Shown: piece after piece, positions 1 to 64,000 of the stretch
Numbering within the stretch: the first letter of the stretch is position 1
How the letters are laid out: each line of letters starts with the position of its first letter
Assembly: GCA_018667335.1 (NCBI GenBank)
Contig: JABIVD010000015.1
Span: forward strand, 93,211-157,210
Origin: Rhodospirillaceae bacterium
GTDB lineage: Bacteria > Pseudomonadota > Alphaproteobacteria > UBA6615
Direction: 5' to 3'
DNA: 64,000 nt
The notes under the pieces: model-generated
The model's input: only the letters and a program-made list of their open reading frames with translations
Told to the model about the DNA's origin: nothing
Databases searched by the model: none
Made by a program: the position numbers and the translations under genes

Positions 1-58
1 TGATTCCGGACCGAGCCTAGGTTCCGCCGCACCAAACTTGGCGGGCGAATACGGGCAT

Positions 59-1660
59 ATGGCAAACGAACAAGACATGCTGCTGGCGGCGAAGGCGTGG
101 CCTTTCAAGGAGGCGCGGACGATCCTCGATCGCCTGGGCGGGCCCGATGCCGCGCAGACGCCGGAGAAGGGCTACGTGTTGTTCGAGACGGGCTACGGCC
201 CCTCGGGCCTGCCCCATATCGGCACCTTCGGCGAGGTGGCGCGGACCACGATGGTGCGCCATGCGTTTACCCAAATGTCCGACATTCCGACGCGCCTGAT
301 CGCCTTTTCCGACGACATGGACGGGCTGCGCAAGGTGCCCACGAACCTGCCCGAGCAGGAGATGCTCAACAGTCATCTCGGCAAGCCGTTGACGACGGTG
401 CCCGATCCGTTCGGCACCCATGACAGCTTCGCCGCCCACAACAATGCGCGCCTGCAGGCGTTCCTCGACACGTTCGGCTTCGACTATGAGTTCTACAGCT
501 CGACGGAGTGCTATCGTGCGGGCCTGTTCGACGACACGTTGCGCCAGATGTTGTCCCACTACGACGCGATCATGGGCGTGATCCTGCCGACACTGGGCGC
601 GGAGCGGCAGGCGACCTACAGCCCCTTTCTGCCGGTCTGTCCACGCACGGGCGTGGTGTTGCAGGTGCCCATGGAGGCGACCGATCCGGAGGCGGGCACA
701 GTCTCCTACAAGGATCCCGAGACCGGGGACATGGTCACAACGGCGGTCACGGGCGGGCATTGCAAGTTGCAGTGGAAGGCCGACTGGGCGATGCGCTGGG
801 CCGCGCTGTCGGTCGATTACGAGATGTCGGGCAAGGATCTGATCGATTCCGTGAATCTGTCCGGGAAGATTTGCCGGATCCTCGGCGCCAAACCGCCCGC
901 AGGGCTGACCTATGAGTTGTTTCTCGACGAGAACGGCGAGAAGATTTCAAAGTCACGCGGCAACGGGCTGACGATCGACGAATGGCTCACCTATGGGCCG
1001 CCGGAGAGCCTGTCCCACTACATGTTCGGCAAGCCGAAGTCCGCCAAACGGCTGCATTTCGATGTCATACCGAAATCCGTCGATGAATATCTGACCCATG
1101 TCGCAAAGTATCCGGATCTGGGCCCCGACAAGCAGCTGGAGAGTTCCGTATGGCACCTCCATGGCGGCGACGTGCCGGCTGCGGGCGCCGACCTGTCCTT
1201 CGGTGTCCTGCTGAACCTGGCCGGGGCCTGCAACTCGGAAGACCCGGAGGTCCTGTGGGGTTTTGTCGGGCGCTATGCCGATGGCGCCACGCCCGAGAAC
1301 AGCCCGTTCCTCGACCGGCTTGTCGGACACGCCATCGCCTACTATCGCGACTTCGTCAAACCCTCGAAGCAGTATCGGGCACCGGACGACAAGGAACGTG
1401 CTGCGCTCGCCGATCTGGCGGATCGGTTTGCCGCGATGCCCGCGGATGCGAACGCCGAGTCGCTGCAGAACGAGGTCTATGCCGTCGGCAAGGACCATGA
1501 GTTCGAGCCCCTGCGCGACTGGTTTCGGGCGCTGTATGAAGTTCTGTTCGGCCAAAGTCAGGGGCCGCGCTTCGGCTCATTTGCGGCGCTCTATGGCCGG
1601 GATGCGACGGTCGATCTGTTGCGCCGCGCGCTCGCCGGCGAGGATCTCAGCGCCGCCTAG
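59..1660 (+). CDS. lysS: Class I lysine--tRNA ligase
   Basis: [14 protein letters not shown] (HIGH-like) and KISKSRGN (KMSKS-like) motifs, C-terminal [10 protein letters not shown] at 59 preferred over TTG at 38. Confidence 0.95.
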
Positions 1661-1666
1661 CGTGTT

Positions 1667-2512
1667 TTAGTCGTTGCTGTGGGCGAAGTCCCAGTAGAGC
1701 TCGCGTGCACGGCGATAGACCGGCCCGGGCTGCTGGCGACGATCTTCATATTGGATCACCGGCTGGACCTTGCCGTAGTTCCCGGAATTGAATATCTCGT
1801 CGGCCTCCAGCAGCTCCCCGGCCTCAATAGTGCGCTCCTCGACCTGGATGCCATCGTCTTGCATCAGTTGAATCAGCCGCTGGCGGGTGATGCCGTTCAG
1901 AAATGAGCCGTTTGGTATCGGCGTGATCGCCACACCGTCCCTGACGATCCAGATATTGGCCGTCGCGAATTCTGCGACGTGGCCCAGCGCGTCACACATG
2001 ACCGGGTTGTCGAATCCGCGTTCGCGCGCATCGATGATCGCACGCGACGAGTTGGGATAGTGGCACGACGCCTTGGCGTCGGTCGGGGCGAGCTCCGGCC
2101 CGGGTCGCCGAAACGGGCTGAGGCAGCAGGAAAACCCGTCACCCGTCGGCATCGGCGCCTCGAACACCGTGAGCACGAACCGGGTGCTGTCGGGATCCGG
2201 CGCGAGCAGGCCGATGCCCGCATCGGCATAGAGCATGGGCCGCACGTAGAGTTCGGCCCCGTCGCCGAACCGTGCGACACCGTCGAGCGCAACCTGGTGA
2301 ATGTCGTCCGCCGACAGGGGTGCGTTCATATGCAGTGCGGCGGCGGAATTGACGACCCGCTGGCAGTGCCGGTCCAGGTCGGGTGTGACGCCCTCGAAGG
2401 CACGCGCGCCGTCGAAGGCGATCGAGCCCAACCAGATGGCGTGGGACGTGGCACCGATCACGGGCACGTTGCCGTCGTGCCAGTCGCCGTCGATATAGGT
2501 GATTGCGGTCAA
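1667..2512 (-). CDS. Branched-chain amino acid aminotransferase (PLP fold IV)
   Basis: AFDGAR, LYVRP, AKASCHY (PLP Lys), EFATANIW, FLNGITR. TTG start at 2512 with GGAG upstream. The longer ORF overlaps def and is not credible. Confidence 0.85.
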   Translation of the reverse strand: MTAITYIDGDWHDGNVPVIGATSHAIWLGSIAFDGARAFEGVTPDLDRHCQRVVNSAAALHMNAPLSADDIHQVALDGVARFGDGAELYVRPMLYADAGIGLLAPDPDSTRFVLTVFEAPMPTGDGFSCCLSPFRRPGPELAPTDAKASCHYPNSSRAIIDARERGFDNPVMCDALGHVAEFATANIWIVRDGVAITPIPNGSFLNGITRQRLIQLMQDDGIQVEERTIEAGELLEADEIFNSGNYGKVQPVIQYEDRRQQPGPVYRRARELYWDFAHSND

Positions 2513-2603
2513 GGGCCGCTCCGGATTGTGAGTTTGGGGTCCGAGGATAGCGTCAACAGTTGGGCCGTTGCGAGCGCTGTCTGTGCGCCAATGGCACCGG
2601 GCC

Positions 2604-2632
2604 TTTACGCGGGCGAGCCGTGAACGCATATT
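2604..2632 (+). promoter_or_regulatory. Putative sigma70 promoter for def (leaderless)
   Basis: TTTACG-N17-CATATT, ending 6 nt before the ATG, with no SD. Confidence 0.45.
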
Positions 2633-2638
2633 CCGCAT

Positions 2639-3244
2639 ATGGCGATACTCAAGATAGCCCGCATGGGGCACCCGATCCTCCGCGCCCGCGCGGCCGACGT
2701 TCCCGACCCGACCGCGCCCGAGGTGGCGCGCCTGGTGGATGCGATGGTTGAGACGATGGAAGACGCGGACGGGACCGGCCTGGCCGCCCCCCAGGTGCAC
2801 ATGTCCTGGCGGATCGTGGTCTACAAGGTCGAAGGCGACCGGGTGGCCGATGAAGATGAAGGTGAGGATGGGAGTCATGACGACGGTGAGGACACTGGCG
2901 TCCCCCTGACGGTCTTGGTCAACCCGGTGATCACGCCGATCGGCGAGGAGACCAACTTGGGGTTCGAGGCCTGCCTATCGGTCCCGGGCATGGCCGGGCC
3001 GGTGCGCCGGTTCAATCAGGTGCATGTGACCTATCAGACGCTCGCGGGCGAAGACGTCGCCTTTGACGCCGAGGGGTTCCATGCGCGGGTGATTCAGCAT
3101 GAATGCGATCATCTCGACGGCATTCTGTATCCCAGCCGGATCGAGGACATGTCCCAGTTCGGCTTTGTCGAGGAACTGAGCCGCGGCCAGGGCGAGGCGG
3201 ATGAGACGGACGATGACGCGACGGATGAAACCGATGACGACTGA
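2639..3244 (+). CDS. def: Peptide deformylase
   Basis: GLAAPQV, EACLSVPG and HECDHLDG motifs. Acidic internal loop and tail. Confidence 0.95.
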   Translation: MAILKIARMGHPILRARAADVPDPTAPEVARLVDAMVETMEDADGTGLAAPQVHMSWRIVVYKVEGDRVADEDEGEDGSHDDGEDTGVPLTVLVNPVITPIGEETNLGFEACLSVPGMAGPVRRFNQVHVTYQTLAGEDVAFDAEGFHARVIQHECDHLDGILYPSRIEDMSQFGFVEELSRGQGEADETDDDATDETDDD

Positions 3245-3920
3245 CGTGCCACATCCGGACGACACGCAGCTGCAGGATACGCGGCGCGCGATACTCGCGG
3301 CCGTTCTACCGCATGTGCCCTTTGACGGATGGTCCGAGAAATCCCTGCGGCAGGCCGCGGCGGATACCGATCTCGACCCGGCAGTCGTGAAGCTCGCATT
3401 TTCCGGCGGGCCGGCCGACGTGATCGCCTTCTGGAGCGAAGCGGCCGACGGGGCTATGACCGCGGCCTTTGCCGATCAGAACGGCGACGAGATGCGGTTT
3501 CGCGAGCGGATCACGTTTCTGGTGCGGGCCCGGATCGGTGCTGTTGCGGGCCATCGCGAGGCTGTACGTCGCGCGCTCACCTATTTGGCGCAACCGCAGC
3601 ATGGCGGCACGGGTTTGCGCTGTCTTTATCGGAGCGTGGACGAGATGTGGTGCGCGGCCGGTGACCGGGCCACGGACTTTAATTTCTACACCAAGCGGCT
3701 GACACTGGCCGGGGTCTATTCCTCGACATTGTTGTTCTGGCTGGACGATACATCCGACGACAGCGCGGAGACCTGGGCGTTCCTCGATCGGCGCATCGCC
3801 GGTGTGATGCGTGTCCCCGCGCGCCGGGAAAAACTCCGCCGGGCCGGACGATATCTGCCGAACCCGCGACGTTTCGCGCGGCTCGTGTCGGAACGGTTGC
3901 GCGAGGGTGGCGTGGGGTGA
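3234..3920 (+). CDS. COQ9 family protein
   Basis: HVPFDGWS, AGDRATDFNFYTKRLTLAGVY, WLDDTS..TWAFLDRRI. Start overlaps the def stop. Confidence 0.9.
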   Translation: MTTDVPHPDDTQLQDTRRAILAAVLPHVPFDGWSEKSLRQAAADTDLDPAVVKLAFSGGPADVIAFWSEAADGAMTAAFADQNGDEMRFRERITFLVRARIGAVAGHREAVRRALTYLAQPQHGGTGLRCLYRSVDEMWCAAGDRATDFNFYTKRLTLAGVYSSTLLFWLDDTSDDSAETWAFLDRRIAGVMRVPARREKLRRAGRYLPNPRRFARLVSERLREGGVG

Positions 3921-6850
3921 TTTGTTGTCAGTAGGTCACGGGTTTGATTGTTGTGGCTAGCATCATCTTTTCAATGTTCTAGTGGCCATCGAGTTTTTCG
4001 ACCTGACAATTTGGAAGCACTCAGGTGAGTTTATCTCTCGCCTCAGGGGGCCCTTTAAAATCTGGAATTATGAGAGCATTTTTACCACGATGTCCGCTTT
4101 CGACCACAAATTGGCCATCACAGATATCTCAGCTGACTTCCGATGATGACCCAGAACGGACTCTGAGCAGAAGAAAAAGGCTCTTCAGCAAATTTAGTAA
4201 CGAGAATATCGATTAGGCTGGCGGCTGCATAGGTGCGCCGCATTCCGTCTCGGAAAGCGACTCTATCTTCAAAGCTCAGCAGTCTCTTAATGCCTCTTTA
4301 TCACCAGATGTCAGCGACAGTCGGGAAGCCTGACGCGATATTTCGTTCTTTTTCAACGTGCAAATCAGACTTACACGGTCCAGTGCGGGACCGTCACGAC
4401 GCAATCGCGCGTTCAATTCCCCGAAATCTGCAAACAGCGTCATTGATGCGAATCGATCCTGCTGGTAGCGGAGAAGAGCGATGTCTGCAACCAGTGCGTC
4501 GAAGAAAGGTTTACTCGAGAGGTCGCTCTGGAGCTGCTGATTTACCTTCCCGTCAGCTAAATTTGGCAGCTTATTTTGCGCTCTTAAGAACGCGGATTTA
4601 AGATATTTTCGAGCGCCGACTTCGTATTTTTCCTTGATCTCCTCTGCTGTCATCGGGTGAGTAGTGTCGTCGCGAATCGGATTCGCCCCAAATTTGAGTA
4701 CTTTCGGCTCTGGCTGTGTATCGGGCCAGAGGGTTTCTATGGGCGACGCAACGAAAGCGTTTTGCACTAGTTTTTGTACTAGTTCTTGGTCTGGTTCCTG
4801 AGAAAATCGGTCCTTCAAATAAGCTTTGAGTCGCTCCTCGAAAGCTTTGTCGAGAGTCTTTGGCGCATCTTCCTTGCGCGCTTTGTATGCTTCGATGATT
4901 GCCCAGTAGATTGGGGCCAAGAGCTGATCGGTTCTCGCAACACTTACATCCTGAAGGTCCCTATCAACGAGTATCCGCTCGCAAGCTGCAACAGTTAATG
5001 GCTGCAACCAAACATCATCAAACTTGAAGTTATTATAAAGTTCGCGGTTGCCATCAGGAGAACCGGGATCACTCTTTTTCTTAACGTCGTTTGACTGGTA
5101 AAATTGCTGTGCTAGCCCGCTGAGCACAAAGCCTTCGGCAACCTCTTTAGCGCCGTCGCGGTCAGCATCTACGCTTCCTGGTTCATTGCCGCGGGCAATT
5201 TCCCTTTCATGCGTTTCCGTCGCTTTCAAAGCATTTTTAATCGAAGATGCAAGTGCGTCCCGGATACCGTCTGAGAACATTACTTGCGCGAGCGCAATCA
5301 AAAGCCACGCCTTGTCGTCGATCTGATTGAGTCGATCCTCGATTACAAAAATACCTTTCTCCAGTCGCCTAGAGGCGAGACGCGCCACTCGGTATCGCAC
5401 GATGGTAGCGATCAGATCTTCTAGGAGCAGCACGTCGTACTCATGCAAAATATCTTCCAGCGGCAAACCATTTCTCAGGCCATGGAGAATGTCGGTCGCC
5501 TTTTCGACGGCCACTTGCAGAGGTGCCCAGACCGACGACTCCAGCGTTGTAATGAAATCACCGAGATCGTTGAGTTGTGCTTGAAGCTCTATGAATGTAC
5601 TGAGCGTCTTGTTCGTTTTATCGGGCAGATTCCTAGCTCGATTATTAAGGATACCCCTTGCCACGCCCGCCAGTTCGTCAAGGGCGGCTCCCAGTTTTCC
5701 GTGATCCGTGTGAGACTTCTCAGTCAAACGCTCGATGCGATTGACGAAGTCAGTGAATTCCGGTTGGAACTCAGCAAGCGAAACTCTCAGAGCAGCGATG
5801 TCCGATCGAATATCGGCAGCGGCAGTGACGATGGAGGGACCATAGCGTTTATACGTGACAACACCTGTATCAACCTGGACGAAAGCGCGCTGCAGTTTCT
5901 TGGCGATGTCGCGCACGGAATTGCGGATGGTTCTTGCTTCCTCGGAAAGCTTCTTAGCGTCATCGCGAATCAATACAAATGAGTCTTTCGGCAGCCCATC
6001 AAAGATTGCATCGATTTTTGCCAACGCTTCGGTGATATCCTCCTTCTCTCTCTCGCTTAGTCCTTCCAACACAGGGGCGTCGAGTTCCGTTTCGGCCAAC
6101 TTGACCAAAAATACGTATGCCGCCCGCAGCCGTTCCTCAAAGTCCGCCGCGAAAGCGGAGACAGACAGTGATTGATCATCGAACGTCCCGTCATCCGGAA
6201 ACCCGATCCGATTAGCAATTAAGCTCGACACGGTCTTTTTGTGCAAAACCTGTTGTGCCTCGAGAGTAAGTTGATCCGCTATGCACACCTCGAATGCACT
6301 TTGGTCGGCCTCCATGTTTTTCTTCATGCCGCTAATTACATGGCCGCAGCCTCCCAGCAGAGGCACGATCAACAGGGCCGTTACAAATTGTCTCAACATC
6401 CCGATATTCCCCCATGGCGTCGAGTTTATTTTGCCTTATCTTAAGCAGTATAACCACTGGCTTGTTCAATCATAGGTATTGGGGCCTTTGGTAGAGCAGC
6501 TACGTAGCTTTGCCGCTTCGGCATATGGCTAAAACTCGCCGTGCCGTGAGCTATTGGGGCATGCCTGCTATCTGTTTGAAACCGGTCATGCCCACCCCGG
6601 AAATGGCACATTCCATTCCAAACGCAACGTACTGTGCTTTTATTGGCCAATTAGCCTAGTTGTGTGAATTCTAATATGGGATAGAATTCTTCATCTAACT
6701 TCATGCCCGGTCGGGGCTTCCGATGCTTTATCAAGTTCACATGACCTTGAACCTGCCGGCTGAAGCTTTCCCGGTTTGAAGTTCATGCCTGTTTGCGGAA
6801 GGTGTGGTTCGAGTGTCCACATGTGAGGTGGGATCACTTAGTCCGGCATA
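3921..6850. mobile_element. Low-GC accessory island (no mobility gene visible)
   Basis: Visibly more AT-rich than the flanks, holds one orphan gene, and is bounded by the COQ9 stop and a displaced purK 3' fragment. Confidence 0.6.
4276..6399 (-). CDS. Hypothetical alpha-helical lipoprotein, 707 aa
   Basis: Long ORF in low-GC DNA with signal peptide and lipobox MLRQFVTALLIVPLLGG-C, a GGGGAA SD-like element, and amphipathic or coiled-coil character. Confidence 0.75.
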   Translation of the reverse strand: MLRQFVTALLIVPLLGGCGHVISGMKKNMEADQSAFEVCIADQLTLEAQQVLHKKTVSSLIANRIGFPDDGTFDDQSLSVSAFAADFEERLRAAYVFLVKLAETELDAPVLEGLSEREKEDITEALAKIDAIFDGLPKDSFVLIRDDAKKLSEEARTIRNSVRDIAKKLQRAFVQVDTGVVTYKRYGPSIVTAAADIRSDIAALRVSLAEFQPEFTDFVNRIERLTEKSHTDHGKLGAALDELAGVARGILNNRARNLPDKTNKTLSTFIELQAQLNDLGDFITTLESSVWAPLQVAVEKATDILHGLRNGLPLEDILHEYDVLLLEDLIATIVRYRVARLASRRLEKGIFVIEDRLNQIDDKAWLLIALAQVMFSDGIRDALASSIKNALKATETHEREIARGNEPGSVDADRDGAKEVAEGFVLSGLAQQFYQSNDVKKKSDPGSPDGNRELYNNFKFDDVWLQPLTVAACERILVDRDLQDVSVARTDQLLAPIYWAIIEAYKARKEDAPKTLDKAFEERLKAYLKDRFSQEPDQELVQKLVQNAFVASPIETLWPDTQPEPKVLKFGANPIRDDTTHPMTAEEIKEKYEVGARKYLKSAFLRAQNKLPNLADGKVNQQLQSDLSSKPFFDALVADIALLRYQQDRFASMTLFADFGELNARLRRDGPALDRVSLICTLKKNEISRQASRLSLTSGDKEALRDC

Positions 6851-7018
6851 TTAGCCGCCGAACGGCGCGCCCAACCGGGTGACGTGGCCCATCTTGCGGC
6901 CCGCGCGGGTCTCGCTCTTCCCGCACAGGTGCAAGCGTGCCCGGGGATCCTCGATCTCGCGCCGCCATGTCTCCACATCGTCGCCGATGAGGTTCTTCAT
7001 CACCGCGTCGCAGCGCCG
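6851..7018 (-). pseudogene. purK: Displaced purK 3' fragment
   Basis: Translates to RRCDAVMKNLIGDDVETWRREIEDPRARLHLCGKSETRAGRKMGHVTRLGAPFGG*, paralogous to the PurK C-terminus. No start codon context. Confidence 0.9.
6969..7018. repeat. 50-bp exact direct repeat, copy 1 (copy 2 at 8406-8455 inside purK)
   Basis: gtctccacatcgtcgccgatgaggttcttcatcaccgcgtcgcagcgccg occurs at both sites. Confidence 0.95.
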
Positions 7019-7059
7019 ACAAGCTGACATCCGGGTGTTCGTACGCGAGCGCGTTCCTG

Positions 7060-8277
7060 TTACCGGGCCGCCTGCAGCCGCATCACCGGCCGGTCATCGA
7101 TCGCCATGTGTACCGCCGCTGAAACGAAACCGAGAGCGATCGCGATCCACCAGACGGCTTCGTAGGAGCCGGTCGCGTCGAACATGCGCCCGCCGAGCCA
7201 GACGCCGAGGAACGCGCCGACCTGGTGGCTGAGGAAGACGATGCCGAACAAGGTCGCCATATAGCGGGTGCCGAAGATCTGCGCGACGAGGCCGCTCGTG
7301 AGCGGCACCGTCCCGAGCCAGAGAAAGCCGATGGCCGCCGCGAAGATCATCACGCTGGCAATGCTGGGGGGCGTGATAACGAAAGCAAAGATTACCAGAG
7401 CGCGCATCGTGTACAGGCCGGACAGCAGGTGCTTCTTGCGGTAGCGGCCACCGAGCCAGCCGAACCCCCACGAGCCAATGCCGTTGCACACGGCGATGAC
7501 GACCAGCGCGGTCGCCGCCAGCTTTGGCGTGAAGGCCAGGTCGCCGAGATAGGCCGGCAGGTGGACGGCAATGAAACGGACGTGGAAACCGCAGACGAAA
7601 AACCCGACAATCAGCAAAATATAACCGGAATTGCTGCGCGCCTCGACAAGCGCTTCACCGAGCTTCTGCGCCGATGGTGTTTCCACGCCTGCGCTGGTCA
7701 TCCGCCGGATGACCAGCGCCAGCGGCACGATGAGGCTGACGATACAGGCGACCGCTATGAGCGCAACGGGCCACCCAAAGGCGGAGATCATCTGCTGGCT
7801 GAAGGGCACGATGAGAAACTGGCCGAGCGTGCCGCAGGCCGTCACGGTGCCGAGCCATACGCTGCGCTTTTCGGCGCTGACATTGCGGCTGACGATCGAC
7901 AGAACCAGCGGCATGCCGGTCGCGGCGGCGGCGATACCGATCACGAATCCCGCGTTCACGAACATCGCCAACGGTGAGACCGCTTGCGACATCAACACCA
8001 AGCCGACGACGTACAGCAGGCCGCCTGTCGCCAGCACGCGGGGGGAGCCCCATTTATCCGCGACGGCTGCCACGAAGGGAGTCGTCAGGCCAATGATGAG
8101 AGCCTGGCCGGCGAGCGCCAGCGACAGAATCTCGCGCCCCCACCCCTGTTCAGCACTGATCGGCAACATGTACAGGCCGAAGGTCTGCTGGATGCCGGCG
8201 GAAATGACGATGACAGCCAGAGCACTGGCAAGAACGATCCAGGTCTGGCGACCCCTCGCGCCGCCGCTGTCAGGCAT
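7060..8277 (-). CDS. MFS transporter
   Basis: About 12 hydrophobic segments, MFS motif A-like AAVADKWGSPRV and GWLGGRYRKK. Overlaps the purK stop. Confidence 0.9.
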   Translation of the reverse strand: MPDSGGARGRQTWIVLASALAVIVISAGIQQTFGLYMLPISAEQGWGREILSLALAGQALIIGLTTPFVAAVADKWGSPRVLATGGLLYVVGLVLMSQAVSPLAMFVNAGFVIGIAAAATGMPLVLSIVSRNVSAEKRSVWLGTVTACGTLGQFLIVPFSQQMISAFGWPVALIAVACIVSLIVPLALVIRRMTSAGVETPSAQKLGEALVEARSNSGYILLIVGFFVCGFHVRFIAVHLPAYLGDLAFTPKLAATALVVIAVCNGIGSWGFGWLGGRYRKKHLLSGLYTMRALVIFAFVITPPSIASVMIFAAAIGFLWLGTVPLTSGLVAQIFGTRYMATLFGIVFLSHQVGAFLGVWLGGRMFDATGSYEAVWWIAIALGFVSAAVHMAIDDRPVMRLQAAR

Positions 8278-9397
8278 TGCGGCGTCCTCGTTTGCAGGTG
8301 ACCGCGCCCAGCCGCGTCACGTGGCCCATCTTGCGGCCGGGGCGGGTCTCGGCCTTGCCGTAGAGGTGCAGGCGCGCGGTCGGGTCCGCGATGATCTCCC
8401 GCCAGGTCTCCACATCGTCGCCGATGAGGTTCTTCATCACCGCGTCGCAGCGCCGGGTGGGGTCGCCCAGGGGCAGGCCACAGATTGCCCGGACCAACTG
8501 TTCGTACTGGCTGGTGCGGCCGGCATCGATGCTCCAGTGGCCGGAATTGTGGGGCCGCGGGGCGACCTCGTTGACGAGCACGTCTCCCTGCGCGGTGACG
8601 AACATTTCAACCGCAAGCAGGCCCACGACACCGAGGCCCTCGCAGAGCCTGATCGCGACATCGCGGGCCATCTGAGATGTGGCGTCGGGAATCGGGGCCG
8701 GCACGATGGTTTCATCGAGGATGTGGTTGCGGTGACGGTTTTCGACCGGCACAAACGCGGCCGTTTCCCCGTTTGGCGCGCGGGCGACGATAACGGAAAT
8801 CTCGCAGGCGAAATCGACAAAGCCTTCCAGAATGCCGCCGTCGGTGTCCGGTCCGGCACCACTGGCGGCCCAAGCCTCTGTGGGATCGGTTGCGGCATCG
8901 ATCCCGACCTGTCCCTTGCCGTCATAGCCGAAGCGGACGGTCTTGAGCACGGCCGGCGTCCCGATCTCTGCGATCGCACCGACCAGAGCGGCGGCGTCGC
9001 CGACGGCGCGGAACGGTGCGGTCGCGATACCCAGTTCGTTGGCGAATGTCTTTTCGCGCAGGCGATTCTGAGCCACGGCCTGGACCGACGGCGCCGGATG
9101 TACCGGCACGCGTGCCGCGATCCGTTCCAGCGTCTCGATCGGCACATTCTCGAATTCGAGGGTCGCGACATCAATGCGTGCGGCGAATGAGTCCAAAGCG
9201 TCCGCATCGTCGAAACGACCGAGTGTCGTGACGGTGGCGACCTGCGCTGCGGGTTCGTCGGGGTTTTGGCAGAAGATGTGGCAGCGATAACCGAGGTTGG
9301 CCGCCGCGAGTGCGGTCATGCGGCCGAGCTGGCCGCCGCCGAGAATACCGATCGTGGCGCCAGGTAGAATCGGGCTGCCGGATTCATTTCGGGACAT
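8270..9397 (-). CDS. purK: N5-carboxyaminoimidazole ribonucleotide synthase
   Basis: GILGGGQLGRM, TLEFENVP, GYDGKGQ, NEVAPRPHNSGHWS, HLYGK..RPGRKMGH. Confidence 0.97.
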   Translation of the reverse strand: MSRNESGSPILPGATIGILGGGQLGRMTALAAANLGYRCHIFCQNPDEPAAQVATVTTLGRFDDADALDSFAARIDVATLEFENVPIETLERIAARVPVHPAPSVQAVAQNRLREKTFANELGIATAPFRAVGDAAALVGAIAEIGTPAVLKTVRFGYDGKGQVGIDAATDPTEAWAASGAGPDTDGGILEGFVDFACEISVIVARAPNGETAAFVPVENRHRNHILDETIVPAPIPDATSQMARDVAIRLCEGLGVVGLLAVEMFVTAQGDVLVNEVAPRPHNSGHWSIDAGRTSQYEQLVRAICGLPLGDPTRRCDAVMKNLIGDDVETWREIIADPTARLHLYGKAETRPGRKMGHVTRLGAVTCKRGRRNA

Positions 9398-9401
9398 GGG
9401 G

Positions 9402-9896
9402 TCAGGAATCGCTGGTCGGGGCGTCCGCCACCGCGTCGGTCTGGTTTGCGCGCCATGTGTCCAGCGCAGTCGCAACATTGGCATCTGCGAGGGCGACGAC
9501 AGACGCCGCCAGCAAGGCGGCGTTGACCGCGCCGGCACGGCCGATCGCCACTGTCCCAACCGGGATGCCGGCTGGCATCTGCACGATCGACAAGAGACTG
9601 TCCATGCCCGACAGGGCTTTGCTCTCCACAGGCACGCCGAAGACGGGAAGGCTGGTCATTGCCGCGGTCATGCCGGGCAGATGGGCGGCCCCTCCGGCAC
9701 CGGCGATAATCACCTTCAATCCGCGATCGCGCGCCTGTTTGGCGTAGGCGGACATGCGGTCCGGCGTGCGATGGGCGGAGACGATCTTGACTTCATGCGC
9801 GACCCCGAGTGTCTCGAGGGTTTCGGCGGCGTGGCGCATGGTTTCCCAGTCGGACTGGCTTCCCATGATAATTCCGACAACCGGCGCATCGGCCAT
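9402..9896 (-). CDS. purE: N5-CAIR mutase
   Basis: [41 protein letters not shown]. Confidence 0.97.
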
Positions 9897-10112
9897 GTGT
9901 ATCTCCGTGGAGTGAACTGGGGGGCTTCTGGCCCGGAAAAGCGGGGATTATAGGAGCGCGAACCGGTGTGGCAAGCTCGGCGGTGACCATTTGGCCGGTT
10001 TCGAGATAATACGCAAAGATTTGTTAACCACTTTCGGAATAGTGTTTAGCAGCGTATTTTTGTGGCATTCCAGTTGTTTGCCAGTATTTGGTATTACCCC
10101 GGTGGGGTTTGG

Positions 10113-10862
10113 ATGAAGATCGAACGCACGCAGACCGGCCGCACAAACGCGGCAAAACCGGTTCGCGCCCCTGAGCAGGCGGCGCAGGCCGCGCAGGCCT
10201 ATGGCGTCGCGGGCGCCGAACACGCGGATGCGCCGCGGCCGGCGGGCGACGTTGCGACGATCGCCGGACTGACCGAAGCGGACCTCACGCCGAAGGTGCG
10301 CCAGGCCCTCGACCTGCTGATGACCGAAGTCCAGCGGATGCGCGAGGAGCTCAGCCAGGCGCGGCACCGTATCAACTATCTCGAGAAGCTGGCGGACGAA
10401 GACACATTGGTGCCGGTGGCGAACCGCCGCGCGTTTGTACGCGAGATGAGCCGCATGGTGGCGTATGCCGAGCGTTACGGGTCTGGCTCGAGCGTTCTCT
10501 ACTTCGATATCAACGGGTTTAAGGAAATCAACGATCAGCATGGTCATGCCGCCGGCGATGCCGCCTTGCGGCAGATCGCCGAACTCCTGGCCGAGAATGT
10601 TCGTGAATCCGATATCGTCGGTCGCCTCGGCGGCGATGAGTTCGGCGTGATCCTGGCTCAGGCAACGGCCGAGGTCGCGGCGGAGAAGGCGTCGTCCCTG
10701 GCGGCATTGATCGCCACCACGCCGTTGGATTGGGAAGGCACCGCGATCACATTGTCGGTGTCCTATGGCGTGTATTCGTTCTCCGGAACCGAGGACGCCG
10801 GCGAGGCGCTGCAGCGCGCCGATCAGGCGATGTACGCGCAGAAGCAAAACCGCGCCCCCTAA
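10113..10862 (+). CDS. Diguanylate cyclase (GGDEF) with N-terminal coiled coil
   Basis: FDINGFKEINDQHGHAAGD, RESD I-site, RLGGDEF, ADQAMYAQK. Confidence 0.92.
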   Translation: MKIERTQTGRTNAAKPVRAPEQAAQAAQAYGVAGAEHADAPRPAGDVATIAGLTEADLTPKVRQALDLLMTEVQRMREELSQARHRINYLEKLADEDTLVPVANRRAFVREMSRMVAYAERYGSGSSVLYFDINGFKEINDQHGHAAGDAALRQIAELLAENVRESDIVGRLGGDEFGVILAQATAEVAAEKASSLAALIATTPLDWEGTAITLSVSYGVYSFSGTEDAGEALQRADQAMYAQKQNRAP

Positions 10863-10887
10863 GGCTTGGGCGGCGATTGATCGCCGC

Positions 10888-11103
10888 TCAGGCGATGATG
10901 TCGGGCAGCAGCTCGCTTTCGATGTTCTGAATTTCATCCTTCAGACCGAGCTTTCGCTTTTTCAGCCGCTGGACCTGCAGCTGGTCGAACGGCTGTTCGT
11001 CCGTGATGCGCGCAATAACATCATCGAGATCACGATGTTCGGTTAGCAGTTCGCTCAGCCGATGCCGCAGAGATTCCTGATCCGAAGTGATGTCGTCCGA
11101 CAA
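10888..11103 (-). CDS. DUF465/YdcH family protein
   Basis: EHRDLDDVI..DQLQVQRLKKRKLGLKDEI..LPDIIA. TTG start at 11103 inferred. Confidence 0.85.
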   Translation of the reverse strand: MSDDITSDQESLRHRLSELLTEHRDLDDVIARITDEQPFDQLQVQRLKKRKLGLKDEIQNIESELLPDIIA

Positions 11104-11278
11104 TTTAGGCGTCCGGTCTTGGGGCTGGCGAGGTGTCCGAAGCGCAGTATAGCAGCGCTTGGCCCGGTGGTGCTGCATCATCACTTTCCAAGCTGCGGTG
11201 AATCAGCCTAGCATTCAGGTGTCAGTTTTCTGACGTTTTAGCTTCGAGACTTAGCTTTTAGACAGGGAGATATGTCAC

Positions 11279-11446
11279 GTGCCGATGGAAGCCAGGATTG
11301 AGAATCTCAAGCGCAAGCATGCCAATCTTGATCAGGAAATCGGAGGTGAGGCGCAGCGTCCCATTCCCGATCAGGCCTCGATTTCCGAGTTGAAGAAAGA
11401 AAAACTCAAACTGAAAGATGCCATCACGAGCCTGGAGGAAGCCTGA
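11279..11446 (+). CDS. DUF465/YdcH family protein (55 aa, absent from the ORF track)
   Basis: GGGAGA SD then GTG. Translates to VPMEARIENLKRKHANLDQEIGGEAQRPIPDQASISELKKEKLKLKDAITSLEEA. Confidence 0.85.
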   Translation: MPMEARIENLKRKHANLDQEIGGEAQRPIPDQASISELKKEKLKLKDAITSLEEA

Positions 11447-11480
11447 CCCGGTTCCGGTCTCGATGGGATGATTAGAAATG

Positions 11481-11510
11481 AAAAGGCGGCTCGAGAGAGC
11501 CGCCTTTGTT
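11481..11510. terminator. Bidirectional intrinsic terminator
   Basis: AAAGGCGGCTC-GAGA-GAGCCGCCTTT between convergent genes. Confidence 0.8.
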
Positions 11511-11531
11511 GTTCGTGGCTCAGGCCGCGGC

Positions 11532-13169
11532 TTACGCGGTCGCACTCGCGAGTTCGTTTGCCTGATCGCGCAGCTTGAACTTCTGAATTTTGCCGGTCGA
11601 CGTCTTGGGCAACGGTCCGAACACCACATATCGCGGGCATTTGAAGCCGGCGAGATTGTCCCGGCAATGCTGGAGAATGTCTTCTTCCGTTGCCTCGACG
11701 CCGGGCTTTAGTTCGATGAACGCGCAGGGCGTTTCACCCCATTTCTCGTCGGGCCGGGCGACAACCCCCACGGCCGCGACCGCCGCGTGCCTGTAGAGGG
11801 CATCCTCGACTTCGATGGATGAGATGTTCTCTCCGCCGGAGATGATGATGTCTTTCGAGCGGTCCTTGAGTTCGACGTAGCCGTCGGGATGCCACACCCC
11901 GAGGTCGCCCGTGTGGAACCAGCCGCCGGCAAAGGCCTCGTCGGTAGCCTTCGGGTTCTTCAGATAGCCCTTCATCGTCACGTTGCCACGGGTGAACACC
12001 TCGCCCATGGTCTCGCCATCCTGCGGGACCGGGACCATGGTCTCCGCATCGGCGACCATCATGTCTTCCAGAACCTCATAGGGCACGCCCTGGCGTGACT
12101 GCAATCGGGCCCGCTCGTCGAGCGGCAGTGCATCCCATTCGTCCTGCCAGGCGCAGATGATGGCCGGGCCGTAAATCTCGGTCAGGCCATAGACGTGGGT
12201 GACGTTGATGCCTTCCTCGGACATCGCCGCGAGCACGGACGCCGGAGGTGGAGCCGCAGCGGTCATGAATTCGACCTGCTGTTCGAATGGGCGGCGATCT
12301 GCCTCCGTCGCATTGACGATCATCTGCATGACGATCGGTGCGCCGCACAGATGGGTGATGCCCTTGGTCGCGATCGCCTCATAGATGTTCGCGGCGTCCA
12401 CGTTGCGCAGGCACACATTGGTGCCGGCCACGGCGACGACGCCCCAGGTGAAGCACCAGCCGTTGCAGTGGAACATCGGCAAGGTCCACAGATAGACAGG
12501 GCCGCCGGTCGCTCCCCAGGTGAAGACGTTGCCGATCGCGTTGAGATAGGCGCCACGGTGATGGAACACCACGCCCTTGGGATTGCCCGTGGTGCCGGAG
12601 GTGTAGTTGAGCGCGACGGCGTCCCACTCATCGGCGGGCAGGGACCATTCGAATTCGGCATCGCCCGTCGCGATGAATGCCTCATAGTCCATCTCGCCCA
12701 GCTTCTCGCCACCGGGACCTTCCGGATCATCAATGTCGATCACGATCGGGTCGACCTTGGCCAGAGTGAGCGCTTCCTTGATGACCGGTGCGAACTCGGT
12801 GTCGGTCAACAGCACCTTCGCTTCACCATGATCGAGGATGAAGGCGATGGCCTTGGCGTCGAGGCGATAGTTCAGTGCATTGATCACGCCGCCGGTCATG
12901 GGCACGCCGAAATGGGATTCGAGCATTGGAGGTGTATTGGGCGACATGATGGCCACGCAATCGCCGACGCCTATGCCGCGCTGGCTGAGTGCGGAGGCGA
13001 GCCGTCGGCAGCGCGCATAGAATTCCGCATAGGTGAAGCTCGTGTCGCCATGCACCACTGCCGCCCGGCTCGGGTACACCTTTGCCGTGCGACGTATGAA
13101 GCTGAGCGGCGACAGCGATGTAAAGTTCGCTGCGTTCTTATCCAGGTCGGTTTCGAAATGATTGGCCAT
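11532..13169 (-). CDS. Acyl-CoA synthetase (AMP-binding)
   Basis: NYTSGTTGNPKG, YGLTE, FHTGDL, DRSKDIIISGGEN, PKTSTGKIQK. Confidence 0.93.
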   Translation of the reverse strand: MANHFETDLDKNAANFTSLSPLSFIRRTAKVYPSRAAVVHGDTSFTYAEFYARCRRLASALSQRGIGVGDCVAIMSPNTPPMLESHFGVPMTGGVINALNYRLDAKAIAFILDHGEAKVLLTDTEFAPVIKEALTLAKVDPIVIDIDDPEGPGGEKLGEMDYEAFIATGDAEFEWSLPADEWDAVALNYTSGTTGNPKGVVFHHRGAYLNAIGNVFTWGATGGPVYLWTLPMFHCNGWCFTWGVVAVAGTNVCLRNVDAANIYEAIATKGITHLCGAPIVMQMIVNATEADRRPFEQQVEFMTAAAPPPASVLAAMSEEGINVTHVYGLTEIYGPAIICAWQDEWDALPLDERARLQSRQGVPYEVLEDMMVADAETMVPVPQDGETMGEVFTRGNVTMKGYLKNPKATDEAFAGGWFHTGDLGVWHPDGYVELKDRSKDIIISGGENISSIEVEDALYRHAAVAAVGVVARPDEKWGETPCAFIELKPGVEATEEDILQHCRDNLAGFKCPRYVVFGPLPKTSTGKIQKFKLRDQANELASATA

Positions 13170-13198
13170 GCTTTCCTCCCGGCGTCCGTTGACCGGCG

Positions 13199-13238
13199 CT
13201 AATTCTTGAACCTAATTCTTGAACCCTAATTCTTGAAC
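13199..13238. repeat. 13-bp tandem triplication containing the DUF1192 stop codon
   Basis: ctaattcttgaac at 13199, 13212 and 13226. Confidence 0.95.
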
Positions 13239-13423
13239 AGGGCGTCGGCGTCGCCACGCAATGATTCCCGGCTCGCTATTTCGGCCTCGGCGCGCACGAT
13301 CTCCTGCTTTGCATGCTCGATATAGGCTTTCAGTTCCTCAATCGATAGAGAATCGATCTTGATTTCGCCGATGTTCGTCCGGTGACCCTGAAATGTCGGT
13401 TCCAAATCGTCTTCCGAGCTCAT
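13226..13423 (-). CDS. DUF1192 family protein
   Basis: LSIEELKAYI..EIVRAEAEI..ADALFK, with GGGGAGAGG SD. Confidence 0.85.
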   Translation of the reverse strand: MSSEDDLEPTFQGHRTNIGEIKIDSLSIEELKAYIEHAKQEIVRAEAEIASRESLRGDADALFKN

Positions 13424-13544
13424 GTTCCTCTCCCCGCCAATACCTACTGTTTGCTTTGTGGCTTGTCGTTGTGCATCAAGTTTGACGCGACTAGATTGCG
13501 CCCGCAACCATCACAATGATTGAGACCCGAAGCGGAGGCTGACC

Positions 13545-14558
13545 ATGGTGTTGCCGGAAAACATGCGTGCGATTGAAATCTCCGAGCCCGGTGCACCCGA
13601 GGTTCTGAAGCCGACCGAGCGCCCAACGCCGGTGCCGGGTGACGGCGAGGTGCTGATTCGCGTCGCGGCGGCGGGGGTGAACCGACCCGACGTGGCCCAG
13701 CGCAAGGGGCTCTATCCCGCCCCGCCGGGAGCATCGGACCTGCCGGGTCTGGAAGTGTCGGGAGAAATCGTCGCGACCGGGTCCGGTGTGAATAGCTGGG
13801 CGGTTGGCGACCGTGTCTGCGCGCTGGTCTCCGGCGGCGGCTATGCGGAATATGTGGCCGTCCCCGGATCGCAGACCCTGCCGGTGCCCGAAGGCCTCGA
13901 CATGGTCCAGGCCGCCGGCGTGCCCGAGACATTTTTCACCGTCTGGACGAATGTTTTCGATCGTGCCCGGTTCGTTGCCGGCGAGAGCTTTCTGGTGCAT
14001 GGGGGTTCCAGCGGCATCGGCACGACGGCGATCCAGCTGTGCAAGGCGTTCGGCGCCGAAGCGATTTACACAACCGTCGGCAGCGCGGAGAAGGCGGCTT
14101 TCTGCGAGAAACTTGGCGCGACGAAGGCCATTAATTACAAAACTGAGGCCTTTGAAGAAGAGATCGCGACGCTCACCGGTGGCCATAAGGGCGGGAAGGG
14201 GGTCGATGTGATCCTCGACATGGTGGGTGGCGACTACACGCCGCGGAACATCGCCTCTCTGCGGCCAGACGGGCGGATTGTTCAGATCGCCTTGATGGGC
14301 GGTGCCAAGGTGGAGATCAATCTCGCGAAAATAATGATGAACAGACTGACTCTGACCGGTTCAACCCTGCGGCCGCAATCGGTGGCAGTGAAGGCCGACA
14401 TCGCGACGTCACTGCGCGAGAAGGTCTGGCCGAAGTTTGCGGCGGGCGAACTCGCACCGGTGATCCACGCGACATTTCCGCTCGATGCCGCGCCCGCGGC
14501 CCATGAATTGATGGAAACGAGCACCCATATCGGCAAGATCATCCTCGAAATGTCATAG
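13545..14558 (+). CDS. NAD(P)H-quinone oxidoreductase (PIG3/MDR family)
   Basis: AAGVNRPD, PGLEVSG, HGGSSGIGT, GSTLRP, HIGKIIL. Confidence 0.92.
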   Translation: MVLPENMRAIEISEPGAPEVLKPTERPTPVPGDGEVLIRVAAAGVNRPDVAQRKGLYPAPPGASDLPGLEVSGEIVATGSGVNSWAVGDRVCALVSGGGYAEYVAVPGSQTLPVPEGLDMVQAAGVPETFFTVWTNVFDRARFVAGESFLVHGGSSGIGTTAIQLCKAFGAEAIYTTVGSAEKAAFCEKLGATKAINYKTEAFEEEIATLTGGHKGGKGVDVILDMVGGDYTPRNIASLRPDGRIVQIALMGGAKVEINLAKIMMNRLTLTGSTLRPQSVAVKADIATSLREKVWPKFAAGELAPVIHATFPLDAAPAAHELMETSTHIGKIILEMS

Positions 14559-14685
14559 ACCCATTGGGCGGTGTGCTTTGCTTTTCGGTGGAGCGCCGCA
14601 TATATAGTGGCGCAACCCCCTCAGGGATGACGAATTGGGCCGTATCGGCCGCGCGCGGCGCGGGCGACCGGCGAAAGGAGAATTC

Positions 14686-15339
14686 ATGGCACCTCCGTTG
14701 ATGCCGAAGGCCACGGCGGTTTGGCTCGTGGAAAATACATCGCTGTCGTTCGCGCAGATCGCAGACTTCACCGGTATGCACCAGCTCGAGATTCAAGGCA
14801 TTGCCGACGGTGAAGTCGGGGTCGGAATGCGTGGACTCGATCCCATGACGAATGGTCAGCTCGAATGGTCTGAGATCGAACGCTGTCAGGCCGATCCGGC
14901 GGCGCGCTTGGCACTTCAGGAATCGGACAATCCGGCGCCGGTCAAACGAACCAAGGGGCCGCGCTACGTTCCTGTGTCGAAGCGTCAGGACAAGCCCGAC
15001 GGTATTGCTTATCTGGTTCGTTACTATCCGGAGCTTAGCGACGCTCAGATCGGCAAGCTGATTGGGACCACCAAGCCTACGATCACCGCCATTCGGGACC
15101 GGACCCACTGGAACTCTTCACAGATCCAGCCCCGTGACCCGGTAACAATCGGGCTGTGCCGTCAGGTCGACCTTGATGAGGCGATCGAGAAGGGCCGCAA
15201 GGCAGGGCGCCAGCCGGCTGCTGACGATCGTCGCCCGATCAGCGCGGATTTGATCCCTGAAGAAGAGCCGACGCAGAGCCGAATACCCGACTGGATGGCC
15301 GATGTGCGTATCGGCGGGAACAATCAGGGTGACAACTAA
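14686..15339 (+). CDS. trcR: DUF1013 protein, TrcR-like RNA polymerase-associated cell-cycle factor
   Basis: PLMPKATAVWLVENT, RQDKPDGI, IGTTKPTI..IRDRTHWN, with AAGGAG SD. Confidence 0.88.
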   Translation: MAPPLMPKATAVWLVENTSLSFAQIADFTGMHQLEIQGIADGEVGVGMRGLDPMTNGQLEWSEIERCQADPAARLALQESDNPAPVKRTKGPRYVPVSKRQDKPDGIAYLVRYYPELSDAQIGKLIGTTKPTITAIRDRTHWNSSQIQPRDPVTIGLCRQVDLDEAIEKGRKAGRQPAADDRRPISADLIPEEEPTQSRIPDWMADVRIGGNNQGDN

Positions 15340-15363
15340 GTCTCTGTGATTTCAACGATTATG

Positions 15364-15397
15364 TGAAAACGGGGTCCGATTTCGGGCCCCGTTTTCA
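15364..15397. terminator. Intrinsic terminator after trcR
   Basis: TGAAAACGGGGTCCG-ATTT-CGGGCCCCGTTTTCA hairpin. Confidence 0.8.
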
Positions 15398-15412
15398 TAT
15401 CCGTTGCACGCG

Positions 15413-15427
15413 TTAACCAAATTTTAG
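15413..15427 (+). promoter_or_regulatory. CtrA-like box
   Basis: TTAA-CCAAATT-TTAG, one mismatch to TTAA-N7-TTAA. Confidence 0.5.
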
Positions 15428-15445
15428 ACTTTGCCTGCGATATTG

Positions 15446-15558
15446 AGGGTGATGGCTCCTCCCATAGACCATCATTGGATCTTACCTAGATCCTCTTTTT
15501 TGCCTCCCTGTTTGACTTCTAGCCGCTTCGGAACCCCCTTCCGAGGCGGTTTTCTTTT
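15446..15558 (+). ncRNA. Candidate trans-acting sRNA with two CCUCCC anti-SD motifs
   Basis: Hairpin TGATGG-CTCCTCCCATAGA-CCATCA, hairpin GGATCT-TACCT-AGATCC, then TTGCCTCCCTG and a terminator GCCGCTTCGGAA-CCCCC-TTCCGAGGCGGT-TTTCTTTT. Confidence 0.7.
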
Positions 15559-15642
15559 GCCGATAAGGCCTATGCCGGTTCAAGCCCGTGTCTGGTTGGG
15601 ATAAGTTTCGCGACGAATTCCCATCGCTGCCGGACAAGCCCC

Positions 15643-16947
15643 ATGATCGATCCCAAGCATCTGAAGTTCGCGACCCTCAGCCTGCATGCGGGACAGCATC
15701 CCGACCCGGTGACCGGCGCCCGCGCGGCGCCGATATATCAATCGACCTCTTATGTGTTCCCGGATGTCGAGTATGCGGCGAGCCTTTTCAACCTGGAGCG
15801 CGCCGGGCACATCTACTCGCGGATATCCAACCCCACGGTTGCGGTGTTCGAGGAACGCATGGCAGCACTGGAAGGTGGTGTCGGTGCGATCGCGACGGCA
15901 AGTGGCCAGGCGGCCATGAGCCTCGCCGTGATGACCCTGATGGGGGCGGGCGGGCATATCGTCGCCTCGCGGAACATCTACGGCGGCACCCACAATCTGT
16001 TTGTACACACGCTGCCGCGTTTCGGGATCACGACGACGTTCGTCGACCCGCGTGACCCGGTCGCATTCAAGGCCGCCATTCGCGACGAAACGCGGGTGGT
16101 CTTCGCCGAGACGATCGGCAATCCGGGCCTCGAAGTTCTCGATATCTCAACGGTGGCAGAGGTGGCCCATGCCGCCGGCCTGCCGCTGCTGGTCGACGCC
16201 ACGTTCTCGACCCCGGCGCTGCTCCACCCGTTCGAGCATGGCGCAGACCTGATCATGCACTCGGCCACCAAATGGATCGGCGGACACGGGGTCGCGATTG
16301 GCGGCGTGTTGATCGACGGCGGCACTTTCGACTGGGAAGCCTCGGGTAAATTCCCGGGCATGACCGAGCCCTATGCCGGATATCACGGTCTCGATTTTGC
16401 CGAGGAATTCGGCCCGGCCGCCTTCATCATGCGCGCGCGCGCCGAGGGCTTGCGTGACTTCGGCGCCTGCATGGCACCGCAGACGGCCTTCTATCTCCTC
16501 CAGGGGCTCGAAACCCTGCCGATACGCATGGCGCGGCATGTGGCCAACGCGCAGACCGTCGCAGAATTCCTCGAAGGTGCCGGCGAGGTCGCGTGGGTCA
16601 CCTATCCTGGGCTGGAGAGCCATTCTGACCACGCGCTCGCGCAGAAACTTCTTCCGGACGGGGCGGGCGCCGTCGTTACCTTCGGCGTCAAATCCGGGAC
16701 CGAGGGTCCGCGGCGCGCGGGCGCCAAGTTTATCGAGGCGCTGGAGCTGTTTTCACATCTGGCGAATGTGGGTGACGCGAAGTCGCTGGTGATCCATCCG
16801 GCCAGCACGACCCATCAACAAATGGGGCCTGAGGATCTGGCGGCCGCGGGCGTGGGCGAGGAAATGGTCCGGCTCGCAGTCGGGCTCGAGGACCCGGGCG
16901 ATATTGTTGCGGATCTGAAGCAGGCGCTGCGCGCCTCGCAGAAATAG
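15643..16947 (+). CDS. metY: O-acetylhomoserine aminocarboxypropyltransferase
   Basis: PIYQSTSY, YSRISNPT, HSATKWIGGHG (PLP Lys), ANVGDAKSLVIHPASTTH. Confidence 0.9.
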   Translation: MIDPKHLKFATLSLHAGQHPDPVTGARAAPIYQSTSYVFPDVEYAASLFNLERAGHIYSRISNPTVAVFEERMAALEGGVGAIATASGQAAMSLAVMTLMGAGGHIVASRNIYGGTHNLFVHTLPRFGITTTFVDPRDPVAFKAAIRDETRVVFAETIGNPGLEVLDISTVAEVAHAAGLPLLVDATFSTPALLHPFEHGADLIMHSATKWIGGHGVAIGGVLIDGGTFDWEASGKFPGMTEPYAGYHGLDFAEEFGPAAFIMRARAEGLRDFGACMAPQTAFYLLQGLETLPIRMARHVANAQTVAEFLEGAGEVAWVTYPGLESHSDHALAQKLLPDGAGAVVTFGVKSGTEGPRRAGAKFIEALELFSHLANVGDAKSLVIHPASTTHQQMGPEDLAAAGVGEEMVRLAVGLEDPGDIVADLKQALRASQK

Positions 16948-16957
16948 GAGCGCCGCT

Positions 16958-17758
16958 ATGGAGATGAATGTCGACGGCCAGATTGTCTTCGTGCACACGG
17001 GTGGTCGCCCGTTCGATCCCGATCGGCCGACCCTCGTGCTTGTTCATGGCGGAGGGAATGATCACAGCGCCTGGGGTCTGCAGACGCGATATTTCGCCCA
17101 TCACGGCTACAACGTGCTGGTACCCGATCTGCCGGGTCATGGGCGCTCAGGCGGTACGACACCGACCGCGATCGATGCGTTCGCCGAATGGCTGTGGCGT
17201 TTCGTTGATGCCGCAGGCGTCGAGGCAGTTCATCTTGCCGGACATTCGATGGGATCACTCATCGCACTGGCCGCCGCCGCTCAGGCACCCGCACGCACAT
17301 CGTCACTGATCCTTATCGGCCCGTCGGATCATATGCAGGTCCATCCCGACCTTCTGACCACGGCGGCGGCCAATGATCCGGTGGCGTGGGAGATGATCAC
17401 GGACTGGGGCTTCGGCAAGCAGGCCCACAAGGGTGGGCACCAGGCGCCGGGACTATGGCTGAGGGGCGGCGGACGTGCGCTCCTGGCATCGTGCCCTACG
17501 GACGTGCTCGGCAGCGATCTGGCGGCGTGCAACGACTGGACCGGCGCTCTGGATGCGGCGGCGAATATCACCTGCCCGACTTTGTTTCTGATGGGCACGG
17601 GCGATCGCATGACGCCCGTCGGCGCCTCCAAGGGACTACGTGCGGCGATTCCCGATGCGCGAAGCGAAATTCTGCCCGATACGGGTCACATGGTCATGGT
17701 CGAGCGGCCAAACGAGACGATCGATATTATTTCAGGTTTTTTGGGTGACATTCGATGA
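16958..17758 (+). CDS. Alpha/beta-fold hydrolase
   Basis: LVHG, DLPGHGRS, GHSMG nucleophile elbow, D and GH catalytic positions. Confidence 0.9.
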   Translation: MEMNVDGQIVFVHTGGRPFDPDRPTLVLVHGGGNDHSAWGLQTRYFAHHGYNVLVPDLPGHGRSGGTTPTAIDAFAEWLWRFVDAAGVEAVHLAGHSMGSLIALAAAAQAPARTSSLILIGPSDHMQVHPDLLTTAAANDPVAWEMITDWGFGKQAHKGGHQAPGLWLRGGGRALLASCPTDVLGSDLAACNDWTGALDAAANITCPTLFLMGTGDRMTPVGASKGLRAAIPDARSEILPDTGHMVMVERPNETIDIISGFLGDIR

Positions 17759-18204
17759 GCGACAAGCAGACGGAACGCGATGAACAGCGCGGCAACTACC
17801 CGCATTTTCTGCAGATTCCGACCCGATGGATGGACAATGACGTCTACGGTCACGTCAACAACGTGACCTACTATTCCTACTTCGATACGGCGGTGAACGA
17901 GTTCCTGATGCGCTTCACCGGGCTCGATTATCGCAAGAGCGAGCCGGTGGGCATGGTCGTCGAAACCGGCTGTCGTTTTCACAGCGAGATCGCGTTTCCC
18001 GATGTCCTTGATGTGGGTGTACGGGTACGTCGTCTGGGGAACTCATCGGTCACCTACGAGATCGCGATCTTCAAGGATGGCGCCGAGACGCCCTCGGCGA
18101 CCGGCCATTTCGTGCATGTCTATGTGCGGCCAGGCGAGATGAAGCCGATCCCCGTGCCCGATCAGGTCCGCGCGGGGCTGGCGACGCTTCTGGTCGACGC
18201 CTAA
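17755..18204 (+). CDS. Acyl-CoA thioesterase (4HBT/hotdog)
   Basis: TRWMDNDVYGHVNNVTYYSYFD. ATGA overlap with the upstream gene. Confidence 0.9.
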   Translation: MSDKQTERDEQRGNYPHFLQIPTRWMDNDVYGHVNNVTYYSYFDTAVNEFLMRFTGLDYRKSEPVGMVVETGCRFHSEIAFPDVLDVGVRVRRLGNSSVTYEIAIFKDGAETPSATGHFVHVYVRPGEMKPIPVPDQVRAGLATLLVDA

Positions 18205-18224
18205 GGCGTCTCCGGATTTTCGGT

Positions 18225-19376
18225 TTAGCGCCCGAACATGGGCATGCCCTCAAGCGCGGCGATGCGGGGCGTGTAGCTGTCGGGGTCATACATGTTTGCG
18301 ACATCGACCCGGCGCTTTCCCCGGGTCGAAATGTCGGCCGGTGCCGTGGTGTAGTGGCCGTCCTGTACCGCCATCATTAAACCGGTCCGGCCTTCTTCGA
18401 TGCAGCGCACGGCCATGGTCGCATAGTTGCGTGGCACCAGCTGATCCACCGCATCGGGTGCGCCGGCGCGCAGGAGGTAAGCCAGCGACTGGACCATCAC
18501 GCCAACTCCGGTTGCCTGCTTCAGATGTTCACCCACGGCGTATCCTATGCCGCCGAGTTTGCGGTGGCCGTAGGCGTCCGGGTCGCCGGATTCGAACACA
18601 TCCTGCCCCGAGACCTGTGCGCCTTCCGAGACCACGGCCACGGCATAGTTTGAGGGGTTGGCACGCCGGTCGTCGGTCAAAAGCTCTGTTACCCGGTTCA
18701 GGTCGAACGGCACTTCGGCTATCAGCGTCCGGTCGGCGCCGGCCAGATAGCCGGCCATCAAGGCCGTCTGCCCGCAGTTGCGCCCGAACAGCTCCACCAC
18801 CAGGAAACGTTCATGGCTGCCGACGGGCGTGCGCAGCCGGTCGATCAGTTCCACCGAGCGCGTAACGCAGGTCGAATAGCCGATACAATACTCGGTGCCG
18901 TACACGTCATTGTCCATCGTCTTGGGGATGCAGATGGTCGGCATGCCCTCGCCATGGATGCGTGCGGCATAGGACAGCGTGTCGTCGCCGCCGATGGCGA
19001 CCAGGACGTCGATCTCGAGCGATTCAAATACCGATAGAACATGGTCTGTGCAGTCCACGTTGGCGGTCCTGGAATTTTCCGCAGTCTGCAGAAATGCCGG
19101 CAGATCGTCCGGGCGCATCTTCGAGGGCTGGGTCCGTGACGTGTGCAGGATCGTGCCACCGGAACGGTCGATGGCGTGAACATCCGTGACCGACAATGGC
19201 ATGATAAACGCCTCGGAGCCCTTCGGGTCGGCGGGGTTGTAGTTGAGGGGCCCCGCCCAGCCACGGCGGAATCCGGTCACGCGCCAGCCACGTTGCGCGG
19301 CTTCGTTGACGACGGTCTTGATGGCGGGGTTCAGTCCCGGAACATCGCCGCCGCCGGTGAGAATCCCCAGATGCAT
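18225..19376 (-). CDS. 6-phosphofructokinase, probably PPi-dependent
   Basis: TGGGDVPGLN, GGTILHTSR, GGDDT, PKTMDND, ELFGR. Confidence 0.9.
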   Translation of the reverse strand: MHLGILTGGGDVPGLNPAIKTVVNEAAQRGWRVTGFRRGWAGPLNYNPADPKGSEAFIMPLSVTDVHAIDRSGGTILHTSRTQPSKMRPDDLPAFLQTAENSRTANVDCTDHVLSVFESLEIDVLVAIGGDDTLSYAARIHGEGMPTICIPKTMDNDVYGTEYCIGYSTCVTRSVELIDRLRTPVGSHERFLVVELFGRNCGQTALMAGYLAGADRTLIAEVPFDLNRVTELLTDDRRANPSNYAVAVVSEGAQVSGQDVFESGDPDAYGHRKLGGIGYAVGEHLKQATGVGVMVQSLAYLLRAGAPDAVDQLVPRNYATMAVRCIEEGRTGLMMAVQDGHYTTAPADISTRGKRRVDVANMYDPDSYTPRIAALEGMPMFGR

Positions 19377-19541
19377 TCCGTAACTCCTGTGGAACGGGTT
19401 TCAACGTCATCCAGGCCACGGTCTCGTCGGTCGCCTCGATCACGTTCGCAATGGGATGCGGTGACGAACAGGATGCGCCGTACCGGACCTATTGGCCACA
19501 CCGTCAGCTGCCGTTGGGCGACCTGACGAGAGACTTCCCGG

Positions 19542-20270
19542 TCAGTCGAGGCCGAACTTGTAGGCTTCGCGTGCGGCTTCGGTGCGGTTGGAGACATTAA
19601 GTTTCCGGAACACGCTGGTCACATGGGTCTTGATCGTCGCTTCCTGCAATTCCAGATCGCGTGCGATCTCCTTGTTCGCCTTGCCGCGGGCCATAAGGCT
19701 GAGGACGGTTGCTTCCCGTTCCGAGAGTCCCGGCGCGTTCTGGTTTTCCGACGACGGCCCGCGCAACACCGCATTTGCGGGACCCGAACATTCGGGTGTC
19801 AGGAGGACCGAAGGCACATAACGTTCTCCGGACAGGACCAGACGCAGCGCGTTGGTCAGGGAGCGACCGCCCATCGTTTTCGGGAAGTAACCGGCCGCTC
19901 CGTGATCGAGCGCTCCCATGATGTCGGCCCGGTCAATCGAGCCGGAAAGAATGACCACTGGGGTTTCGGGATAAGTAGCGTGCAGCCTGTCGAGTCCCTC
20001 GAGGCGGTTCATGCCCGGCATATTGAGATCGAGAATGACCAAATCGATGCCGTCGTCAGTGGTCAGGATGCTGGCCGCCTCGTCGAACGTTTCGGCCTCG
20101 ATGATCTGTGTGTTTGGCTCGACGACCTGAATGTAATTCTTGAGACCATCGCGAACCATTGCGTGATCATCGGCAAGCAATATCCGCAACTCATGACTTT
20201 CTGGAAGATGCTCCCGGTAGATGCTCTGGACCGAGGTTTCGCGTTCCGTGGTGTTCAACATTGTTAGCAA
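19542..20270 (-). CDS. NarL/LuxR-type response regulator (start uncertain)
   Basis: LADDHAMVR, LDLNMPG, LSERE..GKANKEIARDL..TIKTHV. Confidence 0.9.
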   Translation of the reverse strand: MLTMLNTTERETSVQSIYREHLPESHELRILLADDHAMVRDGLKNYIQVVEPNTQIIEAETFDEAASILTTDDGIDLVILDLNMPGMNRLEGLDRLHATYPETPVVILSGSIDRADIMGALDHGAAGYFPKTMGGRSLTNALRLVLSGERYVPSVLLTPECSGPANAVLRGPSSENQNAPGLSEREATVLSLMARGKANKEIARDLELQEATIKTHVTSVFRKLNVSNRTEAAREAYKFGLD

Positions 20271-20439
20271 CCGTGATGTTTGAGGTTCGACTTATGGAGG
20301 ATCGAACAAAGTGTGACGGCTGCGCTGTGATGACAGTCACAGGCAGGCCGGATTCCGTGGGTCGTGGCCCGCCGCGCCATGCCGGATAAGCCCGAATACA
20401 ATGGTGTCATGAATTTCCTCCCCAGGAAAAGTTCATATA

Positions 20440-20475
20440 AGCCAGATACATAGCCAGATACGTAGCCAGAAAATT
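20440..20475. repeat. Three 12-bp tandem repeats
   Basis: agccagatacat / agccagatacgt / agccagaaaatt. Confidence 0.8.
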
Positions 20476-20494
20476 AACAATTGGGCCCAGATGG

Positions 20495-20510
20495 TTAACA
20501 AAAAGTTAAC
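20495..20510. promoter_or_regulatory. Consensus CtrA-binding site
   Basis: TTAA-CAAAAAG-TTAAC, overlapped by ATGGTTAA (reverse complement of TTAACCAT). Confidence 0.7.
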
Positions 20511-20723
20511 GCTGTCGGTACCTGTGTGTGCAGGTGCGAAATAATGCTGACCCACATCATCCGAATGGCATGTGCCTGCGACAAACGGATGAGTGTATAT
20601 CCTCCGATGGTATAAATAAAAAGAAGACGAGAAATTAATAAAGACTAATAAAGAACTAAAGAATACCGATGCGGGAGCGCAATTATCGCCATCTGTTCGT
20701 AGCCTTTTCTCCATTAACAGGAG

Positions 20724-21458
20724 ATGGGCAGAGACATGGGCGGCGTTTGGGCATTATTTCGGGGTCTGTTTGGTGCCTTTAACGCCGGTAGGGCTGCTTT
20801 TACTGTCCTGGTTGTTTTGTTTTTCTCGGTTGTTGTGGCGAGCGATTCTCTTGCGGCCGGTACTGCCACCAGCCGCACGGCCTTCGATGGCAAGATCGCG
20901 TCGATCAAGGCGGTCCACTTATCCCGAGCCGCCCCCCCGAAAAAATTGAACGCCGTGATTGCCAGGCACACCGCCCAGGTTGCCGCGGGCGGCGGAGAAC
21001 TTCGGGGGGTATCGAAACCTGGCGTCGTTGCTGCCGATTGGCAGAAGCTGATCACGCGCCTGAAAGGACTGTCGCGCCGTGAACGCGTGCTGGAGGTCGA
21101 ACGTTACTTCGCGACGTTCCGCTATGTGACCGACAGGAAGGGCTGGCGGAAGAACGACTACTGGGCCAGCCCGTTAGAGTTCATAGCGCGGCGCCAGGGT
21201 GACTGCGAAGACTACGCGATCGCCCGTTACCTGGCGCTTCGCGCGGCGGGCTTCGATGACAAGGATCTGAACCTGATCGGCGTCACTGATCGGCGCTCAC
21301 GGCAGTTCCATATGGTCCTCGCGGTGAATGTCGATGGCGAGATTTTGGTGCTCGACAACCAGTCCAAGCGCCCCGCCGCGACCCTTGACCTCAAACGCTA
21401 TGAGCCCGCCTACGCGATCAATCAGAACAACCGCTGGCTCACCAAACGGACCGGCTGA
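20724..21458 (+). CDS. Transglutaminase-like cysteine peptidase (BTLCP/LapG-like)
   Basis: N-terminal hydrophobic signal, DYWASPLEF, GDCEDYAI, HMVL and VLDN (Cys-His-Asp triad). Confidence 0.88.
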   Translation: MGRDMGGVWALFRGLFGAFNAGRAAFTVLVVLFFSVVVASDSLAAGTATSRTAFDGKIASIKAVHLSRAAPPKKLNAVIARHTAQVAAGGGELRGVSKPGVVAADWQKLITRLKGLSRRERVLEVERYFATFRYVTDRKGWRKNDYWASPLEFIARRQGDCEDYAIARYLALRAAGFDDKDLNLIGVTDRRSRQFHMVLAVNVDGEILVLDNQSKRPAATLDLKRYEPAYAINQNNRWLTKRTG

Positions 21459-21490
21459 AGCGGCCCGCTGGATAGATAACAAGGAGCAGG

Positions 21491-21928
21491 ATGATGATGA
21501 CAGCTGAGAGTGAACCCGTGGCTATCGACGCGCCCCTCGCGGCGCCCAACCTGGCTGGCCGATCGATCCTTGTGGTCGACGACGATCCGATACAGCGGGT
21601 GTTGCTGGTGCACGCCTTCTGGGATGTCGATGCAACCCTCTACCAGGCCGGGGACGGGAAGGAGGCGCTTTCGCTGATCACCTCTCAGCACCCGGACCTC
21701 GTCATTATGGATGCCCGGATGCCGAAACTGAGCGGCCCCGAAGTGCTCGCCGCGTTGGTTCGCGCGGATCACCCAACGAAGCTGGTCCTGACGAGCGGCA
21801 ACACATCGGAATTCGGATCGATGGTGGCGAACCTGGAGAACGTGGTGGCTGTCATCGAGAAACCGGTTCATCTGGCGCATTTGCGCAGGGTCGTGTTTCA
21901 GGCCCTCGACGGTGACGCATGGCGTTGA
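21491..21928 (+). CDS. Single-domain response regulator (receiver)
   Basis: ILVVDDD, IMDARMP, TSG, EKP, with AAGGAG SD. Confidence 0.88.
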   Translation: MMMTAESEPVAIDAPLAAPNLAGRSILVVDDDPIQRVLLVHAFWDVDATLYQAGDGKEALSLITSQHPDLVIMDARMPKLSGPEVLAALVRADHPTKLVLTSGNTSEFGSMVANLENVVAVIEKPVHLAHLRRVVFQALDGDAWR

Positions 21929-22023
21929 CGGGCGGGCGTGGCCTCAGTGAACCGGGATCACCGGTCGCCGCCGCGCAGCGATGAAAGAGGCGTTCTCCCC
22001 ACAGGCGCTTAACCTCAGGGGTA

Positions 22024-23169
22024 CTAGCCCCAGAGGCGCTCGGACGCGAGCTCGGCACCGCGGACCAGGGACTTGAACTTCTCGACGGCGATCTCCGGGT
22101 CCACTTTGCCGATGCCTGCGAAGGTCGCGAAGCCGCAGTCGGCCCCAGCCATGACCCGCTCACGGCCCACCACATTGGCGTAGTTGCAGATCCTGTCGGC
22201 GACGACACCGGGATGCTCGATGTAGTTGGTCACGCTGTCGATCACGCCCGGGATGATAATCTTGTCGTCGGGCAGCTTCTTGTCCTCGAACACTCGCCAT
22301 TCATGGGCGTGGCGCGGATTGGAAGATTCGACCAGCATTCCTTGCGGCTTCGCCTTCATGATCACGTCGAAGATTGCCTCGAACGGGATATCGAGATGGT
22401 GGGGGCCTTCGTAGTTGCCCCAGCAGATATGCATGCGCACCCGGTCGGCCGGGATGTTCGCGAGCGCGGCGTTGAGGGCCTCGATCTGCATCTCGGCATG
22501 TTTCAGGAAGTCCGCGTCGGACAGCTCGCGATACTCGGTGTGGCGGCCCATGGCGAGATCTGGGCAGTCGATCTGCAGCACGAAGCCGGCATTCGCGATC
22601 GCTTCATACTCCTCGCGCATAACGCTCGACAGCGCTTCCAGATATGCGTCGTCGCTGGGATAGAACTCATTATGCTGGAACACGGTGATGACGCCGGGCG
22701 AGGCCGCGTTCATGAAAAATTCGGTCGCATCGCTGCCATTTGTGGCGGCCGCCAGGTTTTCCAAATCCTTGCGCATGGGCTCGCGGTCGCGGATGACGAC
22801 CTCGCTGGTGCAGCAGGGCCGGTTCAGCCGCCGCGTCTCGGCCATGCGGGAGAGCATCTTGCGGTAACCGGGGAAACCCGAGAGGTCGTCGAAACGCACC
22901 GACGGGCTGTCACCAGAGAATCCATCCAGGCGCTGCTGGATGTAGGTGGCGTAGCCGGTCTTGCTCATCTCGCCGTCATTGATGACGTCGAGGCCCCATT
23001 CGCGCTGGGCGCCAACGATATCGGCCACGGCGCGTGTCACCGTCGCGTCGAACACATCCGGGTCGTACGCCTCGCCGAACTCCACCTTGTAGAGGAGGTC
23101 TTCCAGGTCCTGGGGGCGGGGCAGGCTACCCACATGGGTCGTCAGGATACGATCTTTACTGTGTTGCAC
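22024..23169 (-). CDS. Cobalamin-independent methionine synthase II family (single-barrel MetE-like)
   Basis: TTHVGSLPRP, NDGEMSK, HICWGNY, ADCGF. GTG start. Confidence 0.88.
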   Translation of the reverse strand: MQHSKDRILTTHVGSLPRPQDLEDLLYKVEFGEAYDPDVFDATVTRAVADIVGAQREWGLDVINDGEMSKTGYATYIQQRLDGFSGDSPSVRFDDLSGFPGYRKMLSRMAETRRLNRPCCTSEVVIRDREPMRKDLENLAAATNGSDATEFFMNAASPGVITVFQHNEFYPSDDAYLEALSSVMREEYEAIANAGFVLQIDCPDLAMGRHTEYRELSDADFLKHAEMQIEALNAALANIPADRVRMHICWGNYEGPHHLDIPFEAIFDVIMKAKPQGMLVESSNPRHAHEWRVFEDKKLPDDKIIIPGVIDSVTNYIEHPGVVADRICNYANVVGRERVMAGADCGFATFAGIGKVDPEIAVEKFKSLVRGAELASERLWG

Positions 23170-23241
23170 GGGAGCCTCCGAAGGATGTCTGTGTCGGTTC
23201 TGATGTGATCGAGTTCGGATGTTTATACACTGGCGGAAAGC

Positions 23242-23270
23242 AAAAGGGCCCGCCGTTTCCGGCGAGCCCT
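23242..23270 (-). terminator. Intrinsic terminator after the Hsp20 gene
   Basis: GC stem followed by a T tract on the minus strand. Confidence 0.7.
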
Positions 23271-23308
23271 CGTTGGAGTTTGTGATGGCGTGAACTGCCG
23301 AGGCGGGG

Positions 23309-23773
23309 TTACGCCGCCTTACGATCGTGGTCGAGCGTGTGCGGCTCTGTGCCGGCGGCGATTTCGATCTTCCGCGGCTTCAGTTCCTCGGGCACCTCGC
23401 GCTTCAGGTCGATGACCAACAGGCCGTTGACGAGATCCGCCTTGGTGACGTTCACATGGTCGGCGAGATCGAACCGGCGCTCGAACGCGCGCGTGGCGAT
23501 GCCACGATGAAGATAGGTATCCTCACCATCGGTCTTGCCCTGCTCGCCCTTCAAGACCAACGAGTTGTTGGTCTGCGTGATGTCGATATCGCCCGCGCCG
23601 AAGCCCGCGACCGCCATAGTCACGCGATACGCGTCATCGTCGAGTTTTTCGATGTTGTAGGGCGGATAGGACGGGGCTTCGCTGTTGAAGGCCGTATCGA
23701 GCATTTGTCCCACCCGGTCGAAACCGACGGATGAACGGAACAATGGGGTCAAATCAAGATTGTAGGTACGCAT
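23309..23773 (-). CDS. ibpA: Small heat-shock protein (IbpA/Hsp20)
   Basis: VGFDR, YPPYNIE, AVAGF, LHRGIATRAFERRF, NGLL, PRKIEI. Confidence 0.95.
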   Translation of the reverse strand: MRTYNLDLTPLFRSSVGFDRVGQMLDTAFNSEAPSYPPYNIEKLDDDAYRVTMAVAGFGAGDIDITQTNNSLVLKGEQGKTDGEDTYLHRGIATRAFERRFDLADHVNVTKADLVNGLLVIDLKREVPEELKPRKIEIAAGTEPHTLDHDRKAA

Positions 23774-23880
23774 TCACTTGTCCTCCTTTGAGAGCAACTG
23801 TGACATCGGCATTCCCGCAATTGGCCGGGAGGTGCCGGGTTGACGCGGTCTGGAACCCGAATTCGGCATTCCCCGCGATA
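23771..23880 (-). promoter_or_regulatory. ROSE-like RNA thermometer in the ibpA 5' UTR
   Basis: UUGCU motif opposite the SD in TCACAGTTGCTCTC-AAAG-GAGGACAAGTGA-ATG. Confidence 0.65.
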
Positions 23881-23886
23881 ATCTTG

Positions 23887-23915
23887 ATATGGGTAGGGAT
23901 ATTTTTCGATTCAAG
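23887..23915 (-). promoter_or_regulatory. RpoH (sigma32) promoter
   Basis: CTTGAA-N16-CCCATAT upstream of ibpA. Confidence 0.8.
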
Positions 23916-24005
23916 GGCAGGGAATCGTCTGCTTCTGATGCCGGAATCAAAACGGGCGCTGCAACTGCAACGCCCGGAATACACTCGATTGTCTTGGGAT
24001 TAGGT

Positions 24006-24248
24006 TCAGCCGTTTTCGGGTTCGGCTCCGCCGAGGCCAAAACCTTCGTAGCGCTTGTTGAACTTCGCGACCTGACCGCCGGTATCGATGAGACGATGCT
24101 GGCCGGTCCACGCCGGGTGGGTCTTGGGGTCGATGTCCAGACGCAGCGTGTCGCCCGGCTCGCCATAGGTCGAGCGGGTCGTGAATTCGCTGCCGTCGGT
24201 CATGACGACGGTGATCTCGTGATACTGGGGATGAATGTCTTTTTTCAT
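24006..24248 (-). CDS. rpmE: 50S ribosomal protein L31
   Basis: [33 protein letters not shown]. Confidence 0.96.
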
Positions 24249-24386
24249 CTCATGCTCTCTCGGCTTGGAAGGCGGTGGTTATAGCCAAGCCTGCGCACGA
24301 CCGCAAGGGTTGGTGCACATGGTTTCGATGCGCACGAATGCGTTTCTTGGCGGGGTTTGCCGAGCCTGCTAAACCCTGTTCCCAAG

Positions 24387-26207
24387 ATGGCATTGAAACC
24401 CCGATCACGCGGCGGCTCTGAAGAGACCGAGACCCAGCCGCCCAAGCGCAGTCTGCGCGAGCTCCGCAGGCTCGGTGGCTACCTGCGTCCCTACCGCCTG
24501 GCGGTACTCGGCGCCTTCCTTGCGCTCACAATCGCGGCCGGCACGGTGCTGGTGATCGGCCAGGGGCTACGCCGTCTGGTCGATGACGGGTTTGCGGCAG
24601 GCAACACCGGATTGCTGGATGATGCGCTGGTCGGGTTGCTTGTGGTGGTCGTGGTTCTCGCCGGCGCGACCTACTCACGGTTCTTCCTCGTGTCGTGGAT
24701 CGGCGAGCGGGTGATGGCTGATCTGCGTAAGGCGGTTTTTCAGCACACACTGCGGCTCGACCCGGCCTTCTACGAGACCATGCGGATCGGCGAAGTGATG
24801 TCGCGCCTGACCGCCGACACCACGTTGATCCAGGCCGTCGTCGGGACCTCTGCCTCGATGGCGCTGCGCAATGTGCTTCTGGTCACAGGCGGACTCGTAA
24901 TGCTCGCCATCACCAGCCCGCGGTTGACCCTCTTGGTTCTGGTTGTGGTCCCGCTCGTGCTGGTGCCCATCCTGGTCTTTGGACGCCAGGTGCGCCGGCT
25001 CAGCCGAGAGAGCCTCGATCGGCTGGCCGACGTCAGCGCCTATGTTGATGAATCGATCGCCAATATCCGCACTGTTCAAGCCTTCGGTCATGAAAACCTC
25101 GACCGGGCGCGTTTCTCCGAACGGGTGGAGGATACGTTTGCGACGTCGGTCCGGCGCATCCGTGCACGCGCGCTCCTGACAGCCATTGTCATTCTGTTGG
25201 TCTTCGGGGCGATCGGGACCATTCTCTGGATCGGCGGCCGCGATGTGATCTCCGGACGCCTGAGTGCAGGTGACCTCTCGGCCTTTGTCTTCTATTCCGT
25301 GATTGTCGCCACTTCGGTCGGTGCGATTTCCGAAGTGATCGGCGAGTTGCAGCGGGCGGCCGGCGCGACCGAACGCTTGTTCGAGCTGATGGATGTCGTC
25401 CCGGCGATCGTCGCGCCCGACAATCCGAAATCCCTGCCTGACCGGGCCAAGGCTCGGGTTGCGCTGGACACCGTGACCTTTCGGTATCCTTCCCGTCCCG
25501 AAGATCCGGCCTTGTCTGATTTCTCCCTCGATGTGGCGCCGGGCGAAACGGTGGCACTGGTGGGGCCTTCAGGCGCGGGCAAGACCACGGTCTTCCAGCT
25601 TCTGTTGCGCTTCTATGACCCCGACGCGGGACATCTGAGTTTTGACGGCATCGATCTGCGCGAGCTGGCACCCGAGGAGCTGCGCCGCCATGTGGGGCTG
25701 GTGCCGCAGGAGCCTGTGATCTTCTCGACGGATGCCTGGGAAAATATCCGCTATGGCCGGCCGGACGCGAGTGATGAAGAAGTACGGGCGGCGGCGGACG
25801 CCGCCTCTGCGCTTGCGTTCATCGAGGCCCTGCCAGATGGTTTCGACACATTCCTGGGCGAAAAAGGTGTGCGCCTGTCGGGCGGTCAGCGTCAGCGTGT
25901 TGCGATCGCCCGCGCGATCCTGCGCGACCCGGAGCTGCTGTTGCTGGACGAGGCGACCAGCGCGCTCGACGCCGAATCGGAGCGCGCGGTGCAGTCCGCG
26001 ATGACCGGGTTGATGCAGAACCGCACGACGTTGGTCATCGCCCATCGTCTGGCGACGGTCATCGCCGCGGATCGCATCGCGGTGATCGATCAGGGCCGGA
26101 TCGTTGCTGAAGGTACTCATCAGGAACTGATCGGCCAGGGTGGGCTCTATGCGCGTCTGGCCAAACTCCAGTTTGACCTTGAGGGCGCGAGCGCCGCTGC
26201 GCAGTAA
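24387..26207 (+). CDS. MsbA-related ABC exporter (fused permease/ATPase)
   Basis: Six TM segments, GPSGAGKT, LSGGQRQR, LLLDEATSALD, IAHRL. Confidence 0.92.
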   Translation: MALKPRSRGGSEETETQPPKRSLRELRRLGGYLRPYRLAVLGAFLALTIAAGTVLVIGQGLRRLVDDGFAAGNTGLLDDALVGLLVVVVVLAGATYSRFFLVSWIGERVMADLRKAVFQHTLRLDPAFYETMRIGEVMSRLTADTTLIQAVVGTSASMALRNVLLVTGGLVMLAITSPRLTLLVLVVVPLVLVPILVFGRQVRRLSRESLDRLADVSAYVDESIANIRTVQAFGHENLDRARFSERVEDTFATSVRRIRARALLTAIVILLVFGAIGTILWIGGRDVISGRLSAGDLSAFVFYSVIVATSVGAISEVIGELQRAAGATERLFELMDVVPAIVAPDNPKSLPDRAKARVALDTVTFRYPSRPEDPALSDFSLDVAPGETVALVGPSGAGKTTVFQLLLRFYDPDAGHLSFDGIDLRELAPEELRRHVGLVPQEPVIFSTDAWENIRYGRPDASDEEVRAAADAASALAFIEALPDGFDTFLGEKGVRLSGGQRQRVAIARAILRDPELLLLDEATSALDAESERAVQSAMTGLMQNRTTLVIAHRLATVIAADRIAVIDQGRIVAEGTHQELIGQGGLYARLAKLQFDLEGASAAAQ

Positions 26208-26226
26208 ATTCTTCGGATCCGAATAC

Positions 26227-27393
26227 TCAGCGCTGGTCGAGCTTGAACTCGATCCGCCGGTTGCGCCGGTAGGCGATCTCATCCTGCCGGCCATCGATCG
26301 GCTGGAACTGGCCAAATCCTGCGGCGACAAGGTTCTCTGGCGGAATACCGGATTGCACCAGGAATTTCACGACTGAGATGGCGCGCGCCGATGCGAGCTC
26401 CCAGTTGGACGGGAAGCGCGCCGTGCTGATCGGCCGTTCGTCCGTGTGGCCATCTACCCGCAGGATCCATTCGATGTCGTCGGGGATGTCGGCGGCAATC
26501 TGCACAAGAGCTTCCGCAAGTTGCTGGAGTTGCCCTTCGCCTTCCGGGTTCAGGACGGCCTGGCCTGATCCGAACAACACCTCCGACTGAAAGACAAACC
26601 GATCTCCCTCGATGCGGATGTCCGTCCGGTCGCCGAGAACTTCGCGCAAGCGCCCGAAAAATTCCGATCGATAGCGGGCCAGCTCCTGCACTTTGGTCGC
26701 GAGCGCCTCGTTCAGGCGAGAGCCCAGATTGACGATCTGGACTTCCTGCTCCCTGTTCTTGACCTCGGAGGCTTCGAGTGCGTCGTTGAGCGCGGCGAGC
26801 TGGTTGCGCAGGGCGGCGAGTTGCTGGTTGAGCAGGGCGACCTGGTCTTGCGCTTTCTGCGAGATTTCAGTTTGCTCGAGGAACGATGTTTCGGCGGTCT
26901 CGGCCCGCTGCGCGATCTCGGTCAGGCGGTTGTTACGGTCCTCGATATCGGCTTCGAGCTGGGCCAGATCGCGGCGTTGTGATTCTATCGTCTCCTGGTC
27001 GGCTGTCACTTGCGTGCGCAGGGTAGCAAGCTGCTCGGCATTCTCCTGCCGGGCCGATTCGAGCATGCCCTCGATGAACGTCAGGCGGCTGGTCAGTGAA
27101 TCACGGTCGGAAATCGAACTCTGGAGCTGGGCTGAAAGCTGAGAAACCGAGAGCCGCAACTCCGTGTTGGCGGAACGCTCAAGATCAAGCATGCGGGCCA
27201 GTTCATCCACCTGCCGGTTCAACTTTGACAACGCGTCGTCGCGGCCCGACAGCGCATCCGACAGGAAGAATTGCGCGATCGCGAACACCATGATCAGGAA
27301 CACCACCACGACCAGCAGCGCGGCGAGAGCATCGACGAAGCCAGGCCAATAGTTGATGGCCGATTGACGTCGTCGCGAGGATGAGCCGGGCAC
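26227..27393 (-). CDS. MotB-like peptidoglycan-binding protein with long coiled coil
   Basis: WPGFVD followed by one TM helix, about 200-aa coiled coil, and an OmpA_C domain (DGHTD, NWELASARA, NRRIE). Confidence 0.85.
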   Translation of the reverse strand: MPGSSSRRRQSAINYWPGFVDALAALLVVVVFLIMVFAIAQFFLSDALSGRDDALSKLNRQVDELARMLDLERSANTELRLSVSQLSAQLQSSISDRDSLTSRLTFIEGMLESARQENAEQLATLRTQVTADQETIESQRRDLAQLEADIEDRNNRLTEIAQRAETAETSFLEQTEISQKAQDQVALLNQQLAALRNQLAALNDALEASEVKNREQEVQIVNLGSRLNEALATKVQELARYRSEFFGRLREVLGDRTDIRIEGDRFVFQSEVLFGSGQAVLNPEGEGQLQQLAEALVQIAADIPDDIEWILRVDGHTDERPISTARFPSNWELASARAISVVKFLVQSGIPPENLVAAGFGQFQPIDGRQDEIAYRRNRRIEFKLDQR

Positions 27394-27404
27394 CGGTCTT
27401 TCCG

Positions 27405-28547
27405 CTAGCGGCCGTCGTCTTCGGCAAGCGCGGCGATGGTGCGTGCCAGAAGTCGGATTTCGGAGCGGATTTCCTGGACGATCTGGTTTCGCCCGGTCAC
27501 CTGATCTTCGAGCATGCGCGAAAGGTAACTGTCGATATTCCGAATATGGTTGCGGGTTGCGTCGTCGAAGTCGTCGCTCTGACGGGGTTCGGCGAGCCGC
27601 TGGAGTACAGGCCGAAGCTCAGCCTGATTTTCCGCCAGCCGGACCATCAGCTCCTGCTCCGTCCGCATCTGATCCGTCATCGTGGACAAACGGTCGGTCA
27701 GGGTCATGAGGCTCTGGTCGCCATGACTCCGCGATGCTTCAGCCTGCGCCACGGTGCGCTGCAGGTTATCGAGCGAGTCTGCTGTGGTCTCGAGGAGCGC
27801 CTGGATATAAGCCGGGACCGACTGATCGCCTTCGCCGCCACCCAGTGGTCCGCCGCTGGAGACGCGCGTGGCGCTGCTCAGCCAGTCCTCCAGGTCATTG
27901 TAGAACCGGTTCTGGGCCGCGCCTGCCTGCAAATCGAGAAACCCGAGAAGTAGGGATCCGGCCAGGCCAAACAGGGATGAGCTGAAGGCGGTTCCCATGC
28001 CCGACAAGGGCGCTTCCAGCCCGCTTTTCAGGTCGCTGAATATCTGGGTCGAATCGCCGCCACTGACTTGCAGCCCGGCAATGACCGCCGCGACCGAACC
28101 TACCGTTTGGAGGAGACCCCAGAATGTGCCGAGAAGACCGAGGAAAATCAGCAGTCCGATCATGTAACGCGAGATGTCGCGCGATTCATCGAGCCGAGCA
28201 CTGATCCCGTCGAGGATTGAACGCAGGGATGTTGTGTTTAGCCGCAATTGCCCCTGACGATCACCGATCATGGCTGCCATCGGCGCCAGCAGATGTGGCG
28301 GGTCGGCAACCGAAACACCCGGCCGCTGGCTGCGGTAGGTCTCGATCCAGCGAACCTCGATGTTGAGCATCAGGACCTGTCGAAACACGAAGAGCATGCC
28401 GAACAGCAGGACCAGAATGATGACGCCGTTGATCGCCGGGTTGGCGAGGAACGCCTCGATCAAAGGTTGATGCAGCACGCCCGCCACGGCGACGGCAAGC
28501 GCCAGGAAAATACCCATGCGGGTGAGGTAGGTGCGCGGGTTGGTCAT
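27405..28547 (-). CDS. MotA/TolQ/ExbB-family membrane protein with C-terminal tail
   Basis: LGLLGTFWGL and GMGTAFSSSLFGL channel helices, helical C-terminal tail. Confidence 0.85.
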   Translation of the reverse strand: MTNPRTYLTRMGIFLALAVAVAGVLHQPLIEAFLANPAINGVIILVLLFGMLFVFRQVLMLNIEVRWIETYRSQRPGVSVADPPHLLAPMAAMIGDRQGQLRLNTTSLRSILDGISARLDESRDISRYMIGLLIFLGLLGTFWGLLQTVGSVAAVIAGLQVSGGDSTQIFSDLKSGLEAPLSGMGTAFSSSLFGLAGSLLLGFLDLQAGAAQNRFYNDLEDWLSSATRVSSGGPLGGGEGDQSVPAYIQALLETTADSLDNLQRTVAQAEASRSHGDQSLMTLTDRLSTMTDQMRTEQELMVRLAENQAELRPVLQRLAEPRQSDDFDDATRNHIRNIDSYLSRMLEDQVTGRNQIVQEIRSEIRLLARTIAALAEDDGR

Positions 28548-28679
28548 GGCTTCTCTGCCCGGTTGCGCATACGGCTAATTAAGTTCGCCAAATATGTTCT
28601 CGTCACGACATTGCGTCATGAGACGATATGACATTGCCGTTTCTATGTGACGACTTTAGGGCGAAGGCGATGAGTCTCG

Positions 28680-29618
28680 CTATCGTCGTATGACGACGGC
28701 GTCGACCCGGTCGGCCGGACCACCTTCGGCTTTAACGCCGAGGGCGCGAACATCCATGCGGGTGCTGCGAACGCCTTGATCGATCAGGTGCGAGCGAACC
28801 TTGAGGGCGCGCGATAGGGACAGGCGACGGGCATCGGGTGCCGTTTCGTCCGTCCCGGCTGCATAGGCCTGGAGCTGGACGCGAATGCCAGTGTCGCTCT
28901 TGAGTTGCGCCGCGAGGGCATCCAATGCGGCCTTTGCCGCATCATTCAGATTTGCTGACCCCGCATCGAAGAGAATACGAGACTCACCCTCTGGTGCAGT
29001 TGCGCTGGGCCGGGATGCCGTTTGCGTTGGCGGCGGCGGTGGTGCGTCAGCCGAGGCCGTGGCGGTCGGTGCTGCCGGCGGGGGTGGCGGTGTAACCTGG
29101 GGTGCTGCGGGCGCCTGCGGCGCGGGCGGCGTTGCCGCCACGGGTGCCGGCGTCGGTTCTGGCGTAGGCGGATTGGCTGGCGCGGCTGCCGCCGGGGCTG
29201 GTTTCGGGGCCTGAACGACCGGTGGTTGCGGTGCTGCGGCGGGCGGAGGTGCCACGGCCGGGGCTGCAGATGCTGTCCGGGTTGTCGGCAGAGATGTACG
29301 GCTGCTCGGAGGTCTGAGGGTCAGGCTGCGATTGGTGAGAGGTCCCTCAAGGCGTGATACCGGACGTTGGGCCGGCGGAAATTGTGCGAACCCGCCGCCG
29401 GTGTTCGGCGCAAACTGACCCCCCGGACCGGTCGGCAGTCGTCCGCCGCCGCCATCGAGCACGCTGAGGTCAATGATCACACCGCTGGTGCTGCCCAAAA
29501 ACCGCTGTTGGGCATCGGCTGGTACCGTCATGATCAGCCCGGTCGAAAAGCCTACGACCGATGCGATCAACGTACTGCGGATGGCCTTCAGGGCCGTATT
29601 TGGTAGTTGCCGTGTCAT
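28680..29618 (-). CDS. Secreted Pro/Ala-rich protein with C-terminal OmpA-like domain
   Basis: Signal-like N-terminus, P/A linker, ILFDAGSANL..RRLSLSRALKVRSHL..DRVD. Confidence 0.8.
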   Translation of the reverse strand: MTRQLPNTALKAIRSTLIASVVGFSTGLIMTVPADAQQRFLGSTSGVIIDLSVLDGGGGRLPTGPGGQFAPNTGGGFAQFPPAQRPVSRLEGPLTNRSLTLRPPSSRTSLPTTRTASAAPAVAPPPAAAPQPPVVQAPKPAPAAAAPANPPTPEPTPAPVAATPPAPQAPAAPQVTPPPPPAAPTATASADAPPPPPTQTASRPSATAPEGESRILFDAGSANLNDAAKAALDALAAQLKSDTGIRVQLQAYAAGTDETAPDARRLSLSRALKVRSHLIDQGVRSTRMDVRALGVKAEGGPADRVDAVVIRR

Positions 29619-29722
29619 ATCGCCCAGCCCGTTATTTTCCCACCGAGGCCAAATCGGCCCTATTGCGGTTGCGAACATACCGTAACGCTAGCGAAATCGA
29701 CAACCGCTTCCGAATCAGGCGT

Positions 29723-30541
29723 TTAACTGGCCGCCGCGCTGGCTGTCGGTCCCGGATCCGCTTCGCGCAAGCATTTGCGCAGCTTTTCTTGGATCTTGTC
29801 GTTGCCGGCGACGACTTCTCCGGTCTTCAACACACTGTCGCGTCCGGAGATGTCGCTGACGAAGCCACCGGCTTCGCGGACAATCAGGATGCCCGCAGCA
29901 ATATCCCAAATTTTGAGATCGAACTCCCAAAATCCATCGAAGCGGCCGGCTGCCAGATAAGCCAAGTCGAGCGCCGCAGACCCGTAGCGCCGGATACCGG
30001 CCACTTCACCGATAACCGCTTTCAGGGTTTCGAGGTAGCGCTCGTGGTCACCATGCCCCAGGAACGGCATGCCCGTGGCGATCAGGCTTTCCGACATATG
30101 TTGGCGAGCCGAGACCCGCAGGCGCGTGTCATTGAGATATGCGCCGGTGCCCCGTTCGGCCCAGAAGAGTTCGTCGGTCAGCGGGTTGTAAACAATACCC
30201 GCGACGATCTGGCCGCGCTCCTCGAGCGCAATGGAGACCGCGAACTGCGGCAGGCCGTGCAGGAAGTTTGTCGTTCCGTCGAGTGGGTCGACGATCCAGC
30301 GGTGAACGCCGTCTCCTTCGGCCTGGGTGCCGCCTTCCTCGCCGAGAAATCCGAATTCAGGGCGTGCGCGCATCAGTTCGTAACGGATGGTCTCCTCGGC
30401 GCGTCGATCGGCGGCGGTTACGAAGTCCGCAGCGCCTTTGCGCGAAACCTGGAGTTGCTCAACTTCGCCGAAGTCGCGTGACAGGTCGCGCCCAGCGCGC
30501 CGGGCGGCCTTGTCCATGACATTGATAATGGCTGGTCGCAT
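29723..30541 (-). CDS. suhB: Inositol monophosphatase family SuhB
   Basis: DFVTAAD, LGEE, WIVDPLDGTTNF, GSAALDL, WDIAAG. Confidence 0.93.
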   Translation of the reverse strand: MRPAIINVMDKAARRAGRDLSRDFGEVEQLQVSRKGAADFVTAADRRAEETIRYELMRARPEFGFLGEEGGTQAEGDGVHRWIVDPLDGTTNFLHGLPQFAVSIALEERGQIVAGIVYNPLTDELFWAERGTGAYLNDTRLRVSARQHMSESLIATGMPFLGHGDHERYLETLKAVIGEVAGIRRYGSAALDLAYLAAGRFDGFWEFDLKIWDIAAGILIVREAGGFVSDISGRDSVLKTGEVVAGNDKIQEKLRKCLREADPGPTASAAAS

Positions 30542-30598
30542 GTCTAGCCGCGTTGGGTGGGGGTGAAAGGGGTCGGATCGAGATGCTGTACCAAATGA

Positions 30599-31168
30599 CT
30601 AGTTCCGGGCGCGTTCGACATAAGTGGCGTCCGCCGTGTTGACGACGACTGCGGTACCCGCCTCGATGTGCGGCGGAACCTGAATCCGGACACCGTTTTC
30701 GAGCGTTGCGGGCTTGTAGGACGACGTTGCCGTCTGTCCCTTGACCACGGGGTCGGCCTCCGTAATCGTCAGCGTCACGCGCTCGGGAAGTGCGACGCCG
30801 AGCGGCTCTTCCTCATATGATTCGATTTGCACGACCATGCCGTCCTGCAGGAAGCGCGTCTGGTCGGGACCGATAATGGCCTCGTCGAGGGTGACCTGCT
30901 CATAGTTTTCCTGGTCCATGAACGTATGGGCCGTGCCGTCGCTGAACAGGTATTGATATTCCTTCTGATCGAGCCGCACCCGCTCGACGGTTTCCGCCGA
31001 CCGAAAGCGTTCGTTCAGCTTGGTCCCGTCGCGAATATCCTTAAGTTCGACCTGCAGAAACGCGCCGCCCTTGCCTGGTTTGACGTGCTGGGTTTTCACC
31101 GCGCGCCAGAGGCGGTTCTGGTGTTCGATCACGTTGCCGGGTCGAATTTCGTTGCCATCGATCTTCAT
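30599..31168 (-). CDS. efp: Elongation factor P
   Basis: [32 protein letters not shown]. Confidence 0.96.
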
Positions 31169-31267
31169 GGTCTCGGTCGCCTAATGCATGGCGCCTGCGA
31201 AATTGCGCCTGTGGATTGGGTGTGCGGCGCGTCTCTAGCAGGTGCGGCCGACCTTTTCCAGCCCGCG

Positions 31268-31948
31268 CTAGGCACAGGCCGTGTTGAATGCGCGCACGGC
31301 GCCACCCGGGCCTTCGGGGTGCGACCAGACCCCGGCGGACACCGCGAGGAAATCCGCGCCGGCTTCAATCAAGGGTGCGCAATTGTCGACGGTGATACCG
31401 CCGATGGCGACGCACGGCACCTCCGTGACATCGGACCACCATGCGAGGATGTCCCGACCAACTCGGCTTTTGGGGGATTTGGTGCCTGTGTCAAAGAATG
31501 CACCGAACGCAACATAGTCCGCACCGGCCTCTGCCGCCTCGAGCGCGAGGTGCCGGGAATCATGGCAAGTCACGCCGACAATTGCGTCGTCCCCCAGCAA
31601 TCGCCGGGCGTCTGCATAGGAGGCATCCTCCTGGCCGACATGGACGCCGTCGCAGCCAAGTTCAGCGGCGAGGTCGGGCCGGTCGTTCAGGATAAACGCG
31701 ACGTTGTGTTTCTGGGTGATCGGCAGCAATTCACCGACTGCACGGTGGATTTCCGCATCCGGCACGGGTGCTTCGTCGGGCCCCTTGAGGCGCAACTGCA
31801 GGCAAGCGACATCGCCGGCCGAGAGCGCGGCGTCCAGCGTTGTGGCAAACGCCGCCAGCTTCTCCGCGGAGAGATCGGGAGGGCTGATCAGGTAGAGGCG
31901 GCAACCGAGGTCGCCGCCTCCTGTCCCGTCTGTATCGGGCGCGCTCAG
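31268..31948 (-). CDS. thiE: Thiamine-phosphate synthase (probable CTG start)
   Basis: [36 protein letters not shown]. The open frame extends to a CTG overlapping the fbaB stop. Confidence 0.9.
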
Positions 31949-32865
31949 AACTTGCCCTGATAAATCTTGATGACGTTGGCAAGCAGTTCAAGCGCATCCT
32001 CGCGGGAGCGCTGGAAACTGTTGCGACCGATGATAGACCCGTTGGCACCGCCATCGCGGAGCTGTCGGATTTCCTCATACACCGCATCTGTTCCCTTGGC
32101 CGCGCCGCCGGAGAAGACCACCAGGCGACGTCCGCCGAAGGAGGATTCCATAACGTGCGCGATGCGGGCGCTGAGGGTCGAGATGTCGATCTTCTCGGCG
32201 TCGTAGACCTTTTGCGCGTCCTCGCTCTCGATGAAGTCGGTCGGCGGTTTCACCTTGATGATGTTCGCGCCGAGCTGTGCAGCCATATGGGCGGCATATG
32301 CGCAGACGTCGATGGCGGTCTCGCCACCCTTGGAGATATCGCCGCCACGTGGATAGGACCAGATCACGACGGCCAGCCCGAGGGATTTGGCTTCGAGGGT
32401 GATCTCGCGAATCTCTTCGATCATTTCGAATTGGTATTCGGAGCCCGGGTAAATCGTGAATCCGACCGCCGAGCAGCCGATGCGCAGCGCATCTTCGACC
32501 GAGCCCGTGATCGCCTGGTCTTTTGTCACGGCGTGCGAGTTGGCCGAGTTGATCTTCAGGATCAGAGGCACCGAGCCGGCGAAGCTGTCCGCCGCCGCTT
32601 CGAGCTGGCCGAGAGGTGCGGCATAGGCGTTGAGGCCGGCATCGATCGCAAGCTGCGGAAAATAGTGTGGATCATAGGCCGGCGGATTGGGCGCGAAGCT
32701 GCGGGCGGGTCCATGTTCCCAGCCCTGATCCACCGGCAGGATCACCATCTTGCCGGTGCCGGCAAGTTTGCCTGACATCAGGATGCGGGCAAGGTTCGTT
32801 TTCGTACCGGGGTTGTCGCTCTCATACCAGGAGAGAATTTTCCGGACGCGCTGCGTGACTTTCAT
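31945..32865 (-). CDS. fbaB: Class I fructose-bisphosphate aldolase (DhnA type)
   Basis: [37 protein letters not shown]. Confidence 0.92.
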
Positions 32866-32943
32866 GTCGCTGTTTCCCGTTGTCGAAGCCGGTCCATTAC
32901 GCCGCGCAGCCAAGTCACGGGCAGGACTTTGAACACTAGTGAA

Positions 32944-33408
32944 TTAGCCGAGGACGCCCGGTTTTGCAACGCCGTCCGGGGTGTTCGAGAGGTAGAGATA
33001 GCAATCACGCTGTGGATTGTTTGAGTCAGCAAGATCGAGTGCGCCGGCGCGATCAATGCGTAAGACACTGGCATCGCACTGGACCGCGATTTGTGCCACG
33101 CGCGACCAGATCGGTTCCCCAGCATCCAGCGCGATTGCCTGGACTCCCTCGCGCAAGGCGGCGAGCGCCATGCCGGGTTCATCGCCACAATCGAGGATCC
33201 ACTCCGCAGCTTGATCCGGGACATTGGCACCGGCCTGTGTAACCAGTTCGCGCCACCATCCGGCACCGGCCGAGCGCACCGCGCCCATCGCGCTGAGGAT
33301 TGTAATTGGCCGGTTATGCGCCTGTGCGGCGGTCAGGGCGGCGACAGCATGGCTGAATTCATGGACGACGATCGTGGCCGGTGCGCTCTGAGGATTGACT
33401 TCGGCCAT
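32944..33408 (-). CDS. Hypothetical protein
   Basis: Protein-like alpha/beta pattern (IVVH..HAVAAL, LSA, AGAGWW, ILDCGDEPGMALAALREG), co-directional with fbaB. Confidence 0.65.
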   Translation of the reverse strand: MAEVNPQSAPATIVVHEFSHAVAALTAAQAHNRPITILSAMGAVRSAGAGWWRELVTQAGANVPDQAAEWILDCGDEPGMALAALREGVQAIALDAGEPIWSRVAQIAVQCDASVLRIDRAGALDLADSNNPQRDCYLYLSNTPDGVAKPGVLG

Positions 33409-33520
33409 CCGCCGACGATCTCCGGTGTGTGGGGTGCGCACCTAGAGAAATTGCGCGCCTTAGCTGTCGTTCTTATTGGTATGACGCATTGTCGTTGACG
33501 CCAAATGCAATTACAAGAAT

Positions 33521-33537
33521 TGTGCCATCCTGGAACA
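33521..33537. promoter_or_regulatory. Putative LysR autoregulatory box
   Basis: TGTGCC-N5-GGAACA (T-N11-A core), 14 nt before the LysR ATG. Confidence 0.65.
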
Positions 33538-33551
33538 TATAGGGGAATTGA

Positions 33552-34463
33552 ATGGATACGCTGACGTCGATGGAGCTTTTCGTGAAAGCCGTCGAATCCG
33601 GCAGCTTCTCGGCAACGGCTCGGTCGATGAACCTGACCCCGTCCGCCGTGAGCAAGCAGATTTCCCGGCTCGAAGACCGGCTCGGGGCCCGGTTGTTCAA
33701 CCGGACCACCCGCCAGTTGGCGCCGACAGAAGAGGGCCGCGCCTATTATGAGCGCTGCCAGCAGATACTGGCCGATATCCAGGAAGCAGAGGCGGCAGTC
33801 ACGGAATTGAACACCGAGCCGCGCGGGGCCCTGCGGGTGAATATGCCGGTGGTGTTCGGCCGTCGGCATATCGTCCCGATCCTCGGCGAGTTTCTCGAAC
33901 GTCACCCTTTTGTATCAATGGAACTGTCGATGTCCGATCAGTTCGTCGACCCGATCGCGGAAGGTGCCGACATGCTTATCCGTGTCGGCGAACTCAAGGA
34001 TTCAAGCCTGATTGCGCGGAAGCTGGCCGAAGCGCGGCGCGTGGTCGCCGCGACACCCGCCTATTGGGAGAAGAACGGAACGCCCATGAAGCCCGAGGAA
34101 TTGCGGGCCCACAATTGTCTCACCTATTCCTATCTGTCGAGCGGGAACACTTGGCGCATGACGGATTCCAAGGGCAAGGAACATGTGATCCAGGCGACAG
34201 GCAATCTCGCATCGAACAATGGCGAGGCGCTGCTTGAGGCTGCCGTCGAGGGGCTCGGTGTGGTCAATCTGCCGACCTGGATGGTCGGGCCGGATCTGGA
34301 ATCCGGGCGCCTGACCGAGGTGCTGGACGAATATGCCCAGCCCGAGCCGTCGGTGCATGTCATCTATCCGCCGGGCCGGCATCTGTCGGCCAAGGTGCGC
34401 GCGTTCGTCGATTTCCTGGCCGGGCATTTCAAGGAACGCCCGCTTGGCACCGCCACCAAATAG
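33552..34463 (+). CDS. LysR-type regulator (CrgA-like)
   Basis: GSFSATA..PSAVSKQISRLEDRLGARLFNRTTR..TEEG, KVRAFVDFL. Confidence 0.95.
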   Translation: MDTLTSMELFVKAVESGSFSATARSMNLTPSAVSKQISRLEDRLGARLFNRTTRQLAPTEEGRAYYERCQQILADIQEAEAAVTELNTEPRGALRVNMPVVFGRRHIVPILGEFLERHPFVSMELSMSDQFVDPIAEGADMLIRVGELKDSSLIARKLAEARRVVAATPAYWEKNGTPMKPEELRAHNCLTYSYLSSGNTWRMTDSKGKEHVIQATGNLASNNGEALLEAAVEGLGVVNLPTWMVGPDLESGRLTEVLDEYAQPEPSVHVIYPPGRHLSAKVRAFVDFLAGHFKERPLGTATK

Positions 34464-34483
34464 CGGGCCGGATATCCCCGCAT

Positions 34484-34575
34484 AAAAAAGAACGGCCCGG
34501 GCAGGGCCCGGGCCGAAGGTAAGATCGTTTCAGGGAGGAACCGATCAGAATGCCGTGCCGACAGCGCGCCGGCGT
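34484..34575 (-). ncRNA. Candidate sRNA with UUCCUCCCU anti-SD loop
   Basis: Hairpin GCCGGC-GCGCT-GTCGGC, hairpin GATCG-GTTCCTCCCTGAAA-CGATC, terminator CGGCCCGGGC-CCT-GCCCGGGCCG-TTCTTTTTT, and a -10-like CATAGT at 34585-34580. Confidence 0.72.
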
Positions 34576-34620
34576 ACCGACTATGTAGGGTGTGCTGACC
34601 CGAGGTAAAATGGGCACAAA

Positions 34621-34660
34621 AAGAAACCCACATGTTCCAAAAAGGAACACATGGGTTCTT
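34621..34660 (-). terminator. Possible gap terminator overlapping the LysR box
   Basis: Imperfect hairpin followed by TTTCTTTTT on the minus strand. Confidence 0.5.
34633..34649. promoter_or_regulatory. Perfect palindromic LysR-type box upstream of the sRNA
   Basis: TGTTCC-AAAAA-GGAACA, matching the box at 33521. Confidence 0.7.
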
Positions 34661-34713
34661 GAAATCCGTCCGCCGCCAATTGCGACGGGATAATAATCCG
34701 AAATATCAGATGG

Positions 34714-35739
34714 TTAGACGAGGCGTCCCATCTGGACCGCGGTGTCGCTCATGCGGTTCGAGAAGCCCCATTCATTGTCGTACCAGCTCAGAATGCGGAC
34801 CATACGGCCGTCCGTGACTTGCGTCTGGGTCAGGTCGAACACCGAACTGGCCGGATCATGGTTGAAGTCCGACGAGACCAGCGGCGCGCTGTTGACCGTG
34901 AGGATGCCCTTCATGGGGCCTTTCTCGGCTGCCTTGATCATCGCTGCGTTCACCGCCTCAACGGTCGTGGCCTTCTTGGCCTCGATGACCAGATCGACCA
35001 TCGAAACGTTTGCGGTCGGCACGCGCACCGCGGTGCCGTCGATCTTGCCCGCCAGTTCCGGTAGCACGAGGCCGACCGCACGGGCAGCACCCGTTGACGT
35101 CGGGATGATCGACATCGCGGCCGCGCGGGCCCGGTGCAGATCCTTGTGCATCGTGTCCTGTACCGGCTGGTCGCCGGTATAGGCGTGCACCGTGGTCATG
35201 AATCCACGTTTGATGCCGACGGTCTTGTCGAGGATGGCCGCGACCGGCGACAGGCAGTTGGTCGTGCAGGATGCGTTGGAGACGACCGTGTGCGACTTGC
35301 GCAACTTCTTGTCATTGACGCCCTGCACAATTGTCAGGTCGGCGTTGGTCGCGGGCGCCGAGATCAGCACCTTCTTCGCGCCGGCCTGGATATGGGCGCC
35401 GGCGGATTCTTTGGATGTGAAGATGCCGGTGCATTCCAGGACCACGTCGATGTCCAGATCGCCCCAGGGCAGATCGGCGGGGTTGCGTTCGGCGAACACT
35501 TTGACCGAGCGGCCAATGGTCGACTTGGCGCCCAGATTGATCGACGACTTGCCCGCTTTCACGATGCCGGGGAAACGGCCGTGGATGGAATCATACTGCA
35601 GCAAATGTGCGTTCACATCGACCGAACCCAGATCGTTAATCGCCACGAAGGTGATGTCCTTGCGACCGGCCTCATACGCCGCCCGCATCACCAGGCGCCC
35701 AATTCGCCCGAACCCGTTGATTGCTACCCGAATCGCCAT
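34714..35739 (-). CDS. gap: Type I glyceraldehyde-3-phosphate dehydrogenase
   Basis: [34 protein letters not shown]. Confidence 0.97.
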
Positions 35740-35799
35740 CACCTTCTCCTCGTGTTCAAAATTAGATCGTCTTCTGATCGGCGCGCGTCCACCCGTGGG

Positions 35800-37806
35800 T
35801 CAGGACATCGCCCCCTTAACGCGGGCAGCAACGGCTTCCGCGGTTATTCCAAAATGCGCATAAACCTCAGGCGCCGGCGCGGACGCGCCGAAGCTGCGCA
35901 TGCCCACCACATCGGCCTCGGCCACGCCATAGCGTGACCATCCGAAGGTGACGCCGGCCTCGACCGCGACGCGGACGCAGTCGTCAGCGCCGAGTGTCTC
36001 GGCCTGATAGGCCGCGTCCTGTGCGTCGAACAATTCCCAGCAGGGCATGGACACCACAGCCGTCGGGATCCCGTCGGCCTGCAGCGCGTCGCGCGCCGCC
36101 ATTGCGATCTCGACTTCCGAGCCGGTCGCCAGGATCGTTGCCGCACGTTCCCCGTCAGACGGTGCAAGAACATAGGCACCACGTGCGCTCAGATTGTCGT
36201 CTGTGTGTTCGTTTCGCACGGTCGGAAGCCCTTGGCGGGTCAGCGCCAGAACCGACGGCGTGCCGGTGCTCTGCAGAGCCAGCGCCCAGCACTCGGCGGT
36301 CTCGACCGCATCGGCCGGTCGGTAGACGTTGACGTTCGGCATGGCCCGCAGGCTTGCAACATGTTCAATCGGCTGATGGGTGGGGCCGTCCTCGCCCAGG
36401 CCGATCGAGTCATGGGTCATGACATAGATCACCCGCAATCCCATTAGCGCCGACAGGCGGATCGAAGGGCGGCAATAATCCGTGAAGGTCAGAAAGGTGC
36501 CCGAATAGGGAATGAAGCCGCCGTGCAAGGCCATGCCGTTCATCGCGGCGGCCATGCCGTGTTCGCGCACACCGTAATACATATAACGCCCGTCGAAGGC
36601 GCCGGCCTGAACCGGATCCATACAGGCGGTCTTGGTGTTGTTCGAGCCGGTCAGGTCGGCCGATCCGCCGATCATGGTCTCGACCATCGGAGTGATGACC
36701 TCGAGCGCTTCCTGGCTCGATTTGCGGGTCGCCCATTTCGGCGCGTCGGCTGAAAGCTGTTTCTTGTAAGCGTTGACGGTCGCGTCGAATTCATCGGGCA
36801 ACGTCCCCGCGACGGCATTGTCAAAGGCCTGGCGTCGGTCCGCCGGCAGCGCATCATGGCGCTCGGTCCAGGCGGCGCGATCGGCTTGGCCGCGCGCACC
36901 GGCTGCACGCCATTCGTCGAGGATATCTGCTGGCACCTCGAACGGTGCGTGGTTCCAGCCAAGCTGCGCGCGGGTGGCGGCAATCTCGTCATCGCCCAGC
37001 GGCGCGCCATGGGTTGCCGACGTGCCCTGCTTGTTGGGTGAGCCGTAGCCGATGATCGTGCGGCATGCGATCAGGGACGGTTTGTCGCTGGCCTTCGCCG
37101 CCGTGAGGGCGGCATCGATTGCCGCGGGGTCATGCCCGTCAATGCGGGCGACGTCCCAGCCGCTGGCGGCGAACCGACCGAGCTGGTCGTCCGACACCGA
37201 AAGGTCGGTGCCGCCGTCGATCGAAATATCATTGTCGTCGAACAACACGATCAGGCGCGAGAGATTGAGGTGGCCAGCCAGCGAGATGGCCTCGTGGCTG
37301 ATGCCTTCCATCAGGCAACCGTCACCGGCAAACACATAAGTGTGGTGGTCGACGATGTCGTCGCCGTAGCGGGCGTTCATCAGGCGTTCTGCGAGCGCCA
37401 TGCCGACGGCGTTGCCGATGCCCTGGCCGAGCGGGCCCGTGGTCGTCTCCACACCCGCAGCATGTCCGTATTCGGGGTGCCCCGGGGTGCGGCTGCCGAG
37501 CTGCCGGAAATTCTTGATCTCGTCGATTGTCATATCCGGCGAGCCCGTGAGGTACAGCAGCGAATAGAGCAGCATGGATGCGTGCCCGTTCGACAGGACG
37601 AAACGGTCGCGATCGGGCCAGTCGGGGTTTGCGGCATCGAATTTGAGATGGCGGGTGTAAAGCACGGTTGCCATGTCGGCCATGCCCATCGGGGCACCGG
37701 GGTGACCGGAGTTGGCGGCTTGCACCGCGTCCATCGATAGGGCCCGGATGGCATTTGCCAGTTGCGCGTGGGCGCTGTTGGCGGCTTCGGATGCGACATT
37801 GTTCAT
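35800..37806 (-). CDS. tkt: Transketolase
   Basis: [41 protein letters not shown]. Confidence 0.97.
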
Positions 37807-38018
37807 GTTTTTTAGGCGCCTTCGGACACGGCGAATGATGGGGATTGCGGCAAATGCCGCGCTGGAGCACGCGGCGGCAACATGCCGGTCCCCCCGCGGG
37901 CCGTCAACGCCTACTTCTGCGGGTTTTCCACCGCGGATTCACAGGGGTTTCGAGACCCCCCTCCTGTTGACCGTGCGACTCGCGCCCGCGTACGATGCGC
38001 ACGGTTGGAGACAAGGTC

Positions 38019-38261
38019 ATGTCAAAACTCAATGATGCGAACGAACGCCTCGATGCGGCGCTGGCGCGGCTTGAAGTCGCCGTCACGACGCGTCGTCAGG
38101 ATGATGGTCAGGCTGCCGGAGCTGCCGATGACAATCGGCGCCTGCAAGGTGAGCTCACGCAATTGCGCGCGGATTTCGTAACGTTGAAGGAGACTTCCGG
38201 CACGGTTTCGAGCCGCCTGGACGACGCGATTGGCCGTTTGCGACACATGCTCGCGGAATAG
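38019..38261 (+). CDS. Coiled-coil protein upstream of zapA (DUF4164/ZauP-like)
   Basis: RLDAALARLE..VSSRLDDAIGRLR, located upstream of zapA, with GGAG SD. Confidence 0.75.
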   Translation: MSKLNDANERLDAALARLEVAVTTRRQDDGQAAGAADDNRRLQGELTQLRADFVTLKETSGTVSSRLDDAIGRLRHMLAE

Positions 38262-38273
38262 CAGGGATACGAA

Positions 38274-38615
38274 GTGGCACAGGTCGAAATCAAAATTAAC
38301 GGGCGGGATTATCGCATAGCGTGCGAGGACGGCCAGGAATCCCATCTTTCGAATCTGGCCAAATACCTCGACGGCAAGGTGAATGAACTCGTCGAGGAAG
38401 TCGGCCAGATCGGCGACACCAGCCTGATGGTCATGGCGGGCCTGCTGATCACAGACGAGCTGTCCGATACGCGCGATGAACTCGAAGAGGCGCGCAACGA
38501 GACCGCGCGTGAAACCCAGTCGGCGGTCGACACGACCGAAGAGCGCGTCGCCGCTCAGGTCGATGCGTTGTCCGAACGGGTCGAAAAACTCGCCGAACTT
38601 CTCGCCACCGAGTAG
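38274..38615 (+). CDS. zapA: Cell division protein ZapA
   Basis: VEIKINGRDYRIACEDGQE..LMVMAGLLITDEL. Confidence 0.92.
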   Translation: MAQVEIKINGRDYRIACEDGQESHLSNLAKYLDGKVNELVEEVGQIGDTSLMVMAGLLITDELSDTRDELEEARNETARETQSAVDTTEERVAAQVDALSERVEKLAELLATE

Positions 38616-38703
38616 ACCGGCGGCTGACGATTTCGTGCAGCACGGATGCAGGTATGGTTGCGGCCGTAGTTGCAGATGGGGCGGTGCGAGCCTACGTTCA
38701 TAG

Positions 38704-38873
38704 ATGGACGGTTTGCTGGGTGTCGCGTCAGGCGGCAATTAGTCCCGGAGACCTTACTAATCCACTAGGGAGCTGTCCCTGGCGGGATCGAGGTCCTGTT
38801 ATTACGGCACCCACCTGCATGTAGCAGGTCTCGGTGGACTTCCCGTTCGTCGACCTTCACTTGGCACCGTCCA
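38704..38873 (+). ncRNA. ssrS: 6S RNA
   Basis: Between zapA and ygfA. Long closing stem (TGGACGG/CCGTCCA, GAGACCT/AGGTCTC) and alphaproteobacterial-type GGGAGCTGTCCCTG and CCCACCT elements. Confidence 0.88.
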
Positions 38874-38927
38874 CTTCCATCCTGCCCTCCACTCCACTTC
38901 TATTCTTCTCATTGAAAGGCGAACCCG

Positions 38928-39530
38928 ATCAGCGATTCGACCGGTGATATCGATGCGCGCAAAGCAGATGTGCGCGCTTCGGCGCGTGACGCGCGCGACG
39001 CGCTGGCCTCGGGCCTGGGGGCTGCCGCCGCGACCGGGATTGCCGCGCGTTTCATGTCGTCGCCATTGTCGGCACTGGCCGCCGGCACGATTGTCGCCGG
39101 TTACATGCCGATGCGCAGCGAGATCGATCCGCGGTTGTTGATGGATCGTCTGGCCGCCGCCGGGTCTGTGCTGTGCCTGCCCGATGTCGTTGCAGAGGGC
39201 ACGCCGCTCGCGTTTCGCCGCTGGGTACCGGACGATCCACTGGATACCGGGCGCTACGGAATCTCCGTGCCATCGCCGGATGCCGACGAGATGGTGCCTG
39301 ACCTGGTGCTGGTGCCGATGCTGGCCTTCGATCGTCAGGGGCATCGGCTGGGATATGGCGGCGGTTATTATGATCGAACCATCGCCCGGTTGCGTGAGGT
39401 TGGTGATGTGCTCGCGGTCGGGCTTGCCTTTTCAGGTCAAGTCCGCGACGAATTGCCGGTGGAGCCACACGACATGCACCTCGACTGGATTATCACTGAA
39501 TCTGCGGCGCTGCCCGTTTCGGGCCTGTAG
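38928..39530 (+). CDS. ygfA: 5-formyltetrahydrofolate cyclo-ligase (ATC start proposed; first canonical start is GTG at 38970)
   Basis: YMPMRSEIDP, LVPMLAFD..RLGYGGGYYDRT, HD..LDWIITE. Confidence 0.92.
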   Translation: MSDSTGDIDARKADVRASARDARDALASGLGAAAATGIAARFMSSPLSALAAGTIVAGYMPMRSEIDPRLLMDRLAAAGSVLCLPDVVAEGTPLAFRRWVPDDPLDTGRYGISVPSPDADEMVPDLVLVPMLAFDRQGHRLGYGGGYYDRTIARLREVGDVLAVGLAFSGQVRDELPVEPHDMHLDWIITESAALPVSGL

Positions 39531-39539
39531 GAAGATACG

Positions 39540-40382
39540 ATGAAGATTTTGTTTTGCGGAGACCTGGTGGGCCGCGCGGGCCGTGATGTGGCACTGGAGT
39601 ATTTGCCGACCCTGCGCGCCGAGATGGGCCTGGATTTTGTGGTCGTGAATGCCGAAAACGCGGCGCACGGGTTCGGCCTGACACAGAAAATCTGTGAGGA
39701 GCTGTTCGAGGCTGGCGCGGATGCGATCACCACGGGCAACCATGTCTGGGACCAGCGCGAGGTCATTTCGTTCATCGACGCCGATCCACGGGTCCTGCGT
39801 CCGCTGAACTACACGAGCGGAACACCGGGCCGGGGCGCGTCGGTGATCAAGGCGCGTGACGGGCGCTCGGTGCTGGTCGTTAATGTGATGTGCCGCCTGT
39901 TCATGGAATTGCTCGATGACCCGTTTGCGGCTGTGGAGAATGTTTTAAAAAGCCACGCGCTCGGCAAGACGGTCGATGCGGCTCTCTTCGATGTGCATGG
40001 CGAAGCGACGTCCGAGAAGATGGCCCTCGGACATGTCTGCGATGGCCGGGCGAGCCTTGTCGTGGGAACGCACACCCATATCCCCACGGCCGACGCGCAG
40101 GTGCTGCCGGGCGGCACCGCGTACCAGACGGATGCCGGCATGTGTGGTGACTATGATTCGGTCATCGGCATGCTGAAGGAAACCGCAATCGCCAAGTTCC
40201 GGACCAAGATCGTAACCGAGCGCCTGGCGCCGGCGCGTGGACCGGCGAGCCTGTGTGGGGTCTATGTCGAGACTGACGATACGACCGGGCTGGCGGCCCG
40301 GGTTGCGCCGCTGGTTTTGGGTGGGCGGTTGCGGCCCGCTTGGCCGGATTTCCTGCCGCCGCGCGGGATGGCCGCCGAATAG
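39540..40382 (+). CDS. ymdB: YmdB/TIGR00282 metallophosphoesterase
   Basis: GDLVG, NAENAAHG, TTGNH, DVHGEATSEK, GTHTH, TDAGMCG. Confidence 0.92.
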   Translation: MKILFCGDLVGRAGRDVALEYLPTLRAEMGLDFVVVNAENAAHGFGLTQKICEELFEAGADAITTGNHVWDQREVISFIDADPRVLRPLNYTSGTPGRGASVIKARDGRSVLVVNVMCRLFMELLDDPFAAVENVLKSHALGKTVDAALFDVHGEATSEKMALGHVCDGRASLVVGTHTHIPTADAQVLPGGTAYQTDAGMCGDYDSVIGMLKETAIAKFRTKIVTERLAPARGPASLCGVYVETDDTTGLAARVAPLVLGGRLRPAWPDFLPPRGMAAE

Positions 40383-40557
40383 CAGTCGGGGAACAGGGCA
40401 TCGGGGCGGAAAACAGGGCTTCTCGACGCGGGCGACAATCCGGTAAACCGGGACATTGAATATGCAGTGATACGGACGAACGCCATCGAGGCGCGTTGGT
40501 CGGCGTATTGGGCTGCTTTTATGAACTAGGTTTTGCAGACATTCGGAGTGCTCGGGC

Positions 40558-41304
40558 ATGGCAGGCCATTCCCAATTTAAGAACATCATGCACCGCAAGG
40601 GTGCGCAGGATGCCAAGCGGGCGAAGGCGTTCGCGAAGCTGGCACGCGAGATCGAGGTTGCGGCACGCAGTAGCCCGGACCCGGATCAGAACCCGCGTCT
40701 GCGTACCGCGATCGTGGCGGCGCGTGGCGCCAACATGCCGAACGACCGCATCAAGCGCGCCGTCGACAAGGCGACCGGTGGCGGTGACGCCGACAATTAC
40801 GAAGAGATCCGCTACGAGGGCTACGGCCCGGGCGGGGTCGCGGTGATCGTCGAGGCGCTGACCGATAACCGCAACCGGACGGCGTCGGAAGTCCGGTCTG
40901 CGTTCGCGAAGCATGGCGGCAATCTTGGCGAGACCAACAGCGTGGCGTTCATGTTCGATCAGATTGGACAGGTCGTTTACGCGGCCGACGTGGCCAACGC
41001 CGATGATATGTTTGAGGCTGCGCTGGAAGCCGGCGCGGCAGATGTGGCCAGCGGCGACAATGGGCATGACATCACCTGCGCACCGGATGATTTCGGCCAG
41101 GTGGTCGAGGCCCTTGATGGCCGTTTCGGCGCACCGGAATCGGCCAGCCTGACATGGAAGCCGCAGACTTCGGTCGACCTGAACGCGGATTCGGCGCGCA
41201 CACTCCTGAAGCTTATCGACACCCTCGATGACAGTGACGATGTGCAGCGGGTCTCCGCCAACTTCGAAGTCAGCGACGATGTCATGGCGGAACTCACGGT
41301 CTGA
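40558..41304 (+). CDS. yebC: YebC/PmpR family protein
   Basis: [29 protein letters not shown]. Confidence 0.95.
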
Positions 41305-41340
41305 TATGCGCGACGGACCGACCGGCACCGGGGATTGAGC

Positions 41341-41832
41341 ATGCGGCTGTTGGGCGTTGATCCGGGTCTGCGTTTCACCGGTTGGGGTGTCGTTGATATG
41401 GACGGAAACCGTTTGCGCCATGTCGCCAACGGGGTCGTGAAATCGGGCAGCGGTGAGCTCGCGCAGCGGCTCGTGCGGCTGCATCATGGGCTTCAAGACG
41501 TCATCTCCGAACACCAGCCCGACAGTGCGGCGGTCGAGGAAACATTCGTCAACAGAGACGGCCAGGCGACATTGAAGCTGGGTCAGGCGCGCGGCATCGC
41601 GCTGTTGGTGCCTGCACTGGCGGGTATCCCGGTGGCCGAGTATGCCGCCAACAGTGTCAAGAAATCAGTGGTTGGCTACGGCCACGCGGACAAAAATCAG
41701 ATCGGCCACATGATCGGGGTGCTCCTGCCGGGGGCGCTTGTGGAATCCCCTGATGCCGCCGATGCGCTCGCGATTGCCATCTGCCATGCGCATCATATGG
41801 GCGCGCAGGCGATTTATGAGGCCGCCCAATGA
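41341..41832 (+). CDS. ruvC: Holliday junction resolvase
   Basis: [32 protein letters not shown]. Confidence 0.95.
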
Positions 41833-42464
41833 TCGCGCGCCTGAAGGGCATCCTGGATGAGGTTGGCCTCGATTGGATTGTCATCGATGTGGCCGGGGTC
41901 GGATACCAGGTGTTCTGCCCGGCGCGGGTGATCACCGCGCTGCCCGCGGTCGGAGAGCCGCTGTCGCTTCACATCGAGACCCATGTGCGCGAGGACCACA
42001 TCCATCTGTTCGGCTTCGCCAGTGCGCGCGAACGCGAATGCTTCCGGATGCTAACCACCGTCCAGGGGGTGGGCGCCAAGGTTGGCCTCGGAATCCTGGG
42101 TACGCTGTCCGTCGATGATCTGACGACCGCGATCGTAGCGGAGGACAAGGCGCTGCTGACGCGGGCCGACGGGGTCGGGCCCCGCCTGGCGGCACGCCTG
42201 ATGACGGAGTTGAAAGACAAGATCCTGTCGCTGAACGGTGAATTCGCACCGTCTGTCGCCGCGTCCGCCGCGAATGCAGGAGCCGGCGGCCCGACGGATG
42301 GCGCCGGGGACACTGTGTCGGCGGACGCCGTCTCGGCGCTGGTCAATCTCGGCTACGGTCGTGCCGAGGCGTTCAGTGCGGTCAATCGTGCGGCCCAGGC
42401 GCAGGGTGACGCGTCCGATCTGGATCTGCTCATCCCGGCGGCACTCAAGGAATTGAGCCAGTGA
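41829..42464 (+). CDS. ruvA: Holliday junction branch migration protein RuvA
   Basis: GVGY, HVRED, VQGVGAK, ALVNLGY. Confidence 0.95.
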
Positions 42465-43570
42465 GTGACGGCGCCGAAGCCTCTCCCGCGGACCGGTTGG
42501 TTGATCCGGTGGCTCGTGAAGATGACCGGGTCGATACGGCACTGCGCCCGGAGGAACTCGACGGGTTCATCGGCCAGCCTGCCGTGCGTCAGAATTTGGC
42601 GGTTTTCATTGCCGCCGCGCGGCAGCGCGGCGAGGCCATTGATCATGTGCTGTTTCACGGACCGCCGGGCCTGGGCAAGACCACCCTGGCGCGGATTGTG
42701 TCCCAGGAGCTGGGGGTCGGGTTTCGCGCAACATCGGGCCCGGTCATCACCAAGGCCGGTGACCTGGCGGCGGTTCTGACGAATCTGCAGCCGCGGGACG
42801 TGTTGTTTATCGATGAGATTCACCGGCTCAACCCCGCGGTCGAGGAAGTGCTGTATCCGGCGATGGAGGATGGTGAGCTCGACCTGATTATCGGTGAGGG
42901 GCCGGCGGCCCGCTCGGTGCGAATCGAGCTGCCGCCATTCACGCTGGTCGGGGCCACCACGCGGCTGGGCCTGCTGACCACGCCGCTGCGCGAGCGGTTT
43001 GGCATCAACCTGCGCCTCGAATTTTATTCGCCGGAAGACCTGACGACGATCGTGCGCCGCGGTGCCGCGTTGCTCGAACTCGACATGAGTGAGGACGGCG
43101 CCACGGAGGTCGCCCGTCGCGCCCGCGGCACGCCGCGCATCGCCGGGCGTTTGCTGCGTCGGGTGCGTGATTTCGCGCTCGTGGAGGACAGTCTGCCGGT
43201 TGACCGCAAGGTGGCCGATCACGCGCTGTCGCGGCTCGACGTCGACGACCGGGGTCTCGACACGATGGACCGACGCTATCTGCGGCACATCGCCGAGGTG
43301 CATTTTGGTGGTCCGGTCGGCATCGACACCCTCGCCGCCGCTCTCTCGGAAGAACGCGATACGCTCGAGGATGTCGTTGAGCCCTATCTGATCCAGCAGG
43401 GCTTCATCCAGCGCACGCCGCGGGGTCGGATGTTGACGCCCCGCGCCTACGGACATCTGGGGCTGGATGCTCCTACGGGCGCCCAGCAAGACCTTTTATC
43501 CGGCCATACGGTCGCCACAAATGACCCACAAAATCCAAACTCGGACGAATCTGGTGCAGACGGATCGTGA
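42461..43570 (+). CDS. ruvB: Holliday junction helicase RuvB
   Basis: [34 protein letters not shown]. Confidence 0.96.
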
Positions 43571-43574
43571 CGCC

Positions 43575-44063
43575 ATGAGTGCGCATGCGGCGAAGAACGC
43601 GAATGTATCCGGATGGTTTGATGGCGTCCGACATGTTTATCCGGTGCGCGTCTATTACGAGGATACGGATGCAGCCGGCATTGTTTATCACGCCAACTAC
43701 CTCCGATTTGCGGAGCGGGCGCGGACGGAGATGATGAGATGTCTGGGGACCGAACACCGGTCGTTGATGCAGAGCGATGGCGTCGCCTTCGCAGTGCGCA
43801 GTGTCGACACGGAATTCTTTCTGCCCGCGCGACTGGACGAGCCGCTGTTGGTCGAAACCCGCGTCGACGCGGTTGGTGGTGCCAGCATGCGACTGACTCA
43901 AACTGTCATGCGTCCTGCGGACGCGGCGGATGGAGCAACGGAAATTGGGGAAGTGCTGGTGCAGATGCGGGTCCGGTTGGCCTGCATCGATGCGGGCTTG
44001 CGCCCGGCGCGGTTGCCGGGGGCGGTGCGCGCCGCGCTGACAGAACTTCTGAAGAATCAGTGA
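43575..44063 (+). CDS. ybgC: Tol-pal-associated acyl-CoA thioesterase
   Basis: RVYYEDTDAAGIVYHANYLRFAERARTE. Confidence 0.92.
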   Translation: MSAHAAKNANVSGWFDGVRHVYPVRVYYEDTDAAGIVYHANYLRFAERARTEMMRCLGTEHRSLMQSDGVAFAVRSVDTEFFLPARLDEPLLVETRVDAVGGASMRLTQTVMRPADAADGATEIGEVLVQMRVRLACIDAGLRPARLPGAVRAALTELLKNQ

Positions 44064-44125
44064 GCACCGTGCCGGCCTGGGCGCGGTCTCAAACGACAAA
44101 ACAATAACGAGAGGCTTTTCGTTCG

Positions 44126-44857
44126 ATGGAATCCAATATTGTTGAAACGATCGCGGTGACCGGGGGCGTCGGGATTGCAGATTTTTCGGTCTATGGGCTG
44201 TTCCTTAGATCTGACCTCGTCATCAAGTTCGTCATGATTATCCTGTTCGTGGCTTCGTTCTGGTCGTGGACGATCATCGTCGACAAATGGCTCAAGATCC
44301 GCCGGCTGTCGTCGGATGCGGCGCGGTTCGAGGAGAATTTCTGGTCCGGCGGTTCGCTGGAAGAGCTCTATGAGCGGCTCGGCAACAAGCCCTCAGATCC
44401 GATGGCGGCCGTGTTTGCCGCGGCCATGTCCGAATGGCGACGAAGTTCGTCGCGTGGGCTGGCGGCAACCGATGCGTTGCGGGCCAATCTGCAGGAACGG
44501 ATCGAGCGGGTAATGGAAGTGTCTGTGACCCGCGAGATGGAACGCATCGAACGCTACATGGTGTTCTTGGCATCGGCCGGAGCGACGGCCCCCTTCATCG
44601 GCCTGTTTGGCACCGTGTGGGGCATCATGAACAGTTTTCAGGCGATCGCCGTGGCAAAGGATACCAATCTCGCCGTGGTCGCACCGGGCCTCGCGGAAGC
44701 CTTGTTCACCACGGCTATGGGGCTGATCGTCGCGATTCCTTCGGTCGCCGCCTACAACAAATTCAGCACCGACATGGCCCGTTATTCGCTGCGGCTCGAG
44801 GGGTTTGCTGCTGAGTTCAGCGCCATCCTGTCGCGTCAGCTCGAGGAGTCGAAGTAG
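44126..44857 (+). CDS. tolQ: TolQ
   Basis: PFIGLFGTVWGIMNSF, VAPGLAEAL. Confidence 0.94.
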   Translation: MESNIVETIAVTGGVGIADFSVYGLFLRSDLVIKFVMIILFVASFWSWTIIVDKWLKIRRLSSDAARFEENFWSGGSLEELYERLGNKPSDPMAAVFAAAMSEWRRSSSRGLAATDALRANLQERIERVMEVSVTREMERIERYMVFLASAGATAPFIGLFGTVWGIMNSFQAIAVAKDTNLAVVAPGLAEALFTTAMGLIVAIPSVAAYNKFSTDMARYSLRLEGFAAEFSAILSRQLEESK

Positions 44858-44860
44858 GCC

Positions 44861-45307
44861 ATGGCGCTCAGCTCAGAAAGCATGCGGCTGCGCCGCCGTT
44901 TGCGCGGCGGGCCGATGACCGAAATCAACGTCGCGCCGTTCGTCGACGTGATGCTCGTACTGGTCGTCATCTTCATGATCGCGGCGCCGCTGTTGACGGT
45001 TGGCGTCCCGGTGGATTTGCCGAAGGCCGCGGTGAATCCCCTCAACGAGGACAAGGAACCGCTGATCATCACTTTGGATGCGGAGGGGCGTGTCTATCTG
45101 CAGGAATCGGAAATCGACGAAAACGTCCTCATTCCCCGCCTGGTGGCCGTCTCCGAGGCGAACCCGGATTTGCGTGTCTTCGTGCGAGGTGACCGCGCGA
45201 TCAATTATGGCCGCGTGATGGAGGTGATGGGGATGGTCTCGGAAGCGGGCTTCGCGAAGGTCGCTTTGATCGCCGAAGTTCCGATCCCGAAAACCCCGGA
45301 CCAATAG
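44861..45307 (+). CDS. tolR: TolR
   Basis: EINVAPFVDVMLVL..MIAAPL, VRGD..YGRVM. Confidence 0.94.
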   Translation: MALSSESMRLRRRLRGGPMTEINVAPFVDVMLVLVVIFMIAAPLLTVGVPVDLPKAAVNPLNEDKEPLIITLDAEGRVYLQESEIDENVLIPRLVAVSEANPDLRVFVRGDRAINYGRVMEVMGMVSEAGFAKVALIAEVPIPKTPDQ

Positions 45308-45328
45308 CGGAGCGGTTGGCGATCGATC

Positions 45329-46216
45329 ATGCGGGTGAACTGGGCACATTTCAAAACGGGTGGCGCGCTGTCGGCGGTGGGCCATGTGTCCATCATCGTC
45401 GTTGCCCAGTTTGGTTTGCCGTTTCTGTTTACGTCGCCCGAAGTGACCGCAACCATCATCCCGGTCGAGGTTGTAAGCATCGACGATGTGACGCGCCCGC
45501 CGGCCGCGGCGACGCCCGAACCGGATCCCGAACCGACCCGAACTGCATCGCCTCAGCCGCCACCGAAACCGCCGCAGCCCGTCCCCGAACCGCCGAAACG
45601 AGTGCAGCCCGAGAAGATCGCGGCACTTCCCGAACCGGCGCCGCCGGTGATCAAGCCGGCGCCGCCAAAGGAAAAGGCACCCGAGCCCAAGCCGGAGCCG
45701 GCCCCGCCGGTGGCCAAGGTCCAGCCGAAGGCCAAGCCGAAACCGCCGGCGCCATCGCGGAGCTTCGACAATATCCTCAAGGACCTCGCGGCCGACGAAA
45801 AACCAGTAAAGACGGTGGAGCGCGCGCGTCAGCCGGAGACGGTACGCGACAAGGGCAAAGAGGCCCCGCAGCAATCGCAGATCGCCGAGCGCGCGACCAT
45901 TGCCGAGCTCGATTTGTTGCGCCAGCTGATCCGGCGACAGGTCGGACAATGCTGGAACCCGCCGGTCGGTGCACAGAATGCGGAGGATCTTATTGTCACG
46001 GTTCTCATTCGGCTCGATCCCCAGGGCGTGGTGCGGGAGGCCACGGTGGTTGATGCGCCGCTGATGGGGCTCGACCGCTATTTTCAGGCGGCCGCCGAAG
46101 CCGCACGGCGCGCGGTGCTGAACGCCAAGTGCCAGCCCTTCGAGTTGCCGGCCGACAAATACGAAATCTGGAAAGAAATTCGCTTCAACTTCGACCCAAG
46201 CAAAATGCTGAGCTAG
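45329..46216 (+). CDS. tolA: TolA-like protein
   Basis: TM segment with SxxxH, Pro/Lys/Glu-rich linker, CWNPP and FNFDP C-domain, located between tolR and tolB. Confidence 0.85.
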   Translation: MRVNWAHFKTGGALSAVGHVSIIVVAQFGLPFLFTSPEVTATIIPVEVVSIDDVTRPPAAATPEPDPEPTRTASPQPPPKPPQPVPEPPKRVQPEKIAALPEPAPPVIKPAPPKEKAPEPKPEPAPPVAKVQPKAKPKPPAPSRSFDNILKDLAADEKPVKTVERARQPETVRDKGKEAPQQSQIAERATIAELDLLRQLIRRQVGQCWNPPVGAQNAEDLIVTVLIRLDPQGVVREATVVDAPLMGLDRYFQAAAEAARRAVLNAKCQPFELPADKYEIWKEIRFNFDPSKMLS

Positions 46217-46219
46217 CTG

Positions 46220-47572
46220 ATGATGATGACCGCCCCCTCTGTCCGCACGTTCTTCGCGGTCCTCGCCACCCTGATGCTTTCGGCACTGCTGACCCTTCCG
46301 GCGCGGGCCGAGCTGACGGTGGATGTCACGCAAGGCAATATCGAGCCGTTGCCGATTGCTGTGCCGAACTTTATTGCGGCGGATGATGTGGCGCGCCGGT
46401 TCAGTATCGATATCGCCGACGTCATCTCGAACAATCTCGAGCGTTCGGGGTTGTTCCGGCCCATCGACAAGCAGGCATTCATTTCGCAACCGCAGAGCTT
46501 GGGCGTGAATCCCCGCTTTGCCAACTGGAAGCCGCTGAACGCCCAGGCGCTCGTGGTTGGCGAGGTCAATATCGAGCCGAATGGCGCTCTGCGGGCCTCG
46601 TTTCGGCTCTGGGATGTGTTTGCGGAAAACCAGATGACCGGGCTGAGCCTGACCACCACCCAGGCGAACTGGCGCCGTGTGGCGCATATCATCTCCGACA
46701 CGATCTATGAGCGGATCACGGGCGAGGCCGGCTACTTCGACACGCGCATCGTCTATATCGCGGAGAACGGTCCGTCCGACCGACGGGTGAAGCGGCTGTC
46801 GATCATGGATCAGGACGGCGCCAATCATCGCTTCCTGACCGACGGCAAAAATCTCGTCCTGACACCGCGCTTCTCGCCGACCCAGCAGGAAATCACCTAT
46901 CTCGCTTATTTCAATGATCAGCCGCGGGTCTATCTGTTCAATATCGATACTGGCGAGCAGGAATTGCTGGGCGACTTTCCGGGCATGACGTTTGCGCCGC
47001 GATTCTCTCCCGACGGCAACAACGTGATCATGAGTTTCGCCCAGAGTGGAAACTCCGATATCCATGTTATGGATTTGCGCACCCGGCGCGTGCGTCGGTT
47101 GACCGACAATCCGGCGATCGACACTGGACCTTCCTATGCACCGGACGGGCGCAAGATCGTATTTGAATCCGACCGCGGCGGCAGCCAGCAGCTTTACGTC
47201 ATGAATTCCGACGGCGGCGGGCAGCAACGAATCAGCTTCGGCGATGGCCGCTACGGCACGCCGGTCTGGTCACCGCGCGGCGATCTCATCGCCTTCACCA
47301 AGATTTTCCGGGGTACATTTCACATCGGGGTGATGCGGCCCGACGGCAGCGGTGAGCGGCTGTTGACCCGGGGATTCCTGGTCGAGGGGCCGACCTGGGC
47401 GCCGAACGGCCGGGTTCTCATGTTCTTTCGCCAGGAAAAGAGCGATGCGCAGGGCCTTGGCGGCACGCCTCGGCTATTTTCCATCGACCTGACGGGTTTC
47501 AACGAACGCGAACTGGGGACCCCGGTGGGCGGTTCGGACCCGGCATGGTCTCCGGGGCCTCTCCGCCAATAG
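46220..47572 (+). CDS. tolB: TolB beta-propeller protein
   Basis: Signal peptide, GYFDTRI, repeated P.(F/W)SPDG motifs. Confidence 0.95.
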
Positions 47573-47820
47573 TCTCAGAACCGCGAAAGTGACTGAAAAT
47601 ACTTGTCAATTTGCGTGAATATCCCCGCGCATAAGCTTGATTCCCAAAAAACAGCGACGTATAGTTCCGACGTCTGCGGACAGGGTTTCATTTGATCTGT
47701 CGGCGGTTGCGCAACAATTCGGCACCGTTCGGTGTGACGCACGATAACAAGTTGTTCCGTTTATCGGAATTCTGCCTTATGCGGCTTGGAATCGTGATTA
47801 TTCGGCTTAAGGAGCCACCC

Positions 47821-48333
47821 ATGCGATTAAATATTCCCGGCCTGGTGGTAGCGGCCTTCGTACTCGCCGCCTGTTCCTCTACGGGCGACGACAGCGCCAA
47901 TACTGGCAGCAGCGGCGCATCCAGTTCTGGCGGCGGCAACCAAACGGCCACCGCGCCGACTGGTCCCAAGCCCGGTTCCCAGACTGATCTCGAGATCAAT
48001 GTTGGCGACCGTGTCTTCTTCGCCTTCGACAAGTCGAATCTGACGGCCGACGCTCGCACTTCAGTTGAGCGCTGGGCGGCCTGGATGAAGACCTATCCCG
48101 CCAACAAGGTGGTTATTCAGGGTAACACGGACGAACGCGGCACACGCGAATACAACCTCGCGCTCGGTGAGCGTCGTGCAGATTCGGCACGCGACTATTT
48201 GGTCTCCCTCGGCGTTGACCCGAACCGGGTGAAGATCGTCAGCTTCGGCAAAGAACGCCCTGCCGTTCCGGGTTCGAACGAGAGTGCTTGGGCGCAGAAC
48301 CGCCGTGCGGTCGTGGTGATCAGCACCAACTAG
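47821..48333 (+). CDS. pal: Peptidoglycan-associated lipoprotein
   Basis: LAAC lipobox, DERGTREYNLALGERRA, NRRA, with AAGGAG SD. Confidence 0.95.
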   Translation: MRLNIPGLVVAAFVLAACSSTGDDSANTGSSGASSSGGGNQTATAPTGPKPGSQTDLEINVGDRVFFAFDKSNLTADARTSVERWAAWMKTYPANKVVIQGNTDERGTREYNLALGERRADSARDYLVSLGVDPNRVKIVSFGKERPAVPGSNESAWAQNRRAVVVISTN

Positions 48334-48360
48334 CGTTCGACTATCTATTTCATGACGATG

Positions 48361-48408
48361 CGCCCCGGGATATCCGGGGCGTTTTCGTTTGCGGGGGCGT
48401 TTTCGTTT
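48361..48408 (+). terminator. pal terminator with duplicated 3' arm
   Basis: CGCCCCGG-GATAT-CCGGGGCG-TTTT. GGGGCGTTTTCGTTT occurs at 48376 and 48394. Confidence 0.8.
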
Positions 48409-48549
48409 ACCTCTGTGTTTATGTATGAATGAGCGTCATGCCATAGTTTCGCCGAAATGCGTGGCGATTCTGGCATCTCCAATATGAGCCGGCGATCCGA
48501 TGGATCGCTGAGAATTATCCACCAGTAATCATCAACGGACTGCGTTGTC

Positions 48550-49569
48550 ATGTTGAAGCTATTTCGGATTTTTGTGCCCACCGGCCTGTCGCTGTTCCTC
48601 CTGTTGTCGAGTGGGGCTGCGCTGGCCCAGTCGAATGATGTGCGTGGCCTCGCCGATACGGTCTCGCGGCTGGAGCGGCAGTTGCAAGCCTTGGAGCGCA
48701 GCGTGTATCGCGGTGCGCCACCGCCTGCGGCGGCATCCGAAACATCGGCACCTGGTGCATCACCTTCGGCTGTTCCATCCGGATCGGCCCTGTCCAACCT
48801 TCAGGCCACCACTGACGGTCTCGAAGAGCAGTTGCGTCGTCTCACGGGACAGATCGAGCAGCTCGATTTTCAGGTTCGGCAAGTGAACCAGCGGATGGAC
48901 CGGCTGGTGTCAGACGTCGATTTCCGACTTCAGGCCCTCGAGCAGGGTTCCGGGGCGACGACGCTCGGGTCGACCCAGCCCATCGCGCCGACCGTGCCGC
49001 GTGCGCCCGGTGCGGTAACAGTTGAACCCGCGGGCGGCGCCGGTGCACCCCGGGTGTTCGGCACCCTGACGGAAACGCAGCTGCGGGCCGCCGGGGTGAA
49101 CACCGCGCCGGTTGATCAACAGACCGCCAGCGCCGGTCCGGCCTCCCAAACGTCCGCTTCGTCGCCAGCCGTGTTGCCGGCGGGAAGCCCCCGTGATCAG
49201 TACGACTTCGCCTACAAGTTCCTGCTGCAGCGCGATTTCGAAAGCGCGGAGACGGCACTGGGGGCCTTCGTGACCGCGAATCCTGAAGATTCTCTGGCCG
49301 GGAATGCCCAGTACTGGCTGGGCGAGACCTTCTACGTGCGCGGCGACTACCCGACGGCCGCCCGTGCCTTCGCTGAAGGTTTTCAGCGCTATCCCGACAG
49401 CGCCAAGGCACCAGACAATCTTTTGAAACTCGGTATGTCCCTGGCACAGCTCGAACAGAACGCGGATGCCTGCATCACCCTGAAGAAGCTACGGATCGAG
49501 TATCCCGACGCACCAACCAGCATTGTTCAGCGTGCCGATCGGGAGATCGGCCGGCTGCAGTGCCCCTAA
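48550..49569 (+). CDS. cpoB: CpoB (YbgF)
   Basis: Signal peptide, coiled coil, TPR NAQYWLGE..KAPDNLLKLG. Confidence 0.92.
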   Translation: MLKLFRIFVPTGLSLFLLLSSGAALAQSNDVRGLADTVSRLERQLQALERSVYRGAPPPAAASETSAPGASPSAVPSGSALSNLQATTDGLEEQLRRLTGQIEQLDFQVRQVNQRMDRLVSDVDFRLQALEQGSGATTLGSTQPIAPTVPRAPGAVTVEPAGGAGAPRVFGTLTETQLRAAGVNTAPVDQQTASAGPASQTSASSPAVLPAGSPRDQYDFAYKFLLQRDFESAETALGAFVTANPEDSLAGNAQYWLGETFYVRGDYPTAARAFAEGFQRYPDSAKAPDNLLKLGMSLAQLEQNADACITLKKLRIEYPDAPTSIVQRADREIGRLQCP

Positions 49570-50981
49570 GCGCCCAACCGCCACTTAGGCGTTCGCTGGC
49601 ATGCGCAGCCGATGATGCCGCCATCGATTCCTGCGGCCCTTCCGTTGCGCCGATCGGTGCAGATGAATTCGCGGCCTGCATGCAGCGCCTGGGACCATTC
49701 GAGACCGACCCGCATCTGGCGGTCGGCGTGTCGGGCGGGCGCGACAGCCTGGCGCTGACGTTGCTGGCCGCAGAATGGGCAGCTGCGCGCAATGGCCTCG
49801 TGACCGCGGTGACGCTCGACCACGGCTTGCGCGAAACGTCTGCTGCCGAAGCCGGGTTGGTTTCCGAATGGATGGCGCAACACGGTATTCCCCATCATAC
49901 GCTCGTCTGGCCGGACTCCCCGGGGCTCGGCCAGCCGGGCATGGGCGCCAGTGAGGCCGCCGCAAGAACTGCACGTTATGGGTTGCTTGAGGCGTTCTGC
50001 AGGGATCATGAAATTCTCCACCTGCTCGTCGGGCATCATCTTGATGACCAGTTGGAAACTCAGGTGATGCGACGGGCTCGTTCGAGTGGCGCATTCGGCC
50101 AGGCCGGAATGCCTGCAGTGCGGGAGTTGGCTCAAGCACGGATCTTGCGACCGTTTCTCGATATCCCGCGCGCGCGCATGACCGCGACCCTGCATGTGCG
50201 CGGGCAGAGCTGGATCGAGGATCCGAGCAATCAGGATGCCCAATTTGCACGCGCGCGGATGCGGATGGGCCAATCGACCAGGCCGGTCGTCGCATTGGAC
50301 AAGGACGCACGCATGGCGCGGTCGAGGATTGCGGCGGAACGTGAGATATCCCGTGTCGCGGCACGGGCCGTTGCGGTACATCCGGCAGGCTTCGCGACAC
50401 TCAATCCCGCGTTGCTCGCTGCGGCCGATCGTGACGCAGGTGTGCGACTGATCGGCAGTCTGGTGAGGTGCATCGGCGGACGTGTTTATGCCCCGCGGGG
50501 AAAGCGGCTGGACCGGCTGGCCGAGAAGATGATCGATGACGGCCTGGACGGCGGCGCAACGCTTGGTGGCTGTACCGTGCAGCCATGCGGCAAGGGTTTG
50601 GTGCGGATCGCACGTGAGTTGGCGGCGATTGATGAACCGAGGCATGTCATTGGCGAAGGAGACAGGGTTCAGGCACTGGAATGGGACGGGCGCTTTCACG
50701 TCTCGTTTCCGGCGGCCGATGCCCCGGGCATGGCCCTTGATGGGGAAAGCCGGATCGGGGCGGTAGGAAAATTTTTAGCGTCTGGCGTACCGGAGCACCC
50801 CGATTCACCGCGTTATGATGCGTTGCCACATACCGTTCGGATGACCTTGCCGGCGATTTGCCGCGCTGGCCAATTTCATGTTTGTGCATTGCCGTTTTCT
50901 TCGGATTCGGGTCGGGTTACGGCGAAAGCCCGGTTTGCGCCGAAAATTCCCGCTGCCGGCGCGGTATTCGCAACGGGTTGA
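49560..50981 (+). CDS. tilS: tRNA(Ile)-lysidine synthetase (start uncertain)
   Basis: VSGGRDS, DHGLR, ARTARY, HHLDDQLET, LRPFL, EDPSN. Confidence 0.92.
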   Translation: MPLSAQPPLRRSLACAADDAAIDSCGPSVAPIGADEFAACMQRLGPFETDPHLAVGVSGGRDSLALTLLAAEWAAARNGLVTAVTLDHGLRETSAAEAGLVSEWMAQHGIPHHTLVWPDSPGLGQPGMGASEAAARTARYGLLEAFCRDHEILHLLVGHHLDDQLETQVMRRARSSGAFGQAGMPAVRELAQARILRPFLDIPRARMTATLHVRGQSWIEDPSNQDAQFARARMRMGQSTRPVVALDKDARMARSRIAAEREISRVAARAVAVHPAGFATLNPALLAAADRDAGVRLIGSLVRCIGGRVYAPRGKRLDRLAEKMIDDGLDGGATLGGCTVQPCGKGLVRIARELAAIDEPRHVIGEGDRVQALEWDGRFHVSFPAADAPGMALDGESRIGAVGKFLASGVPEHPDSPRYDALPHTVRMTLPAICRAGQFHVCALPFSSDSGRVTAKARFAPKIPAAGAVFATG

Positions 50982-50998
50982 TTTCGCAACGGGTTGAT
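50967..50998. repeat. 16-bp tandem duplication containing the tilS stop codon
   Basis: TTCGCAACGGGTTGAT x2. Confidence 0.95.
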
Positions 50999-51160
50999 AA
51001 TGATCACACTCGTATTATCGCGTTGATTTTCGCATTGCCCTGAGGCGTTTGGAGCACCATGTTAGTGGCGACAAACAATTCACTGTAATCCGCAGCTCTC
51101 ACAACCGCCGGAAAGTTTTGGCGGCGCTGGTCTGGATGGTCGGTTGATCGGAGAAAGTCT

Positions 51161-53092
51161 TTGAACAATTTCGGTAGAAACATCGCGCTGTGGGTCATCA
51201 TTGCCTTGTTGGTCGTGGCGCTGTTCAACCTGTTCCAGAGTTCGGGACGTCAGGGTGCGGAACAGCAACTGGCGTTTTCGGATTTCATCGGCCAGGTAGA
51301 GACCGACCAGGTTCTGGATGTCACGATTCAGGGCAACGACATCAAGGGCACGCTGCGCAACGGTACGGCGTTCACGTCCTATGCGCCCGACGACCCAAAT
51401 CTCGTCTCTACCCTTTCCGAACATGGTGTCCGCATCACGGCCGCACCGAAGGAAGAAGCTAACTTCCTGGTGCGTACGCTGCTGAGCTGGCTGCCGTTTA
51501 TCGTCATCGTTGGCATCTGGGTGTTCTTCATGCGCCAGATGCAGGGTGGCGGCGGCCGCGGTGCTATGGGCTTTGGTAAATCACGCGCCAAGATGCTGAC
51601 CGAGAAGACAGGTCGCGTTACCTTCGGGGATGTCGCGGGTGTTGAGGAAGCCAAGCAGGAGGTCGAGGAGGTTGTCGAATTTCTGCGCGATCCCCAGAAG
51701 TTCCAGCGGCTCGGCGGGAAAATCCCCAAGGGTGTTCTGCTGGTTGGACCTCCGGGTACGGGCAAGACCCTACTCGCGCGTGCGATTGCGGGTGAGGCGA
51801 ATGTCCCGTTCTTCACCATTTCCGGTTCCGACTTCGTCGAGATGTTCGTCGGTGTTGGTGCAAGCCGCGTCCGCGATATGTTCGAACAGGGCAAGAAAAA
51901 TGCGCCCTGCATCATCTTCATCGACGAGCTTGATGCCGTGGGTCGCCATCGTGGCGCCGGACTGGGTGGTGGCAACGACGAGCGCGAACAGACTCTGAAC
52001 CAGCTTCTCGTCGAGATGGACGGCTTCGAGACCAACGAAGGCGTGATCCTGGTTGCGGCGACGAACCGCCCCGATGTGCTTGATCCGGCTCTGCTGCGTC
52101 CCGGCCGCTTCGACAGGCAGGTCACGGTGCCGAACCCCGATATCATCGGCCGTGAAAAAATTCTCAAGGTGCATATGCGCAAGGTGCCGTTGGCACCCGA
52201 CGTTGATGCCAAGACCATTGCCCGCGGCACGCCAGGTTTCTCGGGTGCCGATCTGGCGAACCTCGTGAACGAGGCGGCATTGATCGCGGCCCGCAAGAGC
52301 CGGCGCATGGTGACCATGGCCGAGTTCGAGGACGCCAAGGACAAGGTGCTGATGGGCGCCGAACGCCGCTCCATGGTGATGACCGAGGACGAGAAAAAAC
52401 TGACCGCCTATCATGAAGCAGGGCATGCGCTGGTCGGCATGCACATGGATGGCTGCGACCCGCTACACAAGGTCACGATCATTCCGCGTGGGCAGGCCCT
52501 GGGTGTGACCATGTCGCTGCCCGAACGTGACCGCTACACCTATTCGATCTATGAGCTGAAGGCCAAACTGGCGATGATGTTCGGCGGTCGCGTCGCTGAG
52601 GAGATCATCTTCGGCAAGGAGCATGTCACGACCGGTGCCGGCAACGACATCAAGCAAGCGACAAGTCTGGCCCGCCGGATGATCACGGAATACGGGTTCA
52701 GCGAGAAGCTCGGCCCGTTGCGTTACGAGGACAACCAGGAAGAGGTCTTCCTCGGGCATTCGGTGTCCCAGCACAAGAACGTTTCCGATGCGACGGCGAA
52801 GGTTATCGACGATGAAATTCGGGCGCTGATCGATGCGGCGGAGAAGGATGCGCGGCGCATTTTGACGGAACGGCTCGAGGACCTGCACACGATCTCGAAT
52901 GGTCTGCTTGAGTATGAGACGCTGTCCGCCGATGACGTCGATGCACTGCTCCGGGGAGACAGCGTAGACCGGCCAGATGATGATGCGGATTCGGCCGACA
53001 GCCCGCGCTCGTCCGTCCCGACGAGCGGCACGGCTAGCAAGAAGGATCGGCCGAGCGGCGGCATGGAGCCGGAGCCGCAGCCCCAAGGCTAG
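51161..53092 (+). CDS. ftsH: ATP-dependent zinc metalloprotease FtsH
   Basis: Two TM segments, [29 protein letters not shown] start. Confidence 0.97.
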
Positions 53093-53176
53093 TCAGTATC
53101 GAGGGTTAGGCCAATTTCCCACGAACCTATTCAGACTCCCATTTCAGGGGCTTTCGCGGCGACGCGGGAGCCCCTG

Positions 53177-54283
53177 TTGGATTCCCGCACCGCTGCCAGC
53201 CGGTTGCGGCTGAGACCCTTTGGCTTGGTCTCGGGAGCCGCGGCGATCGCGGTTTGTCAGTCGGGCGACGGCCTCGCGCTGGCAGGTGGTCCACTCGCGT
53301 TTACGCACGGCCTGATCACAGGCGTTGACGCGCCGGGACGCGCGCAGAATGACAAAGAGCTGCTGACGGTTCCCGACATGCTGCGATGGGCGACCCAGGC
53401 CGCGCGTGACGGCGATCAGGGGCCAGCAGCGCTGATTGGACGAACCGCACAACCGAGATCGACCTTCGCGAATATGGTGTTGAGCGGCGCGGGCGCGCGG
53501 CCACGGATCATGGGTGTCTGCAATGTCACGCCCGACAGCTTTTCCGATGGTGGAGATCACGCCGCGCCAGGCCCGGCGATCGCGTTCGCGCAACAACTCG
53601 CTGGTGACGGTGCCGATATTGTCGACGTCGGTGGAGAATCGACGAGGCCCGGCGCCGATCCGGTCGCCGAGCGCGTCGAGATTGAACGGGTTTTACCCGT
53701 GATCGAAGAGCTGGTTGCGCATGGATTGCCGGTCTCAATCGATACGCGTCGCGCCGGTGTCATGCGGGCGGCTATCGATGCGGGTGTTGCGCTCATCAAT
53801 GACGTCAGCGGGCTGTCGGATGACCCTGACGCGCTTGACGTTGTGGCCGCATCGAATGTGCCGGTGGTTCTGATGCACATGCAGGGACAGCCGAACAATA
53901 TGCAGGACGACCCGTCATACGCAGATGTCGTGCAGGAAGTTTACGATGCGCTGGCGGGACGAATAGATGCCTGCCTGGACGCTGGTGTCGCGCCGGAGCG
54001 GGTGGCGATCGACCCGGGATTCGGATTTGGCAAAACCGTGGCGCACAATCTCGAACTTCTAACGCACCTCGCCCAATTCCACGGACTTGGCTGCCCCATC
54101 GTGGTTGGTCTGTCGCGTAAGAGTTTCATCGGCGCGCTGACGGGCGAAGAAATCCCCAGTGCACGGACGGCCGGCTCCGTCGCTGCCGCTCTAAAGGCGC
54201 TCGACCAAGGCGTGCAGATCGCGCGTGTACATGATGTAGCCGAGACCCGGCAGGCATTCGATGTTTGGAGGGCCATCCTTTGA
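53177..54283 (+). CDS. folP: Dihydropteroate synthase with N-terminal extension
   Basis: NVTPDSFSDGG, GGESTRPG, DPGFGFGK, SRKSF, RVHDV. Confidence 0.95.
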   Translation: MDSRTAASRLRLRPFGLVSGAAAIAVCQSGDGLALAGGPLAFTHGLITGVDAPGRAQNDKELLTVPDMLRWATQAARDGDQGPAALIGRTAQPRSTFANMVLSGAGARPRIMGVCNVTPDSFSDGGDHAAPGPAIAFAQQLAGDGADIVDVGGESTRPGADPVAERVEIERVLPVIEELVAHGLPVSIDTRRAGVMRAAIDAGVALINDVSGLSDDPDALDVVAASNVPVVLMHMQGQPNNMQDDPSYADVVQEVYDALAGRIDACLDAGVAPERVAIDPGFGFGKTVAHNLELLTHLAQFHGLGCPIVVGLSRKSFIGALTGEEIPSARTAGSVAAALKALDQGVQIARVHDVAETRQAFDVWRAIL

Positions 54284-54355
54284 TAGACCATATGACGGGA
54301 TTGTTAACGGTCGCGGGCAGGGTGCTATAAGTCGGGTCCCCGACACGTCCGGAAC

Positions 54356-55711
54356 ATGACGATGGCACGAAAGCTTTTCGGCACAGATGGTATCCGCGGC
54401 AAGGCCAATCAGGAGCCGATGACCGCCGAAACGGCATTGCGCGTGGCGATGGCGGCAGGACATCGATTTACCCGCGGCGCCCACCGCCATCTCGTAATCA
54501 TCGGCAAGGACACACGGCTCAGCAATTACATGCTGGAGCCGGCGATGCAGGCCGGATTTACGGCGATGGGCATGGATGTCGTGTTGGTCGGCCCAATGCC
54601 GACCCCGGCGGTTGCCATGCTGACACGGACATTGCGCGCCGATCTCGGGGTCGTGCTGTCCGCTTCGCACAATCCCTATGAAGATAACGGTATCAAGCTT
54701 TTCGGTCCGGACGGCTTCAAGCTTTCGGATGCGGTGGAAGAGGAAATCGAGGCGCTGATCGAGAACGGCCTGCTCGACCATCTGGCCGATGCCAGCAGTC
54801 TCGGGCGTGCGCGACGTCTCGAGGATGCGCCGGGCCGTTACATCGAATTCGTCAAACACACGTTTCCGCGCGGCCTGCGTCTCGACGGGTTGAAAGTGGT
54901 CGTCGATTGCGCGAATGGCGCCGCCTACAAGGTCGCGCCCTCCGTGTTCCATGAACTGGGCGCAGATGTCGTTCCGATGGCGATCGACCCGGACGGCACG
55001 AATATCAATCGCGACTGCGGTGCCACGGCAACGGAAGCGCTGCAGCAACAGGTCGTGGCGCATGGCGCGCATCTGGGCGTAGCGCTCGATGGTGACGCCG
55101 ACCGGGTTATCCTGTGTGATGAGAATGGCCAGGTTGTCGACGGCGACCAGGTAATGGCCGTGATCGCTCGGTCCTGGCAGGCCGCCGGCCGGTTGCAGGG
55201 CGGCAAGGTGGTTGCGACCGTGATGTCCAATCTGGGTTTCGAGCGGTATCTGCAGACCATAGACCTGGAGATGGAGCGGGCGAAAGTGGGCGACCGCTAT
55301 GTCCTCGAACGGATGCGGGCGGGTGGCTACAACCTCGGCGGCGAACAGTCGGGGCACATCATCCTGAGCGACTATTCGACCACCGGCGACGGCTTGATCG
55401 CGGCGCTTCAGGTGCTGGCGGCGCAGGTTGAATCCGGGGTGTCGATGAGTGCGCTGACCGATGTTTTCGAATCCTATCCGCAGCTGCTGCGCAACGTACC
55501 TGCGAATGGCGCGACAGCGATGGAGCATGCGAGCGTCAAGTCCGCGGTCGCAGCCGGCGAGGCACAACTCGGGGATGACGGGCGCGTACTGATCCGCCCG
55601 TCGGGCACTGAACCCGTCATTCGCGTGATGGCAGAAGGCCGTGACCAGCAGGTGGTAACCGCCGTGGTTGATGAAATTGCCGACGCGATCGCCGACATCC
55701 CGGCCGCATAG
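54356..55711 (+). CDS. glmM: Phosphoglucosamine mutase
   Basis: [34 protein letters not shown]. Confidence 0.96.
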
Positions 55712-55730
55712 CACGGGGCGGTTGTTCGAC

Positions 55731-56540
55731 ATGGACGGACGAGTATTGATAGTCGCCGGGTCGGATTCCGGTGGAGGCGCTGGAATTCAGGCAGACATTA
55801 AGTCGGTGACTGCACTCGGCGGGTTTGCGATGACCGCCGTAACCGCCCTGACGGCGCAAAACACCCGGGGTGTGCACGGCATCTTCGGGGTGGAGACGAG
55901 CTTCATCGCGCAACAAATCCGTGTGGTGTTGGACGATCTCGGTGCCGACTGCCTGAAGACCGGGATGTTGCACAGCGTCGAGGTTATCGAAACCGTCGTC
56001 GAGACCCTTTCTGATATCGGGGGTGATATCCCGCTGGTTGCCGATCCGGTCATGGTCGCCAAGGGTGGTGCGCGGTTGCTGGATGAAGGAGCGAATGCGG
56101 CGCTGGTCTCGTTGTTGATTCCCCGGGCCAGTGTGCTCACACCGAATGCTCCCGAAGCCGCCGCCCTGACTGGCGTGGCGGTGGAAAACGAAGACGGCCA
56201 ACGCCGCGCGGGTGAGAAATTGCTGGAGCTTGGCGCGGCTGCGGTTCTGGTCAAGGGTGGGCATATCGAGGGCCCGGATGTGGTGGACCTGCTCGTCACT
56301 CCCACCGAGACACTTCGGTTCGCCGACCCGCGCATCGAAACACGCCACACCCATGGCACTGGCTGTACGCTCGCTTCGGCGATAGCAGCGGGCTTGGCTC
56401 AGGGCAAGGAACTGCCCGATGCAGTGGTTCGGGCGCGTATTTATGTGCGACAGGCGATCGCCGCTGCCCCGGGATATGGCCATGGGCACGGTCCGCTCGA
56501 CCATGGGGTGACCTTTGACCCCCGCCGCCTCGAACCCTGA
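55731..56540 (+). CDS. thiD: HMP/HMP-P kinase
   Basis: AGSDSGGGAGIQAD, KTGML, DPVM, TPN, KGGH, HGTGC. Confidence 0.95.
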   Translation: MDGRVLIVAGSDSGGGAGIQADIKSVTALGGFAMTAVTALTAQNTRGVHGIFGVETSFIAQQIRVVLDDLGADCLKTGMLHSVEVIETVVETLSDIGGDIPLVADPVMVAKGGARLLDEGANAALVSLLIPRASVLTPNAPEAAALTGVAVENEDGQRRAGEKLLELGAAAVLVKGGHIEGPDVVDLLVTPTETLRFADPRIETRHTHGTGCTLASAIAAGLAQGKELPDAVVRARIYVRQAIAAAPGYGHGHGPLDHGVTFDPRRLEP

Positions 56541-56561
56541 TACGGGTGGCGATCGACACCC

Positions 56562-57470
56562 ATGACCCAATCATCCGGAACACAACCCACTGCTGTCGGG
56601 TTTTTCTCGCTGGCCACCGCCGGGGCACTCGTCACCATCCTGGTGTGGGGCGGCACGCCGATCATCACGAAGTTCGGCGCGGTATCGGTCGACGTGTTCT
56701 CCCTGGCGCTTCTGCGTACGGTTATGTCGCTTCCGCTTGCGGTTCTGATCATTGCCGTCTTGCGTTGTCCGTTGCCATGGCGCGGCAAGGATAAGTGGCT
56801 GCTGCTCGTCGTGGGAATTCCGGGCGTGGTTGGCTTCCCGGTTCTGTTTACCCTGGGCGTCGGCCTGACCACGGCGGGTCACGCCGCGGTCGTGGCGGCG
56901 GCAACGCCGGTTTTTGTCGGACTACTGGAGTCCGTCGTCAGCCGCCGGCTTCCAACGCCGCGATGGTGGATCGGTGTGTCGGTTGCGTTTGCCGGCGCCG
57001 TCATCCTCATCATGGAGGCCGTGGGTCTCGATACCGCCGGTGCCACCTGGCAGGGCGATCTGTTGGCGGCCGGGGGCGGTTTCTCGGCGGCGGTGAGTTT
57101 CGTGGCCGGTGCGCGCCTGACGCCGCGCTATGGCCCGACGGGCGTGACCATGTGGGGCGTCGTTATAGCCGCCATCGTTCAGCTCCCGTTCGTCGTCGCG
57201 CGAATGGACGCGGCGGCCTGGGCCGCGGTGGAGCCGATGGGCTGGACGGCGATTATCTATCTCTCGGTCGGGTCGACGATCGTGGCCTACATCACCTGGA
57301 TCTATGCCCTGTCTCGAGGTGGCATCTCGCGGATGAGTGTCTGGCAATTCGGTTTGCCGATTGTCGGCGTCGCGGGCGCGGCAATATTCCTGGGTGAGCC
57401 GTTGACGCCGCTGCTCGTGGCGGCCACGGTCATTATCCTCTTTGGCGTCGGGCTGGTGCAGCGACGCTGA
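56562..57470 (+). CDS. DMT/EamA transporter
   Basis: About 10 TM segments, WG, LGEPL. Confidence 0.88.
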   Translation: MTQSSGTQPTAVGFFSLATAGALVTILVWGGTPIITKFGAVSVDVFSLALLRTVMSLPLAVLIIAVLRCPLPWRGKDKWLLLVVGIPGVVGFPVLFTLGVGLTTAGHAAVVAAATPVFVGLLESVVSRRLPTPRWWIGVSVAFAGAVILIMEAVGLDTAGATWQGDLLAAGGGFSAAVSFVAGARLTPRYGPTGVTMWGVVIAAIVQLPFVVARMDAAAWAAVEPMGWTAIIYLSVGSTIVAYITWIYALSRGGISRMSVWQFGLPIVGVAGAAIFLGEPLTPLLVAATVIILFGVGLVQRR

Positions 57471-57486
57471 TGCTTCGCGAGTGCCG

Positions 57487-58374
57487 ATGTCCGAGACCAC
57501 CCGTACCCGCCTCTATACGTTCGCGCTGCTCGCGATCCTCATCTATGGCGTGACCCCGGTCTTCACCAAGGTCGGGACGCTGACCGCCGACGGTGTCTCG
57601 GTCGGCGCTTTGCGCGCGGTTGTTGCCGCGCCGGTGGCCGCACTGGTGATCGCGATCACCGGATGCCGGATACCCTTGCGCCGGGATGCCGTTTTTCTGG
57701 TGCTGGTGTCGGGGCTGGGCGGTCTGGTGCTGTTCCCGGTCTTCTTCAGTTGGGGTGTGCAGTTCACCACGGCGGGGCACGCGGCGGCCGGCACCGCCGC
57801 CGGCGCGGTCATGGCCGGTGCGATCATGGCGGTGCTAAACCGCCAGATGCCCGGGTGGCCTTGGTGGATCGGCGTGGCGGTCGGGTCGATGGGGGCGTTG
57901 CTGTTGATCTGGGAGGCGCTCGGCCTGTCGGTGGAGGGTGTTAGCTGGCAGGGTGATGCCCTGGTGTTTCTCGGCATGTTCATGGGCGTCGTCGGCTATG
58001 TCGCCGGATCGAAACTCACTGCCGAACTCGGGGCCGTCACCGTAACCATGTGGTCGGTCCTCGTGGCCGCCGCGTTCCTGGTTCCCGTGGTCGTCTTTCA
58101 TTCTGGCGTTGCGACATTGGTGGCGATCGACGTGCCGGGCTGGCTCGCGATCTGTTCGTTGGCATGGGGCACGACCATTCTCGCCTATCTTCTCTGGAAT
58201 AGGGCGCTTGCGGACGGCGGTGTGACCCGCATCGGGGCGCTGCAGTTGTTGCAGCCCATTATCGGAATAGGGCTGGCACCGGTGATCCTCGGCGAGCCGC
58301 TGACTCCCACATTGCTGCTGGCGACCCTGGTTATTCTGGCCGGCGTTGTGTTGGTGCAGCGCGAACCCCGGTAG
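57487..58374 (+). CDS. DMT/EamA transporter (paralog of the upstream gene)
   Basis: About 10 TM segments. Shares TTAGHAA, WWIGV, WQGD and LGEPLTP with its neighbour. Confidence 0.88.
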   Translation: MSETTRTRLYTFALLAILIYGVTPVFTKVGTLTADGVSVGALRAVVAAPVAALVIAITGCRIPLRRDAVFLVLVSGLGGLVLFPVFFSWGVQFTTAGHAAAGTAAGAVMAGAIMAVLNRQMPGWPWWIGVAVGSMGALLLIWEALGLSVEGVSWQGDALVFLGMFMGVVGYVAGSKLTAELGAVTVTMWSVLVAAAFLVPVVVFHSGVATLVAIDVPGWLAICSLAWGTTILAYLLWNRALADGGVTRIGALQLLQPIIGIGLAPVILGEPLTPTLLLATLVILAGVVLVQREPR

Positions 58375-58492
58375 GCCACTCCCTTTTTGCGCAAGAACCG
58401 GGTGGGGTGAACGGGCAGCGGTGCCTAGTTTGCATGTGTGCGAAACGGATCGCATGGACCCGCCAGCCGGGTGTAAGAAGGAGATGCGGAAC

Positions 58493-59383
58493 ATGGCCAT
58501 GATCGACACATTCGAGCCCGAAACCCTCGATGACAGTTTTGACGACGACTACGGGTTTGCCCTGGTGGGTCGTTTGCTGACCTGGCTGAGCGAGAATTAT
58601 CGCGAGCAGCCGACCCTCGAGCAGATCGCCGCCGAAGCGGGTCTGAGCGCGTTTCACCTACAACGTCTGTTCACCCGCTATGTGGGCGTCAGCCCCAAGA
58701 AATACGTCCAGTATCTGACCCTCGAGCACGCCAAGCGGGCATTGGGCGAGTCCCAAAGCGTGCTCGACGTCGCATTCGAGACCGGCCTGTCGGGCGCGGG
58801 GCGGCTGCATGACCTGTTCGTGACCCATGAGGCCGTCACGCCGGGGGACTGGAAGCGGCGCGGCGAGGGGTTGGAACTGCGCTATGGCTGGCATGACAGC
58901 CCGTTCGGTGAGTGCCTTATCGTGGCCTCGACCCGCGGCGTCTGCGGCCTCGCCTTCAACGGCACCGGCGACCGCGCCGCGGCGTTGGAGGATCTGCGCG
59001 GCAGCCTCGACGCCGCCGCATTGGAGGAAGACCCGGATGCGACCCGCGCCTATGCTGCGGCGGCATTTGGCGAGGGCGACGTGCATCTGGTGCTGCGCGG
59101 AACGCCCTTCCAGCTCAAAGTCTGGGAGGCGCTGATGCAGATTCCCGAGGGGGCGGTGCTGACCTATTCGGATCTCGCGGCGCGAATCGGTGCGCCCGGC
59201 TCTGCGCGTGCCGTCGCCGGCGCTGTGGCGCGGAACCCCGTGTCTTGGCTCATTCCGTGCCACCGGGTCATCCGGAATGGCGGCACGATCAGCGGATACC
59301 GCTGGCACCCCGACAAGAAGCGCCTGATTCTGGCCTGGGAGGCCGCGCGAACAGAGGCGGGGGCATCCGAGGCCGGGCGCTGA
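58493..59383 (+). CDS. AraC-HTH / methylated-DNA-protein-cysteine methyltransferase (Ada-like)
   Basis: LSAFHLQRLF..GVSPK HTH, GTPFQLKVW, IPCHRV active site. Confidence 0.92.
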   Translation: MAMIDTFEPETLDDSFDDDYGFALVGRLLTWLSENYREQPTLEQIAAEAGLSAFHLQRLFTRYVGVSPKKYVQYLTLEHAKRALGESQSVLDVAFETGLSGAGRLHDLFVTHEAVTPGDWKRRGEGLELRYGWHDSPFGECLIVASTRGVCGLAFNGTGDRAAALEDLRGSLDAAALEEDPDATRAYAAAAFGEGDVHLVLRGTPFQLKVWEALMQIPEGAVLTYSDLAARIGAPGSARAVAGAVARNPVSWLIPCHRVIRNGGTISGYRWHPDKKRLILAWEAARTEAGASEAGR

Positions 59384-59446
59384 GGCCACTTTATTCCCGT
59401 GATCCGACGGGGTAGGGTCCGCGCCTGAAAATTCGGGAAGGGCCCC

Positions 59447-59905
59447 ATGACGGCGCGATATTGGGAAGATTATTCGGTTGGTGAGGTCTTCGAGACCGAG
59501 CCTGTTGCAGTCTCGGAAGAGCAGATCATCGCCTTCGCCGAGAAGTATGATCCGCAGGTGTTTCACACGGATCCTGTGGCGGCCAAGGGCAGCTTCTATG
59601 GCGGTTTGATCGCCAGCGGCCATCAGACGATCGGCCTGGCCTTCGCGCAGTTTATTCGGCTCGGCCTCTTCACCGAGAACGCACTCGGCGGGCCGGGGAT
59701 GGATGAGATCAGCTGGACGGCGCCGGTGCGCCCCGGCGATACCCTCCACACGACGGCCGAGGTGGTCGAGCTTCGGGCGTCCAAGTCGCGCCCGGATCGC
59801 GGAATTATCCGCGTCCGGCTCGCAACCCGTGTCGGCGATCAGGACGTGTCGAGCTATATCACGACGACATTCCTGAGCCGGCGACCAGCGGAGGACGCGA
59901 CATGA
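59447..59905 (+). CDS. MaoC-family dehydratase
   Basis: FAEKYDPQVFHTD..ASG, PVRPGD. Confidence 0.88.
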   Translation: MTARYWEDYSVGEVFETEPVAVSEEQIIAFAEKYDPQVFHTDPVAAKGSFYGGLIASGHQTIGLAFAQFIRLGLFTENALGGPGMDEISWTAPVRPGDTLHTTAEVVELRASKSRPDRGIIRVRLATRVGDQDVSSYITTTFLSRRPAEDAT

Positions 59906-60357
59906 GCGGCCTCTATCTGGAAGACTACACTGTCGGTCGGGTTTTCGAGACCGAGCCCGTAAAACTCGACGCGGACGAGATCATCTGGTTCGCCGAGCGG
60001 CACGACCCGCAGGATTTTCATACCAACCCGGAGCGCGCGAAGGATTCCGCGTTCGGCGAGCATGTCGCGAGTGGGTTTCAGACGGTCGCAATCGCAACGG
60101 GCCAATTCATCCGCACCGGGGCCGTCGATGGCACGGGGCTGGGCGGGCCGGGTATGGATAAAATTCGCTGGACCGCACCTGTGCGTCCCGGCGAAACGCT
60201 GCAGACACAGGTTGAAGTGACCAAGGCACGGGCCACGCGCTCCGATCCGGGTCGCGGGGTCGTGACATTGGCGTTTGCGGTCACGACTGAATCTGGCCCG
60301 GTTCTGACGTTCGAGGCCACGATTTTCGTGCGTAGCCGCGCGGGCGAGCAGGCATAG
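59902..60357 (+). CDS. MaoC-family dehydratase (paralog)
   Basis: FAERHDPQDFHTN..ASG, PVRPGE. ATGA overlap. Confidence 0.88.
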   Translation: MSGLYLEDYTVGRVFETEPVKLDADEIIWFAERHDPQDFHTNPERAKDSAFGEHVASGFQTVAIATGQFIRTGAVDGTGLGGPGMDKIRWTAPVRPGETLQTQVEVTKARATRSDPGRGVVTLAFAVTTESGPVLTFEATIFVRSRAGEQA

Positions 60358-60414
60358 AGGCTGGCCGCATGTTAGGCTGAGGGCTGTTTTCGACCTTCAG
60401 TGTGCCGGGACAGG

Positions 60415-62289
60415 ATGATCAGTTTTATTGCCGGAATGGATCCGAGCCAGCTCGGAATGTGGCTGACCTTCGCCGTGATTCTCGTGGCGTTGGTCATGTA
60501 TACGCTCGAGCGGCTGACGTTCGAGCTGACCTCGCTCGGCGTGATCTGCGTCCTGCTGGTGTTTTTCCACTTCGTCCCGGTTGTCGACGCGGGCGGCAAC
60601 AACATCCTTACCCCGACGCGGTTGCTCGCCGGATTCGCCAATCCGGCGCTGCTGACGGTGATTGCCCTGCTGGTCATGGGCGAGGGTCTGGCGCGGACCG
60701 GCGTGCTGGTGGCCGGGGCGCAGATGTTTTTTCGCTATGGACGCGGCCACGCCGCACTGGCGACCGGGCTGGCCTTTGTCGCCGTTCTGGTGGTTAGCGG
60801 TTTCATGAACAACACGCCCGTGGTCGTGATCTTCATCCCGATCATGCAGGCGCTTGCCACGCGCCTCGGGCAGTCGCCCTCGCGGCTGATGATGCCCTTG
60901 TCCTTCGCCGCCATTCTCGGCGGCATGACGACCCTGATCGGCTCAAGCACGAACCTTCTGGTGTCCGGCATGCTGATCGAGTTGGGCAGTGAGGGTTTCT
61001 CGTTCTTTCAGTTCGCGGTGCCTGGTGCTGTGTTGGCGCTGGTGGGGGTCGTCTATGTGATTTTCATTTGCCCGCGGCTGCTGCCCGAGCGCGCGCTGCT
61101 GACCAACACCATCGCGGGCGGTGGGCGCCAGTTTATGGCCGAAGTCGCGGTCACCGAAGGTTCCAAATTTCATGGCATGCAGCCGCGCGGCGGGTTCTTC
61201 CCGGACCTGAAGGACATGACGGTGCGTTTGATCCTTCACGAGGGGGAGTCTGTCATACCGCCGTTTGACGATAATTTTCGACTTTCCGACGGAGATATCA
61301 TCGTGGTCGCGGCGACCCGTGCGGCCCTGACGGGGGCGCTGAAGGGCGAGCCGGAACAATTCCATCCCGAACTGGATCAGGACTGGGAACGTTTCGAGGG
61401 CGAGGACGGCTCGCAACGTTGGCAGGTGGGCAACCAGGTTCTGGCCGAAGCCATGGTGACGCCAGCCTCGCGCCTGGTCGGGCAAACCCTCAACCAGATC
61501 GGGTTCCGTTACCAGTACCACTGCGTGGTGCTGGGTATTCAGCGCCGTTCCCAGATGATCCGAGCACGGGTGACGGATATTCGTCTCGAGCCGGGCGATG
61601 TGCTCCTGATGCAGGGGCGCGAGAGCGACGTTGAGGCTTTGCGTGGCAATCAGGATATCCTGCTGGTTGAATGGACTGCCGCCGAGATGCCGGCGGTGCA
61701 TCACGCGCGTAGCACGCTCGTGATTTTCGCCGCTGTGATCGCTTCCGCGGCGTTCGGGATCGTTCCCATCGAGATTGCAACGTTGGTGGGGGCGGGTGCG
61801 ATGCTCGCGACGGGTGTGTTGAACATCCGCCAGGCGGCACGCGCGATCGACCGGACAATTGTGATGATGATTGCGGCTGCGTTGGCGCTCGGCAGTGCGT
61901 TGCAGGCGACGGGCGGGGCGGAGTTTCTCGCAGGCCTGTTGTTGAGTGCCGTGGGCGACGCGTCCCCGGCTGTGATCCTGTCCGCATTCTTTCTGCTGGT
62001 GGCGGTGTTGGCCAACATCATCAGCACAAAGGCGACCGCAGTGCTGTTTACGCCGATAGCCGTCGGGCTGGCCAACGGGCTGGCGCTTCCCATCGAACCG
62101 TTTGCCGTTGCGGTCGTTTTCGCCGCGAACTGCTCCTTCGCATCGCCGGTTGGATATCAAACGAACCTGCTTGTGATGGCGCCGGGCAACTACCGATTCA
62201 TCGATTTTGTCCGGGTGGGATCGCCGCTGCTGATCATCGTCTGGCTGACGTTTAGCCTCGTCGCACCCTGGTACTACGGCCTTATTTGA
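60415..62289 (+). CDS. SLC13/DASS permease with TrkA-C domains
   Basis: SGFMNNTPVV, TLIGSSTNL, PVGYQTN, central TrkA-C repeats. Confidence 0.9.
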   Translation: MISFIAGMDPSQLGMWLTFAVILVALVMYTLERLTFELTSLGVICVLLVFFHFVPVVDAGGNNILTPTRLLAGFANPALLTVIALLVMGEGLARTGVLVAGAQMFFRYGRGHAALATGLAFVAVLVVSGFMNNTPVVVIFIPIMQALATRLGQSPSRLMMPLSFAAILGGMTTLIGSSTNLLVSGMLIELGSEGFSFFQFAVPGAVLALVGVVYVIFICPRLLPERALLTNTIAGGGRQFMAEVAVTEGSKFHGMQPRGGFFPDLKDMTVRLILHEGESVIPPFDDNFRLSDGDIIVVAATRAALTGALKGEPEQFHPELDQDWERFEGEDGSQRWQVGNQVLAEAMVTPASRLVGQTLNQIGFRYQYHCVVLGIQRRSQMIRARVTDIRLEPGDVLLMQGRESDVEALRGNQDILLVEWTAAEMPAVHHARSTLVIFAAVIASAAFGIVPIEIATLVGAGAMLATGVLNIRQAARAIDRTIVMMIAAALALGSALQATGGAEFLAGLLLSAVGDASPAVILSAFFLLVAVLANIISTKATAVLFTPIAVGLANGLALPIEPFAVAVVFAANCSFASPVGYQTNLLVMAPGNYRFIDFVRVGSPLLIIVWLTFSLVAPWYYGLI

Positions 62290-62318
62290 TCTCGGTTTGC
62301 CCTGCGACAATGCGGCTA

Positions 62319-62346
62319 TTGACCCGGCGTGAAATACTTCTAGTTT
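62319..62346 (+). promoter_or_regulatory. Putative sigma70 promoter for serC
   Basis: TTGACC-N16-TAGTTT. Confidence 0.5.
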
Positions 62347-62351
62347 CTGCG

Positions 62352-62404
62352 GTGGGCCACACCTCCCCAACGAGGTGCGGCGTTCTGTAAGGAGCGCGTT
62401 TATG
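62352..62404 (+). promoter_or_regulatory. serC leader RNA motif
   Basis: Hairpin CACCTC-CCCAAC-GAGGTG, then GCGTTCT-GTAA-GGAGCGC sequestering the SD directly before serC. Confidence 0.7.
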
Positions 62405-63577
62405 ACGCAAACACCGAATAAGCCGGGCATCCGTCCGGCGTCACCCCTCTTTTCCTCTGGCCCCTGCGCCAAGCGACCCGGATGGTCGCTGGATGCGCTG
62501 AGCGATGCGAGCATCGGGCGTTCGCATCGCGCGAAGGGACCCAAGGCCAAACTCCAGCGTGTCATCGAGGACAGCCGGTCGATCCTGGGAATTCCCGAGG
62601 ATTATCGCATTGGCATCGTGCCCGCTTCAGACACAGGCGCGTTCGAGATGGCCATGTGGTCGGTACTCGGCGCCCGGCCGATCGACATTCTCGCCTGGGA
62701 GAGTTTTGGGGAAGGTTGGGCCACGGATGTGGTCAAGCAGCTCAAGCTCGACGATGTCCGGGTGCTCGACGCCGAATATGGTGCGCTGCCCGATCTCGGC
62801 ACCGTCGATTTCGCGCGGGACGTGATCTTCACCTGGAACGGGACGACCTCGGGTGTCCGCGTCCCTGATGGCGACTGGATCTCTGACGATCGTGCGGGCC
62901 TGACCCTGTGTGATGCAACGTCTGCGGCGTTTGCCATGGATTTGCCCTGGGACAAGCTCGATATCGTCACCTGGTCCTGGCAGAAGGTCCTCGGCGGTGA
63001 GGGACAGCATGGCATGCTGGTGCTTAGCCCGCGTGCGGTCGAGCGGCTCGAAAGCTACGCGCCGGCCTGGCCGATGCCGAAGATTTTCCGCCTGACCAAG
63101 GGCGGTAAGCTAAATGAGGATATCTTCAAGGGCAGCACCATCAACACACCCTCGATGCTGTGCGTGGAAGATCATCTCGACGCATTGGATTGGTCGCGCG
63201 AAATCGGTGGCATCGACGCCCTGATAGGCCGTTCGAACGCCAACTTCAGCGTGATCGATGCCTGGGTGGCGGGTTCGGACTGGGCGGCATTCCTCGCCGA
63301 TGATCCGGCGCTGCGCTCGACGACCAGCGTCTGCCTCAAGATAGTCGATTCCTGGTTTGCGACGCTCGATAGTGACGACCAGTCGGCAACAGCGAAGGCA
63401 GTTGCGAGCCTGCTCGACAGTGAAGGTGTTGCTTTCGACGTCGGCGCCTATCGTGATGCACCGCCTGGCCTGCGAATATGGGCTGGCGCGACAGTGGAAC
63501 AGTCGAATCTCGAGGCGTTGATGCCTTGGCTCGACTGGGCTTTCAAGACCATCAAGGCCGAACGCGCCGCTGCCTGA
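62402..63577 (+). CDS. serC: Phosphoserine aminotransferase (alphaproteobacterial/Methanosarcina type)
   Basis: [42 protein letters not shown]. Confidence 0.94.
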
Positions 63578-63639
63578 TCGGCCCGGCTTAACACACCGAA
63601 ATAATTTGAACCCCCGCAGAAACGCGGAAGGATGATCCC

Positions 63640-64000
63640 ATGCCGAAAGTACTGATTTCCGACAAAATGAGTGACCGCGCGAAAGAGATTTTCGTCGAAC
63701 GCGGGGTCGAGGTCGATGTGACGACGGGCCTGTCCGAAGAAGAACTGATCGCCATCATCGGCGACTATGACGGGCTGGCCATCCGTTCGGCCACCAAGGC
63801 CACCGCGAAAGTTCTGGAGGCCGCGACCAATCTGAAGGTCATCGGTCGCGCCGGTATCGGGGTCGACAATATCGACCGGGACGCCGCCACGGCGCGCGGG
63901 ATTGTCGTCATGAACACGCCCTTCGGCAACGCGATCACCACCGCCGAACACGCCATCGCGATGATGATGGCGCTCGCCCGACAGATTCCGGAGGCCAACA
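63640..64000 (+). CDS. serA: D-3-phosphoglycerate dehydrogenase (5' part, truncated by the window)
   Basis: MPKVLISDKMS..IRSATK..IGRAGIGVDNID..VMNTPFGNAITTAEH. Confidence 0.95.
   Translation, partial: MPKVLISDKMSDRAKEIFVERGVEVDVTTGLSEEELIAIIGDYDGLAIRSATKATAKVLEAATNLKVIGRAGIGVDNIDRDAATARGIVVMNTPFGNAITTAEHAIAMMMALARQIPEAN

Follow-up and report, generated by a model that had tools for sequence, protein, structure and literature searches.

The window analyzed here is a 64-kb stretch of DNA from an uncultured marine alphaproteobacterium, in which a gene for a LysR-type transcriptional regulator (LTTR) lies within a tkt-gap-fba central-carbon cluster (33552..34463, plus strand, 303 aa). On its upstream side, the open reading frame orf155 (32944..33408, minus strand; 154 aa from an ATG at 33408) is oriented divergently, and the next gene is fba, encoding a class I fructose-bisphosphate aldolase (31945-32913). 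On its downstream side, gap (34714..35742, minus strand), encoding a type I glyceraldehyde-3-phosphate dehydrogenase, is convergent with LysR and has the transketolase gene tkt (35800-37806) upstream of it. The gene order fba-orf155-LysR was retained in 19/19 loci with flanks. The orf155 product matched no Pfam family at threshold and showed weak similarity to the N terminus of class II aldolases.

The LysR protein has the architecture of an LTTR, with an N-terminal HTH_1 domain (PF00126, 81.2 bits) and a C-terminal LysR substrate-binding domain (PF03466, 161.1 bits; both Pfam) within 303 aa, close to the expected length of about 300 aa. Its closest solved structures were 3hhg (E 9e-55), 3mz1 and 3szp/3t1b; the PDB titles give just "LysR family", and we take 3hhg to be CrgA and 3szp/3t1b to be AphB. 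The cutoff of the YafC equivalog model (NCBIfam NF040888) was not reached by the protein (262.3 versus 470 bits). Membership of the regulator in the CrgA/AphB/YafC-like group of LTTRs is supported in silico, and the label "CrgA-like" used in the original prediction fits, since CrgA, AphB and YafC-type LTTRs are the best sequence relatives. We know of no sRNA target for any of these three. The orthologues found in 21 loci were 87-98% identical to the LysR protein, and the best relative beyond these reached 44%.

Two operator-like dyads flank the LysR gene. The upstream one, TGTGCC-N5-GGAACA (33521..33537), contains T-N11-A and lies 15-31 nt before the LysR ATG (33552) and 113 nt from the ATG of orf155; an interrupted dyad of this kind is thus present in the promoter region of the regulator itself, as is usual for LTTRs. 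The downstream one is a perfect dyad, TGTTCC-N5-GGAACA (34633..34649, centre 34641), beyond the 3' end of the gene. Both had been described in the original prediction and were recovered at these positions. Moreover, in the genome scan that had been proposed for the dyad, the pattern TGTKCC-N5-GGAACA matched at just two sites in 3,548,614 bases (the 3.55-Mb genome), both beside LysR, and the reversed control pattern had 0 matches. Within the 64-kb window, the observed motif count was equalled in 1/100 shuffles. With up to one mismatch to the first box, about 21 sites were found genome-wide on either strand, and the chance of one such near-match falling in the 250-nt gap adjoining the LysR gene was roughly 0.002.

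Conservation of the two dyads was concentrated in their half-sites. The upstream box was kept, with a variable N5, in 23/23 orthologous loci (21 loci, the own locus and L005); in the 21, it had at most one mismatch and its distance was unchanged. Among nine genomes, the dyad arms were invariant at 14/15 and 10/15 positions and the N5 spacer at 0/5, compared with 32/146 (22%) of the four-fold sites of LysR and with 1/55 and 0/20 positions of the remaining spacer DNA. Conserved half-sites, a free spacer, uniqueness in the genome and linkage to the gene support in silico the notion that both boxes behave as operators. Judged by box position alone, orf155 is probably a classical divergent target of the LTTR.

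The downstream box forms part of a 15-pair hairpin (34658-34624) followed by CUUUUUG, the predicted intrinsic terminator of gap (34614..34658, minus strand). A palindrome with a T-run is a textbook terminator, and part of its conservation may stem from that role. An L008/L009 change in this hairpin preserves a G-U pair on the minus strand only. A second intrinsic terminator was found on the same strand at 34515-34493, so that the two bracket the region in which we place a candidate sRNA. One could explain this arrangement without any regulated sRNA: the palindrome would be the gap terminator, the GC hairpin a terminator shared by the convergent genes, and everything between them gap 3' UTR or spacer. 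Indeed, both hairpins score as minus-strand terminators, and one RNA-library contig extends from gap across the first hairpin as far as 34593. We nevertheless consider this explanation unlikely, because the only other place in the genome where these half-sites recur is the LysR upstream box, and because an 18-nt block and a -10 element are conserved between the hairpins whereas the surrounding spacer is not.

The distribution of the downstream box also speaks against such a reading. It had at most one mismatch in 9/9 sRNA-type loci and was present only where a minus-strand transcription unit follows. The four loci L028, L030, L033 and L037 have neither the unit nor the box, and the box is degenerate in one further locus. 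In the four loci without the unit, gap and LysR overlap or end at generic hairpins devoid of the motif. In a sister clade, whose loci carry a small ORF downstream of the box, the homologous dyad stands apart from the gap terminator. Conservation of the palindrome solely as a gap terminator, which the original prediction had regarded as fatal to its proposal, is thus contradicted on two grounds, by the sister clade and by the loci without the unit. In the genus, the box has been extended into the gap terminator hairpin and probably serves both roles. The additional half-site that had been noted nearby does exist (GGCACA at 34613-34618, that is, TGTGCC on the minus strand) but was conserved in just 2/9 relatives.

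We then considered the promoter that would drive the minus-strand unit. A -10 hexamer, CTACAT (34583..34588, minus strand), reads CTAnAT in 9/9 genomes, with 5/6 positions invariant, and is offset by 62-67 nt from the box start, equal to the offset of the -10 in the small-ORF promoters. Both clades share one promoter frame, consisting of the box, an A/T run, a second box and the -10 CTAnAT, with the box centre near -65. None of the near-matches to the box elsewhere in the genome has this frame: C7:1095 is intergenic, after a GCV_T-like gene, C10:31013 overlaps a Shine-Dalgarno (SD) sequence, and the remaining ones lie within ORFs. The original prediction had placed the -10 at CATAGT; this sequence is present (34585-34580), yet the hexamer that is conserved, CTACAT, lies 3 nt upstream of it (34588-34583). 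The distance of about 67 bp given there between palindrome centre and transcription start came close to the approximately 65 nt that we found (34641 to ~34576). The weak -35 did not hold up, as no -35-like hexamer was present 17 nt upstream of the conserved -10. A generic sigma-70 scan reported no promoter at the candidate sRNA.

At activated LTTR promoters, the box lies near -65 and a -10 is present while the -35 is missing. Since the conserved -10 lacks a -35 and the box is centred near -65, LysR, presumed to bind there, would be expected to activate rather than repress this promoter. As in LTTRs that activate an adjacent sRNA, an LTTR-type box lies upstream of the candidate sRNA promoter and agrees with the one found at the promoter of the LTTR itself. 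A possible second (activation) site at 34595..34612 (minus strand) is suggested by positional homology only: the region is TTTATTCC-like in L005 and in the small-ORF clade and weak in the genus. Conversely, the boxes might be real LysR operators at which the downstream promoter is repressed, or by which the locus is only insulated or looped, in which case the RNA would be produced while the regulator is inactive. In favour of this, a copy of the motif overlaps the LysR promoter region, the usual place of repression by LTTRs, the second site that activation calls for is poorly kept in the genus (2/18 positions invariant), and the 3hhg relative reportedly forms octamers that could bridge two distant sites. 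We find repression or looping rather unlikely, given that the box position and the missing -35 fit activation and that the promoter frame is exactly retained in the small-ORF clade.

The candidate sRNA itself (34484..34576, minus strand) would be ~92 nt long, with a 5' end inferred to within about 3 nt. Its elements correspond to those of the original prediction, namely a variable 5' hairpin (34573-34557), a 5-bp hairpin (34547-34521) with the loop GUUCCUCCCUGAAA, which displays UUCCUCCCU, and a strong intrinsic terminator (34483..34515) made of 10 G-C pairs (34515-34493), a 3-nt loop and TTCTTTTTT. The putative anti-SD seed UUCCUCCCU (34532..34540; AGGGAGGAA on the plus strand) is part of the 18-nt block, which was nearly invariant across nine genomes. 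The UUCCUCCCUGAAAC loop was almost invariant among the nine sRNA-type loci. In these nine close sequences, 93.1% of the cells were paired across the whole candidate structure and 95.3% in the terminator, where one pair showed a compensatory CG-to-UA change; in L007, half of the terminator stem is deleted. Covariation was weak among these very close sequences: 1/15 pairs showed a compensatory change, and the covariation score was reached by 19/500 shuffles. The candidate structure is thus backed mostly by sequence conservation among close relatives. As for strand, five G-U cells favour the minus strand versus one cell that pairs on the plus strand only, and the GC hairpin, having no plus-strand T-run, would be a poor terminator for LysR.

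The strand preference bears on a different interpretation of the seed, in which AGGGAGGAA would be the plus-strand SD sequence for a mini-ORF of 12 codons (34550-34588) on LysR read-through transcripts. Here an ATG follows a perfect SD sequence at a distance of 9 nt, 6/9 genomes have an open frame up to a TAG, and the GC hairpin lacks a plus-strand T-run. Yet L005 has a 27-nt deletion and no start codon, a 26-nt insertion in L008 and L009 alters length and stop, and the peptide is not conserved, whereas the 18 nt around the supposed SD sequence are. Together with the wobble changes favouring minus-strand pairing, this makes translation of a mini-ORF highly improbable.

A covariance model of the RNA (R1) scored 62-97 bits at nine syntenic loci only, corresponding to 9/12 genus genomes, and did not exceed 32.6 bits elsewhere in 46 family genomes, including the own genome. 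Matches of 20-33 bits were examined as possible paralogues and turned out to be MmgR orthologues, plain terminators or other CCUCCC RNAs. No second copy of the sRNA region was found in the own genome, where it is single copy. The Rfam comparison that had been proposed placed the RNA outside known families at the gathering score, the best subthreshold match being anti-hemB (24.1 versus 49.5 bits); the sole Rfam match in the window was a serC leader at 62350-62401. These data support, computationally, a conserved noncoding RNA with an anti-SD loop as the downstream unit. An RNA-like element with the same loop was also seen at L069 (G015), in an unrelated context and without LysR.

Contigs from 4/16 metatranscriptomic RNA runs were compared with the locus; such assembled contigs are uninformative on absence, starts, ends and strand. 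Those identical to the locus cover gap and its 3' end to 34593 as well as parts of LysR (33445-33796 and 34262-34452), and they leave 34476-34592 uncovered, which cannot show absence. One of them crosses the gap-terminator hairpin, and gap read-through could therefore also feed the sRNA region.

The comparison between the genus and its sister clade revealed a difference in what the promoter frame precedes. In the genus, the downstream unit is the candidate ~92-nt RNA, and it was lost outright in three genus-level loci. In seven sister-clade loci, an equivalent frame precedes a small ORF of 45-49 aa, with a box to -10 offset of 62-67 nt and the leader start CAAYGCGRC at index 140 in 7/7. The small ORF matched no Pfam family and no named Atlas cluster, its unit matched no Rfam family at threshold, and no copy was found in the own genome (best tblastn E 0.29). 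When the 3' half of the sRNA was compared with the 3' coding part of the small ORF, 2/6 comparisons were above shuffles (1/300 and 4/300) and 4/6 were at shuffle level. The RNA could consequently be seen as the decaying remainder of such a small ORF, of which promoter and terminator survive and the transcript has no function, a reading with which the equivalent promoter, the two comparisons above shuffles and the three losses would agree. It appears improbable to us: the seed loop was invariant at 14/16 positions in nine genomes versus 22% at neutral-like sites, a dispensable unit is deleted here and not left drifting, and the other four comparisons did not rise above shuffles.

Tentatively, and with less than an even chance of being right, one LTTR-controlled promoter might have swapped its cargo between the 45-49-aa protein and the anti-SD RNA while the operator grew into the gap terminator. 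Within such a swap, the anti-SD RNA may have been built from the leader and the 3' coding end of the old gene. If this were true, the regulator would recognize as DNA the very 35-nt palindrome that the polymerase reads as RNA, and gap read-through, regulator occupancy and sRNA output could be coupled. The locus would also offer a natural case in which sister clades have placed a small-protein gene and an sRNA, respectively, under one regulated promoter, and this is relevant to the origin of sRNAs. Neither the small-ORF counterpart nor orf155 as a likely second target had been recognized in the original prediction.

Sequence and comparison show a motif that is unique in the genome and linked to the gene, a shared promoter frame, conserved RNA elements and the replacement by a small ORF. 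On this basis, we regard the locus as a well-supported in silico candidate for an LTTR paired with an anti-SD sRNA. As a whole, the explanation to which we incline, with odds slightly better than even, is that LysR binds two flanking dyads and activates the sRNA, one box doubling as the gap terminator. The CrgA/YafC-like LTTR, responding to a presumed ligand, would bind a TTGTKCC-N5-GGAAYA dyad at two places bracketing its own gene. At the upstream copy, which overlaps the LysR promoter or leader, it would regulate its own synthesis and probably control the divergent orf155-fba. At the downstream copy, it would activate the minus-strand promoter, with its good -10 (CTACAT) and no -35, to yield a stand-alone ~92-nt RNA ending at the strong terminator 20 nt past the LysR stop codon. 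As this RNA presents UUCCUCCCUGAAAC in an open hairpin loop, it would most likely pair with SD regions and repress translation of a set of mRNAs. The downstream operator, lengthened to a 15-pair hairpin with a U-tract, would also terminate the convergent gap and exemplify an operator embedded within a terminator hairpin. With two operators and no further match in the genome, the predicted regulon would be clean and testable.

Complementarity to the seed of at least 9 nt was found at 258 places. The top SD-located matches were in two luciferase-like monooxygenases, a polysaccharide deacetylase-like protein and a 2OG-Fe(II) oxygenase. The best extended match, to a luciferase-like monooxygenase (12 nt), was discarded, since the flank complementarity did not covary with the sRNA flank in five orthologues. 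The acyl-CoA synthetase put forward in the original prediction, an AMP-binding enzyme (11532-13169), has only a generic strong SD sequence with an 8-nt match and was dropped as a target. The candidate seed is a generic anti-SD sequence, and we claim no specific target.

Pairs of an LTTR and an sRNA have been described in a few model bacteria. In the enterobacterial OxyR-OxyS and GcvA-GcvB pairs, the gene of an autoregulating LTTR adjoins the gene of the sRNA that it activates, and the two are divergent with one control region in common. Here, in contrast, the sRNA would be transcribed convergently towards the 3' end of the LTTR gene, under a separate second operator that doubles as the terminator of a neighbour. 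Our candidate would extend the known set by a pair unrelated to it, in which another LTTR subgroup is combined with a new RNA family and the host lineage is an abundant, uncultured one of marine alphaproteobacteria. A close parallel is the Rhizobiales system in which the alphaproteobacterial LTTR VtlR/LsrB goes together with the sRNAs AbcR1, AbcR2 and VrsA and with small proteins. VtlR directly activates abcR1 next to it, a further sRNA gene, vrsA, and a gene for a small protein (PMC7486931); its direct targets comprise an adjacent anti-SD sRNA, a further sRNA and hypothetical proteins of small size (PMC7486931 and PMC7143759). Similarly, the LTTR promoter at our locus precedes a candidate sRNA in the genus and a small ORF in the sister clade. 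The candidate sRNA has no AbcR-type Rfam match, however, and the host is a marine uncultured lineage. The VtlR box (GCAT-N3-TG-N3-T; PMC7486931) was absent from both promoters (33409-33551 and 34560-34700), and its eight matches in the window compare with 8.8 by chance. AbcR and MmgR use unpaired anti-SD motifs, according to PMC7143759, which proposes the motif as the targeting element of MmgR/suhB (RF00519, alpha-r8). Like our candidate, the latter is short, leaves UUCCUCCCU unpaired and has a GC-rich terminator after this motif; in the candidate sRNA, however, the loop of a hairpin holds the motif, the genomic context and the promoter are different, and the RF00519 gathering score was not reached (21.3 versus 41 bits). 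A true MmgR/suhB copy is present elsewhere in the genome (contig C62, 51.8 bits), and the seed core is common to this RNA and the candidate sRNA.

The regulator gene (LysR; 33552-34463, +) encodes 303 aa with HTH_1 and LysR_substrate domains; its closest solved structures were 3hhg, 3mz1 and 3szp/3t1b, and its top NCBIfam model was YafC, with a score under the cut-off. It converges with a type I GAPDH gene (gap; 34714-35742, -), which is preceded by a transketolase gene (35800-37806, -), and diverges from orf155 (33408-32944, -; 154 aa, without family), next to which lies a class I fructose-bisphosphate aldolase gene (fba). A scan of species-representative genomes yielded 21 orthologues of LysR (87-98% identical), all from uncultured marine alphaproteobacterial assemblies going by their titles, followed by a drop to 44% for the next relative, which marks the regulator as specific to this lineage. 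Gene order (fba-orf155-LysR-gap) was intact in 19 of 19 loci having flanks. Within the genus, the LysR-gap spacer (250 nt, single copy in its genome) was present in 8 of 11 other genomes, each time with LysR (94-98% aa identity) and gap in synteny. Seven of the 21 orthologue loci belong to the same genomes as loci L002-L009, and distinct loci with a readable spacer numbered 21. orf155, directly upstream of the class I aldolase gene, is conserved among loci at 47-78% identity and evolves faster than its neighbours; it weakly resembles class II fructose-bisphosphate aldolase over the latter's N-terminal part (E 0.002-0.006 in two libraries, and in Atlas clusters too).

The original prediction placed matching dyads on both sides of LysR, and all its coordinates proved correct on re-check. 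The genome (3,548,614 bases) contains just two matches to TGTKCC-N5-GGAACA, one before the LysR ATG (33521-33537) and one after the LysR stop (34633-34649), and the backwards control pattern gave 0 matches in the same genome. One-mismatch sites to the first box numbered 11 and 12 in the two orientations, and a second site within the adjacent 250 nt would therefore arise by chance with a probability of ~0.002. The upstream box was found within one mismatch, at a constant distance to the start codon, in all 21 loci as well as in the own locus and L005. Its five spacer bases vary freely; this pattern reads as the footprint of a protein-binding dyad. A one-mismatch palindrome, TGTTCC-N5-GGAACG, lies elsewhere in the genome (contig C7, 1095-1111), in AT-rich intergenic DNA that follows a GCV_T-like gene, possibly as a third operator or by chance.

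Two minus-strand intrinsic terminators were identified in the LysR-gap spacer. The first, a 15-pair hairpin followed by CTTTTTG (34658-34624, -), has the perfect dyad TGTTCC-N5-GGAACA (34633-34649) as its core, and the second is a 10-pair all-GC hairpin followed by TTCTTTTTT (34515-34493, -). Between them lie a -10 hexamer, CTACAT (34588-34583, -), a small hairpin, and a separate 5-bp hairpin with a 14-nt loop, GUUCCUCCCUGAAA. Folding of the 239-nt minus strand gave z = -5.3, equalled by 0 of 200 shuffles. Invariance was counted over the nine sRNA-type genomes, with LysR four-fold sites as a neutral-like baseline (32/146, 22%). Against this baseline, the dyad arms (14/15 and 10/15), the T-run (7/11), the -10 (5/6) and the seed loop (14/16) stood out, and selection therefore acts on the operator/terminator arms, the -10 and the loop. 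Invariant positions made up 0/5 of the dyad spacer, 4/29 of the variable 5' part of the sRNA, 2/18 of the putative second box, and 1/55 and 0/20 of the remaining spacer. At one locus (L003, the same as L027), three copies of a ~17-nt unit (CCGGACAGTCGACAAAG) are inserted in the stretch from the LysR stop to the sRNA terminator.

In the sRNA genus, the dyad would double as the gap terminator, and the palindrome could have been conserved for that role only. The spacers of the 21 distinct loci, which fall into four types, argue otherwise. Nine carry the predicted sRNA of this window; seven carry a minus-strand small ORF of 45-49 aa, one with in-frame stops; four have neither and lack the motif; and one (L034) has a degenerate palindrome and nothing else. 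In the small-ORF type, an ordinary hairpin immediately 3' of gap serves as the terminator of that gene, and the dyad stands apart from this hairpin, as TGTTCC-N5-GGAACA in L035 and TGTTCC-N5-GGATCA in L038; the remaining dyads chiefly retain the GGAATAAAT half. The dyad is followed by an A/T run, a second TTTATTCC-N5-GGA box, a -10 (CTATCT or CTATAT) and a conserved leader, which starts at an identical index in 7/7 units. Counted from the dyad's first base, the -10 lies 62-67 nt away in these loci and in the window alike; thus, the window palindrome is homologous to an operator that has no terminator role elsewhere. In the motif-free type, a generic GC hairpin ends three loci, and LysR and gap overlap in the fourth, L030. 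The downstream box was present only where a transcription unit comes after it and, on this comparison of loci, is not merely a terminator. A LysR+gap tree, rooted at midpoint only, splits the small-ORF clade, in which there were two losses, from the sRNA genus, to which the RNA-less L028, L030 and L034 also belong. The small-ORF product has 14 invariant columns; the in-frame stops lie in L041 (3909-4304, -), where promoter and terminator are still there. In L038, whose spacer measures 826 nt, an extra ORF of ~110 aa (3909-4400, +), lysine/glutamate-rich and coiled-coil-like, is inserted so that it separates LysR from the small-ORF unit.

The predicted sRNA matched zero Rfam families at threshold; the nearest models were anti-hemB (24.1 versus 49.5 bits) and suhB/MmgR (21.3 versus 41 bits). 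The true suhB/MmgR gene (RF00519; 51.8 bits, carrying GUUUCCUCCCU) lies on another contig (C62, 32496-32567, +), and the sRNA is therefore a second RNA sharing the UUCCUCCCU core. R1, a covariance model of the sRNA core, scored 62-97 bits at nine syntenic loci (9/12 genus genomes) and did not detect the sRNA in genus genomes G001, G002 and G005 (completeness 100, 87 and 82%). Across the 46 family genomes searched, off-locus scores reached at most 32.6 bits, on an own-genome contig (C27), and at most 31.6 bits beyond the genus. Covariation was weak: 1 of 15 pairs was compensatory, 93% of cells were paired, and 19 of 500 shuffles reached the score. Most single changes give G-U on the minus strand, which speaks for an RNA of that strand. 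No SD-preceded start codon was found on the minus strand of this region; a plus-strand 12-codon mini-ORF behind AGGGAGGAA is not conserved in 3/9 genomes. Metatranscriptome contigs from four runs, blind to ends and strand, span gap and its 3' end as far as 34593, along with parts of LysR. One RNA-library contig, identical to the window (34593-34780), spans the gap terminator hairpin and ends 5 nt before the -10, which could reflect read-through or DNA carry-over. Target prediction for the sRNA gave generic or non-conserved matches only.

We propose that LysR would bind both dyads, autoregulating at its own promoter and probably also controlling orf155-fba on the divergent side. There, we infer, a conserved ATTGTCG block and a hexamer resembling CAATAA have offsets similar to those of the downstream second box and -10. 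At the downstream promoter, activation by LysR is suggested by a dyad centred near -65 and by the lack of a -35. This promoter would yield a terminated RNA of ~92 nt, which would block ribosome-binding sites with its open CCUCCC loop. Such occlusion is ascribed to AbcR, NfeR1 and MmgR in PMC7143759.

According to PMC7486931, VtlR of Agrobacterium directly activates the adjoining abcR1 as well as vrsA (an sRNA) and atu1667 (a small protein), acting through a GCAT-N3-TG-N3-T box. That box was absent at this locus. OxyR-OxyS and GcvA-GcvB are divergent pairs sharing one control region. The LysR-sRNA case is proposed to work like these three; it differs from them in its LTTR subgroup, in its RNA family, in its convergent layout with a second operator and in the probable terminator role of that operator. 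Its unusual features would be the swap of cargo between small ORF and sRNA and the dual-use palindrome.

Other RNA-like elements were also observed. The top secondary R1 match (C27, 42737-42825, +; 32.6 bits) contains GUUCCUCCGUUCCCCC and a terminator, and a short element in the window (15488-15564, +) combines GCCUCCCUG with a terminator and a sub-threshold suhB/MmgR score of 22.4 bits. The sole window Rfam match at gathering score was a serC leader (RF00517; 62350-62401, +; 56.7 bits). In a genome of another genus (G015), locus L069 holds an element (1491-1560, +) whose loop, CUUCCUCCCUGAAAC, is identical; this element also has a terminator and sits behind a TAACCTT/AAGGTTA dyad with no LysR nearby.
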